A stretch of 64,000 nt of DNA, taken from assembly GCA_964291295.2 (NCBI GenBank), contig OZ219754.1, positions 736,001 through 800,000 of the forward strand, read 5' to 3'. Position numbers and translations under genes: made by a program. Of this stretch, positions 1-64,000 are shown piece by piece; position 1 is the first letter of the stretch, and each line of letters begins with the position of its first letter. The DNA comes from an uncultured Candidatus Binatia bacterium. GTDB lineage: Bacteria; Desulfobacterota; Binatia; UBA9968; JAJDTQ01. The notes beneath the pieces are model-generated. The model ran no database searches. It saw nothing but the letters and a program-made list of their open reading frames with translations, and was not told the DNA's origin.

Positions 1-1308
1 GCGGTCGTTGACGTCCGGGATCTTGATGTTCCCGGCTTCCGCTGCACTGTAGGATGGAAAAATGAGCTTTTTCCCCGGAGTTCGCATGAGTTGCAGCCGT
101 CCGGGCGTTGCGTTCAAGAATACCGATACCGCTTTTGCTTCCTGTGGGAACAGCCCGGTGACCGGCATCCAGCCGTTGCCGACGTACCGCTCGTCATCCG
201 CGGTAGCCGCGAGACGGGCGGTACTCGTGCTCTGTCCGGCGGTAATCAGCAAGTATCCTGCTTTTTTCAGGATTTGTTCCGTTTCGGCGAAGATGCCGCC
301 GTTACGTTCACCGGCCTCCTGGTCCCGTTTCTTTGGGATCCAGTACTCATCCGGGGCACTCCGTATGGCCCTTTGACCCTCTCCGCCCTTTGATTTGAGT
401 ATTGGCAACCCTCCCCCAGCGCCGTCTGCTGCCGGCTCGAAAGAGCCGCGCAGCAGACGGCCGGTCGCATGAACCGACCGGCCAGCTGCCCCGAGGGGAT
501 GCAAATCCGGATGGTTGGCGTATGTGTTGGCTGCTTCCGCCAGTTCGGGAGAACGCCAGACGGCCGGAGTCCAGTCGCCGGCCTTGATCCGCTCCTCCGG
601 CCATTGGGAGATGCAGCCCCATCCATTTGGGATCGGCCCCAAGCCGCAACCAGTCAGGCATTGGTGCAAGTCTGCTACCTCGGCTTCGTCAACGGGGAGC
701 CTGTCCAGATTGATGAACCGTGTGGGTGGCCTGGGGCCGCTGTGTCGCTTGGCTACGATGATGCTTTCGTTGATGCTGGTGTTCTGGCTCAGGTTGATAT
801 TTCCCGGCTGATGGCAGGTCAGCACAGTGTGTATGTGGAACCGTTGAGCGAGGATCCGGCGTTCCTTCTGACCTGCGGTACTTGACAGGGCGATGGTGGG
901 GTTGATCATCGTGATGATGCCGCCGGGGCGTCTTGTCATGTGTTCCGCCAGAGCAACGAAAAGCGGGCTTATGGAATTCTTGTTGCCAAGGTCTGCCAGC
1001 GGATCGTCATGGGGCATCATCCGCTCCATGGAATCGACCCGCGACCTCAGTGCTTTCTGGATTTTCTCGGAGAACTTCTCGCCCATCCTGGCCCGGTTGG
1101 TAAAGGGCGGGTTCATGATGACGATGCGGACGTTCTTAACCGCATCAATGGCGTCTTCCAGCTCGGCGTCGACGGTTTGCCATATGCTCTGCGATTCGAT
1201 GGGCGGCTCGTCGGACAAACCCAGTTGGTCACTTCTGGGAACTATCGCCTCCTGCCTCAGGAGTTCCAGAGTTCCCGCAAAGACATGGGCCGGGTTGCCG
1301 GATCGTGG
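1..1308 (-). CDS. C-terminal part of a Type ISP-like restriction-modification enzyme (N6-adenine MTase catalytic region and probable target-recognition region); out of frame with the 5' part and running off the window edge
   Basis: Manual translation after the G19 tract reads ...SGNPAHVFAGTLELLRQEA...VRIVIMNPPFTNRARMG..., with the NPPF motif IV near 1102-1113. No stop was seen down to base 1. Confidence 0.8.
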
Positions 1309-4300
1309 GGGGGGGGGGGGGGGGGACAGACCGGGGACCATAGGGCATCAGGTGCAGACCCATTCGGCGGTAGCTGATCTCGTGGTTGCCCGCGGTCAAC
1401 TGAGCTGCCGCCAGTTGCAGTGAGACGGGGTTGATGTCCAACCCCTTGATGGTCTGTTCTACCGCCAGCTTTTGCAGGCCGGTTATCTGGCTTTCACCGG
1501 CACCCTGCTCCCGGGCCCGGCGTTTCATGTCGGCCAGTATCGCTGTCAGCAGAGTTCCGCTTCCGCAAGCCAAGTCGATGGTCTTGTGGTCTTCCCAAGT
1601 CTCGGGGTTGGTCCAGTCCTGTTCGCCGCAAGCGTCCAGGGTGAGGCGGGACGCAATGGATGCAGCCACCGGCCTGGTGAAGAAAGCCCCGTCGCTGGCC
1701 TGGTTGCCCATGACGCGATTGAAAAGCGGGCCGGCATGGTCCGCACCCATGTCGGCATAGGTTTCGGCGATACGTTCCGCTTCTGCCGTGAGGTGACGCA
1801 GCGTGCGTTCCAAGCCGATCAGCTTGCCGGTGTCTTCGATGGTTTCGATGACCTTGACTGCCGGCTCCAGCACCGGACGAAAATCGTGGCGCATGATCTG
1901 GTTCCATTCCCTGCTGATCCGCCGCACCACGTTGACATCGTTCTTGATCGTCTCCAGGTCGCTGACGTCGGAGAGCCAGCTGCCGTTGGCGATACGCTGG
2001 TGCAGCATGGCAGCGTTCATCATCATCAGGGCGGCGATGGTGCAGCCATCGGCTTGGCTCTTGCGCTTGTCTTCCTTCAAATTGTCCAGGCCGAAATGCC
2101 GATCCAGGGCGGGCTGCAAATCGTCCATCTTCAACTGATGGGCCGCCTCCTGGATGCTGGATTCCAGGATATTCAGATCCCGGACAATCCGGTTGCTGAC
2201 CAATCCGGACTTGGACAAAAGGTTCATCTTGATGGCGTTGCAATGCTCTTCCAGTCCGCTCAGCGACAACAATCGCCCGGCGTAGCGCTCGCCCTTGAGG
2301 GTTCGGCGAGCCTTGATGCGGATTCCAGCGCCCTCGTTGATCATTTTCCTGGCTTTGACCTTGGACTCCTTGATGTCCACCGCGCCCCGGGGTTCAGCCG
2401 GCTTCGGCTTGGTTCGGACGACGGTGGCCCCACGCACCTCTATGCTGCCGTCCTCGTTCTTTTTGCCGGTGATGATCTGCGCAGGCTCGAAAATCGGAGG
2501 CGGCTCCCTGACTGTTACATTTTCGGGTTCATCGTACTCGGACGGGCTTTCCGCACAGATGGTGGGCTGATCCCCATACTGTGGCTTGTTCCCGTTCCCG
2601 TATTCCGAGATCGGATAAAACTTCTTCTCGAAAAGGCTCTTTCCATTCAATACTTGCGTCACGGCTCCCTCGGCTCCCCCTGGCTGGCCCTTGTGTCCTC
2701 CGTACCGAATCCGTTTGTCCTCGCCGCTGGCAATGGCTACCAGAGTCTCCTGCACTTCCGGTGCCTTGGGCAGGTACAGCGTCAGGAGACTCTCCAGTTT
2801 GTCTTCGATCCGCTGGTCGTGGGCCCGCAGAGCCAAAAGGATCTGTCCCAGTTCCTTCCATCCCTCGTCCATGTTGCTGGTGCTCAGCCACTCCTCCGGG
2901 TCGGTATTCGGTGGAATCAGGATGGGGCAGATGATGTAGCCCATCTTTTTGTCCGGGGCGGTGCGCATGACCCGCCCGACGGCTTGAATTACGTCCAAGG
3001 GGCTCTTGCGAGGTTCCAGGAAGGCCACCGCATTCAATGATGGCGAGTCGGTGCCTTCGCCGAATATGCCTACGTTGATGACACCGTGGGGTTTCTCTTC
3101 GTTGGCTTCGGCCAGGCGGCGCTTGGCGTTGTCCCGGGCATTCACGTTGCTGGTGGCATCCAGATGTTCCAGGGTGTAATCAGCAGGGAACTGCCCCTCC
3201 CGATTGTTGCGCAGCCATTTAGCGAGATACTCCCTTGCGGGAGCGGACTGGAGCGCCTCGGCCATGATTTTGGACTTGTCCACCCGGTTCATGAAGGCAA
3301 TGCAGGACTCTATCGGCACACTGCCGCTGCCGTGACCCTGTGTGGCTCCGCCCATGGCCAGGACAAAGGCGGCCCCTCTCAAACCGTCGACCGCAGTCAA
3401 GGGCTTGCGACCCTTGCTGTCGGGGTTGTCGGCCAGCTGGTCGGCCAGTTTGTAGGAATCAGGGTCGTTGATGCCCAAGGCGATGATGCGGTAATCGGCC
3501 AGCCAGCCGTTCCGGACCGCCTCGACATAGCTCTTCCGATAAAGTTCGACGCCGAATGTAGTTTCATCATCCATGCTGCGGACAATCCAGTCGCTGTCTT
3601 GCTCCCGAGTGACCTTGCTGGTGTCGTAGATGCGAGGCGTCGCGGTCTGATAAACGCGGTAGATCGCTGGAAAGGCCTTGCTGTCATGGCAGAGAGTGAA
3701 ATCGCGAACCCGCTTCTCCTTCTCAGTCAAGGGGTTATGTCCGGCATTCCGCTTCCGACGCAGCCCGGCCGTGCGGTGCGCCTCATCGGCAATGAGCACC
3801 CGCGGGACGGCTCCGGCACAGCGCAGCGCCTCGGCGACACGGTGTCCGCTCTGGTAGGTTCCGAAGATGACGTTGATCCGGTGAGTGTTGCAGCCTTCCC
3901 GGATCCAGTCGGCTATTTCTTCCGGGCTGGTGGTCACCTTCCCCTTCAATTCGCTCGCGCTGACGTTGCTGTTATCAAGGGTGGGGTCATCAGCAGTGTT
4001 TCTGAAACCTTCCTTCGTGGGGTCGTAGCCGGCGGTTTCGTCTGAGCATACGGCCAGCGCCCGGAGCGGATTTTCCGCATACTGGAGATATTCCCGCCGT
4101 ATCTGGGCTACCAGCGCAATGGAGGGGCAGAGGACGATGGAAAGCTGTCCGGGTGCGGTGAGTTCTTCGACAATCCGCAGGGAGATTCGGGTCTTGCCGG
4201 TACCGCAGGGCAGGATGATCTTCCCCCGAGCCTCTCCTGCCGACTGGCCGCCCCTGCACGACGCTTCATGTTCCCTGAGTATTTGCACGCTTTGGGCGAT

Positions 4301-4876
4301 GGCTTCCCGTTGCATGCAGGTTTTGGTTTGCCGACGTTCTTCGTCAGCCGAGTCGAGATCGCAGTGGGGACAGTCTTCGTCGCCGGGGTTTTGCCGCTGC
4401 TGTTGCAGGTCAGCGGTGATGTTGACGATCTTGACCGGATTGTCGGTCATGGACCAGGCATTCTTGATATTGTCGCTGACCTGATTGTTTCCATTGGTAA
4501 TCAGCCAGCGTTCGGCCCAGAACGGGCCTGCGGAGGTGCTGGTGAATTTGTCGACTTCGCTCTTGTTGATCGGGTCGCCCTTTCCGCTGTCGTCAAGCTG
4601 CCGGGCTTTGCACTGGATGGCGATATGGGCGCCGTCGCTGCCGCGCCGCGCAACGGCGTCTATGCCAATGTCCTGCCTGGTGCTGTTCGGGAATCGAGAT
4701 TCCCGCTCCGGCCATTCGGACCAGCCCCAGCATTCCGAGATATCCCATTCTCTGATATGAGGTGCCGTCTCGACGGTCAACTCTTCCAACCACTTCCCGT
4801 CGGTATGTGTTAGGTTCAACTTGGCTGCGGTTCGGATAGCGGCTTCAATGATCTCTGGTGCGTTGGCGGATTGCAC
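1229..4876 (-). CDS. Type ISP-like restriction-modification enzyme, 5' part (Mrr-like nuclease + SF2 helicase + MTase motif I); frameshifted at a homopolymer
   Basis: Motifs: QDIGID...AIQCK (PD-(D/E)xK), PCGTGKT, DEAH, TATP, QAVGRVMR, FFTRP, DLACGSG. GTG start at 4876 follows a GGAGGGG RBS. Confidence 0.85.
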   Translation of the reverse strand: MQSANAPEIIEAAIRTAAKLNLTHTDGKWLEELTVETAPHIREWDISECWGWSEWPERESRFPNSTRQDIGIDAVARRGSDGAHIAIQCKARQLDDSGKGDPINKSEVDKFTSTSAGPFWAERWLITNGNNQVSDNIKNAWSMTDNPVKIVNITADLQQQRQNPGDEDCPHCDLDSADEERRQTKTCMQREAIAQSVQILREHEASCRGGQSAGEARGKIILPCGTGKTRISLRIVEELTAPGQLSIVLCPSIALVAQIRREYLQYAENPLRALAVCSDETAGYDPTKEGFRNTADDPTLDNSNVSASELKGKVTTSPEEIADWIREGCNTHRINVIFGTYQSGHRVAEALRCAGAVPRVLIADEAHRTAGLRRKRNAGHNPLTEKEKRVRDFTLCHDSKAFPAIYRVYQTATPRIYDTSKVTREQDSDWIVRSMDDETTFGVELYRKSYVEAVRNGWLADYRIIALGINDPDSYKLADQLADNPDSKGRKPLTAVDGLRGAAFVLAMGGATQGHGSGSVPIESCIAFMNRVDKSKIMAEALQSAPAREYLAKWLRNNREGQFPADYTLEHLDATSNVNARDNAKRRLAEANEEKPHGVINVGIFGEGTDSPSLNAVAFLEPRKSPLDVIQAVGRVMRTAPDKKMGYIICPILIPPNTDPEEWLSTSNMDEGWKELGQILLALRAHDQRIEDKLESLLTLYLPKAPEVQETLVAIASGEDKRIRYGGHKGQPGGAEGAVTQVLNGKSLFEKKFYPISEYGNGNKPQYGDQPTICAESPSEYDEPENVTVREPPPIFEPAQIITGKKNEDGSIEVRGATVVRTKPKPAEPRGAVDIKESKVKARKMINEGAGIRIKARRTLKGERYAGRLLSLSGLEEHCNAIKMNLLSKSGLVSNRIVRDLNILESSIQEAAHQLKMDDLQPALDRHFGLDNLKEDKRKSQADGCTIAALMMMNAAMLHQRIANGSWLSDVSDLETIKNDVNVVRRISREWNQIMRHDFRPVLEPAVKVIETIEDTGKLIGLERTLRHLTAEAERIAETYADMGADHAGPLFNRVMGNQASDGAFFTRPVAASIASRLTLDACGEQDWTNPETWEDHKTIDLACGSGTLLTAILADMKRRAREQGAGESQITGLQKLAVEQTIKGLDINPVSLQLAAAQLTAGNHEISYRRMGLHLMPYGPRSVPPPPPPTIRQPGPCLCGNSGTPEAGGDSSQK
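1307..1325. repeat. G19 homopolymer (C19 on the coding strand) inside the RM gene
   Basis: Counted directly. Removing one base joins the two reading frames. Confidence 0.95.
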
Positions 4877-4889
4877 ACTCCCCTCCAAA

Positions 4890-5009
4890 CTTCATGCTTG
4901 TGAGTTCCATGGTTGTCCAGGATGATGTGCAGGGTCCGGTCGCGCGGGAAGGCACGGTGGAGGCGCCGCAGGAACTTCAGGAACTCCTGATGCCGATACG
5001 GACCGATGA
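4890..5009 (-). mobile_element. IS630-family transposase fragment (120 bp, inverted copy of 6320-6439)
   Basis: Translates IGPYRHQEFLKFLRRLHRAFPRDRTLHIILDNHGTHKHE; about 7 mismatches to the other copy. Confidence 0.85.
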
Positions 5010-5074
5010 AGGCGCTTCGTCCAGGTACGACCGACCCCGACCGTACAGCAGCCGGCCCGCTGGCGGCTACGGTC

Positions 5075-6124
5075 TCAGCGCCCGGGCGTGGCGGCCAGCA
5101 CCTCGTCGAGGCTCGTTGCCACCAGCACGGCCTCCGCCCAAGCCTCCAGTTCGGAGGCCGACGCACGGCGAACCCGCTCGCCCACCGCATCCGGCACATC
5201 ACCGAAGCGCAACGCCAGTTGACGAAGAAGAAGTTCCGCCAAGGCCTGTATCCGGCCTCGTTCGATTCCCTTCTCCATTCCCTCGGCCCTTCCTTCAGCC
5301 CTTCCCTCGGCTCTTCCCTCAGCTCTTCCCTTTTCGATTCCCTTTTCGATTCCCTTTTCGATTCCCTGTTCGATCCAGGCTTGCGCGACTGTGCCCATCA
5401 GTGCCTCCCAACGGTCCGGCTTTGTCCGGCGCAGCGACGCCTCCAGCAATGGCGGCGTCAGGTTCATGCACTCGGCCATGTAACGCACAATATGACGCTC
5501 GAACGCGCTCCCTGCAACCGGCCCGCCCGTCATCTGGTCCAGAAGATCCGTCGGTATGTCCTCGGCATATACCACCTTGAGTGCCAGAAGCCCGGCCCGC
5601 ACTTCGGGCGAGACCGACAACCGCCCTGACGCAATCTCGCCAAGGTCATGCAGCACATAGGCGAACTCCCTGACGAAAGGCTCCAACTCCCCGGGCGCGT
5701 CGATCATCCCCGGCACCGAGGGCGCCGCGGTCCAGCGGCCCCGACCGTGGTAGAAAACCAGCGGAATGATCGCCGGCAGCCGGTCCCCGCCAGCGCCATT
5801 CTCGACCTCGCGGCGCCAGATGTTGACCATGTATTTCAGGAGTTGGAGCGGCGTGTCCGCGTCGACGCGGCTCTTGTGTTCGAGCAGCACATAGAGCCGC
5901 GCATCGTGGCCGCTCCTCAGTCTCACCCGGAACAGCGCATCGCACTGGGTCCGCGCGGCGTCCTCGTCCACGAAGTGGCCATCCACCGCCTCGGGCGGGG
6001 CCTCGGGGTCGAGGAGAGCGGCGACTTCTTGCGGCAGGTATTGCGCCAGCAGCGCGGCGGCGCGGGCCGGCTCGGAGACCAGTGCCCGGAACAGCGCATC
6101 GTGCGGCGTCGTCGGAAGGCTCAC
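5075..6124 (-). CDS. Rpn/YhgA-like PD-(D/E)xK nuclease with DUF4351-like C-terminus
   Basis: PHDALFR, CDALFRV, YVLLEHKS, LPAIIPLVFYHG, EKG/EGR repeats, LLRQLALRFG tail. Probable GTG start at 6124. Confidence 0.9.
   Translation of the reverse strand: MSLPTTPHDALFRALVSEPARAAALLAQYLPQEVAALLDPEAPPEAVDGHFVDEDAARTQCDALFRVRLRSGHDARLYVLLEHKSRVDADTPLQLLKYMVNIWRREVENGAGGDRLPAIIPLVFYHGRGRWTAAPSVPGMIDAPGELEPFVREFAYVLHDLGEIASGRLSVSPEVRAGLLALKVVYAEDIPTDLLDQMTGGPVAGSAFERHIVRYMAECMNLTPPLLEASLRRTKPDRWEALMGTVAQAWIEQGIEKGIEKGIEKGRAEGRAEGRAEGRAEGMEKGIERGRIQALAELLLRQLALRFGDVPDAVGERVRRASASELEAWAEAVLVATSLDEVLAATPGR
5256..5375 (-). repeat. 12-bp coding tandem repeats (IEKG x3, RAEG x4 and variants) in the Rpn C-terminus
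   Basis: TTCCCTTTTCGA and TTCCCTCGGCTC-type units visible on the + strand. Confidence 0.85.
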
Positions 6125-6273
6125 CGGGCAGGTTCCCCGGCGTCTTCGGGAGGTTTCCGACGGACATCCCGCTCGCGGGCCGGAAGAAGAAGGGCGTTGG
6201 ACATGGCGGCACCCGACGCCGGATAACATCGGCTCCGCAACGGCTGGCGCCTGCCCCGGGGATAGGCCGGAGC

Positions 6274-6713
6274 CGTCATGAGACGTTGTTCGCCGCCTTG
6301 GACGTGCTCACGGGCAAGGTCATCGGTCCGTATCGGCATCAGTAGTTCCTGAAGTTCCTGCGGCGCCTCCACCGTGCCTTCCCGCGCGACCGGACCCCGC
6401 ACATCATTCTGGACAACTACGAAACCCACAAGCATGAAGCGGTGCGCGGGTGGCTGGCGCTCACCCGCGATTCCGGCTCCATTTCACCCCTACCCGTACC
6501 TCCTGGCTCAATCTCGTCGAAAGTTGGGTTGCCAAGCTGACTCGCCAACGTCTTCGCCACGGTGTCTTTCGCAGCGTCCCGAAACTGATTGCCGCCATCA
6601 AGCACTACTTGGCTTGCCACAGTACGAATCCCAAGCCTTTCGTCTGGACCACCCCGTCAATGCCATCCTCCTAAAATCTCAAAATGCAAGGCCATTCATG
6701 AGACGTACTGCTA
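6274..6713 (+). pseudogene. IS630-family transposase remnant (3' half) with right end
   Basis: TLFAALDVLTGKVIG, HIILDNY, LHFTPTRTSWLNLVE, NPKPFVWT. In-frame TAG at 6343 and a frameshift near 6460. Ends at CTAG 6711-6714. Confidence 0.85.
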
Positions 6714-7001
6714 GTGGAGGGTCCTGTTGCGGTGACCCGGGAGGCGGGGGTTGCGTGTCCGGGTCTTCCGGAGTTCGAACATCAACACCCGCTTCTTGAG
6801 CGGGTCGAAACGGATTCTCAGGGTGCGGCCGCCGACCTCCACGTCGGCCTCGCCTTCCTCGCCCTGGTCCAGATTCTGAAGGGCGGAAACCACCGAGAGC
6901 CCCACCAGGGAGGCGTCCACCTCGGCCCATTTCTTGGTCACGTTCCTGGTCTCGCGGCCTCCGGTCACCGATTTCAGATGTCTCTTCGTCTCGCTCGCCA
7001 T
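6711..7001 (-). CDS. Hypothetical protein (96 aa), divergent from the repressor
   Basis: ATG preceded by GGAAAGGAAAG; GC-rich third codon positions; no recognisable family. Confidence 0.6.
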   Translation of the reverse strand: MASETKRHLKSVTGGRETRNVTKKWAEVDASLVGLSVVSALQNLDQGEEGEADVEVGGRTLRIRFDPLKKRVLMFELRKTRTRNPRLPGHRNRTLH

Positions 7002-7121
7002 TGCTTTCCTTTCCGGTCGTCAGGTGTCACGGCATGACAATGGTCACGGTACGGCGGTGAAGTCACGGCGGTCACGGCAACGCCTGACGACAAGTTGTGG
7101 ATTGAAGTCCGTTGAACACGG

Positions 7122-7181
7122 TTGATTATTTATCAATCGGATACTATGATGTCAAGACTTTTCTCATTTGAGAACTATAAT
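7122..7181. promoter_or_regulatory. Divergent promoter/operator region
   Basis: AT-rich. Palindrome TTGAT-N5-ATCAA at 7122-7136; TTGACA on the minus strand at 7150-7155; TATAAT on the plus strand at 7176-7181. Confidence 0.6.
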
Positions 7182-7188
7182 ATATCCG

Positions 7189-7824
7189 ATGCCGAGGACA
7201 AAAACAAGGCTTCCGAAGACCGCGCTCGCCCGCCGCATCACCCTGGCTCTGGGGGACCGGGACCCCAAGAAGGTCGCGGCCCGTGCGGGCATCTCCAGGA
7301 CCGCGGTCTACAACTACATGGCGGGCGACCGCGCACCCCGGTCCGCCATCCTCCATCGACTGGCCTCGGTGTGCGGGGTCTCGCTGGAGTGGCTGCTGGC
7401 CACCAGCGATCAGGTCCGCGACGTGTCGGGCCATGTGCCGGACGACCTTCCGGTGGTGGGGCGCGCGGGGGCGGGGCGCGGCGAGTTCTCGGAAGACGGC
7501 TTCCCCGTGGGCGAGGGGTGGAGCCGGGTATCGCGTCCCTACGACCTCAAGGATGCCAACGCCTTCGGCGTCGAGGTGCGCGGCGACTCCATGAGCCCGC
7601 GCTATGAGAACAAGGAGATCGTCGTCTGCTCGCCCGACAGGGAATGGCACTCCGGCGACTACTGCGTGGTCAAGACCGTGGACGGTGAATACCTCGTCAA
7701 GCGGGTCAAGCGGCAGGACAACCATCTGGTCCTCATCAGCATCGCGCACGGCCACGACCCCATCATCATGCCGCTTTCCGAGATCGCGGGGATCTACCGC
7801 ATCGTCTGGAAGAAGGAGCGGTAG
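7189..7824 (+). CDS. cI/LexA-like repressor (XRE HTH + S24 peptidase)
   Basis: HTH (VAARAGISRTAVYNY, GVSLEWL), AG cleavage site (GRAGAG), VRGDSM catalytic Ser, LVKR catalytic Lys. Confidence 0.9.
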   Translation: MPRTKTRLPKTALARRITLALGDRDPKKVAARAGISRTAVYNYMAGDRAPRSAILHRLASVCGVSLEWLLATSDQVRDVSGHVPDDLPVVGRAGAGRGEFSEDGFPVGEGWSRVSRPYDLKDANAFGVEVRGDSMSPRYENKEIVVCSPDREWHSGDYCVVKTVDGEYLVKRVKRQDNHLVLISIAHGHDPIIMPLSEIAGIYRIVWKKER

Positions 7825-7955
7825 GTTCCGGGAGCGGCAGGTTCCGCGGCGGCTTTCCGGGCGCGGTCGCGCGGCGCGGCCCGATCTGTTACTGTCCTGC
7901 GTCCGCAAGCGTCCTGTCCAAATTCCTGTCCACACCCCCGGAGAGAGGAAACCCC

Positions 7956-8834
7956 ATGGCAGACTACACCGAAATCCTTTACGAGAAGCGCGGCGCGGGC
8001 GGTCTGATCACGCTGAACCGACCACAGGTGATGAACGCCATCAGCCCCACGGTGCAGCGGGAGATGTCGGCAGCATTGGACGAGGCCGTGGCCGATCCCG
8101 AGATCCGCGCCATCATCATCACGGGAGCCGGGCGCGCCTTCTCCGCCGGCATGGACCAGGGCCCCAAGCCAGGACGGCGACGCGACCTCGCCTGGCCCTA
8201 CGGCGTCCCCGCGGGCCAGGCCGCGTCGGACTGGATCGATTCCTGGCGCGGCCGGGAGGGCAACGAGCTCCTGCGCCTGTGGGAGCTGGACAAGCCGGTC
8301 ATCGGCGCCATCAACGGCTGGGCCATGGGTGCCGGCTCGTGGCTGGCGCTGTGCACCCACATCACCATCGCGTCCGAACAGGCCGTCTTTGCTCAACCGG
8401 AAGTGCGCCACGGCTCCAACACGAGCTTCCTCTGGACCCTGCTCGCGGGGGTCAAGAACTCGCTGCGCTACGGCTTGGTGGGCGACCATATCGACGCCCG
8501 GGAAGCCCTGCGCATCGGCCTGGTCATCAAGGTGGTGCCGCACGACCGGTTGCTGGACGAGTGCTTCGAACTGGTGGAGCGCATCGCGCTGGTGCCGCCG
8601 GAGACCGTGAAGATCAACCTCGCCATCGCCACCCTGGGGATGGAGATGATGGGCCTGCGCGACGCCCTGATGCTGGACTCGCAACTCTCGGCACCAGCCC
8701 ACGTGATGTTGCGCGAGGAGTACCGCCGCCCGCTGAACGAGGCCCGGGAGAAGAACATTCGGGAGTACCTGCAACTGCGCGACGGCCCGTTCCAGCCCGA
8801 GCCCTTCGGACCGCGGTCGAAGCCCCGGGAGTAG
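7956..8834 (+). CDS. Enoyl-CoA hydratase/isomerase family protein
   Basis: ITLNRP, GRAFSAGMD, KPVIGAING, FAQPEV. Confidence 0.9.
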   Translation: MADYTEILYEKRGAGGLITLNRPQVMNAISPTVQREMSAALDEAVADPEIRAIIITGAGRAFSAGMDQGPKPGRRRDLAWPYGVPAGQAASDWIDSWRGREGNELLRLWELDKPVIGAINGWAMGAGSWLALCTHITIASEQAVFAQPEVRHGSNTSFLWTLLAGVKNSLRYGLVGDHIDAREALRIGLVIKVVPHDRLLDECFELVERIALVPPETVKINLAIATLGMEMMGLRDALMLDSQLSAPAHVMLREEYRRPLNEAREKNIREYLQLRDGPFQPEPFGPRSKPRE

Positions 8835-8902
8835 CGGCGCCCGCCGAAGCCCGGCGGCACCCGAAAACGAACATTCCGCGGAACAGTCCGCCAGGAGATC
8901 CC

Positions 8903-9787
8903 ATGTCCAGCTACCAGAACCTTCTCTACGAGAAACGGCGGTGCGGCGCGCTCATCACCCTGAACCGGCCGGAACGGCGCAACGCCCTGAGCGAAGCTCT
9001 GCTGGCGGAGCTCGACGCGGCCCTGGCGGAGGCCAGGACCGATGCCGATGTACGGGGCGTGATCCTCACGGGCGCCGGCGACTGCTTCTCCACCGGCGAG
9101 GATCTGTCCGGGGACGGCGCCCCCGAGACCGTCTGGCCCCAGGCCCTGCCGGAGGGGGTGCCGCTCTACAAGGCGTTCGACGAGGCCCGGGACAAGGAGC
9201 GCGAGGAGATCCTGCACCGGCGGCTCTACCGCTGGGAGTATCCCAAACCCATCATCGGCGCGGTCAACGGCTGGTGCCTGGGCACCGCCTCCTGGCTCGC
9301 CCTCACCTGCCACCTGACGGTTGCCGCGGACGACGCCGTCTTCGGCCAGCCTCAGGTGCGGCAGGCCGGCGGCACCGACTTTGTCTGGGTGCTGCTGGCC
9401 GGCCCCAAGAACGCCCTGCGCTATGCCCTCACCGGCGACCACGTGGACGCACAGGAGGCGCTCCGCATCGGGCTGGTGAACCAGGTGGTACCCCGGGACG
9501 CGTTGCTGGAGGAGTGCTTCCGCATGGTCGAGCGCGTGGCGCTGGTGCCGCCGGAGACGGTCAAGATCAATCTTGCCATCGCCACCCAGGGACTGGAGAT
9601 GATGGGGCTTCACAAGGCATGGCTGCTCAATGCCGAACTGAGCGCCATGGCCCGGCTCACCCGGCGCGAAGAGTTCAACCGGCGGCTGGAGGACGCCCGC
9701 AGGCAGGGCGGCCTGCGGGCCTTCTTCGAAGCCCGTGACAGACCGTTCCGGCCGGAACCGTTCGGGCCTTTCTCCAGCAAGGAATGA
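8903..9787 (+). CDS. Enoyl-CoA hydratase/isomerase family protein (paralogue of the upstream gene)
   Basis: AGGAG RBS before MSSYQNLLYEK; ITLNRPERRNAL, FSTGED, KPIIGAVNG. Confidence 0.9.
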   Translation: MSSYQNLLYEKRRCGALITLNRPERRNALSEALLAELDAALAEARTDADVRGVILTGAGDCFSTGEDLSGDGAPETVWPQALPEGVPLYKAFDEARDKEREEILHRRLYRWEYPKPIIGAVNGWCLGTASWLALTCHLTVAADDAVFGQPQVRQAGGTDFVWVLLAGPKNALRYALTGDHVDAQEALRIGLVNQVVPRDALLEECFRMVERVALVPPETVKINLAIATQGLEMMGLHKAWLLNAELSAMARLTRREEFNRRLEDARRQGGLRAFFEARDRPFRPEPFGPFSSKE

Positions 9788-9803
9788 CGCGGGGCGGAGC
9801 AGG

Positions 9804-12212
9804 TTACCTGACCGCTTCCGCTTCCTCCAAAGCGGCGATCTCCTCTTCGCTCAGGCCCAGTACGCCGCCCAGCACGTAGGCGTTGTGGGCGCCGATCCAG
9901 GGTGGCGGCAGCGCGGCGCTGGCCGCGGAGCGGGACGGGATGCCGGGCAGGCCGTGATGGGCGACACGGCCCCAGGGCGGTTCGTCCATCTCGACGATGT
10001 GGCCGCGCTCGCGCAGGTGGATGTCGTGGTAGAGCTCCTCGCCGGACATGGGAATGCCCGCCGCCACCCCCGCCTCCTGAAGACGGTGAAAGGCCTGCCG
10101 CGCGGTCCGGGTGCGGGTCCACCCGGCCACCAGGAGATCCAGTTCGTCACGGTTCCGCCGCCGGCCCCGCCGGTTGGCGAAGCGCGCGTCCCCGGCCCGT
10201 GAGCCCGCGCCGAGGAGCGCGGCCATGGCCCGCCACTCCTCGTCGGTCTCGCAGGCGATGATGACCCAGGCGTCGTTCCCGGCACAGGGGTAGCAGCCGT
10301 AGGGGGCGTAGGGCTCCCCGAGAATCTCCCGGTATCCCAGCGTCTCCCATTCGTTGCCGTTGACCGTGTAGTCGAGGATGGCGGGGCCCATCATGGCGCC
10401 CTGGGCCTCGAGCATCGCGGCCTCGATGAACTGCCCTTCCCCCGTGCGCTCCTGGTGCTCCACGGCCGCCACCACTCCCAGCGCCATGGTGATGGCGCCC
10501 ACGCGGTCCGGCCAAGCGATCTTGCAGCGGGCGCGCATGGGCGACTCCGGATAGCCCCACAGGCGCATGAGACCGGTGTAGGCCAGGAGTTGCCAACCCC
10601 ACGCCACCCACGAGCGCAGCGGCCCTTCGCGGCCCCAGCCGGGCATGGACACCTGAATGATGCCGGGGTTCACCTGGCAAAGCGACTCGTAGTCGAAGCC
10701 GAGCCGCTCCATCACCCCCACGCTGAAGTTCTCCACCACCACCTGGGAGCGTGCCACCAGGCGCCGGAACAGTTCCTTGCCCTGGTCGTGCCGCAGGTTC
10801 AGCGTGCAGCCCAGCTTGGCGCGGTTCATGTCGGCGTGGGTGGCGGCCCCGCGGCCCCGAGCCGCCACCGTGGCGGACTCGATCTTGAGCACCTCCGCGC
10901 CGTAGTAACCGAGGATCTCCGTGCCCAGGGGACCGGCGAACTGCTGCGTCAGGTCGGCCATGCGGAGCCCCGACAGCATGCCGCCGCCAGGGTCCGCCGC
11001 GGGCCGCGCCGGTGCCGGACCGGGTTCCCTGCCCTGATCGAGCTCGGCCAGCACCTCGCGCCGGTGCTGGTCCAGCAACGGCGCCGGACGGCGCACCCGC
11101 ATGGGAGTCCGGGACAGCCGCATGGGGAAGCCCGGCGCCCGGTAGCGCCCGATGACCGGGTGTTCGATCTCCTGGAGCCAGCGGCGTGCGGCCAGTTGCC
11201 CGCTCTCCACGAACTCTCCCACGGTGTTGAGGGGAGCGGCGGAGAGGTGCCGGCGCTGAGCCTCGGCCACGAACTCGTCGGCGTCGAAGCCGCCGATGAA
11301 TGCCGCCGCCACCGCGGAGGCCTGGTCGCTGCGGGCGTCGCGGTAGGTCACGTCCTCCCATTGCGGCTCGGACAGGATCGTCCCCGTCATCCAGTTCCGG
11401 GTGAACTCGCGCCACATGTGGGGCAGGTTGGCGGTGAAGTGGACGTAGCGGCCGTCCTTGCAGCGGTAGATGTTGGTCACCGCGCCGCCGTAGGTCCTGG
11501 CCCCGGGCCGGCGCCCGGTGCGGTTCTCCAGCACATGGCGTGCAATGGAGCTGCTGTTGGTGAAGGTCAAGGCCTCCTGCAGCGAGACGTCCAGGCGCTG
11601 GCCCGTGCCGCTGCGCCGCCGGTGCCGCACCCCCGCCACCGCCAGCGTCGCGGCCACGCAGCCGGCCACTTGGTAGGCCGCGTGCGACGGCGCCGTGCAC
11701 GGCCCGCGCTGGTCGTCTCCCTGGCCGTAGAGAAAGCCGCCGGCGCCGTTGGCGATGGCGTCGCTGCCCTTGTAGTGCCGGTACGGGCCGGTGCGGCCGA
11801 AGGGCGTCATGGACACCGTCACCAGCGCGGGGCAGGTCTCATCCAGCCACGCATCGGTGAACCCCCAAGCCTCCCGGCGGCCCGGCGGCGTGGCCTCGAT
11901 GAAAACGTCCGCGGACCGCAGCAGCTTCGTGAAGGTGTCCCTGTCCCGGGTCGTCGAAAGGTCCAGGACGATGCCGCGCTTGTTGGTGTTGGCGTGGATG
12001 TGGGGCAGGCCGCGCTCCAGGTCCTCGACGCCTCCGGCAAAGGGCGGAAGCGCGCGCTCGGGAGCACCGCCCGGCGGCTCCACCTTGATGACGTCGGCGC
12101 CCAGATCGGCCAGCAGCCGGCCCGCATAGGCCGCGGGCACGTCGCCGAGTTCCACCGCCCGGAGATGGCCCAGCGCGGCGGGCGGCCCGGCAACTTTCTC
12201 CGCATCGGCCAT
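9804..12212 (-). CDS. Family III (CaiB/BaiF) CoA-transferase, two fused domains
   Basis: Two repeats: LADLGADVIKVEPP...NTNKR and LGYYGAEVLKIE...NRAK, VVENFS. Confidence 0.9.
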   Translation of the reverse strand: MADAEKVAGPPAALGHLRAVELGDVPAAYAGRLLADLGADVIKVEPPGGAPERALPPFAGGVEDLERGLPHIHANTNKRGIVLDLSTTRDRDTFTKLLRSADVFIEATPPGRREAWGFTDAWLDETCPALVTVSMTPFGRTGPYRHYKGSDAIANGAGGFLYGQGDDQRGPCTAPSHAAYQVAGCVAATLAVAGVRHRRRSGTGQRLDVSLQEALTFTNSSSIARHVLENRTGRRPGARTYGGAVTNIYRCKDGRYVHFTANLPHMWREFTRNWMTGTILSEPQWEDVTYRDARSDQASAVAAAFIGGFDADEFVAEAQRRHLSAAPLNTVGEFVESGQLAARRWLQEIEHPVIGRYRAPGFPMRLSRTPMRVRRPAPLLDQHRREVLAELDQGREPGPAPARPAADPGGGMLSGLRMADLTQQFAGPLGTEILGYYGAEVLKIESATVAARGRGAATHADMNRAKLGCTLNLRHDQGKELFRRLVARSQVVVENFSVGVMERLGFDYESLCQVNPGIIQVSMPGWGREGPLRSWVAWGWQLLAYTGLMRLWGYPESPMRARCKIAWPDRVGAITMALGVVAAVEHQERTGEGQFIEAAMLEAQGAMMGPAILDYTVNGNEWETLGYREILGEPYAPYGCYPCAGNDAWVIIACETDEEWRAMAALLGAGSRAGDARFANRRGRRRNRDELDLLVAGWTRTRTARQAFHRLQEAGVAAGIPMSGEELYHDIHLRERGHIVEMDEPPWGRVAHHGLPGIPSRSAASAALPPPWIGAHNAYVLGGVLGLSEEEIAALEEAEAVR

Positions 12213-12236
12213 TCGGTGATTCCCCTGCGCCCCGCG

Positions 12237-13358
12237 CTAGACCTGGGGCTCGAGAATCTCCAGCCCGTCGAGCCGGTCGACGAGGTAGAGCATGCCGTTC
12301 TCGTCGTGGAACACGTCGTTGCTCTGGACGGTGCTCTGCCCCTTGCCGGGCTCGGGGATGTAGTAGCCCACCTCCCTCGGCTGATACGGATTGGACACGT
12401 CCACCGCACGCAGACCGCCGCTGAACCAGGTGACATAAAGCACGTTGCCGTACACCTGCTCCGCCGGCTGGTGCGCGCCGTACCGGTGGGCGGGCTCGCC
12501 GTCCAGGTCCGGGAAAAACGTGGAGATGGGAACCGGGTGTTTTTCGTCCGTGATGTCCACCACCCACATGAAGGCGTAGGGCAGGGGCGCCGCCTTCTGG
12601 GCCTCCTCGTCGGTCACCACCAGGATCTCGCGGTCCATGAGCTTCTCCGGCATGGGCAGGGTGGTGTGCGTGGGCGACGGGTAGGGCGGGCTCGTGTCGA
12701 GATGGCTCACCAGCGTCGGGCGGCTCATGTCGGAGATGTCGAGGATCACGAAGCCGCCGTGCCAGTAGCTCACGTAGAGCCGGTCGCCCCGGCGGATGGG
12801 ATGATGACAGCGGTGCATGGTGCCCGGCCAGGTCGGTTCCTCGCCGCCGGCCACCCACTGCCCCGGCATCCACCAGCGGCCTGTCTCCCGGGGGTTGGCC
12901 GGGTCGGCGAGATCCAGGATCATGCAGATGTTGCCTACGTAGCCTTCCGGAACAGGCGAGAAGTAGGCGTAGCGTCCGTCGAAGGTGAACCGGTGGACGC
13001 CCTTGGCCGACGCCTTGAAGAACGACACCTCCCGGGGTCTGGACGGATTCGCGACGTCGAACACCTTGAGGCCGCCCTGGGCCTCGCCGTTGTCCCCGTA
13101 GCGCTCGTAGTTGACGATCAACACGCCGTCACGGACCGCGGCCTTGTGGGAGTGGATCCCCGGAGGCACATCGAGACGGGCCACCACCCTGGGATGGACG
13201 GGATCGCGCACGTCGATGACGGAGGTGCCGTGGGGCGGGTCCATGTGGCCGACATAGGCGAAACCCTTGTCCACCTCGATCTTGCCGCCGCCGGGCAGGT
13301 CCATGCGCCCCACCTGCCTGATCCCGTTCGCGGTGCCGAACCGGTTGTCCGTTGCCAT
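12237..13358 (-). CDS. LVIVD-repeat beta-propeller protein
   Basis: Repeated SVIDVRDP, KVFDVANP, ILDLADP, VILDISD, AVDVSNP units. Confidence 0.85.
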   Translation of the reverse strand: MATDNRFGTANGIRQVGRMDLPGGGKIEVDKGFAYVGHMDPPHGTSVIDVRDPVHPRVVARLDVPPGIHSHKAAVRDGVLIVNYERYGDNGEAQGGLKVFDVANPSRPREVSFFKASAKGVHRFTFDGRYAYFSPVPEGYVGNICMILDLADPANPRETGRWWMPGQWVAGGEEPTWPGTMHRCHHPIRRGDRLYVSYWHGGFVILDISDMSRPTLVSHLDTSPPYPSPTHTTLPMPEKLMDREILVVTDEEAQKAAPLPYAFMWVVDITDEKHPVPISTFFPDLDGEPAHRYGAHQPAEQVYGNVLYVTWFSGGLRAVDVSNPYQPREVGYYIPEPGKGQSTVQSNDVFHDENGMLYLVDRLDGLEILEPQV

Positions 13359-13615
13359 CGCGTCTCTCCTTTCCCTCGTGTCGGATCAGGTTCTGAATGC
13401 ACGATTCGCACGGGAATGGCAATGCGAAATGACAATGATGCGGCGGTTTGCAATGATGCGGTGGTTCAGACCCGGAGGGTCATGCGGGCTTGATCCGGGT
13501 TTCGCGAGAGGAGCGGTCGAAAGGAGCGGGCAAGAGAAACGGGAAGAAAAGCGAAAGGCGGTCGGAAAAGGCAATCCGGAAAGACGCGGCGTGCGGCCTT
13601 TCACGTTGCGAGAGT

Positions 13616-13647
13616 GACCCGGGGGCGTGTCTCCACGCTCCCGGGTC
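13616..13647. terminator. Stable hairpin downstream of the RRM gene
   Basis: GACCCGGGGGCGTG-TCTC-CACGCTCCCGGGTC. No clear U-tract. Confidence 0.4.
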
Positions 13648-13720
13648 GGAAGAGCGCCCGCGCGTCCGTCACGACGGTCCGAATCGAACCGGCGACGACA
13701 GAACGGGCATGTCAGCGGCG

Positions 13721-13996
13721 CTAGCGGCGGCCACCGAAGTCGCGGCGCTGGGGCCGGGCTTCGTTCACGGTGATGGTGCGTCCTCCGAGGTCGGTCTCGT
13801 TGAGGGCGTTGACCGCGGCCGCGGCCTCGTCCGAGGTGCCCATTTCAACGAATCCGAAGCCCCGGGAGCGGCCCGTGAACTTGTCGATGATCACCTGGGC
13901 GGATTCAACCGTGCCGTGGGCCGAAAAGATCTCCTCAAGCTGCATGTCGGTTGTGGAGTACGGCAATCCGCCGATATAGAGTCTCCTGCCTTCCAT
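13721..13996 (-). CDS. RRM RNA-binding protein
   Basis: RNP2 LYIGGL, RNP1 RGFGFVEM, ITVNEARP; AGGAGG RBS. Confidence 0.95.
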   Translation of the reverse strand: MEGRRLYIGGLPYSTTDMQLEEIFSAHGTVESAQVIIDKFTGRSRGFGFVEMGTSDEAAAAVNALNETDLGGRTITVNEARPQRRDFGGRR

Positions 13997-14173
13997 CTGT
14001 TCTCCTCCTGAAAAGTTATGGCCATACACCCTGGGCGCGAACTTCAAAAGGAGTCGAACACGGTGGGATTCTCTTTCGAACCACTGTCTCGGTCGGTGTT
14101 CCTTCGAGTAGGCTTCGCAAGGTGAGACTTACGATGGTCTGTCCACGATGGGCTGTGCCAATGGGATCTGCTC

Positions 14174-14202
14174 ATGGTAGCCAATCGGTCCGGGAACGTC
14201 AA
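14174..14202 (-). promoter_or_regulatory. sigma70-type promoter of the RRM gene, giving a ~170-nt leader
   Basis: TTGACG-N17-TACCAT on the minus strand. Confidence 0.65.
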
Positions 14203-14255
14203 GCGGCGGAAGGAGTGTCCCGCTTCCGCCGCTTCCGCCTCGGATCCTGTGGAAC

Positions 14256-15287
14256 TCAGATCTTGTAGAAGTTCCGGGCGTTGTCTCCGAGGATGGCCTG
14301 CTTCTGCTCGTCCGTGAGCTCTTCGCGGTCGCGGATCTCGTCGATCTCCTCCATGCAGTTGTCCATGGTGATCTCGTGCGGAAAGTCGGAGCAGAACATG
14401 AACACCTGGTGTCCCACGCGATTCACGCAGTAGACCAGCACGTCCTCGTTGCCCTCGCATCCGATGAAGACCTTTCCGCTCCTGAAGTAGTCGAGGGGTG
14501 CCCGTTCGAGCTGCAGGCCGCCATACTCCACCTCGCGGTTCAGTCGATCGAGCACCAGCGGAATCCAGGACGTGCCGCCCTCGAGAAAGCCCACCCGCAA
14601 CCCGGGAAACCGGTCGAAGACCCCCTCCGACATCATGCCGGTCATGTGGATGGCGAGGGGGAACGGCATGCCCAGCGCGCGCGTGGCCGGAAATACCTTG
14701 AACGAGTTGAAGCCCAAGTCGCCGTAGCAGCCGCCATGCACCGCCAGTGCGCAGTCGAGCTTTTCCGCCTCCTCGTAGAGAGGCCAGAACTGATCGGAGC
14801 CGTAGTGGCGGTCGAGGCCGTTGGACGGCAGCATGGCGCACACCATGCCCAGGTCCTTGACCGCCCGGCGCAGTTCCTTCACCGAGGACGGCACGTCCTG
14901 CACCGGTATCAGCGCAACTCCCTTGAAACGGTCGCTTGCCTTGAGATACTTCTCGGACAGCCAGTCATTGTAGGCCCGCGCGTAGGCCTCCGCCCACCGG
15001 GGAAAATGCACCTGCCCGTAGGAAAGGCCGGCCGTGGGATAGAGTACCGAGGCCTCGATCCCGGTCTTCTCGAGAAATTCCATCCAGCGTTCGGGCCCCA
15101 CGGAGGCGTCGAAGATCCCCTCCGGCTCGATATGGCGGCTCCTGGGCGTGTGAAACTTGTCCAGGCTCGGCAGCATCTGGCGGAAGCTCAGATTGCCCCG
15201 ACCCAAGTATTCCGCATCGATGTATTCGTTGATCTCGTTCTCCCGCTCCATGATATGCCCGTCGGCATCGATGAATGACTGGCCCAT
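14256..15287 (-). CDS. Amidohydrolase family protein (Amidohydro_2)
   Basis: IDADGH, VHG, FLEGG, SDFPH. Confidence 0.9.
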   Translation of the reverse strand: MGQSFIDADGHIMERENEINEYIDAEYLGRGNLSFRQMLPSLDKFHTPRSRHIEPEGIFDASVGPERWMEFLEKTGIEASVLYPTAGLSYGQVHFPRWAEAYARAYNDWLSEKYLKASDRFKGVALIPVQDVPSSVKELRRAVKDLGMVCAMLPSNGLDRHYGSDQFWPLYEEAEKLDCALAVHGGCYGDLGFNSFKVFPATRALGMPFPLAIHMTGMMSEGVFDRFPGLRVGFLEGGTSWIPLVLDRLNREVEYGGLQLERAPLDYFRSGKVFIGCEGNEDVLVYCVNRVGHQVFMFCSDFPHEITMDNCMEEIDEIRDREELTDEQKQAILGDNARNFYKI

Positions 15288-15383
15288 GGCTCTCCTCCTT
15301 TCGGATTTCCGGAACCCGGACATGACGCTCCGAACCGCCCTCCTGCGAGCCCGGATGCGTGAACGGGCGCCTTGGGGGACCTC

Positions 15384-15494
15384 AGACTAGTCGTTCGCTC
15401 ATCTTGCTGTCAATGGATACATGGGTCCGGATACCCGGGTCCGGCGGGACGGCCGGCGCCGCGCGTTGACGCCCGCGCCCGAGAGCCGTAGACT
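15384..15494. promoter_or_regulatory. Back-to-back sigma70-type promoters (amidohydrolase / lnt)
   Basis: Minus strand: TTGACA-N18-TAGTCT (15413-15384). Plus strand: TTGACG-N17-TAGACT (15466-15494), 9 nt before the lnt ATG. Confidence 0.55.
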
Positions 15495-15503
15495 TCCAGC
15501 CTC

Positions 15504-17024
15504 ATGACCGGGTTCACCTCGCTGTCCGGGTTGTCGCTGCTCAGCGCCGGGCTCATCGCCTCCCCTTTCCTCTGGCCGATCCTCTTTCCTCTGACCTGGC
15601 TCGCACTCGTCCCTTTCCTGACGGCGGTCGAGGACGCCCGCCGCTGGCCTCAGGCGCTCTGCGCCGGCGCGCTCACCGGGGTCGCCACCATCACGGTGGG
15701 GTTCCACTGGCTGGTCCATACCATCCACGTGTTCGGCGGCGTCAACCACCTCCTGGCGGGACTGGCCTTTGCCCTCTTCGTCGTCTGGTCGGCGATACCG
15801 TTCGTGGTCTTCGCCGGCCTGGTGCGCGGGTGCGGGGTCGGCCCGCTGGGACTTTTCCCGCCGGCTTTCTGGGTCACCGCAGAGTTCTGGTTCCCCAACC
15901 TCTTCCCCTGGTATCTCGCCACCAGCCAGACCCTTTTCACGTCGCTGAACCAGTCGGCGGACCTTGTGGGCCACTACGGCACCACCTTCGTGCTGCTGTG
16001 GTGCGGCACCGCCCTTTACCGGCTCCTGCGCGCCCGCCGGGGCAGGGACAACACGCGGCCGGCGGCATGGTCGGCGGGCGCCGCGTGCGCCCTGCTGGCC
16101 GCCTGCGTGATTTACGGGCAGGCGCGGCTGGCGCAGATCGACAGCGCCATGAAGGCGGCCACGACGCTGGACGTCGCGGTCGTTCAGGGGAACATCTCCA
16201 TCGAGCGAAAGGGCAAAGCCGCCCATCTGAAGGCCAACCACAAGACCTACAGGGACCTGTCGGCGAGAAACACCGGAGCCGACCTTGTCATCTGGCCCGA
16301 GTCCGCATTGGAGCAATGGCTGCCGGAGGGGGCCCGGCGGGTTCCCCGGGAACTGCTTCCGGCACGCCACCCGCACATGATCCTGGGCGCCGTCAGCTAC
16401 CGGCGCCTATCCGGGAACCGCTACCGCAAGTACAACAGCGCCATCGCCACCGACCCCGCCGGAACCGTGCTGGGGCGCTACCACAAGCGGGTCCTGCTGG
16501 CTTTCGGTGAATATATTCCCCTGGCATCGCTTGCCGGCGGACTTCCCGGCATGCCGCCCATGGGCACGGGCTTCACGCCGGGCCGGGTCGAGCGCGCCTT
16601 CGTCCTGCCGCAAGGTGCGCGTGCGGCGCCGCTCATCTGCTACGAGGATCTGATGCCGGAACTGTCGCGCCGCTTCGTGCGGAACGAGCGCGCCAACCTG
16701 CTGGTCAACCTGACCAACGACGCTTGGTACGGCCGCACCGCGGCGCCCTGGCAACACGCGCGGCTGGCGCGATGGCGCACCCTCGAGACCCGCCGCGCGC
16801 TGGTGCGCGCCACCAACACGGGAGTGACCACGGTGATCGATCCCGCGGGCCGCATGGCCACGCCGCTGCCGCTGTTCGCGGAAGGGGTGCTGAGGGCGAA
16901 GGTGCCGCTGCTGGAACTGGAAACGGCATACGTGCGCTACGGCGACTGGTTTGCCTGGCTCATGACGCTTGTCACGGCAGCGGCGGCGGTGGTGCGCAGG
17001 CGGTTCATCCGCGCCCGGGGGTGA
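15504..17024 (+). CDS. lnt: Apolipoprotein N-acyltransferase
   Basis: N-terminal TM helices, VQGNI, WPESA, YHKRVLLAFGEY, ICYED, TNDAWYG, RATNTG. Confidence 0.95.
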   Translation: MTGFTSLSGLSLLSAGLIASPFLWPILFPLTWLALVPFLTAVEDARRWPQALCAGALTGVATITVGFHWLVHTIHVFGGVNHLLAGLAFALFVVWSAIPFVVFAGLVRGCGVGPLGLFPPAFWVTAEFWFPNLFPWYLATSQTLFTSLNQSADLVGHYGTTFVLLWCGTALYRLLRARRGRDNTRPAAWSAGAACALLAACVIYGQARLAQIDSAMKAATTLDVAVVQGNISIERKGKAAHLKANHKTYRDLSARNTGADLVIWPESALEQWLPEGARRVPRELLPARHPHMILGAVSYRRLSGNRYRKYNSAIATDPAGTVLGRYHKRVLLAFGEYIPLASLAGGLPGMPPMGTGFTPGRVERAFVLPQGARAAPLICYEDLMPELSRRFVRNERANLLVNLTNDAWYGRTAAPWQHARLARWRTLETRRALVRATNTGVTTVIDPAGRMATPLPLFAEGVLRAKVPLLELETAYVRYGDWFAWLMTLVTAAAAVVRRRFIRARG

Positions 17025-17041
17025 GTCGGAGGGCGGCTCCG

Positions 17042-17590
17042 TCAAGGCAGGCGGAAGCCCGCCAGCGCGTTCAGCACTTCGTCCACGGTTTCGGCGATGA
17101 GCAGCTTGTTCCGGTGCTTCTGCTTCAGGAACCCCTGTGCCACCGCATGGTCCAGGAAGCGAATCAGGTGGGCGTAGTAGTCCCGGACATTCAGAACCCC
17201 GCAGGGCTTCGAATGGATCCTGAGCTGCACCCAGGTGATCATTTCCACCAGTTCCTCCAGCGTGCCGTAGCCCCCCGGAAGCGCGATGAAACCGTCCGAC
17301 AGCCGCGCCATCAGGGCCTTGCGCTCGTGCATCGAGGCCACCACCTTGAGCTCGGTGAGGCCGGTGTGCACCACGTCGTCCAGCACCAATGCCTCGGGGA
17401 TGATGCCGATGACCTCACCGCCCTCCTCGAGCGCCGCGTCGGCCACGCACCCCATCAGCCCGATGGAGGCGGCGCCGTAGACCACGCCGATGCCGCGTCG
17501 GGCGAGCGCGCGGCCCAGTGCCGCGGCCGTACGGGCGTACTCGTCCAACGCACCCCTGCTGGATCCCGAAAAGACACAAACCCGTCTCAT
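17042..17590 (-). CDS. LOG family nucleotide phosphoribohydrolase (TIGR00730-like)
   Basis: VCVFSGSS, SMHERK, PGGYGTLEE. Confidence 0.93.
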   Translation of the reverse strand: MRRVCVFSGSSRGALDEYARTAAALGRALARRGIGVVYGAASIGLMGCVADAALEEGGEVIGIIPEALVLDDVVHTGLTELKVVASMHERKALMARLSDGFIALPGGYGTLEELVEMITWVQLRIHSKPCGVLNVRDYYAHLIRFLDHAVAQGFLKQKHRNKLLIAETVDEVLNALAGFRLP

Positions 17591-17614
17591 GCACGCACCC
17601 GGGAATGACCGCTT

Positions 17615-17938
17615 TCAGCCATTGTCGGAGACCATCCTGAGACCGATGAGGCCGGCCATGATGAGGCCGATGCACAGGAGCCGCGGCATGTCTCTCGATT
17701 CCCCGAACAGGATCATGCCGCATGCCACCGCGCCCACGGCGCCGATGCCGGTCCAGACCGCGTAGGCCGTTCCCACCGGCAGGGTCTTCACCGCCTGCGC
17801 CAGGAAGTAGATGCTCACGCCCATGGCCAGGAGCGTCCCCGCACTGGGCAACGGCCTGGAGAAACCGGCGGTGTACCTGAGGCCGATCACCCAGACCACT
17901 TCGAATACGCCGGCAATGCACAGCCAGGTCCAGCCCAT
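17615..17938 (-). CDS. sugE: SMR-family exporter, Gdx/SugE type
   Basis: [32 protein letters not shown]. Confidence 0.88.
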
Positions 17939-18078
17939 CTGTTTCCCCCGATCCCGACCCGCCTGCCCTCCTGGCATCCCGCTTTCATGGGAGCGACGGG
18001 CACGGAACCCCCGCCGCGCACGCCTCCCACGTCGAAGCGGGGATTGCGTCTCGCACGGACGACCCCGATAATAGGCGG

Positions 18079-18672
18079 GTGGTTTCCCATTCCGGCAGTC
18101 ATGCCGAGCACTGCGGCGACTGCAAGACACGTCTGCACGAGATCCTCACCGCGCTTTATCCGGGCGCGTGTCACAAGGATCCGGCGTTTCCCTGGCCCAG
18201 CAACCCGGACGCCTACCGCGGCACCCGCGTCGGCGAAGCCCTGCAACGCATCTTCGATGCACTGCGGGCCCACCGCGGCTACGGAGACTTCATACGAACG
18301 CCGCGCATGCCGCCGTGCGACTACCATATAGCAGACCCCGGATTCATTCTGGAGTTCGACGAGCGCCAGCATTTCACCCGGCCCCGGGCCATCGCCCTCG
18401 GCCTCTATCCCGCCCATCTGCGCATGGGCTTCTCCGTCCGGAAATGGCGCCGCCTGTGCGAGGTCCTGGACGCCCGGGACCCGGACCCGCCCGACCGGGA
18501 CGAGCGCCGGGCCTGGTACGACTGCCTCAGGGATCTGCTGCCGGCGGTTCACGGACTCGGACCCACCGTCCGCCTCTACGAGGGCGCCCTGCGCTGGTGC
18601 GCGTTGCGGCCGGATTCGCCCGCGGACCTCGACACCTTCAAGTCTTTCCTGGGTGGAACCGGCATAGTATAG
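18079..18672 (+). CDS. Hypothetical protein, possible PD-(D/E)xK/Vsr-like nuclease fold
   Basis: CDYH...[10 protein letters not shown] motif and RAWYD; coding-like codon usage. Start uncertain. Confidence 0.6.
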
Positions 18673-18732
18673 AGGTCGGCATTGGCGGCCGCCGACAGGA
18701 CGCGGCGGCGGAAACTTGACAAGGAGTGGCGC

Positions 18733-19260
18733 GTGGCCGGAGACAACGACGCCGACAGGATCAAGGCGCGGGATCTGATCAGGGAGATCAAGCGGGCGGG
18801 CATCCGGTTCGTCGTGGCGTTGCCTGACCGCACTACCAGCGAGCACATGCTGAAGACCATGCTCAACGACCCCGACTTCCAGGTGGTGCAGGTGTGCAAG
18901 GAGGACGAGGGGGTGTCCATCTGCAGCGGGCTCTACGCGGCCGGGCACCGGTCGCTGCTGCTCATGCAGTACACCGGCCTTCTGGACTCCGTCAACGCAC
19001 TCCGCGGCGTGGCCGTGCAGGGCCGGAACCCGGTCTGCATGATGGTGGGGATGCTGCAGAAGGAGCCCGGGGTCCCGCCCACCCGGTCGAAGCGTTACGG
19101 CCTGCGCATCGTCGAGCCGATCCTGGACGCCATGGGGATCGAACACCACAACATCGAAGCGCCCGGCACGGCGGACAAGGTAGTCCCCTCGGTGGAAGCG
19201 GCCTATGCGGAGTCGAGGCCCGTGGCGCTGTTGATCGGACGGGAGCCTTTCGGACCATGA
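18733..19260 (+). CDS. ThDP-dependent decarboxylase alpha subunit (ComD/sulfopyruvate decarboxylase-like)
   Basis: VALPD, CKEDEGVSICSG, LLMQYTG; AAGGAG RBS. Confidence 0.8.
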   Translation: MAGDNDADRIKARDLIREIKRAGIRFVVALPDRTTSEHMLKTMLNDPDFQVVQVCKEDEGVSICSGLYAAGHRSLLLMQYTGLLDSVNALRGVAVQGRNPVCMMVGMLQKEPGVPPTRSKRYGLRIVEPILDAMGIEHHNIEAPGTADKVVPSVEAAYAESRPVALLIGREPFGP

Positions 19261-19823
19261 TGAAGCGGGACGAATGCCTCAGGATTCTGGCGCGCCACAG
19301 GACCGACGAGATCGTGGTGGCGGTGTACAAGGCGGCCCAGGACTGGATCCACATCGCTCCGTCGGACCTCAACTACACCTTCACGGGCGCCATGGGACAG
19401 GGTTCGTCCCACGCCCTGGGGCTGGCCCTGGGGCGGCCCGACAAGCGCGTGGTGGTGCTGGACGGCGACGGCAGCCTGCTCATGAACCTGGGAAGCCTGG
19501 TCACCATCGCCAACGCCGCGCCGAAGAACTTCGTACACTGCGTTTGCGGGAACGGCACCTACGAGACCAACGGCGCCGTCCCCATCCCGACCCACCGCGG
19601 CTTCACCTTCACCGGCGTCGCCCGGGAGGCCGGCTATGCCAGGACCTGCACCTTCGACAACCTCGATGACTGGGACCGGAACCTGGACACCCTCCTGAAG
19701 GAGGATGGTCCCATCCTGGTGGACCTCAGGATGGAGCCGGGGGAAGACTACCCGGAGAACTTTCCCCGCCTCTACAGCACCGAGCACCGGGACCGCTTCC
19801 GCAAGGCGCTGGCGGCGTCGTGA
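19257..19823 (+). CDS. ThDP-dependent decarboxylase beta subunit (ComE-like)
   Basis: GAMG, GLGLA-like segment, DGDGSLLMNLG ThDP motif; ATGA overlap with the alpha subunit. Confidence 0.85.
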   Translation: MMKRDECLRILARHRTDEIVVAVYKAAQDWIHIAPSDLNYTFTGAMGQGSSHALGLALGRPDKRVVVLDGDGSLLMNLGSLVTIANAAPKNFVHCVCGNGTYETNGAVPIPTHRGFTFTGVAREAGYARTCTFDNLDDWDRNLDTLLKEDGPILVDLRMEPGEDYPENFPRLYSTEHRDRFRKALAAS

Positions 19824-19889
19824 CGGCTTCACCCTCCCGCAGCCGTCCTTCCACCGTCTTCGTCCCGCGCTCCGTCGCCTCGCCTTCCG

Positions 19890-20903
19890 TCATACCGCGC
19901 CCGGGCCGCGAGGTCGGGGCGGTGAAGGGGATGCGTCCGGATGGATCACCTCCACCGGGGCGCCCTTGATGAACCGGATGACATTGGTGAAGGCGCTCTG
20001 GTAACGCTGGTGGAGTATCCGGTCCACGGCATAACCGCGATGCGAAGTCAGGATGACGTTGTCGAAACCGCGCAAGGGGTGGTACGGCGGCAGCGGCTCC
20101 TGGTCGTAGACATCGAGGCCGACGCCGCCCGGATGGCCCCGCTTCAGTGATTCCACCAGTGCTTCCTCGGAAAGAATCGGGCCGCGTGCCGTGTTGATGA
20201 GCAGCGCCCCGGGCTTCATGCGCCGGAGCTCCCGGCGGCCGATGAGGCCAGTGGTCTCGGCGTTGAGCCGGCAGTGGACGGAGACGACATCCGACTCGTC
20301 CAGCAACGTATCGAGGGAAACCCGCCGCGCCGCCGCCTCCGCGGCCCTCCGGTCGGTGAGGGTCTTGCCCGCGGCCAGGATGTCCATGTCGAAAGCCCGT
20401 CCGATGCGGGCCACCCGGGTGCCGATGCGGCCGAGGCCGATGACGCCCAGGGTCCGTCCCTCCAGCAGCATGCCCACCGCCGGCGGCCAGCCCCCTTCGC
20501 GCATGCCCTGGCTCACCGACGGAATCTGTCTGGCCAGCGCCGTCAGCAGGGCGAAAGTGAGTTCCACCGTGGCGGTGCCGGAATCGTTGGGCGTGCACGA
20601 CACCACGATGCCCCGTCGGGTTGCCTCCGCCAGGTCCAGGTGCGGGATGCCGCGGCCGATCTGCGAGATGAACCGCAGCGACGGCGCCAGCGCGAACTCC
20701 CGCTCACGGAACGGCGAGCGCTCGCGCATGAGCACCACCGCATGGGCGCCGCCCACCGCCGCCGACCACTCCTCGTCGCTGGCGAGCCGGTGCTCCACCA
20801 CCCTGACGTCGGCCAACTTCGCGGCTTCGCGGTAGGCCGGCACCCTGGTGCAGAATTTCTCGTAGTCGTCCAGCACCACCACGCGAATGCGGTCATCCGG
20901 CAT
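19890..20903 (-). CDS. D-2-hydroxyacid dehydrogenase family protein
   Basis: VLDDY, MRER, GLGRIG, INTARG, LDVYDQEPL, SHRG. Confidence 0.92.
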   Translation of the reverse strand: MPDDRIRVVVLDDYEKFCTRVPAYREAAKLADVRVVEHRLASDEEWSAAVGGAHAVVLMRERSPFREREFALAPSLRFISQIGRGIPHLDLAEATRRGIVVSCTPNDSGTATVELTFALLTALARQIPSVSQGMREGGWPPAVGMLLEGRTLGVIGLGRIGTRVARIGRAFDMDILAAGKTLTDRRAAEAAARRVSLDTLLDESDVVSVHCRLNAETTGLIGRRELRRMKPGALLINTARGPILSEEALVESLKRGHPGGVGLDVYDQEPLPPYHPLRGFDNVILTSHRGYAVDRILHQRYQSAFTNVIRFIKGAPVEVIHPDASPSPPRPRGPGAV

Positions 20904-21192
20904 GGGGTGGAGGGAGCGCGGCAGTTTGATGCATCAGGTTGTCCCTGGGATTCTTGTCCTCGGGATTCATCAGATTGTCCATGAACATGGAAACTCCGGT
21001 GAACATACGCCACCAAGCGGAATTTCACCAATCGGAACGTGACCCGCGCCGGGCTCCGCTTTCGGGCGGGAAACCGCCGGCCCGCCGCCGTTTTCCTCGC
21101 TCCGGTTTCCTTGCCGCGTTTTCCTCCCGCCGATATTCCCGATAAGCTCACCTGCGACTCCAGACCCGTTACCCGATCCCCGGAGGAATGCC

Positions 21193-21540
21193 ATGACCCT
21201 GTTGACCGAAGAGAGCTGCGTGGCGTGCCGGGCGGATGCCCCGGTGGTGACCGACGAGGAAGCGCGCAACCTCCAGAAGCAGACGCCGGACTGGGCCATG
21301 ATCGAGGAAGACGGCATTCCCAAGCTGGACCGGGTCTTCAGATTCGGGAACTTCGCCCGGGCGCTGGCCTTCACCACCGCGGTGGGCGACCTCGCCGAGG
21401 CCCAGGGCCATCACCCCAGGATCGTCACCGAATGGGGCCGCGTCCGCGTCACCTGGTGGACCCACAAGATCCGCAACCTCCACCGCAATGACTTCATCAT
21501 GGCGGCCAGTACCGACCGGGTCTACGGCGAGAACGGATGA
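21193..21540 (+). CDS. phhB: Pterin-4-alpha-carbinolamine dehydratase
   Basis: [26 protein letters not shown]. Confidence 0.9.
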
Positions 21541-21620
21541 CCCACCCCATCGTGATTGACACGCGGCAACGTCTGCCGTATTCACGTGGCTGACAACACC
21601 TGTCCTGGAGGTATGCCGCC

Positions 21621-22634
21621 ATGGCCGACTATCCCGTGCTGGATTCCGACTCGCACATCCGTGAAACCGCCGGCGACTACCGCTCGCGCATACCGGAGAA
21701 GTTCCGGCGCATCCGCCAGGGGCTGTTTCCCAGCGACACTTGGGACCGCTTCCTGGGGCGCATGGGCAAGCAGACCATCGGCACCGACGGCTACGTGGAG
21801 GATATGGACGTCGAGGGCATCCAGCTCACCGTAACCTATCCGACCATGGGGCTGAATCTGAGCCTCGTGCCCCAGAGCGACCTCCAGCAGGCGCTGGCGC
21901 GGGCATGGAACGATTACATCGGCGAGATACAGCAGCAGCACCCGCGCATGAAGGGGGTCGCCACCGTATCGTTGAGGGACATCCCCGGGGCCGTGGAGGA
22001 GCTCAACCGCGCCGTCAACAAGTGGCACCACCCGGGCGTGATGATCCACACCCACGGCCACAGGAAGAACCTCGGCGCCGAAGAGTTCTGGCCCATCTAC
22101 GCCGAGGCCGAGCGACTGGGCATACCCGTCTGCTTTCACGGCAACTCCTGGGGCGCCGAGGGACAGGACCGCTGGGAGGAATTTCTCCAGGCCCACACGG
22201 TGAGCTTTTCCTTCGAGATCATGCAGGCCTTCCTCGGCATCGTCACCTGCGGCGTGCTGGAGCGCCACCCCCGCCTGAAGGTGGGGTTCTTCGAGGCCGG
22301 GTGCGGCTGGCTCCCCTACTGGCTCGACCGCATCGACGAGCACTACGAACGGCGCAGCGAGGAAGCGCCGCTGCTCAAGGGGAAACCCAGCGAGTACGTC
22401 AAGGACGGCCGGGTGTACGTGAGCTTCGATCCGGATGACGCCATGCTGCCCTACTGCATGGAGCGCTACGGCGACGACATGTGGCTGTTCGCCGCCGACT
22501 ACCCCCACTGGGACACCATCTGGCCCAACGCCACCAGGGAAGTCCGTGAACGGACCGACATTTCCGAAGAGCAGAAACGGAAGGTCTTTTTCGACAACGC
22601 CAACCGTTTCTACGCGCTGGGCCTTGAGGCATGA
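21621..22634 (+). CDS. Amidohydrolase family protein
   Basis: LDSDSH, FHG, FEAGCGW, ADYPHWD. Confidence 0.9.
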   Translation: MADYPVLDSDSHIRETAGDYRSRIPEKFRRIRQGLFPSDTWDRFLGRMGKQTIGTDGYVEDMDVEGIQLTVTYPTMGLNLSLVPQSDLQQALARAWNDYIGEIQQQHPRMKGVATVSLRDIPGAVEELNRAVNKWHHPGVMIHTHGHRKNLGAEEFWPIYAEAERLGIPVCFHGNSWGAEGQDRWEEFLQAHTVSFSFEIMQAFLGIVTCGVLERHPRLKVGFFEAGCGWLPYWLDRIDEHYERRSEEAPLLKGKPSEYVKDGRVYVSFDPDDAMLPYCMERYGDDMWLFAADYPHWDTIWPNATREVRERTDISEEQKRKVFFDNANRFYALGLEA

Positions 22635-22689
22635 CGGCGCCGGAAGCCGGCCAGGGACCCTGCCCGGACACGCCACCAGGAACACCACC

Positions 22690-23148
22690 ATGAACGCCAC
22701 CACGACGAAATGGCTCGCAGCCGCCCTGCTCCTGCTGCTGGGCGGCTGCGCCACCGCCCGGGGACCGGCCTTCGACGGCTGGCGGAAGCCGGGGGCGGGT
22801 GCCGGCGTCGTCTACCTGTATCGACCGTGGTCCTTCGTGGGCAGTCTTCTTCCGGTGCGGGTCTATGTGGACGGCGAGCGGCGGGCGGATCTGGAAAACG
22901 GCGGCCACCAGGCTCACGAACTGCCCCCGGGCGTGCACACCATCGTCACGGAAATGGGCGGCCTCCCGATCACGACCGACAGGATCAGCCTTGACCTCAA
23001 GGTCGAGACGGGCTCGATCCTCTACGCGCGGTTCAAGGCCAACAGGAGGGACACCGGGAGCGGCACCCCGGTGCGCCTCGCCGAGCTTACGGTGGTGAAC
23101 CGGGAAACCGCCCGCCGCGAGATCCCGGACACCCGGGGCTCCATGTAG
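22690..23148 (+). CDS. DUF2846-like lipoprotein
   Basis: Lipobox LGGC; VYLYRP; VYVDG; L.PG.H. Confidence 0.75.
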   Translation: MNATTTKWLAAALLLLLGGCATARGPAFDGWRKPGAGAGVVYLYRPWSFVGSLLPVRVYVDGERRADLENGGHQAHELPPGVHTIVTEMGGLPITTDRISLDLKVETGSILYARFKANRRDTGSGTPVRLAELTVVNRETARREIPDTRGSM

Positions 23149-23202
23149 AAGCCGCCGGCGGCCACCTCGGCGCCACGGGACCGCGTCACGCCCGGGCGCC
23201 GC

Positions 23203-24636
23203 TCACGGGCCCAACTCATCGGCCACGGCCTGCTCCACCACCGTTCCCTTGAAGAAATCCGGGTTGTTGCGGGTGTGCAGGCGGGCGGCGTTGGTGAAGG
23301 TGAACTCCCGGAAATCCTGCTCCGTCACGAAACCCTTCTCCACCATTTCATGGGCTTCCGGCAGCACGTCCCTGAAGTCGGGCACGTCGAAATGGGTGAA
23401 GTCGGAACTGAACACCGGCTGAAGCCGCACGCCCATGCGGGAGTCGAAGGCCCACATGGTGGCGCGGTCATCCGCCTCGCAGCCGAAGAAGAAGCTGCCC
23501 GAGAACACGGCCCGGACGTCGTCCTCCGAGTCGATGCCCGCGGCCTCGAAATCGTCCACCACGTGCTCGGGTTTCGCCAGCTCCGCAAGGCTGCAGTCGG
23601 GCCGGAAGGCGTCGAGGTTGTCCATGACGGCGCCGGCGTTGGCCTTGAGCCGCTCATCGCCGTAGCGCTCGATGAGCCGCTTCAGTTCCGCGACGTTCGT
23701 CGTGTCCGGATACTGCAGCCCGGCGCGCCGGCGCTTCTCCCAGTGCTCGATCAGATCGAAGCACATCTGGCAGGCCCAGCTTATGCCGCCCTCCATGAAC
23801 CCGAAGTTGAGGCTCGGATAGCGCCGCACCAGGCCGCCCAGAAAGACGCCCCGGGCGAAGGCGTGGTTCGATTCGGCGAAGTGGCCGACGTGGTTGTAGG
23901 TGAAGTTGGTGATGGAGGCGCGGTCCGGCCAGCGGCCGCTGCCCGAGTGCTGGGTCACGGCTACCCCCAGCTCGACGCACCGCTGCCAGACGGGCTCGTA
24001 GTCATGTGGACTGTCCAGGGCGATATTGTCGCAGTACCAGGCGGCCTTGCGCGGGTCGATGCCCTCGGCCGCGGCCGGTATCGTCCGCTCCTGGTTGCCC
24101 CGCAGCATGATGGCCCGGTAACCGCGCCGCACCACCGCGTACTCCAGCTCCTCCAGGGCTTCCCCTGGGTCGTGCGCGGGGATGATGGCCACCGGCGCGA
24201 ACCGCGCGGCATACGGCCCGAACATGTCGGCCGTCATCATGTTGTAGGCCCGGACTCCGGCCCGGTGCAGGTCGTCGTCCTGGATGCCGTTGACGCTCAG
24301 CCCGAAGCTCGGATAGATCATCGCGAAGTCAATGCCCAGCTCCGGCAGCCGCTCGTTCAGCAGGGCGGGCAGGAGTCCGGTGGCTTTGTCCCGCGTGTCC
24401 GCGGTCACGCCCCACCAGATGGTGCGACGCATGCGGTGGTGCCGGCGTTCCGCCGCGGTGGCCCGGTACCAGCTCTGGTTTCGCTGCCACAGGGCGCGGA
24501 TCTGGTCCACCGCTGCCGCACCGCCCACCTCGCCCAGGTATTCGAGAAAGACCGGAACCGGCTCTATCCAGTGGCCGTCGCCGTCGATCACCGGGTGCTT
24601 GAGCCCGTCATGAATCTCTGCCGCTCGGTTTCCCAT
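23203..24636 (-). CDS. Amidohydrolase family protein
   Basis: HPVIDGDGH, FMEGG, FGCEADD, SSDFTHFD. Confidence 0.9.
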   Translation of the reverse strand: MGNRAAEIHDGLKHPVIDGDGHWIEPVPVFLEYLGEVGGAAAVDQIRALWQRNQSWYRATAAERRHHRMRRTIWWGVTADTRDKATGLLPALLNERLPELGIDFAMIYPSFGLSVNGIQDDDLHRAGVRAYNMMTADMFGPYAARFAPVAIIPAHDPGEALEELEYAVVRRGYRAIMLRGNQERTIPAAAEGIDPRKAAWYCDNIALDSPHDYEPVWQRCVELGVAVTQHSGSGRWPDRASITNFTYNHVGHFAESNHAFARGVFLGGLVRRYPSLNFGFMEGGISWACQMCFDLIEHWEKRRRAGLQYPDTTNVAELKRLIERYGDERLKANAGAVMDNLDAFRPDCSLAELAKPEHVVDDFEAAGIDSEDDVRAVFSGSFFFGCEADDRATMWAFDSRMGVRLQPVFSSDFTHFDVPDFRDVLPEAHEMVEKGFVTEQDFREFTFTNAARLHTRNNPDFFKGTVVEQAVADELGP

Positions 24637-24734
24637 GGTCACCGCTCCTTCCGCAGATGTGTACGGGTCGGCCCCGTCCTCCGGTCCAACCCCCTCGACC
24701 CATGGCACAGCCGCGTCCGGGGAAGGCCTCGGGC

Positions 24735-25901
24735 TCAGTCTGCCGGCTCTTCCCCGGACGCGGCAAACGCCCTTTCCAGCGCAGGTCGGACCAGCTCCGC
24801 CTGCCAGCGCAACAGCCCGGCGCCCTCCATGACTTCGTCCGGAGTCCGGCAACGCTGTTGGACAATGGCCTCCAGTGCCGCCCGGGGCGCCAGCGTCGAC
24901 GGGGCGATCTCCAGTTGTCCGGCAATCCTGGCGCACTCGCCGCGCAGCGCGTCGAACTCCCGCGGGTCCACGGGAAGCGGTTTCACGCCCGCGGTCCCGC
25001 GGCGCGGCGGCCACTCCGCCGGAGTCAACGAAGCCGCCCTGGCAATGGCCCGCTCGAGGGTCCGCCGCCACGAGCCCACGAAGTTGCGGGGCAGCTTCGG
25101 ACCCTTGTCCAGGGACTCGTCCGGATGCTCCTCCGTCCACTGCGCCAGTTCCAGCAGTTGCCGATTGCCAAGGACCTTGAAGGCCGGTCGGTCGGAGTGC
25201 CGTGCGCGCATGTCGCGCCAGGCCCAGAGCTCCCGAAGGTAGGCCAGTTGCCGGTGCGTCAGACGGCCGGCTCCCTTGATGCGCCAGGCGTCGTCCGGTT
25301 CGTCCGGGCGGTCCCGCCCGGCGGCCTCCACCATGGCCCGGCAGCTTTCCCGGTGCCATTCCACCCGGCCGCGCTCGCGCAGTTCGCCGTGCAGGCACGC
25401 CGCCAGCGCCTCCAGATAGCGGGTGTCGTTGACCGCGTAGCGCAACTGCTTTTCACTGAGGGGCCGGCGCGACCAGTCCGACTTCTGCGAGTCCTTGGTC
25501 ATGGCGATGTCGAAGAACCTCGCCACCAGCGCCGCCAGGCCGATCTGCTCGATGCCCAGCAACATGGCGGCGATCATGGTGTCGAAGACCTCGCCCCCCG
25601 CCCTGAAGCCCTTCCACGCCCGCAGCATGCGCAGATCGTAGTGGCCACCGTGCACGATCAGTCGCTTCCCGGCCAAGGCCTCCACAAGGCCGTCGAAGTC
25701 CAGCCCGGAAAAGGGATCGACGACGAAATGCTCCTCGCCGACGGAAAGCTGGATCAGGCAGACCTTCTCGAAGTAGCTGTGGAGGCTGTCGGCCTCCATG
25801 TCCAGCGCCACCGATGGCGCCTCCCGAATGCTCCGGATCAAGCTGTCCAGGGTAGCGGCGTTGCAGACGTAGATGTAGGTGTCGGGATACGGATTGCCCA
25901 A
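24735..25901 (-). CDS. rnd: Ribonuclease D (DEDDy exonuclease + HRDC)
   Basis: ALDMEADS, CLIQ, FDT, SDWSRRPLS..QL.YA.ND. Start uncertain. Confidence 0.88.
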   Translation of the reverse strand: MGNPYPDTYIYVCNAATLDSLIRSIREAPSVALDMEADSLHSYFEKVCLIQLSVGEEHFVVDPFSGLDFDGLVEALAGKRLIVHGGHYDLRMLRAWKGFRAGGEVFDTMIAAMLLGIEQIGLAALVARFFDIAMTKDSQKSDWSRRPLSEKQLRYAVNDTRYLEALAACLHGELRERGRVEWHRESCRAMVEAAGRDRPDEPDDAWRIKGAGRLTHRQLAYLRELWAWRDMRARHSDRPAFKVLGNRQLLELAQWTEEHPDESLDKGPKLPRNFVGSWRRTLERAIARAASLTPAEWPPRRGTAGVKPLPVDPREFDALRGECARIAGQLEIAPSTLAPRAALEAIVQQRCRTPDEVMEGAGLLRWQAELVRPALERAFAASGEEPAD

Positions 25902-26037
25902 GGACTCGATGTCTCCCCTCAAGCCTCCAGAGTGAACGCTCGAACAAAGGAACTCAAAGCCATGGTAACACCCAACCGCCCCCTTGCCGAACGGCAGCTT
26001 CGCCGTACTCACCGACCGCCCGGCGCGCGCCGGCCAT

Positions 26038-26556
26038 TCACCGGAACAGGTTCAGAATCGGGTCCGTCAGGTAGGAGTCGAAGGAGTAGAGGCCGAGAGA
26101 GTGGGCGATGCGGCCGGGGGGCAGCGGGAACGACAGGGCCTCCTCCAGGCCGCCCTTGAAGAAGAGGTACACGCCCAGACCGTAAAGGAGGCTGGTGCGC
26201 CAGAGTTCGCGGGCCTGAAAGCGGAGGAAGAGCACCGGCATGACCAGCCCGCCGACCTTGAAACCCAGGAGCCAAAGGCCCACGGCGAAGGCCACGGCCC
26301 AGAAGGAGATCTCCAGCGTGCGGCGGCGCACCACGGCCGGATCAAGAGGGGCTGCGGCCTCCACCGCCGGCTCCGGCGACCGCAGTCCGAGCCAGAGGCT
26401 GCAGGCCAGGTGCACCCCCGCCATGACCAGCACCGGATAGCCGACGGCCAGGGGAAAGAACCGCGTGCGGGCCGGCCAGTCCTGCGCCTCCCACACGGCC
26501 CACAGGAGCAGCGCCACCAGCAACACGCCGATCACGATGTCAGTGCGGTTCCGCAC
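26038..26556 (-). CDS. tctB: Tripartite tricarboxylate transporter small subunit
   Basis: Hydrophobic protein with FFPL and LPPG motifs; follows tctA. Confidence 0.8.
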   Translation of the reverse strand: MRNRTDIVIGVLLVALLLWAVWEAQDWPARTRFFPLAVGYPVLVMAGVHLACSLWLGLRSPEPAVEAAAPLDPAVVRRRTLEISFWAVAFAVGLWLLGFKVGGLVMPVLFLRFQARELWRTSLLYGLGVYLFFKGGLEEALSFPLPPGRIAHSLGLYSFDSYLTDPILNLFR

Positions 26557-28045
26557 CCGGCCCCTCCTCCGGCCTGGAGCGCTTCGCCATCCAGTCCTGC
26601 AACCCCGGCAGGAAGATCACCACGAGGGCGATCCCGAAAGTCACCATGACGATGGGGCGCAGCAGGAACCCGAGTCCGTAGATCTCGTAGGAGATGAACA
26701 GGTTCCGCTCCACCAGGGGACCGAGCACCAGCCCCAGCACCAGCGGCGGCCGCGGCCAGCCATGGTTCACCATGACCACGCCGGCGACCCCGAACACCAG
26801 GGTGGTGGTCATGGCGAACCAGGAATTGGTGTTGGCGAAGCCCGCCAGGTAGATCAACATGAACAGCGCGGGAATCAGCAGCGACCCGCGGATCCGGGTG
26901 ATCTTCGCCAACTGGTTCAGGAACAGCAGGCAGAACGCCACCGTGACGATGTTCGAGATGACGATCAGCCAGACGAACGAGAAGGTCAGGGACAGGTGCT
27001 CGGTCAACATCTTGGGCCCGGGTTGCAGCCCCTGGATGATGAAGGCGCCCAGCAGGATGGCGGTGGTGGCGCTGCCGGGCACGCCGAAGGCCACGGTGGG
27101 GATCATGGCCGCGCCGATGCCCGAGTTGTTGGCCGCACCCGGTCCCAGGACGCCGCGAACGTCGCCCTTGCCGAAGCCGCTGCGATCCCTGGTGCTCTGC
27201 ACCGCGTGGGCGTAGGACACCCACTGGGACAACGCCGCGCTCACCCCCGGCACCAGACCGAAGAAGGTGCCGATCATGCTGCAGCGGACGGTGATGCCGA
27301 TATGGGTGAAGGTGTCCCGGACCCCCTGCCAGACGCCGCCCAGCTTGCCGACCCTGGCCTCGGCGATGCTGGACCCCTTGACCCACAACTCGACGATCTC
27401 CGGCACCGCGAACAACCCCACGGCCGCGGCGATGAGGCCGAGTCCTTCCCAGAGGTTCACCAGGCCGAAGGTATAGCGCTCGATGTTCTCCTGGTAGTCC
27501 AGACCGACGGTGGAAAGCACCAGCCCCAGTCCCCCGGCCAGCACGCCCTTGAGCTTGTTGTCGCCGCTCAGCGCTGCCAGGAAGCAGATCCCGAGGATCG
27601 CCAGGGAGAAGAACTCCGGCGACTTGAAAGACAGCACCAGCGGCGTGACGATGGGAATGGCGGCGGCCAGGGAGAACGCGCCGACGATGGCGCCCACCAG
27701 GGAACTCATGAGCGCCGCCCCCAGTGCGCGGCCGGCCTGACCCTGTTTCGCCATGGGATGGCCGTCGATGATGGTGGCGGTGGACACCACCTCCCCGGGC
27801 ACGCCGAACAGGATCGAGGTGATGTCGCCGGTGGTGCCGGTGACCGCGTACATCCCGAGCAGGAAGGCGAACGCCTGCACCGGGTCCATGCTGAAGATGA
27901 ACGGCAGCATGAGGGCCACCGCGCCCGGACTGCCGATGCCCGGCAGGATCCCGACGATGAACCCCAGGACGATGCCGATGGACATCAGCAGGAATGTGGT
28001 CTGATCGAATACCTGGATGAGACCTGCGACAAAGGCGTCCAACAT
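26540..28045 (-). CDS. tctA: Tripartite tricarboxylate transporter large subunit
   Basis: GILPGIG, SILFGVPG, DGHPMAKQG, AANNS, GVPGS. Confidence 0.92.
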   Translation of the reverse strand: MLDAFVAGLIQVFDQTTFLLMSIGIVLGFIVGILPGIGSPGAVALMLPFIFSMDPVQAFAFLLGMYAVTGTTGDITSILFGVPGEVVSTATIIDGHPMAKQGQAGRALGAALMSSLVGAIVGAFSLAAAIPIVTPLVLSFKSPEFFSLAILGICFLAALSGDNKLKGVLAGGLGLVLSTVGLDYQENIERYTFGLVNLWEGLGLIAAAVGLFAVPEIVELWVKGSSIAEARVGKLGGVWQGVRDTFTHIGITVRCSMIGTFFGLVPGVSAALSQWVSYAHAVQSTRDRSGFGKGDVRGVLGPGAANNSGIGAAMIPTVAFGVPGSATTAILLGAFIIQGLQPGPKMLTEHLSLTFSFVWLIVISNIVTVAFCLLFLNQLAKITRIRGSLLIPALFMLIYLAGFANTNSWFAMTTTLVFGVAGVVMVNHGWPRPPLVLGLVLGPLVERNLFISYEIYGLGFLLRPIVMVTFGIALVVIFLPGLQDWMAKRSRPEEGPGAEPH

Positions 28046-28098
28046 GCGGTCACGGGAAAGGTCGGGTTCGAGTCCTCAGGCCCGAATGCCGGTGTTGC

Positions 28099-28142
28099 GG
28101 CACCGGTTCGCCCCCGCCCGGCGGCGGGCGCGAACCGGTGCC
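28099..28142. repeat. Intra-operon hairpin (REP-like or mRNA stability element)
   Basis: Perfect 13-bp arms GGCACCGGTTCGC / GCGAACCGGTGCC. Confidence 0.6.
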
Positions 28143-28185
28143 CGGTACCTCTCGCTCACATCGATCCGGCACACGCCGCCGGTCT

Positions 28186-29232
28186 TCAGCCCTTGGCGAT
28201 GAGCGCCTTGATCCTGTCCATGATGGGCGCGGGAGTGTTGAGCAGCTGTCCGACGATTTCGGCCACGTTGTCGCCCCGCCGGGGCTGCAGGTCGCGTTTC
28301 TGCTTCTCGGCCAGCGCCCTGACCTGCGGATCGTTGTACGCCTTGGCGAACGCATCGCGCATGGCCTCGACACGCTCCGCCGGCACTCCGGGCGGGAGCG
28401 TGTGGACGATGCTGATCTGGTTGGTGGCGTTCATCGCCCTCAGCATGGCCAGCTCATCCTCGCTCTTGCCCTGCTCCCGGGCCAGCGCCTCGGCCGCCGG
28501 CACGCCCTGCAGCAGGCGGTGGTCTTCCTTCCGGTCGCCGGCGATGATCAGGACCCGGCAGCACTTCGCGGCGCCCTCGAACATGGCGATCTCGGTGCTC
28601 TTCATGGTCTGGAAGGTCGTGCAGAAGCCATTGACCTCGCCGTTCTTCACCGCCAGACGCTGCGCGCCGCCGCTGGGGAAACCGGTGACGGCCTTGAAGT
28701 TGCTGCCGAAGACCGCGTTGAAGATGATCGGCTCAAGGTGGGAGAGGCCGCCCGTGTCGAAGCTCGACACGATGAGCTGCTTCCGGGTCTTCACCGCGTC
28801 GGCGAAGCTCGTCACGCCGGCGTCCGTCCGCACCGCGCAGGCCGAGTTGGCCCGGAACGCGCTCGCGACCCAATTGAAATCCCTGCCATCGAACTGGATC
28901 CCCGGCACGCCGCGGGCCTGCTTCAACACCAGGCTGCTGCTGATGGCCGCCATCACGGTGCCGTCCCTGCGTTCGTTGTTGAACACCGTGTTGGCCGCCA
29001 GCATGCTGCCGCCGCCCGACTTGTTCTGGACCACGATCCGCGGCCCCCCGGGAATGTACTTGTGCAGAACCGGCGCGATGAGCCGGGTGGTGAGGTCGGT
29101 GGTGCCGCCCGGACCATAACCCACGACGATACGGATGGTCTTGCCCTTGTAGAAATCCGCCACCGCGTCGCCCCACGCGGGGCTCGCCAGGAGCAGCAAG
29201 CCTGCCATCGGAATGAGCATTCGACTGAACAT
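28186..29232 (-). CDS. tctC: Tripartite tricarboxylate transporter substrate-binding protein (Bug/TctC)
   Basis: Signal peptide; FYKGKTIRIVVGYGPGGTTD; VVQNKSGGG. Confidence 0.85.
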   Translation of the reverse strand: MFSRMLIPMAGLLLLASPAWGDAVADFYKGKTIRIVVGYGPGGTTDLTTRLIAPVLHKYIPGGPRIVVQNKSGGGSMLAANTVFNNERRDGTVMAAISSSLVLKQARGVPGIQFDGRDFNWVASAFRANSACAVRTDAGVTSFADAVKTRKQLIVSSFDTGGLSHLEPIIFNAVFGSNFKAVTGFPSGGAQRLAVKNGEVNGFCTTFQTMKSTEIAMFEGAAKCCRVLIIAGDRKEDHRLLQGVPAAEALAREQGKSEDELAMLRAMNATNQISIVHTLPPGVPAERVEAMRDAFAKAYNDPQVRALAEKQKRDLQPRRGDNVAEIVGQLLNTPAPIMDRIKALIAKG

Positions 29233-29649
29233 GCGTACCTCCTATCGGATTGGATGGTGCGATTAACCGACTTTGGGGAACCCCTGTCAACCCCGGATCA
29301 GGACAATCTCAGGCTGTGGAGAGGCGGATGAAGCAGGCTGGTTCGCTTTCAGGACAGTTCGAACAGGGTCGGGGTCAGGGGCGCGGCGACCGGACTGGCG
29401 TGCGGATGGATCCGGATTCGGGCGGGAGCCTGCGGTGACGGGGGTTTAGGTCAGCGCGGATGTGCGAGATCCGGCGAAGCGCTGGACGTGCGGCGTCGAC
29501 TTCGAGACCGCTGCGCTTCGGGTTCTTCCAGGCACCGCCGCCCCGACCGGGCGCTTCCCGTTTCCGCCGCGTGAGCCTGCCCGCATCATGGACCGCGCCG
29601 CCGAATGGCGGCGGTCTGCCGGAACGGCGGATGGGCGGCGGACCGTTCG

Positions 29650-30525
29650 CTACCCGGCCGCCTCCAGCTTGTCCTGCGTTCGCAACTCGAAGTCCGACGC
29701 GTCGTGGCGCTCCCGGAGCTGCTGATCGAGCGGGCCGCTGGTCTTGTTGACGATCCGTCCCCGGACCACCGCCTCACGGGCCGCCATCTCGGCGTACCAG
29801 CGCAGGACGTGGGTGCAGGACCGGGTGTCGAGGAACTCGGCGGCACCGTAGAGGCTGCCGGTGGTGAGCACGCCGTACCAGGGCCAGATGGCCATGTCGG
29901 CGATGGTGTAGACGTCGCCCAGGAGATAGCGGTTGCCGGACAGCCGCTTGTCGAGAACGTCGAGCTGGCGCTTCACCTCCATGGTGAAACGGTCGATGGG
30001 GTACTGCATCTTGCACGGCGCGTAGGCATAGAAATGGCCGAAGCCGCCGCCCAGGTAGGGGGCCGAGCCCATCTGCCAGAACAGCCATGACAGGCACTCG
30101 GCGCGGTCCGACGGGTCTTCCGGAACAAAGGCGCGAAACTTGTCGGCCAGGTAGAGCAGGATCGAGCCCGATTCGAACACCCTTGTCGGCGCCGGCATCG
30201 AGTAGTCCACCAGCGCCGGGATCTTCGAGTTCGGGTTGATGGCAACGAACCCGGAGCCGAACTGATCGCCCTCGCGGATGTTGATGATCCAGGCGTCGTA
30301 CTCCGCGCCGCCGTGTCCGGCGGCCAGCAGTTCCTCCAGCAGGATCGTCACCTTGACGCCGTTGGGCGTTCCCAGCGAATAGAGCTGGAGCGGATGCCTG
30401 CCCCGGGGCAGCTCCTTCCGGTGCGTGGCGCCGGAAACCGGACGGTTGATGTTGGCGAACCGGCCGCCGCTCTCGCGTTCCCATTTCCAGACCCTGGGCG
30501 GTTCGTAATCGGTGTGATCGGCCAT
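29650..30525 (-). CDS. yghU: Glutathione-dependent disulfide-bond oxidoreductase (GST Nu class)
   Basis: FANINRP, LYSLGTPNG, NPNSKIPA, LRERHDASDF. Confidence 0.92.
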   Translation of the reverse strand: MADHTDYEPPRVWKWERESGGRFANINRPVSGATHRKELPRGRHPLQLYSLGTPNGVKVTILLEELLAAGHGGAEYDAWIINIREGDQFGSGFVAINPNSKIPALVDYSMPAPTRVFESGSILLYLADKFRAFVPEDPSDRAECLSWLFWQMGSAPYLGGGFGHFYAYAPCKMQYPIDRFTMEVKRQLDVLDKRLSGNRYLLGDVYTIADMAIWPWYGVLTTGSLYGAAEFLDTRSCTHVLRWYAEMAAREAVVRGRIVNKTSGPLDQQLRERHDASDFELRTQDKLEAAG

Positions 30526-30710
30526 GGCGTCTCCTTCGATGGGATGCGCGACAGGTCCGCACCCACGTGGTGCGGAAGTTCTGCATAACACAATGGCTCC
30601 GCGAGTACACCGGCGGCGTGCCCCGGCCCGGCTCGAACGGTGGACAAGAGCACCGAAAAAGACATAAGAAAGCAGCTGGACAAAAGGAAAAAGAACAAAA
30701 GGAGGAATCC

Positions 30711-31787
30711 ATGGCGAGCGCAAGCGAATCGACCGCAGAGAACACCGTCGCGAACACCGTCACGGAGTTGGCTGGCGAGATCATCGTATCCGCCGACTCC
30801 CATATAATGGAGCCCACGGACCTGTGGGTGGACAACCTGCCGGCAAGCTTCAAGGGCCGGTATCCCGAGTTTCCGCCGCGGAACGCCATTGGCGAAAAGC
30901 CCGGCGGCCACGACCCCCGGGCACGGGTCGAGGAGATGGCGGTGGACGGGGTGTCCGCCGAGGTGCTGTACCCCACCTTGGGTCTGCGCCTGTTCGCCCT
31001 CGAGGACGCAGAGCTTCAGGAGGCCTGCTTCGAGATCGCCAACGACTGGCTCATCGATTACTGCAAGGTGCACCCCGACAAGCTCGTGGGCGTGCCGTCG
31101 GTGTCGCTCTACAACATCGACCACGCCATCCGGGAGATGGAGCGCTGCAAGAAAGCCGGGCTGGTGGGCTGTCTGATCTGGCAGGTGCCGCCGGATCACC
31201 TGCCCTTCACCAGTGACCACTACAACCCGTTCTGGGAGGCGGCCCAGGATCTCCGGATGCCGGTGAACCTCCACATCCTCACGGGGTTCAACTACAGCCG
31301 CTTCGAGCGGCACGGGCTGGACATCTACCGCATGACCGTCAACCAGAAGCTGGCGGACGCCGCCAACACGCTGTTCGACCTGGTCTTCGGCGGCCCCATG
31401 GCCAACTATCCCGACCTCCGGTTCGTCTACGTGGAGAACGAGATATCCTGGGTGCCCTTCTACCTCCACGAGTGGGACAAGTACTTCAAGCGCCACGCCA
31501 CCCGGGCACCGCTGCCGCACATGAAGAAGCTCCCCAGCGAGTACTGCAACGAGCAGTTCTACGCCACCTTCTTCAGCGACCCCACGGGCGGGCGGCTGCT
31601 GGACTGGTGGGGCAGCGATACCTGCATGTGGTCCAACGACTATCCTCACGCGGCGTCCACCTGGCCGCACTCCCGCCAGGTCATCGCCGACGAGCTGGGC
31701 CACCTGCCCGCGGACATCTTCCGCAAGGTCGTGCGCGAGAACGTGCTGCGGCTCTATGACCTCAAGCTGAACGGCATCAACGCCTGA
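30711..31787 (+). CDS. Amidohydrolase family protein
   Basis: VSADSH, NLH, VENE, WSNDYPH; AGGAGG RBS. Confidence 0.9.
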   Translation: MASASESTAENTVANTVTELAGEIIVSADSHIMEPTDLWVDNLPASFKGRYPEFPPRNAIGEKPGGHDPRARVEEMAVDGVSAEVLYPTLGLRLFALEDAELQEACFEIANDWLIDYCKVHPDKLVGVPSVSLYNIDHAIREMERCKKAGLVGCLIWQVPPDHLPFTSDHYNPFWEAAQDLRMPVNLHILTGFNYSRFERHGLDIYRMTVNQKLADAANTLFDLVFGGPMANYPDLRFVYVENEISWVPFYLHEWDKYFKRHATRAPLPHMKKLPSEYCNEQFYATFFSDPTGGRLLDWWGSDTCMWSNDYPHAASTWPHSRQVIADELGHLPADIFRKVVRENVLRLYDLKLNGINA

Positions 31788-31865
31788 GCGGCGGGCGCCG
31801 CGGCCCGCGCACACGGGCCATCGTCATCGACGGAAAGAACGGAAACGTTCGGAAAGGAGTTCGCC

Positions 31866-32354
31866 ATGGAAGCAGTCGCCGAGAAGCAGGAGATCCGAGA
31901 ACAGCCCAGGGCCTACAAGTACTCGCTGAAGACCCCCTACATGCAGCAGGGCCGGGTCACGCAACTGGTGGCCAAGACCGACAACATGTGGATTCACACC
32001 AAGATCAACTCCGAGGGCGGCGAGAACGCGGTTCACTGCCATCTGGACGAGGACCACTCTTTCGTGGTGCTGGAAGGCCGCATGTCGGTGTTCGACGAGA
32101 AGGGCGATGAGTTGCAGATCGAGAAGTACCAGGGAGTGATGATTCCCAAGGGGGCCTACTACCGCTACCTCAACACGGGCGACGGCAATCTCGTGGTGCT
32201 GCGCATCGGCTGCGGCATCGACGCCAAGCCGCAGCGGGGCGACGACGCGCGCCTGCGGCCCGACGGCAAGCCGATCCCCTCCGACTCGGAAGAAAACAAG
32301 ACGCTGCCGCCCATCGAGATGCCCGGCAGGTTCTTCGCGGAATCCGCGGGGTAG
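31866..32354 (+). CDS. Cupin domain protein
   Basis: GGENAVHCHLDEDHSFVVLEG; IPKG.YY. Confidence 0.85.
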   Translation: MEAVAEKQEIREQPRAYKYSLKTPYMQQGRVTQLVAKTDNMWIHTKINSEGGENAVHCHLDEDHSFVVLEGRMSVFDEKGDELQIEKYQGVMIPKGAYYRYLNTGDGNLVVLRIGCGIDAKPQRGDDARLRPDGKPIPSDSEENKTLPPIEMPGRFFAESAG

Positions 32355-32555
32355 CCGCAGGTCGTGCGCATTTCGTAGCATCTTCGCAGCGCCGTCACCC
32401 ACCGGCGCTTCGGGGGCCCGCCCCGGCGGGAGCCTCGAAGCGCCGGCTTCTTCCTGCCAACTCGCCGCGGTGGCGCCAGCACGCCGCCGCCACCGCGCGC
32501 CGGAAATCCACCCGCAAGCCCGGGACATGGGCCGGATGCATACCGTTCCCGCGTC

Positions 32556-33539
32556 ATGATGCAACACACCGGCCAGATCCTCCACGACATCCTGCTGCCG
32601 CTGCTGGTCACGGTGGGCGTGGGCACGCTGATCCACCGGTACCACCCGCTCAGCGTGGAGACGCTCGCGCGCCTCAGCATGTGGCTGTTGGTGCCGTCGT
32701 TCCTGTTGATCAAGATCTACGACAGCGACATTCCCTGGAGCGCGATCTGGCTCATCGCCCTGGTCCTGCTGGTGGTCCTGGCCGTCCTGGGATTGCTGCT
32801 GTTCGCCGGCAGCCGCGCCATCGGCGCATCCAACGAGACCATCGCCGCCGCCATCCTCGGCAGCCTCGTCTTCAATGCCGGCAACTTCGGCGTCCCCGTT
32901 GCCCATCTGCTCTATATCGAGGGCGGTACGCTGTTCCGGGGCCAGCCGGACGCGGACGCGGGCCTGCAGGTCCAGGCTCTGGTGGTGATGCTGAGCAACC
33001 TGCTGATCTGGATCCTGGGCTACATGGTGCTGGCGGTCGCCAAGGGCGGCCGCACCCGGGCGGCCATGGGTTTCTTCAAGCTTCCCATGCCCTACGCGCT
33101 GGCGGCGGCCTTCGCGCTGAGGGAGACCCGCCTGCGGTGGTTCAAGGGCGTCGATTTCCTGCCGGTGTGGGCCGCCTTTCCGCTGCGTTCACTGGCCGGC
33201 GCCCTGGTGCCGATGATGCTGGTGGCCCTGGGCGCGCAGCTTGCCCGGGGCGCCCGCTGGCGCCGGTGGCGGGAGGTGGTGCCAATCGCCGTCATCAAGC
33301 TCCTGGCCGTGCCCGCGCTCGTCGGCGGCGCGGTCTACGCCTGCGGCCTCTGGCCCTGGCCCGGCGCCCACCTCATCATCGGCGCCGCCGCACCCACCGC
33401 CGTCAACACCCTGATCCTGACACTGGAACTCGACGGCGACGCCGAGCTGACCGGCGACGTGGTATTCTGGACCACGATCTTCTCCGGGGCCACCGTGGCC
33501 GGCGTCATCGCAGTGGTGACTACGCTGGGCGGGGCCTGA
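32556..33539 (+). CDS. AEC (auxin efflux carrier) family transporter
   Basis: NAGNFGVP, P.MLV.LG, KLL..P, APTAVN. Confidence 0.88.
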   Translation: MMQHTGQILHDILLPLLVTVGVGTLIHRYHPLSVETLARLSMWLLVPSFLLIKIYDSDIPWSAIWLIALVLLVVLAVLGLLLFAGSRAIGASNETIAAAILGSLVFNAGNFGVPVAHLLYIEGGTLFRGQPDADAGLQVQALVVMLSNLLIWILGYMVLAVAKGGRTRAAMGFFKLPMPYALAAAFALRETRLRWFKGVDFLPVWAAFPLRSLAGALVPMMLVALGAQLARGARWRRWREVVPIAVIKLLAVPALVGGAVYACGLWPWPGAHLIIGAAAPTAVNTLILTLELDGDAELTGDVVFWTTIFSGATVAGVIAVVTTLGGA

Positions 33540-33622
33540 CGGCGGCGTTTCCGCCCTCACCGCAAACCAACGCCCGCGACCGTTGCCGAGGACCGGGAAA
33601 GACCCGGGCAGGACCGCCGGAT

Positions 33623-33662
33623 GGCGGGGCTTCCCTTGACTCGGCGGGGCTTCCCTTGACTC
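33623..33662. repeat. Exact 20-bp tandem duplication
   Basis: GGCGGGGCTTCCCTTGACTC x2. Confidence 0.9.
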
Positions 33663-33825
33663 GACCCGGGAGTTGTGTCGTCAAGAAGACCGGGGGCGGC
33701 GGAAGGGATCCACGCAGGCTGTCTGCCAGGGGGACCGGCAAGGCGGCCCATTGCCCGCGCATGCCGCCGCGCCCGCCGCGAATGCGGGTCCGCGGGACAC
33801 CACCGCGCCATACGGGAGGAATCGC

Positions 33826-34611
33826 ATGAGACTTGCAGAACAGGTCGCCGTCGTCGTCGGCGGCGCCCGCGGCATCGGCGAAGCCATTGCCCATACCTTC
33901 GCCCGCGAGGGTGCAAAGATCATCCTGGTGGACCTGGAGAAGACCAAGCCCGAGCTTGACGGCGTGGTTCGAGCCATCCGGCGGAACGGCGGAGAGGCGA
34001 CCGCACTGACGGCCGACGCCACCGACGCGGCGCAGGTCGAGCGCATGGTGGCCGACGTCGTGAGCCGCTGGGGCCGGCTGGACATCCTCGTCAACAGCGT
34101 CGGCTTCCGCGGCCCCATGGTGCCGGTACACGAGATCACCGAAGAAGATTGGGACGCCGTCCTCGAGGTCAACCTCAAGGCGGCCTTTCTCTGCTGCAAG
34201 GCCGCGCTGAAGGTAATGATGGAGCGGAAGCGCGGCAGCATCGTCAGCATCTCGGGCACCGCCGGGCGCGAAGGCATGGCGCTGCGCGGCTCCCTGTGCG
34301 CCGCCAAGTGGGGCCTTCTGGGACTCACCCAGACCATCGCAAGGGAGGCCGGCCCCTCCGGCGTCCGCGCCAACGTCATCTGCCCCGGCGGCATGGACGA
34401 GGCCGACCTGCGGGACATGTACCGGGAACGGGCGAAAGGACTCGGCGTCTCCTTCGAGGCGCTGGAGAAGAGCGTCCTGGCACAGACCCCGCTGCGGAAA
34501 CACGCCCGGCACCAGGAAGTCGCCAACGCCGCCCTCTTCCTCGCCTCCGACGACTCCTCCCACACCACCGGCGAAGCACTGAACGTCTCGGGCGGCCGGC
34601 TGATGTCATGA
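33826..34611 (+). CDS. SDR family oxidoreductase
   Basis: GGARGIG, DILVN, NVICPG. The YxxxK motif appears as LCAAK. Confidence 0.9.
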   Translation: MRLAEQVAVVVGGARGIGEAIAHTFAREGAKIILVDLEKTKPELDGVVRAIRRNGGEATALTADATDAAQVERMVADVVSRWGRLDILVNSVGFRGPMVPVHEITEEDWDAVLEVNLKAAFLCCKAALKVMMERKRGSIVSISGTAGREGMALRGSLCAAKWGLLGLTQTIAREAGPSGVRANVICPGGMDEADLRDMYRERAKGLGVSFEALEKSVLAQTPLRKHARHQEVANAALFLASDDSSHTTGEALNVSGGRLMS

Positions 34612-34778
34612 GCCGCCCGGGCGGTGACGGACACGCACCGTTGAACCACCAGTGGAAATCTGCGAGACTCGCCCCATGCATGCTGGCATAAGTGTTGCTG
34701 ATACAACCTTATGTGTGGAGTGTATCCCAATTGACCGGAGCGGCAGTGTTGCCGAACGTCTCAGGGTCGGGAAGTCCC

Positions 34779-36026
34779 ATGGGATCGCCTCACAGGCAAC
34801 CTAAGTTGCCGAAATATAATCACAAACTTTCTTCCCCGGGTACTTCGGCGTTCTCGTATCCAGAGCAGGGCATATACCTTGATTATGCTGCGACGACCCC
34901 GGTTGCGCCGGAAGTCGCGCACACGATGGCCAAGTTTCTGACGGCCGACGGCGTCTTTGGAAACCCGCACTCCGTCACCCACCGCTTTGGGCATGCAGCT
35001 TCGGAGGCCGTTGAGGAGGCCCGCGAACATGTCGCGGCGTTGATTGGTGCCGAGGCCGATGACATCTTCTGGACCTCGGGTGCAACAGAGTCGATCAATC
35101 TGGCCATCAAGGGAGCACTGTTATCCCCTGGCGTACACGGCCGGCACCTGCTCGTCTCCTCACTTGAGCATAGAGCGGTACTCGACACCGCACGCTGGCT
35201 CTCCGACAAAGACCTTGACGTGACGTACCTTGCGCCTGATGCGGATGGTTTGATCACACCGGAGGTCGTCCGCGCGGGCCTTCGACCGGACACCGCGCTG
35301 GTCTCTCTCATGCACGTCAACAATGAGGTCGGCACCGTCACCGACATTTCGAGCGTCGCCCGCATGGTGCGGAACAACGGAACACTGCTTCATGTTGACG
35401 CCGCACAAAGTGCCGCACGACTCCCGATCGATGTATCGCTGATGGACGTCGATCTGCTGTCATTGAGCAGCCACAAGATCTACGGCCCGAAAGGAGTGGG
35501 GGCATTGTTTGTGCGGCGGTCTGTTCAGCCGTTGCTTGTGCCTCAAATCCACGGAGGCGGGCAGGAACATGGATTGCGGGCCGGTACGCTGGCGACCCAT
35601 CAGGTCGTTGGCATGGGAGCGGCGGCACGGCTCCTTGACGACTGTCAGAGTAGCGACGCGGAACGAGTGGCAGCCATTGACCGACGCCTCCTTGGCTGGC
35701 TGGTCGGAATTGAGGGGGCAGTCGTCAACGGCAACCGTATCGCACGAGTCCCAGGCATACTGAACATCGCCTTTCCAGGCGTGGAGGCCGAATCGCTGAT
35801 GCTGGCTCTTGACAAAGTGGCGGTCTCGGCAGGCTCCGCGTGCACGGCTTCATCCATTGAGCCCTCACACGTACTGGAAGGACTTGGTGTCACCGACACG
35901 CTGGCACTCTCCTCCGTACGATTCAGCGTGGGTCGCTATACGACGGAGGCGGACGTCGACACCGCTGGACAACGCGTTCATGACGCCGTGGCGGCTCTCC
36001 GGACCATTAGGGGCATTACGGTATGA
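34779..36026 (+). CDS. dndA: Cysteine desulfurase, DndA/IscS-like
   Basis: YLDYAATTP, SGATES, NNEVG, DAAQ, SSHKIYGPKG (PLP Lys), SAGSACT (catalytic Cys). Stop overlaps the dndC start. Start uncertain. Confidence 0.85.
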   Translation: MGSPHRQPKLPKYNHKLSSPGTSAFSYPEQGIYLDYAATTPVAPEVAHTMAKFLTADGVFGNPHSVTHRFGHAASEAVEEAREHVAALIGAEADDIFWTSGATESINLAIKGALLSPGVHGRHLLVSSLEHRAVLDTARWLSDKDLDVTYLAPDADGLITPEVVRAGLRPDTALVSLMHVNNEVGTVTDISSVARMVRNNGTLLHVDAAQSAARLPIDVSLMDVDLLSLSSHKIYGPKGVGALFVRRSVQPLLVPQIHGGGQEHGLRAGTLATHQVVGMGAAARLLDDCQSSDAERVAAIDRRLLGWLVGIEGAVVNGNRIARVPGILNIAFPGVEAESLMLALDKVAVSAGSACTASSIEPSHVLEGLGVTDTLALSSVRFSVGRYTTEADVDTAGQRVHDAVAALRTIRGITV

Positions 36027-37195
36027 AGGCATCGACGGATTCCCATACCAGCCGTAGTCGCTTGACGAGTCTACCGACGCGCCTCAACAAGATTGCGGAC
36101 ACGCTTCGAGGCGAGTACGGGCGAAAGCACAGCCATCCCTGGATTGTTGCCTATTCCGGAGGGAAAGACTCTACCCTTCTCCTGCAGATGATTTGGGAAA
36201 CCGTGATGGCGCTGCCGACAGAGCGGCGTCACCGATCCATCCTGGTCGTCGGCAACGACACTCTCGTTGAGTCGCCACTCGTCATTCGACATATGCGAGA
36301 ATCGCTCAAAGTGATCGGAGACGCCGCCGCGGCACAAGAAATGCCCGTCGACATTCGTGTCACCACACCAGCCATCGACCAGACATTCTGGGTCAGTGTG
36401 ATAGGGCGAGGCTACATCCCGCCCACAAGGAATTTTCGGTGGTGCACGGACCGGATGAAAATTCGGCCGACCAGCCAGTTGCTGCGGGACATCGTGAGGG
36501 AGTACGGAGGAGCCTTTCTCCTGATTGGTACCCGCCGGAGCGAATCGCAAAACCGGCAGCGCGGCATGGACCGGCGCAAGGTGTCTGCCGGAAAAGCCAA
36601 TCATCACGACTCTGTAGACGGCTGCCGTATCTTCTCTCCACTTGCCGACCTCGACGATGACGATGTCTGGATGGTCTTGATGCAGCGCCGCCCGCCTTGG
36701 GGTGGCACCCATCGCCACCTAATCACTCTCTATCGTCAGGCTGGCGGGGGCGAATGCCCTCTGGTCATGACCCGGGATGACGCACCATCCTGTGGCACTT
36801 CCTCCCCGCGGTTCGGTTGTTGGACATGCACCGTGGTCGCCAAAGACCGCAGTCTTCGGGGCCTGATCGACTCGGGACACAAGGACGCCACGAAGATGGA
36901 AAGCCTGTCGGACTTCCGCGAGTGGCTCATCGCTCTGCGTGAGGACAACAGCAATCGCCTACCTGTGCGCCGCGACGGTAACCCGCGGAACCGTGCTGAC
37001 GGCTCCCAAGTATTCGGTCCGTTCACCCTAGCCGTTCGTGAAACCATTCTGGAACGACTCCTCGCACTGGAGAAAACGATCGGCGACACCCTCATCAGCC
37101 CGGCCGAGATCGAGTGCATCGAAGATGTCTGGTGGCGTGACAGAATCACCGAAAACGGACGCCTCGCCCTGCTCGAATCCGTAAACGCCCCATGA
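36023..37195 (+). CDS. dndC: DNA phosphorothioation sulfurtransferase DndC (PAPS-reductase fold)
   Basis: PWIVAYSGGKDS, DTLVESP, TFWV..IGRGY.PP...FRWCTDRMKI.P, GTRRSES, ECPL, SCG..RFGCWTCTVV.KD.S, GPFTL..R. Confidence 0.9.
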   Translation: MKASTDSHTSRSRLTSLPTRLNKIADTLRGEYGRKHSHPWIVAYSGGKDSTLLLQMIWETVMALPTERRHRSILVVGNDTLVESPLVIRHMRESLKVIGDAAAAQEMPVDIRVTTPAIDQTFWVSVIGRGYIPPTRNFRWCTDRMKIRPTSQLLRDIVREYGGAFLLIGTRRSESQNRQRGMDRRKVSAGKANHHDSVDGCRIFSPLADLDDDDVWMVLMQRRPPWGGTHRHLITLYRQAGGGECPLVMTRDDAPSCGTSSPRFGCWTCTVVAKDRSLRGLIDSGHKDATKMESLSDFREWLIALREDNSNRLPVRRDGNPRNRADGSQVFGPFTLAVRETILERLLALEKTIGDTLISPAEIECIEDVWWRDRITENGRLALLESVNAP

Positions 37196-38967
37196 CCCGG
37201 GTCACGTCAGAGGTACTGCTTGTGTCCCAACTCTTCCTCAAGGGACGCTTCACCGTGCCATGGCATCAACGGTACTACGACTGGACCCTGGAACAGGTCA
37301 CCGAACTGCTGGTCGACCTGAAGGAGGCTCGCGACGAAGGCCGATCCAGTTATTTTCTCGGGTCCATCATGCTCGTCAAAGGCGAGGATGTCTGGGAAAT
37401 CAACGACGGCCAACAGCGTCTCATCACGCTTTCCCTGCTTTTTGCGGCGTTTGGCCGTCGGTTCGCAAGGAACCGGGAAAGCGACGGTGGCCGCGAGATG
37501 CTCGCATTACGCGTCCTGTTCGACCGTCCTGACACCGCCGTCGATAATTTTGACGATACGACACGCGCAGTACCGCGCATCAAGCCGCCACGTCAGGACC
37601 GATCGCGTTTTACTCAGATTATCCGTGGACTCGATATCGGCACGAACGGCAAACTGACCTCGACCTGGAATGAGGTGGCGCTGTTCGTCAGTGCAATGGG
37701 TTCACCTGAAACCCGAATGTTCTTCGACTTCCTTGTGGAGAAGGTTGAGGTTGGTGTTCTCTACGTCCCGAAGACAGAAGACGCCAACGCCGTCTTCGAG
37801 GCCTTGAACGGGCGTGGCAAACGATTGGACGATGTCGATCTGATCCGGAACCATCTCTACTCATACTTCAGCGATTCTACCGATACACAGCGTCGCCAAG
37901 CTGTCCACACACAGCTTGAAAACGTACTTGCCACCACTCGAAACCCTACTCGGTCGCAAGAGTACTTCCGCTGCTTTTTCCAGTGCAAGTACGGCTATCT
38001 TCAGAAGAAACGATTTTACCGGGATACGCGCGCGAAAATCCGCAGTTCTGTCGGCCGCCAAGATGGAGACCCATACGTCTACTTGCTCATTCATGAACTT
38101 GCCAAACCCGCCAGTGTTGAACTGTTTCGCACCATCAGTGCCACAAACCCGAGCCAGGAACTGCTTGATGCCTTCTGCAAAGCATCCGGGACCACGATGG
38201 CCAAGCGCAACCTGCCCGTTTTCATTCGGGAACTGCGTGGCTACAAGGTCGTTCAACCATTGATGTTCGCGCTACTGCGGCGGTTTGTCGAGGCTGGAGA
38301 TCAGGACCGGCACTCCGTAGCCAAAGCCGCCCATCGGTGCCTCAGCGATCTCTCCTCCTTCGTGATGCGAGTCTCTTTCTGCGAGGTCAAATTCGAACCA
38401 TCCAGACTCGAGCCGGGATTTGCCAATTGCGCCAGGAGAGTCGCCGCCAGCACCAAGGTCACGGATCTCGATATCACGACCGATCTCGAAGAGTGTGACG
38501 ATTTGCCGATAATGGATGACGCGCGATTTATTGCTCGACTCGTCGAAATACAGATGACCGACTCCCGTCGCGCCAAACGCTTGCTGTTCGGAATCATTGC
38601 CGAACAAGAACCGGAAGGCCGTGCCTTCGACTACGAGGGCTGTTCCGTGGAGCATATCTTGCCGCAGTCGAAAACCTATTGGCCCGGTTGGACCGGCTTC
38701 AAGTCGGCCGGACCCGACCTCCGGGACTGGGTTGCCCGGATCGGCAACCTGACACTGCTGGGCGACAACGTCGCCCATGCTCGGCACAGTTTCAACGCCA
38801 ACTTCGCCGCCAAGAAGCCAGATTTTGAACACAGCCCATTTGCAATGACACGCGACATTGCAAAACATGAGGACTGGACGCCAACGGCAGTGGCCGAACG
38901 CTCAAGGGACCTTGCAAAGGCGGCCAGTCAGGTATGGTGCTTTTCCAGATCCGCGGCGCGAGGATGA
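37192..38967 (+). CDS. DUF262 + DUF1524 (HNH) protein, SspE/GmrSD-like
   Basis: VPWHQRYYDW, YFLGSI, NDGQQR, FEALNGRG..L...DL; C-terminal VEHILPQ...IGNLTLL. Confidence 0.88.
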   Translation: MTRVTSEVLLVSQLFLKGRFTVPWHQRYYDWTLEQVTELLVDLKEARDEGRSSYFLGSIMLVKGEDVWEINDGQQRLITLSLLFAAFGRRFARNRESDGGREMLALRVLFDRPDTAVDNFDDTTRAVPRIKPPRQDRSRFTQIIRGLDIGTNGKLTSTWNEVALFVSAMGSPETRMFFDFLVEKVEVGVLYVPKTEDANAVFEALNGRGKRLDDVDLIRNHLYSYFSDSTDTQRRQAVHTQLENVLATTRNPTRSQEYFRCFFQCKYGYLQKKRFYRDTRAKIRSSVGRQDGDPYVYLLIHELAKPASVELFRTISATNPSQELLDAFCKASGTTMAKRNLPVFIRELRGYKVVQPLMFALLRRFVEAGDQDRHSVAKAAHRCLSDLSSFVMRVSFCEVKFEPSRLEPGFANCARRVAASTKVTDLDITTDLEECDDLPIMDDARFIARLVEIQMTDSRRAKRLLFGIIAEQEPEGRAFDYEGCSVEHILPQSKTYWPGWTGFKSAGPDLRDWVARIGNLTLLGDNVAHARHSFNANFAAKKPDFEHSPFAMTRDIAKHEDWTPTAVAERSRDLAKAASQVWCFSRSAARG

Positions 38968-39099
38968 TCCACGAAACTGCATGAGCTTGTAGTTCCCGGG
39001 TCGTAGCGCAAATTCGATGACGAAGTGCATTTCACACGCGGCTATCGCGACGTGTCAACGAGATGCGTCCGAAACGACCGTCTCTGCGTGAATCTTCGA

Positions 39100-40518
39100 A
39101 TGACGCACAACGCTCAGGCTCTCCGGCATGCAGGGGAAGATCAACTCAGGCTTCCCGCACCCCTGCACAACTACCAGTGGGAAGGCGTTGCATTCCTGTA
39201 CCAGTCCACCGCTGCCCTCCTTGCTGACGAGATGGGACTGGGGAAGACCGTCCAGGCGGCGGTCGCCTTGGCACTTCTTCTCAATGGTCAGAAGGGGATC
39301 GACCGAGCCCTGATCGTGGCACCGGCTTCGTTGACCCTGAACTGGATGTCCGAACTCGCCACTTGGGCACCGTCACTTGCGGCGCGACGGCTTCAGGGTG
39401 GAGCCGCCAGCCGGAGGGCCTCCTACCTGTTGCCGATACCTGTCCTCGTTTCCTCTTATGAACAGATCCGTCAGGATGGACTGGACCAGATTCCCAGAGA
39501 TACGTTCGATCTCGTGATCCTGGACGAGGCACAACGCATCAAGAACAGGAACTCGGCAACGGCGCTTGCCTGCCGGCTGCTACCGCGAAAACGTGCGTGG
39601 GCACTGTCCGCGACACCGCTCGAAAACGACCGTGAAGACGTCGCATCGATCCTGGCTTTCCTGGATCCCGATGTTCGTCGAGACCCCGATGCAAGGCGTC
39701 TGAAGGACAGGCTTGAGGCGATGATGCTGCGGAGACGCAAACGCGAAGTACGTGCCGAACTGCCACCCGTCATCGTACAGGATCTCAACCTGGAGCTTTC
39801 CACGCCGCAGAGAATTGCCTATGACGATCTGTGGACGGGGAGGGAGACACAAATCGACAAGGAACGATCGAGCGATTTTCACGCCGCCATGCTGGGACTC
39901 ATTACGCGACTCAAGGTGATCTGCAACTACGATGTGGCAAGCGGTGTTTCATCGAAACTGGAGGCCCTCATAGGCATTTGCGAAGGCGCCGGGCCATCGG
40001 CACGGTTGCTGCTGTTTTCGCAGTTCGTTCAGACCTTGCGACGAATCTCCCGTTCGATCGGAATACCTCACGACCTTTTGACCGGCTCCATGTCGACAAC
40101 CGAAAGACAAGTTTCGATCGACCGGTTCAGGACCGGCCAAACCCCGAGAGCCCTGTTGGTTTCCCTTCGCGCCGGCGGCGTCGGCCTTAACCTCGGGGAA
40201 GCCACCCACTCGGTTCTGTTCGACCGATGGTGGAACCCAGCGGTTGAGTTCCAGGCAATCTACAGAGCGCACCGCTTCGATCGGGAAGAGCCCCTGCATG
40301 TCATTCGTTTCGTGGTCCGAGATTCGATCGAAGAGCGAATTGCTTCGGTACTCGACCGGAAAGAGGCCCTGTTCGATGAGATCGTTGAATCTGCAGGAGC
40401 GGCACGGGGCCGACTCACCCAGCGGGAACTGATGGAGATCCTGGAACTCGTGGAGGGCAATCGCCCGCCCCCCACTCATGCAACCAAAGGAGACGAAAAG
40501 GATGGCGAAAATCGTTGA
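39100..40518 (+). CDS. Minimal SNF2-family ATPase/helicase
   Basis: YQWEG, LLADEMGLGKT, DEAQRIKN, SATPLEN, MLRR.K, LFSQF, AGGVGLNL, WWNP, RAHR. Confidence 0.92.
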   Translation: MTHNAQALRHAGEDQLRLPAPLHNYQWEGVAFLYQSTAALLADEMGLGKTVQAAVALALLLNGQKGIDRALIVAPASLTLNWMSELATWAPSLAARRLQGGAASRRASYLLPIPVLVSSYEQIRQDGLDQIPRDTFDLVILDEAQRIKNRNSATALACRLLPRKRAWALSATPLENDREDVASILAFLDPDVRRDPDARRLKDRLEAMMLRRRKREVRAELPPVIVQDLNLELSTPQRIAYDDLWTGRETQIDKERSSDFHAAMLGLITRLKVICNYDVASGVSSKLEALIGICEGAGPSARLLLFSQFVQTLRRISRSIGIPHDLLTGSMSTTERQVSIDRFRTGQTPRALLVSLRAGGVGLNLGEATHSVLFDRWWNPAVEFQAIYRAHRFDREEPLHVIRFVVRDSIEERIASVLDRKEALFDEIVESAGAARGRLTQRELMEILELVEGNRPPPTHATKGDEKDGENR

Positions 40519-41326
40519 GTACCGCGACATACCCCTCGACGACCTGGTGATTGGTCTTGGGCAAGTGCGGACGGACAATACCGGTGCCGGGGTTGAGGAA
40601 CTTGCGGCGAGCATCGAATCCCAGGGTCTGCTTCAACCGATCGTCGTCTGCGAGGCGACAAAACCCGAGAAATGGGAGATCCTCACCGGTCAGCGGCGCT
40701 TCCTCGCTCACAAGATGCTGAAACGAGAGACCATTTCGGCTGCGGTCCTTGACGGTCGTGTCGGAGAGGCACAGGCCAAAGCGATCTCGATTACTGAAAA
40801 CCTGATACGGCGCAAGCTCTCGGGCAAGGAACTCAAGGACGGGATCCTTTATCTGTATAACATCTACGGCAGTGTGAAGGATGTGGTCAAGACAACAGGC
40901 CTGCCTAATCGTGAGGTGCGGGACTACGTGAAGTATCCCCGGCTGGCGGAACCACTGAAGGACATGGTCGACGAAGGAAAAGTGGATATCAATGCCGCCC
41001 TTCGTGCCCAGGACTCGGCAACGGACGACGACGGTGTGGTCCATACCGAGGATGCCCTTGCCCTGGCAAAAGAGATGGCGTCGATGTCAGGAGCTCAACG
41101 CAAGAAGGTGGCACAGGACCGGAAAAACAACCCCGACAAACCAGTCGCGGACGTGATAGAGGATGCGAAGTCCGGGGCCAGAGTCATCCAGATAATTGCA
41201 GAAGTGACACTGGATACGCATCAAGCGATTCGGACGGTTGCACGGGAAGAAGGTATGAACCAAGGAGAAGCAACCGTCTGTCTGATCGAGGAGGCGCTGA
41301 ACGGCCGAGGGCTTCTGGAGCGGTAG
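40502..41326 (+). CDS. ParB/RepB/Spo0J-family protein
   Basis: QVR, ELAASI..QGLLQPIVV, ILTGQRR, SITENLIR; AAGGAG upstream. Confidence 0.88.
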   Translation: MAKIVEYRDIPLDDLVIGLGQVRTDNTGAGVEELAASIESQGLLQPIVVCEATKPEKWEILTGQRRFLAHKMLKRETISAAVLDGRVGEAQAKAISITENLIRRKLSGKELKDGILYLYNIYGSVKDVVKTTGLPNREVRDYVKYPRLAEPLKDMVDEGKVDINAALRAQDSATDDDGVVHTEDALALAKEMASMSGAQRKKVAQDRKNNPDKPVADVIEDAKSGARVIQIIAEVTLDTHQAIRTVAREEGMNQGEATVCLIEEALNGRGLLER

Positions 41327-41331
41327 CTGTC

Positions 41332-42042
41332 ATGTTGCCAGGCCTGAGCCCTCTGGAACTGGGGCGTCTCCGGATGTCTGTCGGTTACGGGCAGCACAAG
41401 AAGGGGCGTCTCCTCTCGCCGACCGAAGTCGGCATATTGCTACAGCGGGCGTGCAACGCGGGCAGTTCGCTTGACGAATGTGCCAGGGAGATACGAATCG
41501 ACGCGACGGGCCTCCGTCGTTTCCTGCGTATTCTTGATCTTCCGGACGACATCCGACACTTGGTCAGTTGGGGTAGCCCTCGAGATGCTGTGTCGTTCTC
41601 CTGTGCCGCAGAGTTGGCCCGAATTCCGGGAGCCGACGACCAGCGCACGGTTGTCGAAGCAATACTCGTCAACGGGATGAACAGCAAGGAGGTCCGACAG
41701 GTCGCGCAACTTCACGAACGTTCGGGACGACCGGTAAGCAAATGTGTGGAAGAAGTCCTCCACATGAGGCCAACGATCGAACGGCGTTACGTTTTCATCG
41801 GCACCATCATCGACGAGAGTGTACAGCAAGCCCTCGCCGGACTCCCACAAAGAGAAAGAGACGCACTGCTGGCGGCGAGCGTGGAGAAAATCGGCCTCGA
41901 GGGGGCATCCGGACGACTTGGGTCCAAATTTTTCACCTTGGTCGGGGAGGACAGATTCGGCGCGTCAATGGAGCGTGTCGGCAAGCAAGAGATTGAGGCT
42001 CGGCTACGCGCCCATGTCGCGGGGTGTATCGAGAGTGTCTGA
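41332..42042 (+). CDS. ParB-like HTH protein lacking the N-terminal CTPase domain
   Basis: LSPTEVG...ECAREI...RRFLRILDLPDDIRHLVSWG...SFSCAAELARI resembles the ParB central region; no GxRR box. Confidence 0.6.
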   Translation: MLPGLSPLELGRLRMSVGYGQHKKGRLLSPTEVGILLQRACNAGSSLDECAREIRIDATGLRRFLRILDLPDDIRHLVSWGSPRDAVSFSCAAELARIPGADDQRTVVEAILVNGMNSKEVRQVAQLHERSGRPVSKCVEEVLHMRPTIERRYVFIGTIIDESVQQALAGLPQRERDALLAASVEKIGLEGASGRLGSKFFTLVGEDRFGASMERVGKQEIEARLRAHVAGCIESV

Positions 42043-43057
42043 CTCGGTCGTTGACGTCCGGGAGAGCGGGAGCGTCTGCCTTGGCGAAACAGTCGTGTGT
42101 GACGGGTTCGCAAACGGCTACCGGTTTCGTGTTCAGACTCATGTCCATGAAGACCACATGGGTGGATTCAACAAGAGCAAAGGCCTGCAGGAGTTCTTGC
42201 TGAGCCCGGAGACCTACGCGCTGCTCATCGCCGAATACAACGCGGATCTGGAGTACCGCGAGAATTTTCAACCCCTCGAACGCGGCGTAGCGCATGTATT
42301 GGAAGAAGGCTCCACGCTGCGTCTGGTTCCATCAAACCACATGCTCGGATCATGCCAGGTCGCCCTCGAATTGCCCGACGGCCTCCGGATCGGGTATTCC
42401 AGCGACTTCGGCTGGCCCCTTGATGAGGTCATCCAGGTCGATGAACTGGTCGTAGACAGCACCTATGGTAACCCTCACAGCGTCCGCGGTTACACGCAGG
42501 ACCAGGCGGAGGCATGCTTGTCTGAAATAGTGTGTACAAGACTGCGGCACGGTTCGGTCCATATACACGCCCACTCTGGAACCATCGAACGCACCGTACA
42601 GATACTTGGCGACAACGTGGGTGTTCCCCTTCTGGCCACCGAGCAGCTTATCCGGCGCGTCCAGGTATACCAGCAGCATGGTCTCGCACCCGGGGTACTT
42701 GTTCCACTCGATTCAGACGACGGTAGGCATGCCGTCCAACAGCGTTCATATGTGCGGCTCTACTCGAAGGGCGACGGTTTCAAAAACGAAAGGGTCGAGG
42801 GGACAATGGTCACCTGTAGCGCCTACATGGTTGACCGAGATCATCCACTGAAAGTCTTCTCGGATCGGGCCTGCCGAGTGGCACTGTCGAACCACGCTGA
42901 TTTCGAAGAGACCCTTGCCTATGTGGCGGCAACCGGAGCGCGAACGGTCGTCACCGACAACACGCGAAACTATGGCCGTGATCTGGCAATCGCGATCAAC
43001 AATCGCCTGCCCAACGTTCGCGCGCTGCCCTCGACGAACCAATCCGAAAGGGACTGA
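42035..43057 (+). CDS. Metallo-beta-lactamase / beta-CASP nuclease
   Basis: THVHEDH, NHMLGS, YSSDF, LVVDSTYG, LSNHADF. GTG start overlaps the upstream stop. Confidence 0.85.
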   Translation: MSDSVVDVRESGSVCLGETVVCDGFANGYRFRVQTHVHEDHMGGFNKSKGLQEFLLSPETYALLIAEYNADLEYRENFQPLERGVAHVLEEGSTLRLVPSNHMLGSCQVALELPDGLRIGYSSDFGWPLDEVIQVDELVVDSTYGNPHSVRGYTQDQAEACLSEIVCTRLRHGSVHIHAHSGTIERTVQILGDNVGVPLLATEQLIRRVQVYQQHGLAPGVLVPLDSDDGRHAVQQRSYVRLYSKGDGFKNERVEGTMVTCSAYMVDRDHPLKVFSDRACRVALSNHADFEETLAYVAATGARTVVTDNTRNYGRDLAIAINNRLPNVRALPSTNQSERD

Positions 43058-43083
43058 CGGCGGTCCCACGGCCCACGGCCTTT

Positions 43084-44064
43084 CTACACGTTCACCCGTT
43101 TCATGTCGCGTGTGCGGTTGCCGGCGGCGGCAGCGTAGGGGAAGATGGCGTCGAGCCGTTGCAGGTCTTCGGCGGTGAGTTCGACGTCGATGGCCTTGAC
43201 GTTCTCTTCCAGGTGCGCGCGGCTCTTGCTGCCGGGGATGGGGATGATGTCGGGACCTTGGGCCATGAGCCATGCCAGGGCGAGCTGGGTGGTGGCAATG
43301 CCCTTGTCCCTGGCGACGGCGTCCACTTGGGTCAAGAGATCCAGGTTCCGCTCGATGTTGCCGGGTTGGAGACGGGGCTGGTGGCGGCGGCCGTCGCGTT
43401 CGGAAAGCTGGTCCAGACTGCGCACGGCACCGGCGAAGAAGCCCCGGCCCAGGGGCGAGTAGGCCATGAGCCCCATGCCGAACTCACGGCAGGTCTCGAT
43501 GTTGCCCTGCTCGGGGTCCCGCGACCACAGCGAGTACTCGATCTGGAGCGACACGATGGGGTGGACTTTCCGGGCGCGCCGTATGGAATCGGCGCTGGCC
43601 TCGGACAGGCCGATGTAGCGGCTCTTCCCCTGCTCCACGAGCCGCGCCATGCCGCCCACCGACTCCTCCACCGGAACACCGGGGTCGATGCGGGACATGC
43701 AGTAAACGTCCAGGCAGTCGATGCCCAGCCGCCGGAGGCTCTCCTCGCAGGTCCGGATCAGATATTCGGGCGAGCCGCCGCCGTCGAGGCCGGTTCCGTC
43801 CTGGGCCCGCGGGCTGCCCGATTTGGAGTGGATCACCACCTGGTCGCGCCTGCCCTTGATGGCCTTGCCGATGAGCACGTGGTTGTGTCCGTCGCCGTAG
43901 CTCGCCGAGGTGTCGAGCAGGTTGAGGCCCAACTCGAAGGCCCGGTGCAGCGTGGCGATGGATTCGTCGTCGTCGCGCGCTCCGTACATGCCCGACATGC
44001 TGAGGCAGCCGAGCCCCAGGGGCGCCACCTTGTAGTCGGTGGTGCCGAATTGGCGGTATTCCAT
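43084..44064 (-). CDS. Aldo/keto reductase
   Basis: LGLGC, LDTSASYG, SLRRL, IGLSE, QIEYSL, YSPLGRG, IPG. Confidence 0.93.
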   Translation of the reverse strand: MEYRQFGTTDYKVAPLGLGCLSMSGMYGARDDDESIATLHRAFELGLNLLDTSASYGDGHNHVLIGKAIKGRRDQVVIHSKSGSPRAQDGTGLDGGGSPEYLIRTCEESLRRLGIDCLDVYCMSRIDPGVPVEESVGGMARLVEQGKSRYIGLSEASADSIRRARKVHPIVSLQIEYSLWSRDPEQGNIETCREFGMGLMAYSPLGRGFFAGAVRSLDQLSERDGRRHQPRLQPGNIERNLDLLTQVDAVARDKGIATTQLALAWLMAQGPDIIPIPGSKSRAHLEENVKAIDVELTAEDLQRLDAIFPYAAAAGNRTRDMKRVNV

Positions 44065-44175
44065 CAGTGATCTCCCCTGTCGCGGCTCAAGCCGGCCGGC
44101 TCCCGGCACTGTCGTGGAGGCCGGGCGTGTGCGCGCCCGTTCCGGCCAAGGTTGTTCTTGCATCCAGGACCATCG

Positions 44176-45771
44176 TTACATGCCTGGCGGCGTTTTCGTA
44201 AGCTCGCCAAGTTGTTCCGGATCTTCCACGACCAGGAACTGTCCCATCATCCCGTTATCTTCATGTTCCACGATGTGGCAGTGGTACATGTAGGGAACCT
44301 GCGGGTCCGCATATCGCTCGAAGGGCATGATGATCCGGACGAGATCATCGGGAAGCACCAGAACCGTGTCTTTCCAGCCAAGTTCGGCACCGGTGGGCGG
44401 CTGGCCGTTGCGATCAAGGATCTGAAACTGCACCAGGTGGACATGGAAGGGGTGCGGCTGACCGCCGCGATTGCTTACTTCCCAGATCTCGATGTCTCCC
44501 CGTCGCACGACCTCGTCAATGCGCGCCATGTCCATCAGCTTGCCGTTGATCGGTGGTCCCGACGGGCCACCCGGTCCCGCCCGTCCTCCCTGCACAGGCC
44601 CTCCCAACACCATCGGACGGCTCCTGGCGGCTTGTGCGGCATGGATGCGGGAGATGGTGTTGAGACGCTCCGGCAGCGGGTGGGACGGGCGGCTCGCCGG
44701 CCGGGGAACGATCTTCAACAACTCAAGGTTCCCCGTGCCGATGCCGCCGAAAAACGACTCGATCGTCTCCGGCAGTCCCGCTTCCGGGTGGCTTTTCATC
44801 ACCACCTCGGCACCATCGCTGAAGTCCACAAGGATCTCGGCCCGCTCGCCGGGAGCGAGGCGCACGCGGTGGGTCGGGAGGGGCGTCTCAAGGAATCCGC
44901 CATCCGTGGCGATCTGATGGAACATGCGGTTGTCGTCGAATCCGATGTGGTAAATTCGCGCATTCGAGCCGTTCAACAGCCTGAACCGAATGCGCCGTGA
45001 CTCGACCTGGAGAAATGGATTCCAGGTGCCGTTGATCAGCATGGTGTCTCCATAAACGGCGCCCTGGCTGACAGCAAAACGAAACGCACCATCGTGCTCG
45101 AACAACCGGTCCTGGATCACGAGTGGAATGTCGTCAACCCCGTAGGTCCCCGGCAGATCCAGCGCATCGCCGTGATCGTCATCGATCCACATGAAGCCGG
45201 CGACGCCACGATACACGTGTCGCCCGGTCTTGCCATGCGGATGAGGGTGATACCACAGCGCAGCCGCCTGTTGATCGACCTGGAAGCTGGCCGTCCACGA
45301 TTCTCCGGGTTCGATCCCTTGATGCGGCGTGCCGTCCATGCGAGCGGGAACGTGCATTCCGTGCCAGTGCATCGTCGTCATTTCATCCAGGTTGTTCCGG
45401 ACGGTCAGATCGACCTGCTCGCCTCGACGCAGTCGCAGCGTCGGTCCCAGAAACGGGCCGTTGACGCCCGCGGTCGGCGTCCGTTTGCCTGGCAGGAACT
45501 CCCGGCTCCCTTCGGCAACATTCAGCTGCCACTGCCGGCGTCCCTCCACGACCGTTCCGAATGACTGATCGGGAATCCGCAGTCTGTTCTCGAAGGTCAA
45601 CCCGCCGTTGGTGACCCGGACGAACAGCAGCCAGTAGCCGGTCACGCCCGACAACAGGACGACCATCAACAATCCCATGGCGACCTGCTTCAACCGCCGG
45701 GGACTGAGCCCCCGGCACCACCGGAGGGCCTTCAGTCGAGCGGGACTCCCCGGCGTTGTCGCTGCGGGCAT
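44176..45771 (-). CDS. Multicopper oxidase (CueO/SufI-like)
   Basis: HWHG, WYHPH, HPFHVH, HCHIVEHEDNGMM. Confidence 0.92.
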   Translation of the reverse strand: MPAATTPGSPARLKALRWCRGLSPRRLKQVAMGLLMVVLLSGVTGYWLLFVRVTNGGLTFENRLRIPDQSFGTVVEGRRQWQLNVAEGSREFLPGKRTPTAGVNGPFLGPTLRLRRGEQVDLTVRNNLDEMTTMHWHGMHVPARMDGTPHQGIEPGESWTASFQVDQQAAALWYHPHPHGKTGRHVYRGVAGFMWIDDDHGDALDLPGTYGVDDIPLVIQDRLFEHDGAFRFAVSQGAVYGDTMLINGTWNPFLQVESRRIRFRLLNGSNARIYHIGFDDNRMFHQIATDGGFLETPLPTHRVRLAPGERAEILVDFSDGAEVVMKSHPEAGLPETIESFFGGIGTGNLELLKIVPRPASRPSHPLPERLNTISRIHAAQAARSRPMVLGGPVQGGRAGPGGPSGPPINGKLMDMARIDEVVRRGDIEIWEVSNRGGQPHPFHVHLVQFQILDRNGQPPTGAELGWKDTVLVLPDDLVRIIMPFERYADPQVPYMYHCHIVEHEDNGMMGQFLVVEDPEQLGELTKTPPGM

Positions 45772-45982
45772 GCTTTATCCTTCCACGGGTGATGGGGCAT
45801 TGAGCGCCCGTGCGGTCAGGCGGGATACCTCCGCCAGCCGCATGCAGGCTCCGTGTTCCTGTTTGACGGCAGGCGGTTCCCGGATGGAACCGGGTCGTGC
45901 GGCTCCCGGGGCGAATCCATGACGCCTTCAGGTGGGCGGTGCCGCCGGGAGGCGGAGCGTGATGACGGGTGTGGTCGTCCCG

Positions 45983-46984
45983 TCACGCCCGACACGCGGC
46001 CAGTTCGGCGTAGTTGTGGAGGCCGAGCGTGCGCTTGCCCGACTCCAGTTCGAGCATCATGGCCAGCAGCTTGTCGCACAGCGGCGTGGACAGTCCGAGC
46101 CGGGCGCTTTCCCGCACGACATGTCCCAGCGTGAACGCCACTTCGAGGCCGGTCCCGTTCAGCAATTGCCGGAGGGGTCCCTTGAGGTCGTCCGACCTCC
46201 AGGACGCCGCGTAGCGGTCGATCACGGCCAGGCGCGCTTCCAGCGGCTTGTCGGGATGCAGTTCCGGCGGATCGTACTCGGCCAGAGGGACGAACCGGGC
46301 GCCGGCGGCCTTGCCCACGGCCACCACCTCGCCGAAGAAATCCACCAGCAGCCGCCGGTCATCGACGCCCGCGCAACTCACCAACATCGATGTGCTCGCC
46401 AGCGAGCCATAGTAGCCGAAACAGGTGTAGGTGAGCTTGCTCCACAGCACCCCGAGGATGTTGTCGGTGACCTCGCTGGGAATGACGGCGTCCAGCGCGG
46501 CATGGAGCTGCGTCAACGCCCCGGTCGTGCGGCCATGGGAATGACCGATGTAGAGATGGCCCCGGGTGGCGGTGTGCACCTGTCCGGGGGCCGTGCGCCG
46601 GCTGCCCATGCGAATGGCCATGCCTACGGATCGGTCCGCGCCCACCGCCTCTTCCAGGAGCGGGACATTGATGCCGTTCTGCATCGACACCACCCGCGCC
46701 TCCGGGCTCAGATGCGGCAGCACCGTCGCCAGCGTGTCCCGGGTGTGGTTGCAGCGAACCGCGATGAAGGCCGTGTCGAACACCCCTTCGATCTCGTCCG
46801 GGAAAACCACGGTTGCCTTCACGCGGAACGGTCCATCGGGCACGTCCACCTGAAGGCCGTGCGCGCGGATGGCGGCAACATGCTCCCGGTCCACGTCCAC
46901 GAAGGTCACGTCCCGCCCGTCCCGGGCCAGACGCCCGCCGATGATGCCGCCGATGGGACCGGCGCCCATGACGATGGCGCGCAT
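45983..46984 (-). CDS. Ketopantoate reductase family protein
   Basis: GAGPIGG, SMQNG, LWSKL. Confidence 0.85.
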   Translation of the reverse strand: MRAIVMGAGPIGGIIGGRLARDGRDVTFVDVDREHVAAIRAHGLQVDVPDGPFRVKATVVFPDEIEGVFDTAFIAVRCNHTRDTLATVLPHLSPEARVVSMQNGINVPLLEEAVGADRSVGMAIRMGSRRTAPGQVHTATRGHLYIGHSHGRTTGALTQLHAALDAVIPSEVTDNILGVLWSKLTYTCFGYYGSLASTSMLVSCAGVDDRRLLVDFFGEVVAVGKAAGARFVPLAEYDPPELHPDKPLEARLAVIDRYAASWRSDDLKGPLRQLLNGTGLEVAFTLGHVVRESARLGLSTPLCDKLLAMMLELESGKRTLGLHNYAELAACRA

Positions 46985-47121
46985 GGAAGCTCTCCGTCAG
47001 CTACGAACCCGCAACTCCCCGGGGCGGCCGCGGGATACCGGACCGGCCGCCGGCCAATCCCGCACGATCAACCACCGGGTGCGTCGCTCCCCCTGACCAG
47101 GATCCGACTGCGCCGGTTCCG

Positions 47122-47212
47122 GGGAAGGTCTGAACAAGGCGATGGCGCGACATTGATCTGCTCGCAAACCGTTGATTCAGCCCCAGTGAACCCGGGTCGT
47201 GCGGCCGTTCTC
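47122..47212 (+). mobile_element. IS5-like MITE, copy A
   Basis: GGGAAGGTCTGAACAAGGCGATGGCGCGAC...TTGATTCAGCCCC...; right TIR degenerate. Confidence 0.7.
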
Positions 47213-47214
47213 CA

Positions 47215-47314
47215 GGGAAAGCCTGATCAGGGCGCTGGCGCGATATCAACTGCTCGCGACCTGTTGATTTCATTGATTCAGTCTCAGCAAACTCAGGATT
47301 TTTCGGACCTTCTC
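47215..47314 (+). mobile_element. IS5-like MITE, copy B (tandem with A)
   Basis: GGGAAAGCCTGATCAGGGCGCTGGCGCGA...TTGATTCAGTCTC...TTTTCGGACCTTCTC. Confidence 0.7.
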
Positions 47315-47496
47315 TAAGAGCCTGCGCCACAGAAAGTTTTCGTGGGACAGAGATCCACCAGAGGCCCACTTGGCACCCAATTCATATCCAATAATGGGAC
47401 AAGGCTACACGGTTCTGGCATTTTGGACGAAAGTCTGGTCATGCTCTCCCACCAGTCACCTACCGAAGCGCCCTGCGGCGCAGACTCCTGGTTGAT

Positions 47497-48582
47497 CTAG
47501 TTGAAATGGATCACCCCCTTGACGATCTCGTACCGGGCCATGGCCTGGAGCGCCTCGTTGACCTGCTCCAGGGTGTATTCGGCGCTGATCATCTCCTCGA
47601 ACGGGAAGGTGTCCTTGCGCGAGGAGAGGAACTCGATGGCCTGGAGCCAGTGGCGCGGCTCGCCGGACCGGATGGTGTGCAGGATCATCTCCTGGGGCAG
47701 GTCCTGGACGCCGATGTCGGCCTTGCCGCCGGCGCCGATGTTGACGTAGGTGCCGCCGCCGCGCAGCAGGGTGAGACCCTCGGGCACCGCCATGTTGTTG
47801 GCCACCTGGATCACCACGTCACCGCCGCGCCCGCCGGTGAGGTCCTGCACCCACTGGCGGCGGTCCCGGGGATCGGTGACCTCTTCGAGGTTCAGCACGG
47901 CGTCCGCGCCCATGCGCCGGCTCACTTCCAGACGCGCCGCCGGCGCGCCGATGACCAGCACCTGCCTGGCTCCGTGCTCCCTGGCCACCGCGGTGGCGAA
48001 GTTGCCCAGCGGTCCGCTGCCCTGGATCACCACGGTCTCGTGGCTCTTGATGGCACCGAGGCGGTCAAAGCCGTGCATCACCGTGCGGTAGGCGCAGGCG
48101 GAAGCGGCCGCCGACGCCGAGGTCACGTCTTCCGGCACCTTGATGATCTCGCAGGGCGGAGGAACGTACATGTACTCGGAGACGCTGCCCAGGAGATAGG
48201 GATACCGGTCGCTGCGGTTGTGCCCCCAGGAAGCCCGGCCCGGGCAGATGCACGGTTGCAGCGCCACGGTGCAGTAGTAGCAGTGGCCGCAGGCCACGTA
48301 GCTCCACACGATGCGGTCGCCGCGCTTCACCGGCTTGCCCAGGATGTCCGTGCGCTCGCCGTTGATCTCCTCGATGTAGCCGCAGGGCTCGTGCCCGGTG
48401 ATGATGGGCAGCGAGTCGCCACCGCCCAGGGGACCGTGCCAGCGGTGCACGTCGGTGCCGCAGATGGTGGACGCCCGGATGCGCACCAGGAGCGCGCCCG
48501 GCTCCAGCTCGGGGATCGGCACCTTTTGTATTTCCAGCGGTTCGTTGTGGGAGACCACCACGGCGGCGCGGCATTCGTCCAT
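47497..48582 (-). CDS. Zinc-binding (MDR) dehydrogenase
   Basis: ICGTDVH, GHE, CGHCYYC...C, GSGPLG. Confidence 0.92.
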   Translation of the reverse strand: MDECRAAVVVSHNEPLEIQKVPIPELEPGALLVRIRASTICGTDVHRWHGPLGGGDSLPIITGHEPCGYIEEINGERTDILGKPVKRGDRIVWSYVACGHCYYCTVALQPCICPGRASWGHNRSDRYPYLLGSVSEYMYVPPPCEIIKVPEDVTSASAAASACAYRTVMHGFDRLGAIKSHETVVIQGSGPLGNFATAVAREHGARQVLVIGAPAARLEVSRRMGADAVLNLEEVTDPRDRRQWVQDLTGGRGGDVVIQVANNMAVPEGLTLLRGGGTYVNIGAGGKADIGVQDLPQEMILHTIRSGEPRHWLQAIEFLSSRKDTFPFEEMISAEYTLEQVNEALQAMARYEIVKGVIHFN

Positions 48583-48704
48583 GACATTGCTCCTTCCCGG
48601 TACGTCCGGCGTGTCCCTTGTCGAAGGGGCGGGTCGTCAAAACGGCGGAACGCCGCCCACGCGCGTCCCGTCCATCCAGCTTCAGGAAAGCCCCGTGAAC
48701 CCGG

Positions 48705-49817
48705 CTATGCCTTGGCCGCGGCCCGCGTACCCGCGCCTTCCGGCCTGTAGAACCGCTCGGCATTGCGATAGAGCATCGCCGCCTTGTCGTCCCCGGTGAT
48801 CTCGTCGCTCTCCATCAACTCGCCGATGTCGTGCCGGCAGCTCTCGGTGGTGACCTCGTGGGGGAAGTCCGAGGAGTACAGGAACGGCCGGTGCCCCACC
48901 GTCCGGATGGCGAAGGGCAGCGTCAACTCCTCGGTCTCGATACCCAGATAGAAGCGATCTTCCCCGATGAGCCGCTTGATGATCTCGGCGGGGTCCTGGT
49001 CCTCGCCGATGCCGGCCTCGCCGTCGGGGAGGTACTGGAAATGCGTCTCGTGGGACGCATGCAGCCGCTCCAGCAGCATCAGCAGCCAGGCCACGCCGCC
49101 TTCGAGGAAGGCGATGCGCACGTGGGGAAAACGCTCGAAGATGCCGTTGTAGAGGATGTTGGCGCAGTTGAGGGCGATGCCCCAGGGGTGGCCCAGGGCG
49201 TGCACGGGCACGTACATGTTCATCTGGTCGAGTCCGAAGCGGTCGTGGCAACCACCGTGCACCGCCAGACAGCAGCCCAGGCGGTCGGCCTCTTCATAGA
49301 TGGGCCAGTAGACCTTGGCGCCCAGCGGCAACGGCAACCCGTTGGAAGGCATCATGGCGCCCATCATGCCAAGCTCCGTGACCACGCGGCGCAGTTCCTT
49401 GCGCGCCTCTTCGGGATCCTGCATGGGGATCAGGGCCATGGCGTTGAAGCGAGGGTCGCGCTGCAGATAGGTATGGTACGCCCAGTCGTTGTAGGCCTTG
49501 CAGGCGGCGACGGCGTAGTCGAGGCTCACGATCTTCCCGTAGCCCAGCCCCTGGGTCGGATACATCACCGTCCAGTCGATGCCCACGTCCTCCAGGAACT
49601 CAAGCCAACCGTCCGGCCCCACCTTCTCGCGTCCGTCCCGGAGCGGCGGCGTTTCCACCGCGCGGCCATCGTGCAGATGGTCGATGGGCGGGAAGATGAT
49701 GCCCTTCTTGGCGGCAATGTCCCGGTAGGGTCCGTCCATGTGCTCCAGAATTCCCGGGTTGTCTTCCAGGATGTGGCCGTCGCCATCAATGATGCGCGTA
49801 TTGAGTGGACTGGACAT
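48705..49817 (-). CDS. Amidohydrolase family protein
   Basis: IIDGDGH, VHGG, FLEGG, SSDFPHE. Confidence 0.9.
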   Translation of the reverse strand: MSSPLNTRIIDGDGHILEDNPGILEHMDGPYRDIAAKKGIIFPPIDHLHDGRAVETPPLRDGREKVGPDGWLEFLEDVGIDWTVMYPTQGLGYGKIVSLDYAVAACKAYNDWAYHTYLQRDPRFNAMALIPMQDPEEARKELRRVVTELGMMGAMMPSNGLPLPLGAKVYWPIYEEADRLGCCLAVHGGCHDRFGLDQMNMYVPVHALGHPWGIALNCANILYNGIFERFPHVRIAFLEGGVAWLLMLLERLHASHETHFQYLPDGEAGIGEDQDPAEIIKRLIGEDRFYLGIETEELTLPFAIRTVGHRPFLYSSDFPHEVTTESCRHDIGELMESDEITGDDKAAMLYRNAERFYRPEGAGTRAAAKA

Positions 49818-49898
49818 GATCGTGCTCCTCCTTCGGAAAGACCTCGTATTTCTTTTCCCTGTTCCGCTTTCCCTTATACCGTTCCCGGCCGCCATGCA

Positions 49899-50552
49899 TC
49901 AAGAAGATTCAAGGACCTCCCTGCAGCACCTGCCAGGTCCATATCTGGTGGTGGACATCGGGCTCCCCCGGGGCATGGGCCGGTACGCCTCACCCTCTTC
50001 CACCAGCCGCCATTTTCCCTCGGCCTCCAGCAATGACTGCCGCTCCCTGAAACCGTCCTGCTCACAGGTGTCCGGCCGCAGCGAGAAGACGATGTGGCCT
50101 CCGGGACGGGTTATGCGAACCAGCTCGTCCAACGAACGCGCCGGAGCGTGGCCCACCGTGAACACGCCCACGCTGATGACAGCGTCGAAGAAGCGCGGCG
50201 GGAAGTCCAACGGGAGACCCATCTCCATCCGGTGATACTCCCTGTAGACGCTCTTGCGGGCAGCCTCGTCCAACATCCCCCGGGACAGGTCCATGGCCAC
50301 CAGGTATCTGAAGCCCGCCTCGTGCAGCAACGCCCCCACGATGCCCGTGCCGGCACCGGCGTCCAGGATGCAGCCGTGCCTGGGCACCCGTCTGGCGAAG
50401 GCGTCCACCGCCTTGCGCGGGCTCGACCAGCCGAAGCCGGTGTTCAGGTCCCGATCATGGGAGGCGGCCCACTGGTCGTACCTGGCCTCCAGTTCGGCGT
50501 TGTCTTTCGAGGAATAGATCCACTGGATCAGATTTTCCGGTTCGCCTCTCAT
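49899..50552 (-). CDS. Class I SAM-dependent methyltransferase
   Basis: YDQWA, ILDAGAGTG, DLSRGML, RPGG. Confidence 0.9.
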   Translation of the reverse strand: MRGEPENLIQWIYSSKDNAELEARYDQWAASHDRDLNTGFGWSSPRKAVDAFARRVPRHGCILDAGAGTGIVGALLHEAGFRYLVAMDLSRGMLDEAARKSVYREYHRMEMGLPLDFPPRFFDAVISVGVFTVGHAPARSLDELVRITRPGGHIVFSLRPDTCEQDGFRERQSLLEAEGKWRLVEEGEAYRPMPRGSPMSTTRYGPGRCCREVLESS

Positions 50553-50567
50553 GCGCGGCTCCCTTCC

Positions 50568-52061
50568 CTATGGCGTACTCTCCGGCGGCCGGCGGTGGTG
50601 CGTCGCCTGCTCGTAGGCGTAGGCGAGCCGGATCATGCCACCGTCGTCATAGGGCCGTCCAAGAAAGCTGATGCCGGCCGGCAGGCCACCGGCGGTGAAT
50701 CCCGCGGGCACTGTCACGGTGGGCACGTATACCAGGAACGTGTTCAGGTGCGGCGCGCCCTTGTGGTTCACCCAGGGCGGTTTCACGCCGTCGCTGATGA
50801 GCGTGGGCTGGTGCTCCACGGCCTTGTGGACGATGGCGTCCAGGCGGTGCTCGGCCATGGTCTTGAGCAGATGGATCATGAGGTGGTCCCGGGCCAGCAG
50901 ATACCGGTAGTGGTCCGCGGGTTCGGCAGTGACCTTGAGACGCGCCTTCACCGGATCCGAGAGCCTGGCAAACTCCGGCGAACGCATGGCATCCGCGCGG
51001 GTCCGGTACGGCGGGTTTGCGCTCCGGGCCATGTAGACCCCGAAGGCCGTCTCTCCGGCGGTGGGGCTGGCGCAACGCCTGGCAAGAAGCTCGTTCAGCC
51101 GCACCAGCTCCACCGGGTCCACGATCTCGGCGCCGGCGGCGCGCAATTCCTCGACCGCGCTGTCCAGTATCGCCGTGATGCTTCTGAAATCGTCCGCCTC
51201 GGGGTCGGTGTTGTAGCCCATGGGCTCGCGCATAATGCCGATGCGGGCTCCGCGCAGGCCGCCGGCGTCCAGAAAGTCCGTGTAGCTGGGCGGAACGTGT
51301 CCCACCCCTCTGGAGGTGAGCGGGTCCTCTCCGTCATAGCCCACCATGACGTCCAGCAACACGGCCATGTCGCGCACCGTGCGGGCCATGGGACCCAGCG
51401 ACCCGGCCTCCTGCGGCCAGCCGGAGTAGACGCCGGCACGGCTCACCAGACCGGCCGTCGGGCGCATGCCCGCGATGCAGTTCCAGGTGGCGGGCCGGCG
51501 GATGGACGCCAACCCCTCTTGCCCGATGCCGACGGTGCCGAAGTTGGCGGAAACCGCCGCGCCGGAGCCGCCCGACGAACCGCCCACGGTGCGCTTCAGG
51601 TCGTAGGGGTTTCGGGTGGACCCGAACAGCGAGCCGTGGGTGTCGCCCGCCCCCAGCTCCCCAAGGGTGGTCTTGGCCAGCACGATGGCGCCGGCCTCCT
51701 TGAGCTTTTCCACCACACGACAGTCCCGGTCCGGATAGTAGTTCCTGAACAGCACCGAGCCCAAGGTGGTGGGAGTCCCCTTGAGGTCCGCCTGATCCTT
51801 GATGACCACGGGGATACCGTGGAGCGGCCCGGTCTTCCCGAACCTCCCGAAAGCCTCGTCCAGGCGGTCCGCCTCGTCCAGTGCCGCCGGGTTCACCGTG
51901 ATGATGGAGTTGATCCGGGGGCCGCGCCGGTCATGGGCCTCGATGCGATCGATATACATCTGCGCCAGCCGGCGGGCGGTGAGGCTGCCCCCGGCATAGG
52001 CGGCGTGGACCTCCTCGATGGTGGCCTCCGGCAGCGTGAACGAACCTTCGTCCGGGCTCAT
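50568..52061 (-). CDS. Amidase signature family protein
   Basis: LHGIPVVIKD, GGSSGGS, ASIRRPA. Confidence 0.92.
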   Translation of the reverse strand: MSPDEGSFTLPEATIEEVHAAYAGGSLTARRLAQMYIDRIEAHDRRGPRINSIITVNPAALDEADRLDEAFGRFGKTGPLHGIPVVIKDQADLKGTPTTLGSVLFRNYYPDRDCRVVEKLKEAGAIVLAKTTLGELGAGDTHGSLFGSTRNPYDLKRTVGGSSGGSGAAVSANFGTVGIGQEGLASIRRPATWNCIAGMRPTAGLVSRAGVYSGWPQEAGSLGPMARTVRDMAVLLDVMVGYDGEDPLTSRGVGHVPPSYTDFLDAGGLRGARIGIMREPMGYNTDPEADDFRSITAILDSAVEELRAAGAEIVDPVELVRLNELLARRCASPTAGETAFGVYMARSANPPYRTRADAMRSPEFARLSDPVKARLKVTAEPADHYRYLLARDHLMIHLLKTMAEHRLDAIVHKAVEHQPTLISDGVKPPWVNHKGAPHLNTFLVYVPTVTVPAGFTAGGLPAGISFLGRPYDDGGMIRLAYAYEQATHHRRPPESTP

Positions 52062-52167
52062 GCGCACCTCCCTCAATCGCCTGTCGCTTGGTGGCGATTC
52101 CCTGAACGTGTATCACTGTCCGCAGCCATTGCACATGCATGGGCGCGTCGCACGCGGAGGGGCGATC

Positions 52168-52512
52168 ATGGCTGACGAACCCGGAAGCGACTTCACCCGG
52201 GCGCCGGGGCTCCGGATACACCACCCCGAACGGGGCGACCCGGCGGCGCCGGGCCTCCCGCCGGTTCACGGCCAGGCCACGGACAGCGTCGGCCGGGCCG
52301 GCGGCGCCGAGCACTTCGCCGGCCGTTACTTCGTCAGCCGTTGCCACGCGGCGGCGCCGCGGCCCGGTGCCGTCCTCGCCCGGGAACTCGGCCGTGTCCG
52401 GCGCATGGCCTTGCCTCGGGGGCCGGTTCGAGTTCCGGGAAGGCGCCGGACACTCCCGCCCCGGGGCCTGCAACCAACGGTCGTATCCATGGCCGGCGGG
52501 GAACCGAACTGA
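52168..52512 (+). CDS. Hypothetical protein (114 aa)
   Basis: GGAGG RBS and high GC3; no recognisable motif. Confidence 0.45.
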   Translation: MADEPGSDFTRAPGLRIHHPERGDPAAPGLPPVHGQATDSVGRAGGAEHFAGRYFVSRCHAAAPRPGAVLARELGRVRRMALPRGPVRVPGRRRTLPPRGLQPTVVSMAGGEPN

Positions 52513-52565
52513 CCGCGCCCGCCGATCCAGCACCGGAGCGCATCTGGTCGCACCCGACCCTGCTC

Positions 52566-54131
52566 ATGGCCGGGTTCGGCGGCCTGCTGGCATCTCTCGA
52601 CACCTCGGTCAACATCGCGTTCCCGGCCATCACCCGGGCGTTCGGCATCAACCTGATGTCCATTCAGTGGGTCGTGATCAGCTACGTGCTGACTTACGCC
52701 AGCCTGCTGCTGGGCTGCGGCCGGCTGGCAGACCTCTTCGGCCACTGGCGCATCCTCCATATCGGGCTTCTGACCAGCGCCGCCGCATTCCTGGTCTGCG
52801 GTTTCGCCCGGACCTTCGCCGGGCTGCTCATGGGGCGCATGCTCCAGGGGCTGGGAGTGGCACTGATATTCGGCTCGGCCCCCGCCCTGGTGACCTTGGC
52901 CGTCAACCCGGCCGAGCGCGGGCGGGCGCTGGGATTCTACCAGATGAACGTGGCGACGGGGTTCGCCCTGGGACCGCTGCTGGGCGGTGTGCTGGTGGAC
53001 GTCTTCGGCTGGCGCGGGGTCTATCTCTACCGGGTGCTGCCGGCACTGCTCATGGCCTGGTTCACCTCCGTCCGTGTCCGGCCCGGGCAACGGCCGGCCT
53101 CCGGCGAGCGGTTCGACCTTGTGGGCGCCGTCACCCTGACCCTGGGCGCCGGCGCACTGCTGCTGGCCCTGAGCCGGAGCCGCGACCTGGGCTGGACCGA
53201 ACCGGAGGTGCTGGTGCTGGCACTGGCGGGGGCAAGCAGCCTGGTGGTCTTCCTCGTGACCGAGAAACGGGTGGCGGCACCGGTCATCAACCTCGACCTG
53301 TTCCGCCGGCCGGCCTTCACCCTCGCCAACCTGCTCACGCTGGCGGCCAACGCCACCCGCTTCCCCATCGGCCTTCTGGTCCCCTACTATGCCGTGAACA
53401 TCCTGGGCTACCGACCCGGCCTGGGCGGACTGCTGCTGTTCCCGGCCGCGGTGATGACCACCTGCGCCGCCGCATTCGCCGGACGGCTGTCCGACCGCAT
53501 GGGCACCGGCAATCTGAGTTCGGTGGGGCTCGGCGTCCAGTCCGCCGGCCTGTGGCTGACCAGCGGACTGGACGCCGGCTCCGACTACTCGGCCGCGGCC
53601 TTGGCCCTGGGCATGGTGGGGCTGGGACTGGGCACGTTCCAGGTGCCCAACATGAGCTTCATCATGGGCGCCGTCCCGCGTGAACACCAGGGGGTGGCCG
53701 GCAGCATCCACCAGATGATGCGCACCTTCGGCATCGTTTTCGGCGTCACCGGAGCGAGCCTGCTGTTCGAACGTTGGCGCGTCTCCCACGCGGACCTCGG
53801 AGAGGCCGGCGCCTTCGTGGCCGCCTTTCAGCTTGTCTTCCTGACCGTCGCGCTGCTGTGCGCGCTGGCCGCGGTGGTGTCGCTTTTTCGCAGCGGGGCA
53901 ATGCGGCAGGGGGCGAGGGAAGCGGGGGAGGCGGCTTCGCAGGGGGCGGGAGTCTCCGACGGACCTGCCCGCGGCCTGTCAACCCGGCTGGCGGGAAAGG
54001 TTGGCGGGAGAGGCGCCGGAGATGTATCCTGCGGCAGGCGCGCCAACGAGGTGCACGACGAAGTATACCAAGAGGTGCGGGGAGCGGGTCCCGAACCCGC
54101 CCGTGCCCGAACACCCTGGAGGTCGCAGTCA
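52566..54131 (+). CDS. MFS transporter (DHA2/EmrB-like); no stop codon before the RidA gene
   Basis: LDTSVNIAFP, WVVISY, GRLADLFG, R.LQG.G, GP.LGG, GRLSDRMG. Start may be CTG 52509. Confidence 0.85.
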
Positions 54132-54476
54132 ATGAGCATCGAACGAATCAGCCCGCAGGTCTGGAACAGCCGTGCCGTGGTGCACGGCGACCTGGTATTC
54201 CTGTCCGGTGTGGTGGCCGACGACAAGTCGCTGTCCATGAAAGGCCAGACGGAACAGGTGCTGGCCAAGATCGACGAGGTTCTCGCCGCCGCCGGCACCG
54301 ACAAATCCCGCATCCTCACCGCCACCGTGCATCTCGCCGACATCGACGCCAAGGACGAGATGAACGAGGCGTGGATGGCCTGGGTTGACAGGGACAACCT
54401 GCCGGCCCGCGCCGCGGTCGGCGCCGCGCTGACGCCGGGCACCCAGGTGGAGATCATGGTCTGCGCGGCCAGGTGA
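54132..54476 (+). CDS. RidA/YoaB (YjgF) family protein
   Basis: SRAVVHG, GQT..VL..ID, MNEAW..W, PARA, VEI; own GGAGG RBS. Confidence 0.9.
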   Translation: MSIERISPQVWNSRAVVHGDLVFLSGVVADDKSLSMKGQTEQVLAKIDEVLAAAGTDKSRILTATVHLADIDAKDEMNEAWMAWVDRDNLPARAAVGAALTPGTQVEIMVCAAR

Positions 54477-54576
54477 CGCCGCCGTCCCCGCTCCCGGTCA
54501 CGCTCTTCGACGGACCGAACTCGAACGCCGGCGCGGGGACACGGACTTCAAACCGACTTCAAGCCGGGTCCACGTG

Positions 54577-55266
54577 TCAGGGCAGGGCAAGGGACGGTTC
54601 GCCGGGAGCAATGCACTCGGGCGAGTCGTTGACGGGAGAATTGACGACCCGCGAGACCCGGTACCCCTCCATCCGCTGGGTGGGAAAGGGCTTGAGGAGC
54701 GGGGACAAGGTCGCGGGGTCGGCGCTGGCGGGATCGAGCCACCTGGCTTCATCTTCGGGGCGCAGGATGACGGGCATCCGGTTGTGGACCGGCTCCAGCA
54801 GGCTGTTGGGGCTCGTGGTGACGATGGTGAAGGAATAGAGCGGGGTACCGTCGGGCTGAAGCCAGCGGTCCCACAGACCGGCGAAGGCAAACGGCCCGCC
54901 GCCGCGCAGGGTGAAGCGCATGGGGCTTCGGAGACGACCTTCACGACGCCATTCATAGAAACCGTCGGCCGGCACCAGACAGCGGCGTTTCGACAGGAGG
55001 CCCCGGAAGGCCGGCCGCCGGGCGAGGGTCTCGGCGCGCGCATTGATGATGGGCCTGGCACGGTCCCCGGCGTGATGGGGCACGAGCCCCCAGTGCATCA
55101 GACGCAGGGTGCGGGCAGCCGGAGTCTTCGGGTTCACGCCCACCACCGGCGCATCCTGGCTCGGCGCCAGATTGTACCGGGGCGCCAGGGCGATGCCCGG
55201 CTCATCGATACCGAAGCGCTCCACGAGTTCCTGGAGTTCCGCCGTCTGCGTGTAGCGGCCGCACAT
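54577..55266 (-). CDS. SOS response-associated peptidase (SRAP/YedK/HMCES)
   Basis: N-terminal MCGRY, YNLAPSQ, INARAET, GFYEW, HNRMPVIL. Confidence 0.95.
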   Translation of the reverse strand: MCGRYTQTAELQELVERFGIDEPGIALAPRYNLAPSQDAPVVGVNPKTPAARTLRLMHWGLVPHHAGDRARPIINARAETLARRPAFRGLLSKRRCLVPADGFYEWRREGRLRSPMRFTLRGGGPFAFAGLWDRWLQPDGTPLYSFTIVTTSPNSLLEPVHNRMPVILRPEDEARWLDPASADPATLSPLLKPFPTQRMEGYRVSRVVNSPVNDSPECIAPGEPSLALP

Positions 55267-55352
55267 GGACGGAAGTCTACGCCGGGACCCCCGTGGCCAC
55301 AAGCGCCGGCACGAGCAGGCTTGCCAACCCGGGACAACGGCGCTAATAGGCA

Positions 55353-55458
55353 GGGAAGGGCTGAACAAGGCCATGGCGCGACAGGGAACTGCCCGCAGCC
55401 TGTTGATTTGATTCCATTGATTCAGCCCCGGCGAATTCGGGGTTGTTCGGACCTCCCC
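55353..55458 (+). mobile_element. IS5-like MITE, copy C
   Basis: TIRs GGGAAGGGCTGAACAA / TTGTTCGGACCTCCCC; shared core TTGATTCCATTGATTCAGCCCC. Confidence 0.75.
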
Positions 55459-55484
55459 CAAGTTCCGGCCAGGAGGATCCCAGA

Positions 55485-56651
55485 GTGATCATCGACTGCG
55501 ACACTCACATCATGCCCGGCGACGCCTTCAGCGAAATGCCCGAGGAGTTCCGGGCCATGGCGCCGATCCCGCGTTACGGCCAGGACGGACTGCTCGTGGA
55601 CATCGATTTTCCCGGCGGGCCGCCCGAAGTCCCCGGAGTCACGCCGCTGGGCCCGCCGGGGTCCGGCGCCAGCATGAAGGGGCTGGTGGACCTCCAGGTG
55701 CGGCTCGACGAGATGCCCGTGCTCGGCGTGGACCGGCAGTTCATCCTGCCGCAGTTCTCCGGCTGGTGGACCTACATGATCGAGCCGGCGCTGGCGTCGG
55801 CCATCGCCCGCTCGTACAACCTGTCCAACCTGCGCATCATGGAGCACCACGGCGACCGCATCATCGGTGTGGCCCTGGTGCAGCTCCAGGACGTGCCCGC
55901 GGCCATCCGCGAGATGGAATGGGCGCGGCGGGAGGGATTCCGCGCGGTGGTGCTGGACAAGGTCTTCCCGGTCCAGGACCACCCCTACGGCGAAAGCCTC
56001 GGCAGCCACAAGGAGTTGTGGCCCTTCTTCGCCCGGGCGGAGGAGATGGAGATGCCCATCTACCTTCACAACATCCAGCACGGCCACCGCATCAGCAACC
56101 TGCCCAACTTCCAGAAGGACGGCCTCTACCTGTTCGCGCCGCAGGAAGGGCAACTGAGCCTGGTGTCGCTGGTGACCAGCGGCCTGCTGGACGACTTTCC
56201 CGGCCTCCAGTTCATCTTCACCGAGGCCGGAACGGGCTTCATCAAGCCGCTGGTGGAGCGACTGGACGCCGCCTTCAACGGCCCGCCGGTGGACTACGAC
56301 GGGGACGCCGACGCCGATGTCATGCGCGGGGTCAAGACCCGGCTGCGCCGTCACCGGGCGTTCTACGGACCCGAGGTTTTTCTGGAAAAGAACAGGCAGC
56401 CGGCGAGCCACTACTTCCGCAACAACTTCTACTTCACCATCGAGACCGAGGAAGCCGCCCTGCCCGAGGCCATCGAGTTCCTCGGACCCGAGCGCTTCCT
56501 CTTCGCCACCGACTACCCCCACGACGACCCCGGCGGCAGCATGAAGTTCCGGGACGTCCAACTCCTGGCCATGAACCGGCACATCTCCGACGAAAACAAG
56601 GAACTCATCCGCCACGGCAACGCCGAGCGGTTGTTCAAGCTGGACGGGTAA
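55485..56651 (+). CDS. Amidohydrolase family protein
   Basis: IIDCDTH, YLH, FTEAG, ATDYPHDD; AGGAGG RBS before GTG. Confidence 0.9.
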   Translation: MIIDCDTHIMPGDAFSEMPEEFRAMAPIPRYGQDGLLVDIDFPGGPPEVPGVTPLGPPGSGASMKGLVDLQVRLDEMPVLGVDRQFILPQFSGWWTYMIEPALASAIARSYNLSNLRIMEHHGDRIIGVALVQLQDVPAAIREMEWARREGFRAVVLDKVFPVQDHPYGESLGSHKELWPFFARAEEMEMPIYLHNIQHGHRISNLPNFQKDGLYLFAPQEGQLSLVSLVTSGLLDDFPGLQFIFTEAGTGFIKPLVERLDAAFNGPPVDYDGDADADVMRGVKTRLRRHRAFYGPEVFLEKNRQPASHYFRNNFYFTIETEEAALPEAIEFLGPERFLFATDYPHDDPGGSMKFRDVQLLAMNRHISDENKELIRHGNAERLFKLDG

Positions 56652-56862
56652 GGCAGGCCGCGTCACGAAAGGGGACCGGCGCCGACGATCGCGAAGAGCT
56701 TGCGGGCTGACGGGCATATGAAACCGGCGAACACTGCTGGCCAACCGGAGCCTCGAGGCTTTTCTCGTCCGGGCACCCGTGTTAATTTTCAGCTGTGTGG
56801 AGGCAACCATGGTTGAGAAGAGAGCGTCACGAAAGGGCAGTTTGTACATGACGAAAAACCCG

Positions 56863-57123
56863 ATGGATACCGCCTTTCTCTTTGCAACTCCCTCGCTGTG
56901 GTCGGGGATGGCCAGAGTGCTTGACATTTGCGGCCAGTTCGACAGCTACAACGCAAGCGAAGCAGCGGAAACGGCCGATGCCAAGGCGCTGTATGCCGAC
57001 TTCAGGATGATTGGCCAGGATCTGAAGCTGGCCATGGAGACCTCGTCCACCGGCGCCGATGCTCTGGTGGACCGCCGCCAACTTGCCTTCGCCTTCATGG
57101 ACCTGGCGAGCTCCGGCAAGTGA
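56863..57123 (+). CDS. Small hypothetical protein coupled to a DUF2335-like gene
   Basis: FLFATPSLWSGMARVLD...ADAKALYADF..IG.DL; GTGA overlap with the next gene. Confidence 0.65.
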   Translation: MDTAFLFATPSLWSGMARVLDICGQFDSYNASEAAETADAKALYADFRMIGQDLKLAMETSSTGADALVDRRQLAFAFMDLASSGK

Positions 57124-57618
57124 CGCCGGACGACAAAAAGAGCACCCCGCCCGATATCAGACCCCAGCCTCCCGAGGCTGCCAACTTCACGATCACCGCA
57201 TCGCGGCAGACCACGGTCGAGTTCCGGGGTCCGCTTCCGCCGCCCGAGGTACTGCAAGCATACAACAAGGCGCTGCCCGACGGCGCCGAACGTATCGTGG
57301 CCATGGCGCGCCGAACGTATCGTGGCCATGGCGGAGAGGCAGTCTGCCCATCGACAGGAGTTGGAGAGAACCGTCATCAAGGGGAACGTTGCGGTTCGGA
57401 AGATGGGTGTTTTGGCATCCCTCTTGCTCACCATGAGTGCGCTGACCTTCGGCTCCTTCCTCATCTAAAACGACAAGGACGTCTCCGGATTGGCTGTGAT
57501 CATCGCCAGCCTCGCCAGCCTCGCCAGCCTCGCTGGCGTGTTCATCTATGGCAGACGTTCCCAGGAACGGGAAAGGACCGAGAAGGAGAAGCCGTTTCAG
57601 GATCAGGCGGCTGATTGA
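57120..57618 (+). pseudogene. DUF2335-like membrane protein, disrupted
   Basis: FRGPLPPP..L..Y....PDGAERIVAMA-ERQ..HR..LE plus two TM segments. A 25-bp duplication at 57283-57332 shifts the frame; in-frame TAA at 57466. Confidence 0.8.
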
Positions 57619-57665
57619 CGCGAACCGTCACCGTACCAACCCGGACACCGGGGCCGCACGGCCAC

Positions 57666-57900
57666 TTACAACCCATCGGATGTCCTCATCCGTGAACTCG
57701 CAGGTTCGCGGACCTGCTCCCGCGACACGTGCCCGTCGTCCATGTCCTGCCGGACGCGCTCGGAGGAACGTTCCCCGGGACCACCGCAGCCGCCGCCTGC
57801 GCTGCGGACGACGGTGAGTCCGGCGACGGCCCGCAGCGGGCGGGTCGCCAGCATGTCGACCTGGGCCGGATTCTCGCTGGTCTTGAGGATCCCTGCCGCC
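57666..57900 (-). pseudogene. Possible relic of a hydantoinase B/oxoprolinase C-terminus
   Basis: VVRSAGGGCGGPGERSSERVRQDMDDGHVSREQVRE resembles the GGGGYGDP.ER...V..DV..G.VS motif. Confidence 0.45.
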
Positions 57901-57957
57901 GCCACATCGAGGACGAGCAGGGGCGGCCAAGCCGGTGCGGGTCGCCGCCTCCGTCGG

Positions 57958-58962
57958 TCAGCGCGACAGGTCCACCACGACGCGGCCGCGCACGCCGCCC
58001 TTGAGGATGTTCTCGATGTGTCCGTCGAGGTCGGGCAGGGTGGCGTCGGTGGTGACGGCATCGAGGTCGGGCAGCTTCCACTTGCCGGCCATCTTTCGCC
58101 ACAGGGCGGCGCGGATGTCTGCCGGACAGTCGGGCGTGGCCACGCCGATGAGACGCACGTCCCGGAGAATGAACGGAAAGACGGTGGTGTCGAGTTCCGC
58201 CGAGGCGACATTGCCGCAACAGGTGACCACGCCGCCGTACCGGGAGGCCTTGAGGGCGGTGGCGAGGATGTTGCCACCCACCGTGTCCACGACCCCGGCC
58301 CACAGGCCCTTGAGCAGCGGGCGCCCTGACCGGTCGTCGGCGTCCTCGCGCGAGATCACGTCGGCCGCGCCCAGGCCCGTGAGGAAATCCCTTTCGGCCT
58401 TCTTGCCGGTGGACGCCACCACCCGATAACCCGCCTGGGACAGGATGGCCACGGCCAGGCAACCGACCCCACCGGTGGCGCCGGTCACCAGCACGTCGCC
58501 CGACTCGGGCGTGACCCCGGACTCCTGCAACCGCCACACCGACAGGGCCGCGGTGAAGCCGGCGGTGCCGTACACCATGCATTCCCTGAGACTCAGCCCG
58601 TCCGGGCGCCTTACCGCCCAAGCGGCCGGCACCCGCACGTATTCGGCAAAGCCGCCGTCGGTGTTGGCACCCAGGTCGAAGCCGGTGAGCACCACATCGT
58701 CACCCTTGGCGAAGTCGCCCACCCCGCTCTCCACCACCGTGCCCGCGGCGTCGATGCCGGGGGTGTGTGGATAGTTGCGGGTGACTCCCCGGTTGCCGGA
58801 CGCCGACAGCGCGTCCTTGTAGTTGAGGGACGAATAGGCCACCGAAACCAGCAGGTCGCCGTCCGGCAGTTCGTCCACCGACCTTTCCGTGATGGTTCGG
58901 GAAAAGGTCTTGTCCTCGTTTTCGCTGACGACCATGGCTCGGAAACGCGTCGGGTCCGACAT
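57958..58962 (-). CDS. YhdH/AcuI-family quinone oxidoreductase (acryloyl-CoA reductase-like)
   Basis: YSSLNYKDAL, PGIDAAG, GTAGFTAAL, VTGATGGVG, DTVGG, PFILR. Confidence 0.92.
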   Translation of the reverse strand: MSDPTRFRAMVVSENEDKTFSRTITERSVDELPDGDLLVSVAYSSLNYKDALSASGNRGVTRNYPHTPGIDAAGTVVESGVGDFAKGDDVVLTGFDLGANTDGGFAEYVRVPAAWAVRRPDGLSLRECMVYGTAGFTAALSVWRLQESGVTPESGDVLVTGATGGVGCLAVAILSQAGYRVVASTGKKAERDFLTGLGAADVISREDADDRSGRPLLKGLWAGVVDTVGGNILATALKASRYGGVVTCCGNVASAELDTTVFPFILRDVRLIGVATPDCPADIRAALWRKMAGKWKLPDLDAVTTDATLPDLDGHIENILKGGVRGRVVVDLSR

Positions 58963-59045
58963 GAGAGGCTCCCCGGCCCTGTATTCAACAGAGCGAGATC
59001 AACAGAGCGAGACAATCCAACCGATCTCCTGCGGCGCAGGCTCCC

Positions 59046-59167
59046 GGGAAAGTTCTGAACAGCCGGGCTGAACAGCCCCGCGTTGGCAGGGGCTGAATCA
59101 ATGGAATCAAGCTCGCGCGGTTCAAACTCGCGCCACGGTCGCGCCACGGCCTTGTTCAACCCTTCCC
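59046..59167 (-). mobile_element. IS5-like MITE, copy D (reverse orientation)
   Basis: Reverse complement reads GGGAAGGGTTGAACAAGGCCGTGGCGCGAC...TTGATTCCATTGATTCAGCCCC...TGTTCAGAACTTTCCC. Confidence 0.75.
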
Positions 59168-59321
59168 GGGTGGTGTGTCTTCGCAATGGCTTTACCGTGC
59201 CGGCGCTGGCCGCCAAGGCTGCGAAAACCCCTGCGAGAACCGCAATTCCAGGCACTTGCCGAGGGCCGCCCCGTCAAGGCCCACGGAAGCTGAACCGAAA
59301 AACCGTTACCGGGGCATGCCG

Positions 59322-61619
59322 TCAGCCGGTGCGCTTCCCCGCCTGCATCCGCTGCCATATCTTGGGCGGCGACAGCGGCAGGTCGCAGATGCGGACGCCC
59401 ACGGCATCCTCCACGGCCGCGGCAATGGCGGACGCGGCCGGCAGCACGCCGCCTTCACCCATGCCCTTGGCACCGAAGGGGCCGGGGCCGTTGCCGCTCT
59501 CCACCAGCTCGGAGATGAAGTGTTGCGGCAAATCGTGAAACGCCGGCACGCGGTAGTCGATCAGGTTCGGGTTCAGCAGCTGGCCGTCCTCGTACACCAT
59601 GTCTTCCAGCAGCGTGTGCCCGATGGCGAAGACCACGCCGCCCTCATCCTGGCCCTCGCACTGCAACGGGTTGATGGCACGTCCCACATCGGCCAGGGAC
59701 ACGTACCTGAGAATGCGGACCACCCCGGTCTCCGGGTCCACCTCCAGCTCGACGCCGCCCCAGCCCACCTCCCAGAAAGTGGTGGGGGAACCCAGCACCG
59801 CGGTCTTGCTCTTTTTGTCCTGGTACAAACCGCGGCCGACGATCTCGGTGGCGGAACTGCCGAAGTATCCGGCGATGACATCGCCGTACGGCACCCCGCG
59901 CCCCCTGGCACCGCGCACCCGGCCCGCCCTGAGCACGAGGTCGGCGGCCTTTTCGCCCATGACCTTGGCCGCGGCCTTGAGCAACTGTTTCTTCACGTCC
60001 CGGGCGGCCCGCTGGGTGGCGAGGCCCATGACCGTCATGGAGCTGCTGGCGCTGGTGGAGACGTCGAAGGGGGTGACGTCGGTATCCAGTTGGGCCACGG
60101 ACACCTGCTCGAGGGTGAGGCCCAGTTCTTCCGCCACCACCTGGCTCAGCGCGGTGCGGCATCCCTGCCCCACCTCCACGGTGCCGGCAAGCAGCACGGC
60201 GCTGCCGTCGGAAGACATCTTCACGGTGGCGCCGGCCACCTTGTAGGTGCCGCCGGCATCCTTCAGGCACACGCTCAGTCCCTTGCCCACATTGGGCGCG
60301 GAGGGCTTCTTCCAGTCCAGCGCCCGGGCCACCTTGCGCAGCCCCTGCTTCAGGTCGCAGTCCACCGGGGTATCGCCCGGGGTGTAGGCCTCGCCCTTCT
60401 CCAGCAGGTTCTTGAGTCGGAAGTCCAGCGGGTCCATGCCAAGCCGCCGGGCGATCATGTCCATCTGCGACTCGTAGGCCCAGGCCACCTGCACCGCGCC
60501 GAAGCCCCGGAACGCTCCCGCCGGCACCGTGTTGGTGTAGACGCCGTGGGCGTCGATCTTCACATTGGCGACGCGGTACGGACCCACCGCGCGGTAGCCG
60601 GCCTTCTGGGTCACACGGGGTCCGGCGTCCGCGTAGGCGCCGGTGTCCATGTAGATTTCCAGTTCCCGGGCGACCAGCGCGCCCTTCCTGCTGACGCCGG
60701 TCTTGATGCGGATGCGCGCCGGATGGCGCGTGACGGTCTTGAAGCTCTCGTTGGCGCTCATGGCCAGCTTGACCGGGCGGCGGTTCCGCACCGACAGCGC
60801 CGCCGCAATCGGATCGGCCTTGACGTAGAGCTTGCCGCCGTAGCCCCCGCCGACGTAGGGCACCACCACCCGCACGCGGTTCAGCGGCAGATGAAAGATC
60901 TCCGCCAGGTGACCGCGCAGCGTGAACGGATCCTGGCACGAACTCCACATCGTCAGGCGCTCGCCGTCGTGGAAGGCGACGCAGATGTGCGGCTCGAGCG
61001 AGTAGTGCTGCACCCTGGAGAAGCGAAAGACATCCTCGAAGACATGGTCGGACCTGGCGAAGCCGTCCTCCACATCACCCCGGGCATAACCGAAGTGGTA
61101 GCACACGTTGGTGCCCTTGAAGCGCGCCGGCGCGCCGTATTTCGAGCCCCGCAACTCGGCCTTGGCCACGTCGCCCTCGTGCACCTGCGGCGCCCCCGGC
61201 GCCAGGGCGTCGTCCACGTTGTCCACGAACGGCAACTCCTCGTACTCCACATCGATGAGCGCCAAGGCCTCCTCGGCCACCCGTTCGTCCGTGGACAGCG
61301 CCGCAGCCACCGGGTCGCCGACATAGCGGACCTTGTCCACCGCCACCACGGACTGATCCTTGTAGGTGGCGCCGTACCGGTAGTTGAGGCCGGCGAGCTC
61401 GTCCCGGGTCAGCACATCGATGACCCCGGGCAGCGCCCTCGCCCGGCTCGCGTCGACGCTGGCGATCCGGGCATGGGGCAACGGGCTTCTCAGGATCCTG
61501 GCATGCGCCATCCCCGGAAGCTCCAGGTCTCCGGTGTAGAACGCCTTGCCCGAAACCTTCTCCACCCCGTCGACGCGCAGCGCGTCGCGTCCGGCCACCG
61601 ACAGTCTCTGCTTTTTCAT
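59322..61619 (-). CDS. Xanthine dehydrogenase family molybdopterin-binding subunit
   Basis: KVSG.A.Y, RSPLPHA, GGGYGGK, AFRGFG, EVGQG, GAKGMGE. Confidence 0.93.
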   Translation of the reverse strand: MKKQRLSVAGRDALRVDGVEKVSGKAFYTGDLELPGMAHARILRSPLPHARIASVDASRARALPGVIDVLTRDELAGLNYRYGATYKDQSVVAVDKVRYVGDPVAAALSTDERVAEEALALIDVEYEELPFVDNVDDALAPGAPQVHEGDVAKAELRGSKYGAPARFKGTNVCYHFGYARGDVEDGFARSDHVFEDVFRFSRVQHYSLEPHICVAFHDGERLTMWSSCQDPFTLRGHLAEIFHLPLNRVRVVVPYVGGGYGGKLYVKADPIAAALSVRNRRPVKLAMSANESFKTVTRHPARIRIKTGVSRKGALVARELEIYMDTGAYADAGPRVTQKAGYRAVGPYRVANVKIDAHGVYTNTVPAGAFRGFGAVQVAWAYESQMDMIARRLGMDPLDFRLKNLLEKGEAYTPGDTPVDCDLKQGLRKVARALDWKKPSAPNVGKGLSVCLKDAGGTYKVAGATVKMSSDGSAVLLAGTVEVGQGCRTALSQVVAEELGLTLEQVSVAQLDTDVTPFDVSTSASSSMTVMGLATQRAARDVKKQLLKAAAKVMGEKAADLVLRAGRVRGARGRGVPYGDVIAGYFGSSATEIVGRGLYQDKKSKTAVLGSPTTFWEVGWGGVELEVDPETGVVRILRYVSLADVGRAINPLQCEGQDEGGVVFAIGHTLLEDMVYEDGQLLNPNLIDYRVPAFHDLPQHFISELVESGNGPGPFGAKGMGEGGVLPAASAIAAAVEDAVGVRICDLPLSPPKIWQRMQAGKRTG

Positions 61620-61740
61620 GGCGTCTCCGAAGCCGGCACCTGCAAGGCGGCCGCGGCGATGATGCGGCGGGCGGCGGGCCTTCGGGCGGCGGGCGGCAAC
61701 GGGATGATCCCGGCACTGGACGGCTGAAGTGCGGTGGCGG

Positions 61741-62088
61741 TCATGGATTCGTCTCCCCCGGGGCTTGACCGGGCCAGGGCCGCCCCCTGGTTTCCGTCAG
61801 CAAGGCTTCGAGAACGCGGCCGTGTTGTTCCAGCGCGACGCCCTGCTGTTCCAGCGCACGGCCCTGTCGTTCCAGCGCGACGCCCTGTCGTTCCATGCCC
61901 TGGACCACGGACCGCAGCGCGGTCATGGCTTCGGTGTGGCGGGCCGTCTCGCGCACCTCGCGCTGGTCTCCGGCCCGGCGCATCTGCTGGAGGCCCCGCC
62001 AGACGAGGAGGACGCCGATGGCTCCGATGGCGAGCTGACCTGCGCCGACCGCGAGATGACCGGCCGCGAACCATTCCATCAGCGTCAT
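61741..62088 (-). CDS. Small membrane-anchored protein with heptad repeats
   Basis: N-terminal TM segment; (M/L)E(R/Q)QG(V/R)A x4 encoded by 21-bp repeats at ~61810-61900; GGAAGGAAG RBS. Confidence 0.7.
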   Translation of the reverse strand: MTLMEWFAAGHLAVGAGQLAIGAIGVLLVWRGLQQMRRAGDQREVRETARHTEAMTALRSVVQGMERQGVALERQGRALEQQGVALEQHGRVLEALLTETRGRPWPGQAPGETNP

Positions 62089-62342
62089 GGCGTCTTCCTT
62101 CCCTCAGCCTGCAGGCGGCCCCACGCGCCGATGGGAGAGCGTTGCGGCTTCGCGGCTGTCCTGAACGACTGTCATGCACCCTTCTTATCGGAAGTTCCGA
62201 GGACCGGCAATGCGGACCCGGAGTCCACCCCGCCTCGACGCGATACCGCCGGACCAAGCCGCAGCGCATCCGGTCCGCACACCGTCCCGAGGGTCCCAGG
62301 GGGCCTCGACAACGGCCGAACCGTTTCCGCACCGGCACGACC

Positions 62343-64000
62343 TCAACAGGGCGGGCGGCGCGCCGATTCCTCCCTCAGGGTCTCCAGTTCGGCCCAGCGC
62401 TCCACGGTATCGTTCAAGGTCGCCTTGGCGGCCGTGAGCTCGTCAAGGACGGGCTGGACCGCGGCGAAGGGCTGTGCGTAGAAATCCGGCTGCCGGATCT
62501 TCTCTTCCAGTGCGGCAACGGCCTGTTCCATGGCCTCGATGCGTTCCGGCAACTGGTCGAGTTCCCGTTGCAGCTTGTAGCCGAGCCTGGCGGGACGGGA
62601 CTTCGATTCCCGCCGGTTCCGCCCGGGCTCCCGCGCACCCTGGCGGCCGGGGTCGTCGGTGACGGCCAGGGCCGCGCCGCGCCGGAGCCAGTCGCTGTAG
62701 CCGCCGGCATGGCGCCGGACCAGACCGGTGTCCTCGAACACCAGCGTGCTGGTCACGCAGTTGTCGAGGAAGCTCCGGTCGTGGCTCACCACCAGCAGCG
62801 TGCCCCGGTACGCCGCGAGCTGCTCCTCCAGCACTTCCAGCGTTTCGATGTCGAGGTCGTTGGTGGGCTCGTCCAGCACCAGCAGATTGGCCGGCTGCGT
62901 GAGCAGCCGGGCCAGGATGACACGGTTGCACTCGCCGCCAGACAGTGCCGCCACCGGGCTCAGGGCGCGTTTGGGGTTGAAGAGAAAGCCCTTGAGATAG
63001 CCCACCACATGGCGCGCCTTGCCGTTGACGAACACGTGGTCGCGCCCGTCCGCCACGGTCTCGGCCACGGTCCGTTCGGGGTCGAGCTCGCGCCGCAACT
63101 GGTCGAAGTAACCGATCTCAAGATTGGCGCCCAACTCCACGGTCCCGGAATTTGGCGTGATCTCGCCCACCAGCAGGCGCAACAGCGTACTCTTGCCCAC
63201 ACCGTTGTTGCCGATGAGGCCGATGCGTTCGCCGCGCATGATGCGCAGCGACAGGTTCCGGACCAGCGGCTCGCCGCCGTAGCCGTGGGTCACGTTGCGG
63301 AGCTCCACCACCTTGCGGCCCGACGGCTCCCCGTGCTGCACATGGATGCGCGCCTGACTCAAGGGCTTGAGCCGCCGCGCAGCCTGTTCCCGCATGGCCA
63401 TGAGGGCGCGCACCCGGCCTTCGTTGCGCGTGCGGCGGGCCTTGATGCCCTGCCGGATCCACGCCTCCTCCTGCCCCAGCCGCTTGTCGAACAGAGCGTC
63501 GCGGCGGGCGTCTTCCGCCAGGGACTTCTCCTTGAGGCCCAGATAGTTGTCGTAACTTCCGGGCCAGCTCACGAGGCGGGTGCGGTCCAGTTCCACGATA
63601 CGGGTGGCAAGGCGCTGCAGGAAGGCGCGGTCGTGGGTGACGAACAGCACGCTGCCGGCGTAGTGACAGATTCGATCTTCGAGCCACTGGATGGTGTTCA
63701 GGTCGAGATGGTTGGTGGGCTCGTCGAGCAGCAGCAAGTCGGCGTTTCCGACGATGGCGCGGGCCAGCCCGACCCGCCGCTGCCAACCGCCGGACAGCTC
63801 AGCCAGCCGCCGGTCGGCCGGAAGGTCCAGTTCGCTCAGCACCGTCTCCACCCGCTGGTCCACGTGCCAGCCGCCGTGAGCGTCGATTTCCCGGTGCATC
63901 GCTTCCAGCTCCAGGAGTCCCTTGCGGTCCAGGGCTTCCCGGGATTGCCGCTGGTAGCGGTGGATGAGCGCCTGCAGGTCGGCCAGGCCGGTGGTGACGT
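62343..64000 (-). CDS. uup: ABC-F ATPase Uup (5' end outside the window)
   Basis: LSGGW, DEPTNHLD, WIRQGIKARRTRNEGRVRAL, GNNGVGKS, C-terminal LGYKLQRELDQLP. Confidence 0.93.
   Translation of the reverse strand, partial: VTTGLADLQALIHRYQRQSREALDRKGLLELEAMHREIDAHGGWHVDQRVETVLSELDLPADRRLAELSGGWQRRVGLARAIVGNADLLLLDEPTNHLDLNTIQWLEDRICHYAGSVLFVTHDRAFLQRLATRIVELDRTRLVSWPGSYDNYLGLKEKSLAEDARRDALFDKRLGQEEAWIRQGIKARRTRNEGRVRALMAMREQAARRLKPLSQARIHVQHGEPSGRKVVELRNVTHGYGGEPLVRNLSLRIMRGERIGLIGNNGVGKSTLLRLLVGEITPNSGTVELGANLEIGYFDQLRRELDPERTVAETVADGRDHVFVNGKARHVVGYLKGFLFNPKRALSPVAALSGGECNRVILARLLTQPANLLVLDEPTNDLDIETLEVLEEQLAAYRGTLLVVSHDRSFLDNCVTSTLVFEDTGLVRRHAGGYSDWLRRGAALAVTDDPGRQGAREPGRNRRESKSRPARLGYKLQRELDQLPERIEAMEQAVAALEEKIRQPDFYAQPFAAVQPVLDELTAAKATLNDTVERWAELETLREESARRPPC

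Follow-up and report, generated by a model that had tools for sequence, protein, structure and literature searches.

Gene content and borders of the island

The window, the whole stretch of 64,000 nucleotides analysed here, contains an inserted island of 8,459 bp (positions 34625..43083, no strand assigned) carrying seven genes, g1 to g7. A sequence-only reading had described these as co-oriented and tightly coupled, and all seven are real and intact. Both ATGA overlaps (36023 and 37192) were borne out, as were the 5-nt gap between g5 and g6 and the 8-nt overlap between g6 and g7. The 17-nt overlap of the SNF2 and ParB genes holds if the ParB gene starts at its second methionine (40502). A gap of 57 nt separates g3 from g4. 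The block was also correctly seen to be poorer in GC than its flanks (0.55-0.61 against 0.64-0.71, 1-kb windows) and to lie between an SDR and an aldo/keto reductase. The former (33673..34611, + strand; adh_short and adh_short_C2) is a chromosomal gene outside the island on its left, and the latter (43084..44163, - strand; PF00248 at 6e-72) lies outside it on the right.

Comparison of the flanks revealed that the site is empty in three genomes of the same genus, both the SDR and the aldo/keto reductase being kept beside it. Flank homology in these relatives stops at 34623-34624 and restarts at 43083-43084, with a spacer of approximately 150-195 bp where the island sits. Neither a tRNA nor repeats were found at the island borders. 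Within the genus, a short DndC was present in 9 of 28 genomes (64-87% identity) at differing sites, and the genes g4-g7 in 5 of 28. Among 301 genomes sampled from the phylum, g7 was found in one, the window's own.

A short DndC and its DndI-like neighbour

The first gene (34779..36026, + strand, alternative start 34692) encodes a DndA/SspA-type cysteine desulfurase of PLP class V (Aminotran_5, PF00266, 3e-82), with PADLOC scores of 478 bits for SspA and 466 bits for DndA. This desulfurase gene is an additional, dedicated copy, the nearest paralogues being IscS/NifS-like (41-45% identity, C1:1.627-1.629 Mb). The second, g2 (36023..37195, + strand), encodes a PP-loop sulfurtransferase of 390 aa, a short DndC compared with the ~500 aa of the canonical protein. 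Its DndC-type identity was upheld: it scores above the curated cut-off of TIGR03183 (338 bits, cut-off 290), with a match that spans positions 11-341 of the 447 in the model, and PADLOC gives it 364 bits as DndC and only 24.5 bits as SspD. Across 38 orthologues, neither the SGGKDST loop nor any of Cys141/201/245/257/266/269 varies. g2 is the only DndC in its genome, and its nearest relatives outside its own clade (44-50% identity) are found in DndD/DndE or CxC-type loci.

The third gene (37192..38967, + strand; GmrSD_N and GmrSD_C) encodes a DUF262 (NTPase) and DUF1524 (HNH nickase) protein in which DGQQR, His488, Asn519 and Asn535 are invariant. It had been called an SspE-like effector. The two domains stand, but the protein is nearer to DndI: its family profile matches DndI (9JFL) over both domains at E 4e-27, ahead of SspE at 1e-16, and as a single sequence its match to SspE is confined to the first ~100 residues. 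DndI, of the IscS-DndBCDE-DndI system of Salmonella Cerro 87 (PMC11662687), is thus the best solved relative of g3 across both domains, sharing its architecture (DUF262 with DGQQR, DUF1524 HNH, ~590 aa), and both genes adjoin a DndC-based writer. However, g3 directly follows dndC with an ATGA overlap, and the island lacks DndB, DndD and DndE. Moreover, a near-invariant His25 takes the position of the phosphorothioate (PT)-sensing Tyr25 of DndI, so PT reading by g3 may differ or be absent.

Modelling of g3 with DndC gave a score of 0.71 (median of 0.74, 0.65 and 0.71), compared with 0.28 for the best of three controls. Of 80 solved complexes, 58 reached that level, as did 2 of 110 mismatched pairs; these figures are only approximate, because own alignments were used. 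The runs had at least 93% of contacts in common, with a partner pLDDT of at least 82, and g3 is predicted to bind DndC. To our knowledge there is no solved complex of DndC with a DUF262 protein. No such contact is described for DndI in the available portion of PMC11662687.

The absence of dndB, dndD, dndE and sspB noted from the island extends to the genome: a search of the window's own genome (99% complete) gave no DndD, DndE, DndB or SspB (DUF4007), which sets it apart from canonical DndABCDE. DndE was found in none of the best 80 of 567 DndC loci, and DndD above cut-off in none of five other island genomes. DndA and DndC of the canonical DndABCDE plus DndFGH system are homologous to g1 and g2, and the logic of a writer with a separate effector cassette is the same, but no genes of DndFGH size recur near the cassette. 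With SspABCD-SspE the island shares a desulfurase, a PAPS-reductase-type enzyme and a DUF262/DUF1524 effector, but the g2 scores, the weaker match of g3 and the lack of DUF4007/SspB separate the two.

An alternative is that these three genes do not write PT at all. The short DndC could perform another thiolation or adenylation on a different nucleic-acid target, and g3 would then be a common type IV (GmrSD-like) enzyme that acts on modified DNA of phages. In PADLOC, generic type IV models outscore every Dnd- or Ssp-specific one for g3 (HEC-06 and mREase_IV-type models rank first), the histidine replaces the PT-sensing tyrosine, and in the accessible text of Rakesh et al. (PMC10853773) it is argued that a Dnd writer would not function if the ABC ATPase and DndE were missing. 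However, g2 passes the curated DndC cut-off with every motif cysteine kept, is translationally coupled to a dedicated desulfurase and to g3, and has its nearest outside relatives in the DndD/DndE or CxC-type loci mentioned above. The correlated distances of g1, g2 and g3 (below) and the predicted DndC-g3 contact also argue against this alternative, which we regard as improbable.

The SNF2/ParB/beta-CASP cassette and its distribution

The remaining genes form a four-gene cassette. A minimal SNF2-family ATPase, g4 (39025..40518, + strand; SNF2-rel_dom 1.5e-43, Helicase_C 9e-18), has an uncertain start (orthologues ~468 aa), keeps its Walker A, DEAQ and QAxxRAHR motifs in 77 sequences and finds its best PADLOC matches in DpdE (1.5e-55) and ZorD. 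A ParB-family protein with an N-terminal NTPase-type domain and an HTH is encoded by g5 (40502..41326, alternative start 40478, + strand); it matches ParB_N at 49.9 bits (cut-off 26.3) and TIGR00180 at 62 bits (cut-off 58), and GQRR and ENLxxR are kept in 75 sequences. The product of g6 (41332..42042, + strand; HTH_ParB below cut-off) is a ParB-type HTH protein without the N-terminal domain and with a C-terminal alpha/beta domain. Its AF2 model (pLDDT 91.8) matches the DNA-binding domains of Spo0J, Noc, ParB and KorB weakly but consistently (E ~0.01, 100-125 residues), and a natural g6-g7 fusion exists (P0124).

The last gene, g7 (42035..43057, + strand; weak Lactamase_B_2), encodes a beta-CASP nuclease of metallo-beta-lactamase fold and Artemis/Apollo size. 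Foldseek searches with its AF2 model (pLDDT 89.6) returned Artemis, Apollo, SNM1A, CPSF73 and RNase J (E 5e-15 to 1e-11, TM 0.65-0.72). Fold, size and metal-binding motifs are shared with the SNM1/Artemis/Apollo DNA nucleases, although sequence identity is 13-21%, and H36xH38xD40H41, H102, D124 and H287 do not vary among 39 sequences. The family is small and prokaryotic (237 representatives at E<=1e-30 among 1.84 billion) and was always seen with ParB-type partners. Catalytic motifs in g2, g3, g4, g5 and g7 are all intact.

No description of this SNF2/ParB/HTH/beta-CASP cassette was found in the literature, in keeping with the earlier remark that the architecture was not recognised among described ones. 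DndCDEA-PbeABCD is similar in that its four accessory genes keep their order, accompany a Dnd writer and have passed between phyla (PMC6459918). However, PbeA is a DEAD-family helicase with a phospholipase-D-type nuclease motif, PbeB a protein of 66 aa, PbeC an SMC-like AAA protein and PbeD a protein of 152 aa; as described in the accessible part of that paper, the set contains neither ParB or ParB-type HTH proteins nor a beta-CASP protein, and the claim that Pbe is absent stands on that domain description. No PADLOC match to Pbe was found for g5-g7, the PADLOC set including a PbeC model. The Dpd 7-deazaguanine system is also a DNA-modification defence that, as in the cassette, combines a ParB-superfamily NTPase (DpdB, ParB-like) with SNF2-type helicases (DpdE, SNF2-like). 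However, g4 is an ATPase core only, matching the C-terminal third of DpdE models, and the island lacks TGT or DpdA-type genes.

The genome census comprised the best 80 of 567 DndC loci. The g1-g3 module recurs in these 80, across 12 named phyla, with g3 following g2 in 73. The full cassette follows in the same order in 41 of them; the gene order thus does recur in unrelated taxa without DndD/E, a check that the sequence-only reading had proposed. A GIY-YIG and DndB-like pair takes the place of the cassette in 25 of the 80, and neither accessory module is complete in 11, three of which are cut contigs. g3 is intact in L002 and L071 though both accessory modules are missing, and the cassette is inverted or shifted upstream in L006, L007 and L043. 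On the DndC tree of loci from these best 80 there are at least 23 phylum changes, and the cassette and GIY-YIG/DndB labels each require at least 12.

The metagenome sample covered 80 of 100 loci, only 14 of the cassette loci having at least 5 kb on both sides. Here the cassette mostly adjoins canonical dndBCDE(A), and intact dndD-dndE lies beside it in 25 of the 51 loci with at least three cassette genes. DndC was present in 13/14 long-flank loci, DndD plus DndE in 10/14 and the DndI-like g3 in 3/14, with both together in 0/14. At L126, dndB-C-D-E-A is followed by the cassette, all five Dnd proteins except DndA scoring above NCBIfam cut-offs. In L092-type loci the cassette sits between dndE and dndA, co-oriented within the dnd operon. 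The sole Ssp-linked locus is L143, where sspABCD adjoins g5-g7 and the SNF2 gene is missing. The cassette is thus associated with three kinds of PT writer.

Two modules of separate inheritance

Pairwise-distance correlations are 0.90-0.94 within g1-g3 and 0.87-0.92 within g4-g7, compared with 0.65-0.77 between the sets; the cassette and DndA-DndC-g3 are inherited as separate blocks. It is the DndI-like gene that alternates with DndD/E and takes their genomic position.

These observations bear on the proposal that SNF2, the ParB pair and the beta-CASP protein replace DndD/DndE or SspB/SspC as ATPase, clamp and nickase, the seven genes forming one hybrid PT writer with g3 as effector. DndD/E and SspB are indeed missing from the genome, one of the two accessory modules (cassette, or GIY-YIG and DndB-like pair) is present in 69 of the best 80 of 567 loci, each of these modules combines a nuclease with a ParB-superfamily protein, and the cassette sometimes lies within dnd operons. 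However, the stand-in roles are not supported, because the same cassette adjoins intact dndD-dndE in 25 of 51 metagenome loci and in 10 of the 14 with long flanks, is inherited apart from g1-g3, and is not what alternates with DndD/E. The at least 12 changes of each label on the DndC tree, and the lack of a motor ATPase in the GIY-YIG module, also speak against this proposal, and we consider it unlikely.

The position of the cassette inside dnd operons would also fit a modification or repair helper. Rather than restricting DNA or forming part of the writer, it might serve the maintenance or repair and the control of PT-marked chromosomes, for instance by processing nicks or oxidised PT sites or, in the manner of DndB, by keeping over-modification in check. 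The only NCBIfam match of note for g7 is TIGR04122 (ligase-associated DNA-damage-response exonuclease; 48 bits, far below cut-off), its fold resembles that of the repair nucleases Artemis, Apollo and SNM1A, and the cassette can replace or accompany a DndB-like regulator. Against this, the cassette has the patchy distribution and horizontal mobility of defence genes (5/28 genomes of one genus), has further defence genes as neighbours, HARE-HTH-Mrr and PDC-S06 among them, and is absent from many PT-writer loci of the same clade. Such a role seems unlikely. Defence genes cluster in genomes, and the 57-nt gap and separate inheritance could mean that the two modules are unlinked neighbours in a defence island. 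However, 13 of 14 long-flank cassette loci carry DndC, of types only 34-41% identical, and the cassette keeps its order in 41 of the best 80 of 567 short-DndC loci; mere proximity is highly improbable.

We favour, as probable though far from certain, a horizontally acquired PT-type defence island of two separately inherited modules, a DndD/E-less writer/sensor and a portable effector cassette. The desulfurase g1 would draw sulfur from cysteine, and the short DndC, which retains its PP-loop and its Fe-S cysteines, would insert it into the DNA backbone. A precedent is TdpABC, in which, according to the available text of PMC12914056, one DndC-like gene, TdpC, is enough to make PT and DndD/E are lacking. 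g3 may take part in writing PT by binding DndC and providing NTPase/nicking and DNA-scanning activity. DndI is a PT-sensing nickase, toxic without PT (PMC11662687), and g3 may likewise read PT and so spare self DNA. For the cassette, its genomic position suggests a role in restriction: ParB (g5) and the HTH-only ParB-like protein (g6) would load onto DNA, the SNF2 motor (g4) would translocate, and the beta-CASP nuclease (g7), tethered by g6, would attack DNA without the mark.

Organisation and insertion of the island

Seven co-oriented genes, all on the forward strand, make up the island. The first three form module 1, a putative phosphorothioate (PT) writer: g1 (34779-36026), a cysteine desulfurase of the class-V aminotransferase fold (PADLOC: SspA 478 bits, DndA 466 bits); g2 (36023-37195), a DndC with 338 bits against TIGR03183 (NCBIfam curated cut-off 290), matching model positions 11-341 of 447 only; and g3 (37192-38967), which carries GmrSD_N and GmrSD_C. 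The other four form module 2, the cassette. These are g4 (39025-40518), a bare SNF2 ATPase core (PF00176 1.5e-43, PF00271 9e-18); g5 (40502, or 40478, to 41326), a ParB with ParB_N and TIGR00180 above cut-offs; g6 (41332-42042), or ParB', with a weak ParB-type HTH; and g7 (42035-43057), in which sequence profiles detect a weak metallo-beta-lactamase domain. The g1/g2 and g2/g3 pairs are each coupled by an ATGA overlap, and a gap of 57 nt separates g3 from g4. Within the cassette g4 and g5 overlap by 17 nt (g5 start at 40502), g5 and g6 lie 5 nt apart and g6 and g7 overlap by 8 nt. The overlaps and the 5-nt spacing are as the sequence-only reading had described them, as are the lower GC content of the block (0.55-0.61 in the island vs 0.64-0.71 outside, in 1-kb windows) and its bordering genes, an SDR on one side and an aldo/keto reductase on the other, with which domain matches agree. 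A multicopper oxidase gene (44176-45771, reverse strand) adjoins the aldo/keto reductase, an ordinary chromosomal context. Counts from a promoter and terminator scan did not exceed those of shuffled sequences, and are uninformative on operon structure.

In three genomes of the same genus, homology to the window ends at 34623-34624 and restarts at 43083-43084, with a spacer of ~150-195 bp between. From these empty sites the island is therefore delimited to 34625-43083 (8,459 bp). The window contained no tRNA, the borders of the island showed neither direct nor inverted repeats, and no integrase adjoined it. Among 28 genomes of the genus (own included), the short DndC was present in nine, in identity classes of 86-87%, 70-72% and 64% and mostly at different sites, and g7 in five. 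Two same-genus genomes hold divergent copies of the island at other chromosomal sites (G307:C1:688024-695780 and G308:C1:474022-482026; g2 and g7 64-73% identical in protein), an indication that the genus has acquired it independently more than once. A decaying copy occupies the window's insertion site in a third (G312:C43:16900-19300, locus L173), in which g1 is kept, g2 breaks off after codon 224 and g3-g7 are deleted. Across the phylum, g7 was found in one of 301 sampled genomes, the window's own; locus-based counts were used below because g7 is too rare in this sample for co-occurrence analysis. Carriage by plasmids or phages found no support in the collections searched, g7 having no match among 72,556 plasmids and no relative among viral contigs.

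A short DndC with a DndI-like neighbour

The DndC-type identity proposed for g2 is borne out by its profile score and by an alignment of orthologues, in which SGGKDST and six cysteines are invariant, in agreement with the DndC of canonical Dnd systems. Homologues number in the thousands; each of the best 120 measures 359-399 aa and shows 66-87% identity. Shortness is not a truncation peculiar to the island, as plasmid DndCs of 355-375 aa (44-50% identity) occur in DndD/DndE or CxC-type loci. Contigs sampled at one genome per species yielded 567 loci with a relative of g2, and the best 80 (60-87% identity) were examined. These span 12 named phyla, with at least 23 phylum changes on the DndC tree, on which 81 sequences form one group (SH-aLRT 92, not starred) that leaves out three plasmid DndCs linked to DndD/E. 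The g3 gene comes after g2 in 73/80 loci. The full g4-g7 cassette is present in 41/80, five of which also have a DndB-like gene, while in 25/80 its place is taken by a gene pair for a GIY-YIG nuclease of 111 aa and a DndB/DGQHR protein of 426 aa. Three more loci have a DndB-like gene without g3. Neither the cassette nor the GIY-YIG/DndB pair is complete in the last 11, of which three lie on contigs that break off and several show clear decay. At least 12 label changes on the DndC tree are needed for the cassette and at least 14 for the GIY-YIG/DndB pair. DndE was found in none of these best 80 loci and DndD-like pieces in two; moreover, DndD did not exceed its cut-off in any of five other carrier genomes. 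The gene order thus recurs in unrelated taxa without DndD/E, a point that the sequence-only reading had put up for checking.

Several loci carry further genes. A protein of 500 aa of the family 'DNA phosphorothioation-associated putative methyltransferase' (TIGR04096, 432 bits; L053:5637-7163) is encoded in eight of the 80 short-DndC loci and also in L099, L135, L149, L157 and L161, so that it accompanies both kinds of DndC locus. A DUF262-only protein (GmrSD_N, 376 aa) lies near some islands (L072:16992-18122 and three other loci), and a 34%-identical relative is found in the window's own genome, outside the window (C1:489300-490301).

The own genome (3.7 Mb, three contigs, 99% complete) contains a single DndC. 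The dndB, dndD, dndE and sspB genes, which the sequence-only reading had noted as absent, were not found elsewhere in this genome either. Profiles for DndD/CxC and DndE (TIGR03185, TIGR03184), for DndB (DGQHR; PF14072) and for SspB (DUF4007) had no match in it, the DndE and DUF4007 controls themselves matching nowhere. Because of these two controls, tblastn searches with DndB, DndD and DndE proteins from metagenomic loci were added; they returned no DndB, no DndE and one weak, distant-lying DndD-like match. With canonical DndABCDE the island therefore shares DndC but lacks a match in its genome to DndB and to the DndD/CxC-DndE pair, which is the obligate core of Dnd in the accessible text of Rakesh et al. 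(PMC10853773). The likeness to Ssp is slight, g2 scoring 24.5 bits as SspD vs 364 bits as DndC (PADLOC), and DUF4007 being without a match (as was its control). The desulfurase g1 is an additional one, as the own genome also has IscS/NifS-like paralogues of 41-45% identity.

The family profile of g3 matched DndI (9JFL) over both domains (E 4.2e-27; chain residues 3-286 and 487-596), ahead of SspE (E 1.2e-16). DGQQR, H488, N519 and N535 are invariant, and with its DGQQR-bearing DUF262 domain, C-terminal HNH and full-length similarity g3 belongs with the DndI family. DndI, as described in the available part of PMC11662687, is a PT-sensing ATPase-nickase partnering IscS-DndBCDE, which nicks PT-free DNA and harms PT-less cells, with Tyr25 as the PT-sensing residue. 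In contrast to DndI, and to the aligned SspE, which also has Tyr at this position, g3 has His25, kept in at least 90% of 39 orthologues. In five loci (L026, L032, L038, L041, L075) g3 is split, with a separate ~216-aa ORF holding the DUF262 N-terminus; this may be decay or a two-gene form.

Prediction of a DndC-g3 complex gave a median score of 0.71 (0.74, 0.65, 0.71) vs 0.28 for the best of three controls. The prediction passed its controls. Among solved complexes 58 of 80 attain the pass mark for this score, and among mismatched pairs 2 of 110 do so; these counts apply here only roughly, own alignments having been used. At least 93% of contacts were common to the model runs, with partner pLDDT of at least 82. 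The predicted interface comprises residues 115-120, 148-160, 318-322 and the C-terminal helix 360-389 of DndC, which includes the invariant E362, I366, W370 and D373, and residues 124-168, 244-250, 305-328 and 365-370 of g3. These models support a binding of g3 to DndC. It is g3 that alternates with DndD-DndE, in their position, contributing an NTPase and a nickase. The most economical reading is that module 1 would be a DndD/E-less writer in which g3 assists DndC in PT synthesis and may also read the PT mark. A writer without DndD/E has a precedent, since tdpC alone is enough for PT synthesis in the Tdp system according to the accessible text of PMC12914056. That gut-microbiome study lists the DUF262 neighbourhood of dndC among its candidate new systems (one dndC cluster), and DUF262 genes lie beside dndC-like genes in sponge Thaumarchaeota (PMC6790972), with no further analysis in the available parts of either. 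No description of an alternation between DndD/E and g3 was found in the open-access text examined.

The cassette and the writers it accompanies

Walker A and DExx motifs are kept in 77 sequences of g4, which consists of an SNF2-related N-lobe and a Helicase_C lobe. Elsewhere in the own genome (C1:1642922-1644265) lies another SNF2-core paralogue, which shares 39% identity with g4 across 454 residues. GQRR and ENLxxR, which we take to be the arginine-rich NTP-binding motifs of ParB, are kept in 75 sequences of g5, consistent with membership of the ParB/Spo0J family. The AlphaFold2 model of g6 (pLDDT 91.8) gave weak but consistent fold matches to the DNA-binding domains of Spo0J, Noc, ParB and KorB (E ~0.01 over 100-125 residues), together with a C-terminal alpha/beta domain without assigned type. 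That of g7 (pLDDT 89.6) matched the beta-CASP nucleases Artemis, Apollo, SNM1A, CPSF73 and RNase J (Foldseek E 5e-15 to 1e-11, TM 0.65-0.72; probability 1.0 to Artemis, Apollo, CPSF73 and RNase J). H36, H38, D40 and H41 (HxHxDH), H102, D124 and H287 are invariant in 39 orthologues, as in a beta-CASP enzyme. The g7 family is small, with 237 representatives at E<=1e-30 among 1.84 billion. Two of its proteins, P0124 (582 aa; 40% identical to g6 over 215 residues) and P0128 (459 aa), appear to be natural g6-g7 fusions, or alternatively products of an assembly frameshift, because the g6 and g7 genes overlap.

A metagenome search with the g7 profile retained 80 of 100 relatives (36-66% identity). 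Here the four cassette genes remain together, mostly attached to canonical dnd genes. Locus L126, for example, reads dndB, dndC (500 aa), dndD, dndE, dndA, SNF2, ParB, ParB', beta-CASP, with DndB, DndC, DndD and DndE all above NCBIfam cut-offs and DndA below (440 vs 480 bits). Three or more cassette genes are present in 51 loci, of which 28 have DndC, 25 DndD, 25 DndE and three g3. When only the 14 cassette loci with flanks of 5 kb or more on each side are counted, DndC is present in 13; DndD and DndE accompany the cassette in ten, g3 in three and both in none. The association of SNF2, ParB and beta-CASP with dndC is thus upheld in these loci as well as in the 41 short-DndC loci. The sequence-only reading had further proposed that the SNF2, ParB pair and beta-CASP nuclease might take over from DndD/E. 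This part did not stand: because the cassette usually coexists with DndD/E, it cannot stand in for them, and it is g3 that alternates with the pair. What remained of the proposal is an architecture that lacks DndD/E, recurs and has no printed description that we found in open-access text.

In L143 (7159-17708), sspA-B-C-D (PADLOC 442, 317, 1056 and 360 bits) are convergent with g5-g7. A phage-type integrase sits in place of the SNF2 gene, and this is the sole long-flank cassette locus without DndC. A HARE-HTH and Mrr-type restriction endonuclease (380 aa) lies between the cassette and dndB in L111, L117 (~11.3-12.5 kb) and L134, all of canonical type.

The window's g7 is 61-65% identical to that of canonical-dnd cassettes, on a par with short-DndC cassettes, whereas the DndCs share only 34-41%. 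Pairwise protein distances across 32 loci and the window correlated strongly within g1, g2 and g3 (r 0.90-0.94) and within g4-g7 (r 0.87-0.92), vs r 0.65-0.77 between the two modules. Moreover, the cassette is inverted or lies upstream in L006, L007 and L043. By analogy, it behaves like the interchangeable PT effector cassettes (DndFGH, PbeABCD, DndI, SspE) and goes with three kinds of writer. It is not PbeABCD itself: the proteins described in the accessible part of Xiong et al. (PMC6459918), namely a PLD-motif DEAD helicase, a 66-aa protein, an SMC-like AAA and a 152-aa protein, rule this out, their domains differing from those of g4-g7. PADLOC gave no Pbe match for g5-g7; for g4 the comparison covered the best 25 of its 39 PADLOC matches. 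The Dnd-linked nucleases named in the available text of Rakesh et al. (PMC10853773) are HKD, HNH, REase, URI, HEPN and PIN, with beta-CASP not among them, and no description of a dnd-linked SNF2/ParB/beta-CASP cassette was found in the open-access text searched.

Because of this effector-like behaviour and the association with three kinds of writer, we infer from position and domains that the cassette is a PT-linked effector. It may instead serve repair, maintenance or regulation. As an effector, the ParB/ParB' pair would load on DNA, with SNF2 as the motor and the beta-CASP nuclease tethered by g6.

Implications for phosphorothioate systems

Among natural DNA modifications, PT is the only one known to alter the backbone, and its writers are held to require DndD/E, or SspB/C, or BrxC. 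One DndC clade has kept its catalytic residues, has lost DndD/E and has spread over at least 12 phyla (60-87% identity). This suggests that writing is simpler here, or that the DndI-like protein serves as a new helper. Tentatively, and as something we hold to be rather less than probable, both halves may be true together: a heterocomplex of the short DndC and g3 would write, and perhaps read, PT without DndD-DndE, and SNF2-ParB-ParB'-beta-CASP would be an undescribed PT-dependent effector cassette. Such a cassette would be a further restriction partner beside DndFGH, PbeABCD, DndI and SspE/SspFGH, compatible with Ssp as well as with canonical Dnd and the DndD/E-less writer, with a ParB-type clamp locating unmarked DNA.

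The carriers look like one gene pool drawn from a common habitat, and many of their MAG names (such as Poriferihabitaceae and Porisulfidus) lead us to presume sponge symbionts. If this link is true, the island also marks intense gene exchange across phyla. A DndD/E-less writer may also account for the Dnd signal of sponge metagenomes, which according to the accessible text of Horn et al. (PMC5099237) are enriched in Dnd genes 'even though not functionally complete'.

Taken together, the island, known here from its genes, would be a new form of PT-based defence with two testable novelties. If true, a DndC-g3 writer would overturn DndD/E as the obligate core of Dnd modification. Whether the writer is simpler or has a new helper, the way PT systems are searched for would change, since 'dndCD' and similar rules in use today would overlook every one of these loci. 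The cassette, with its four genes, would represent a new class of PT-linked effector, in which a ParB-type DNA clamp, working with a beta-CASP nuclease, would act in defence.
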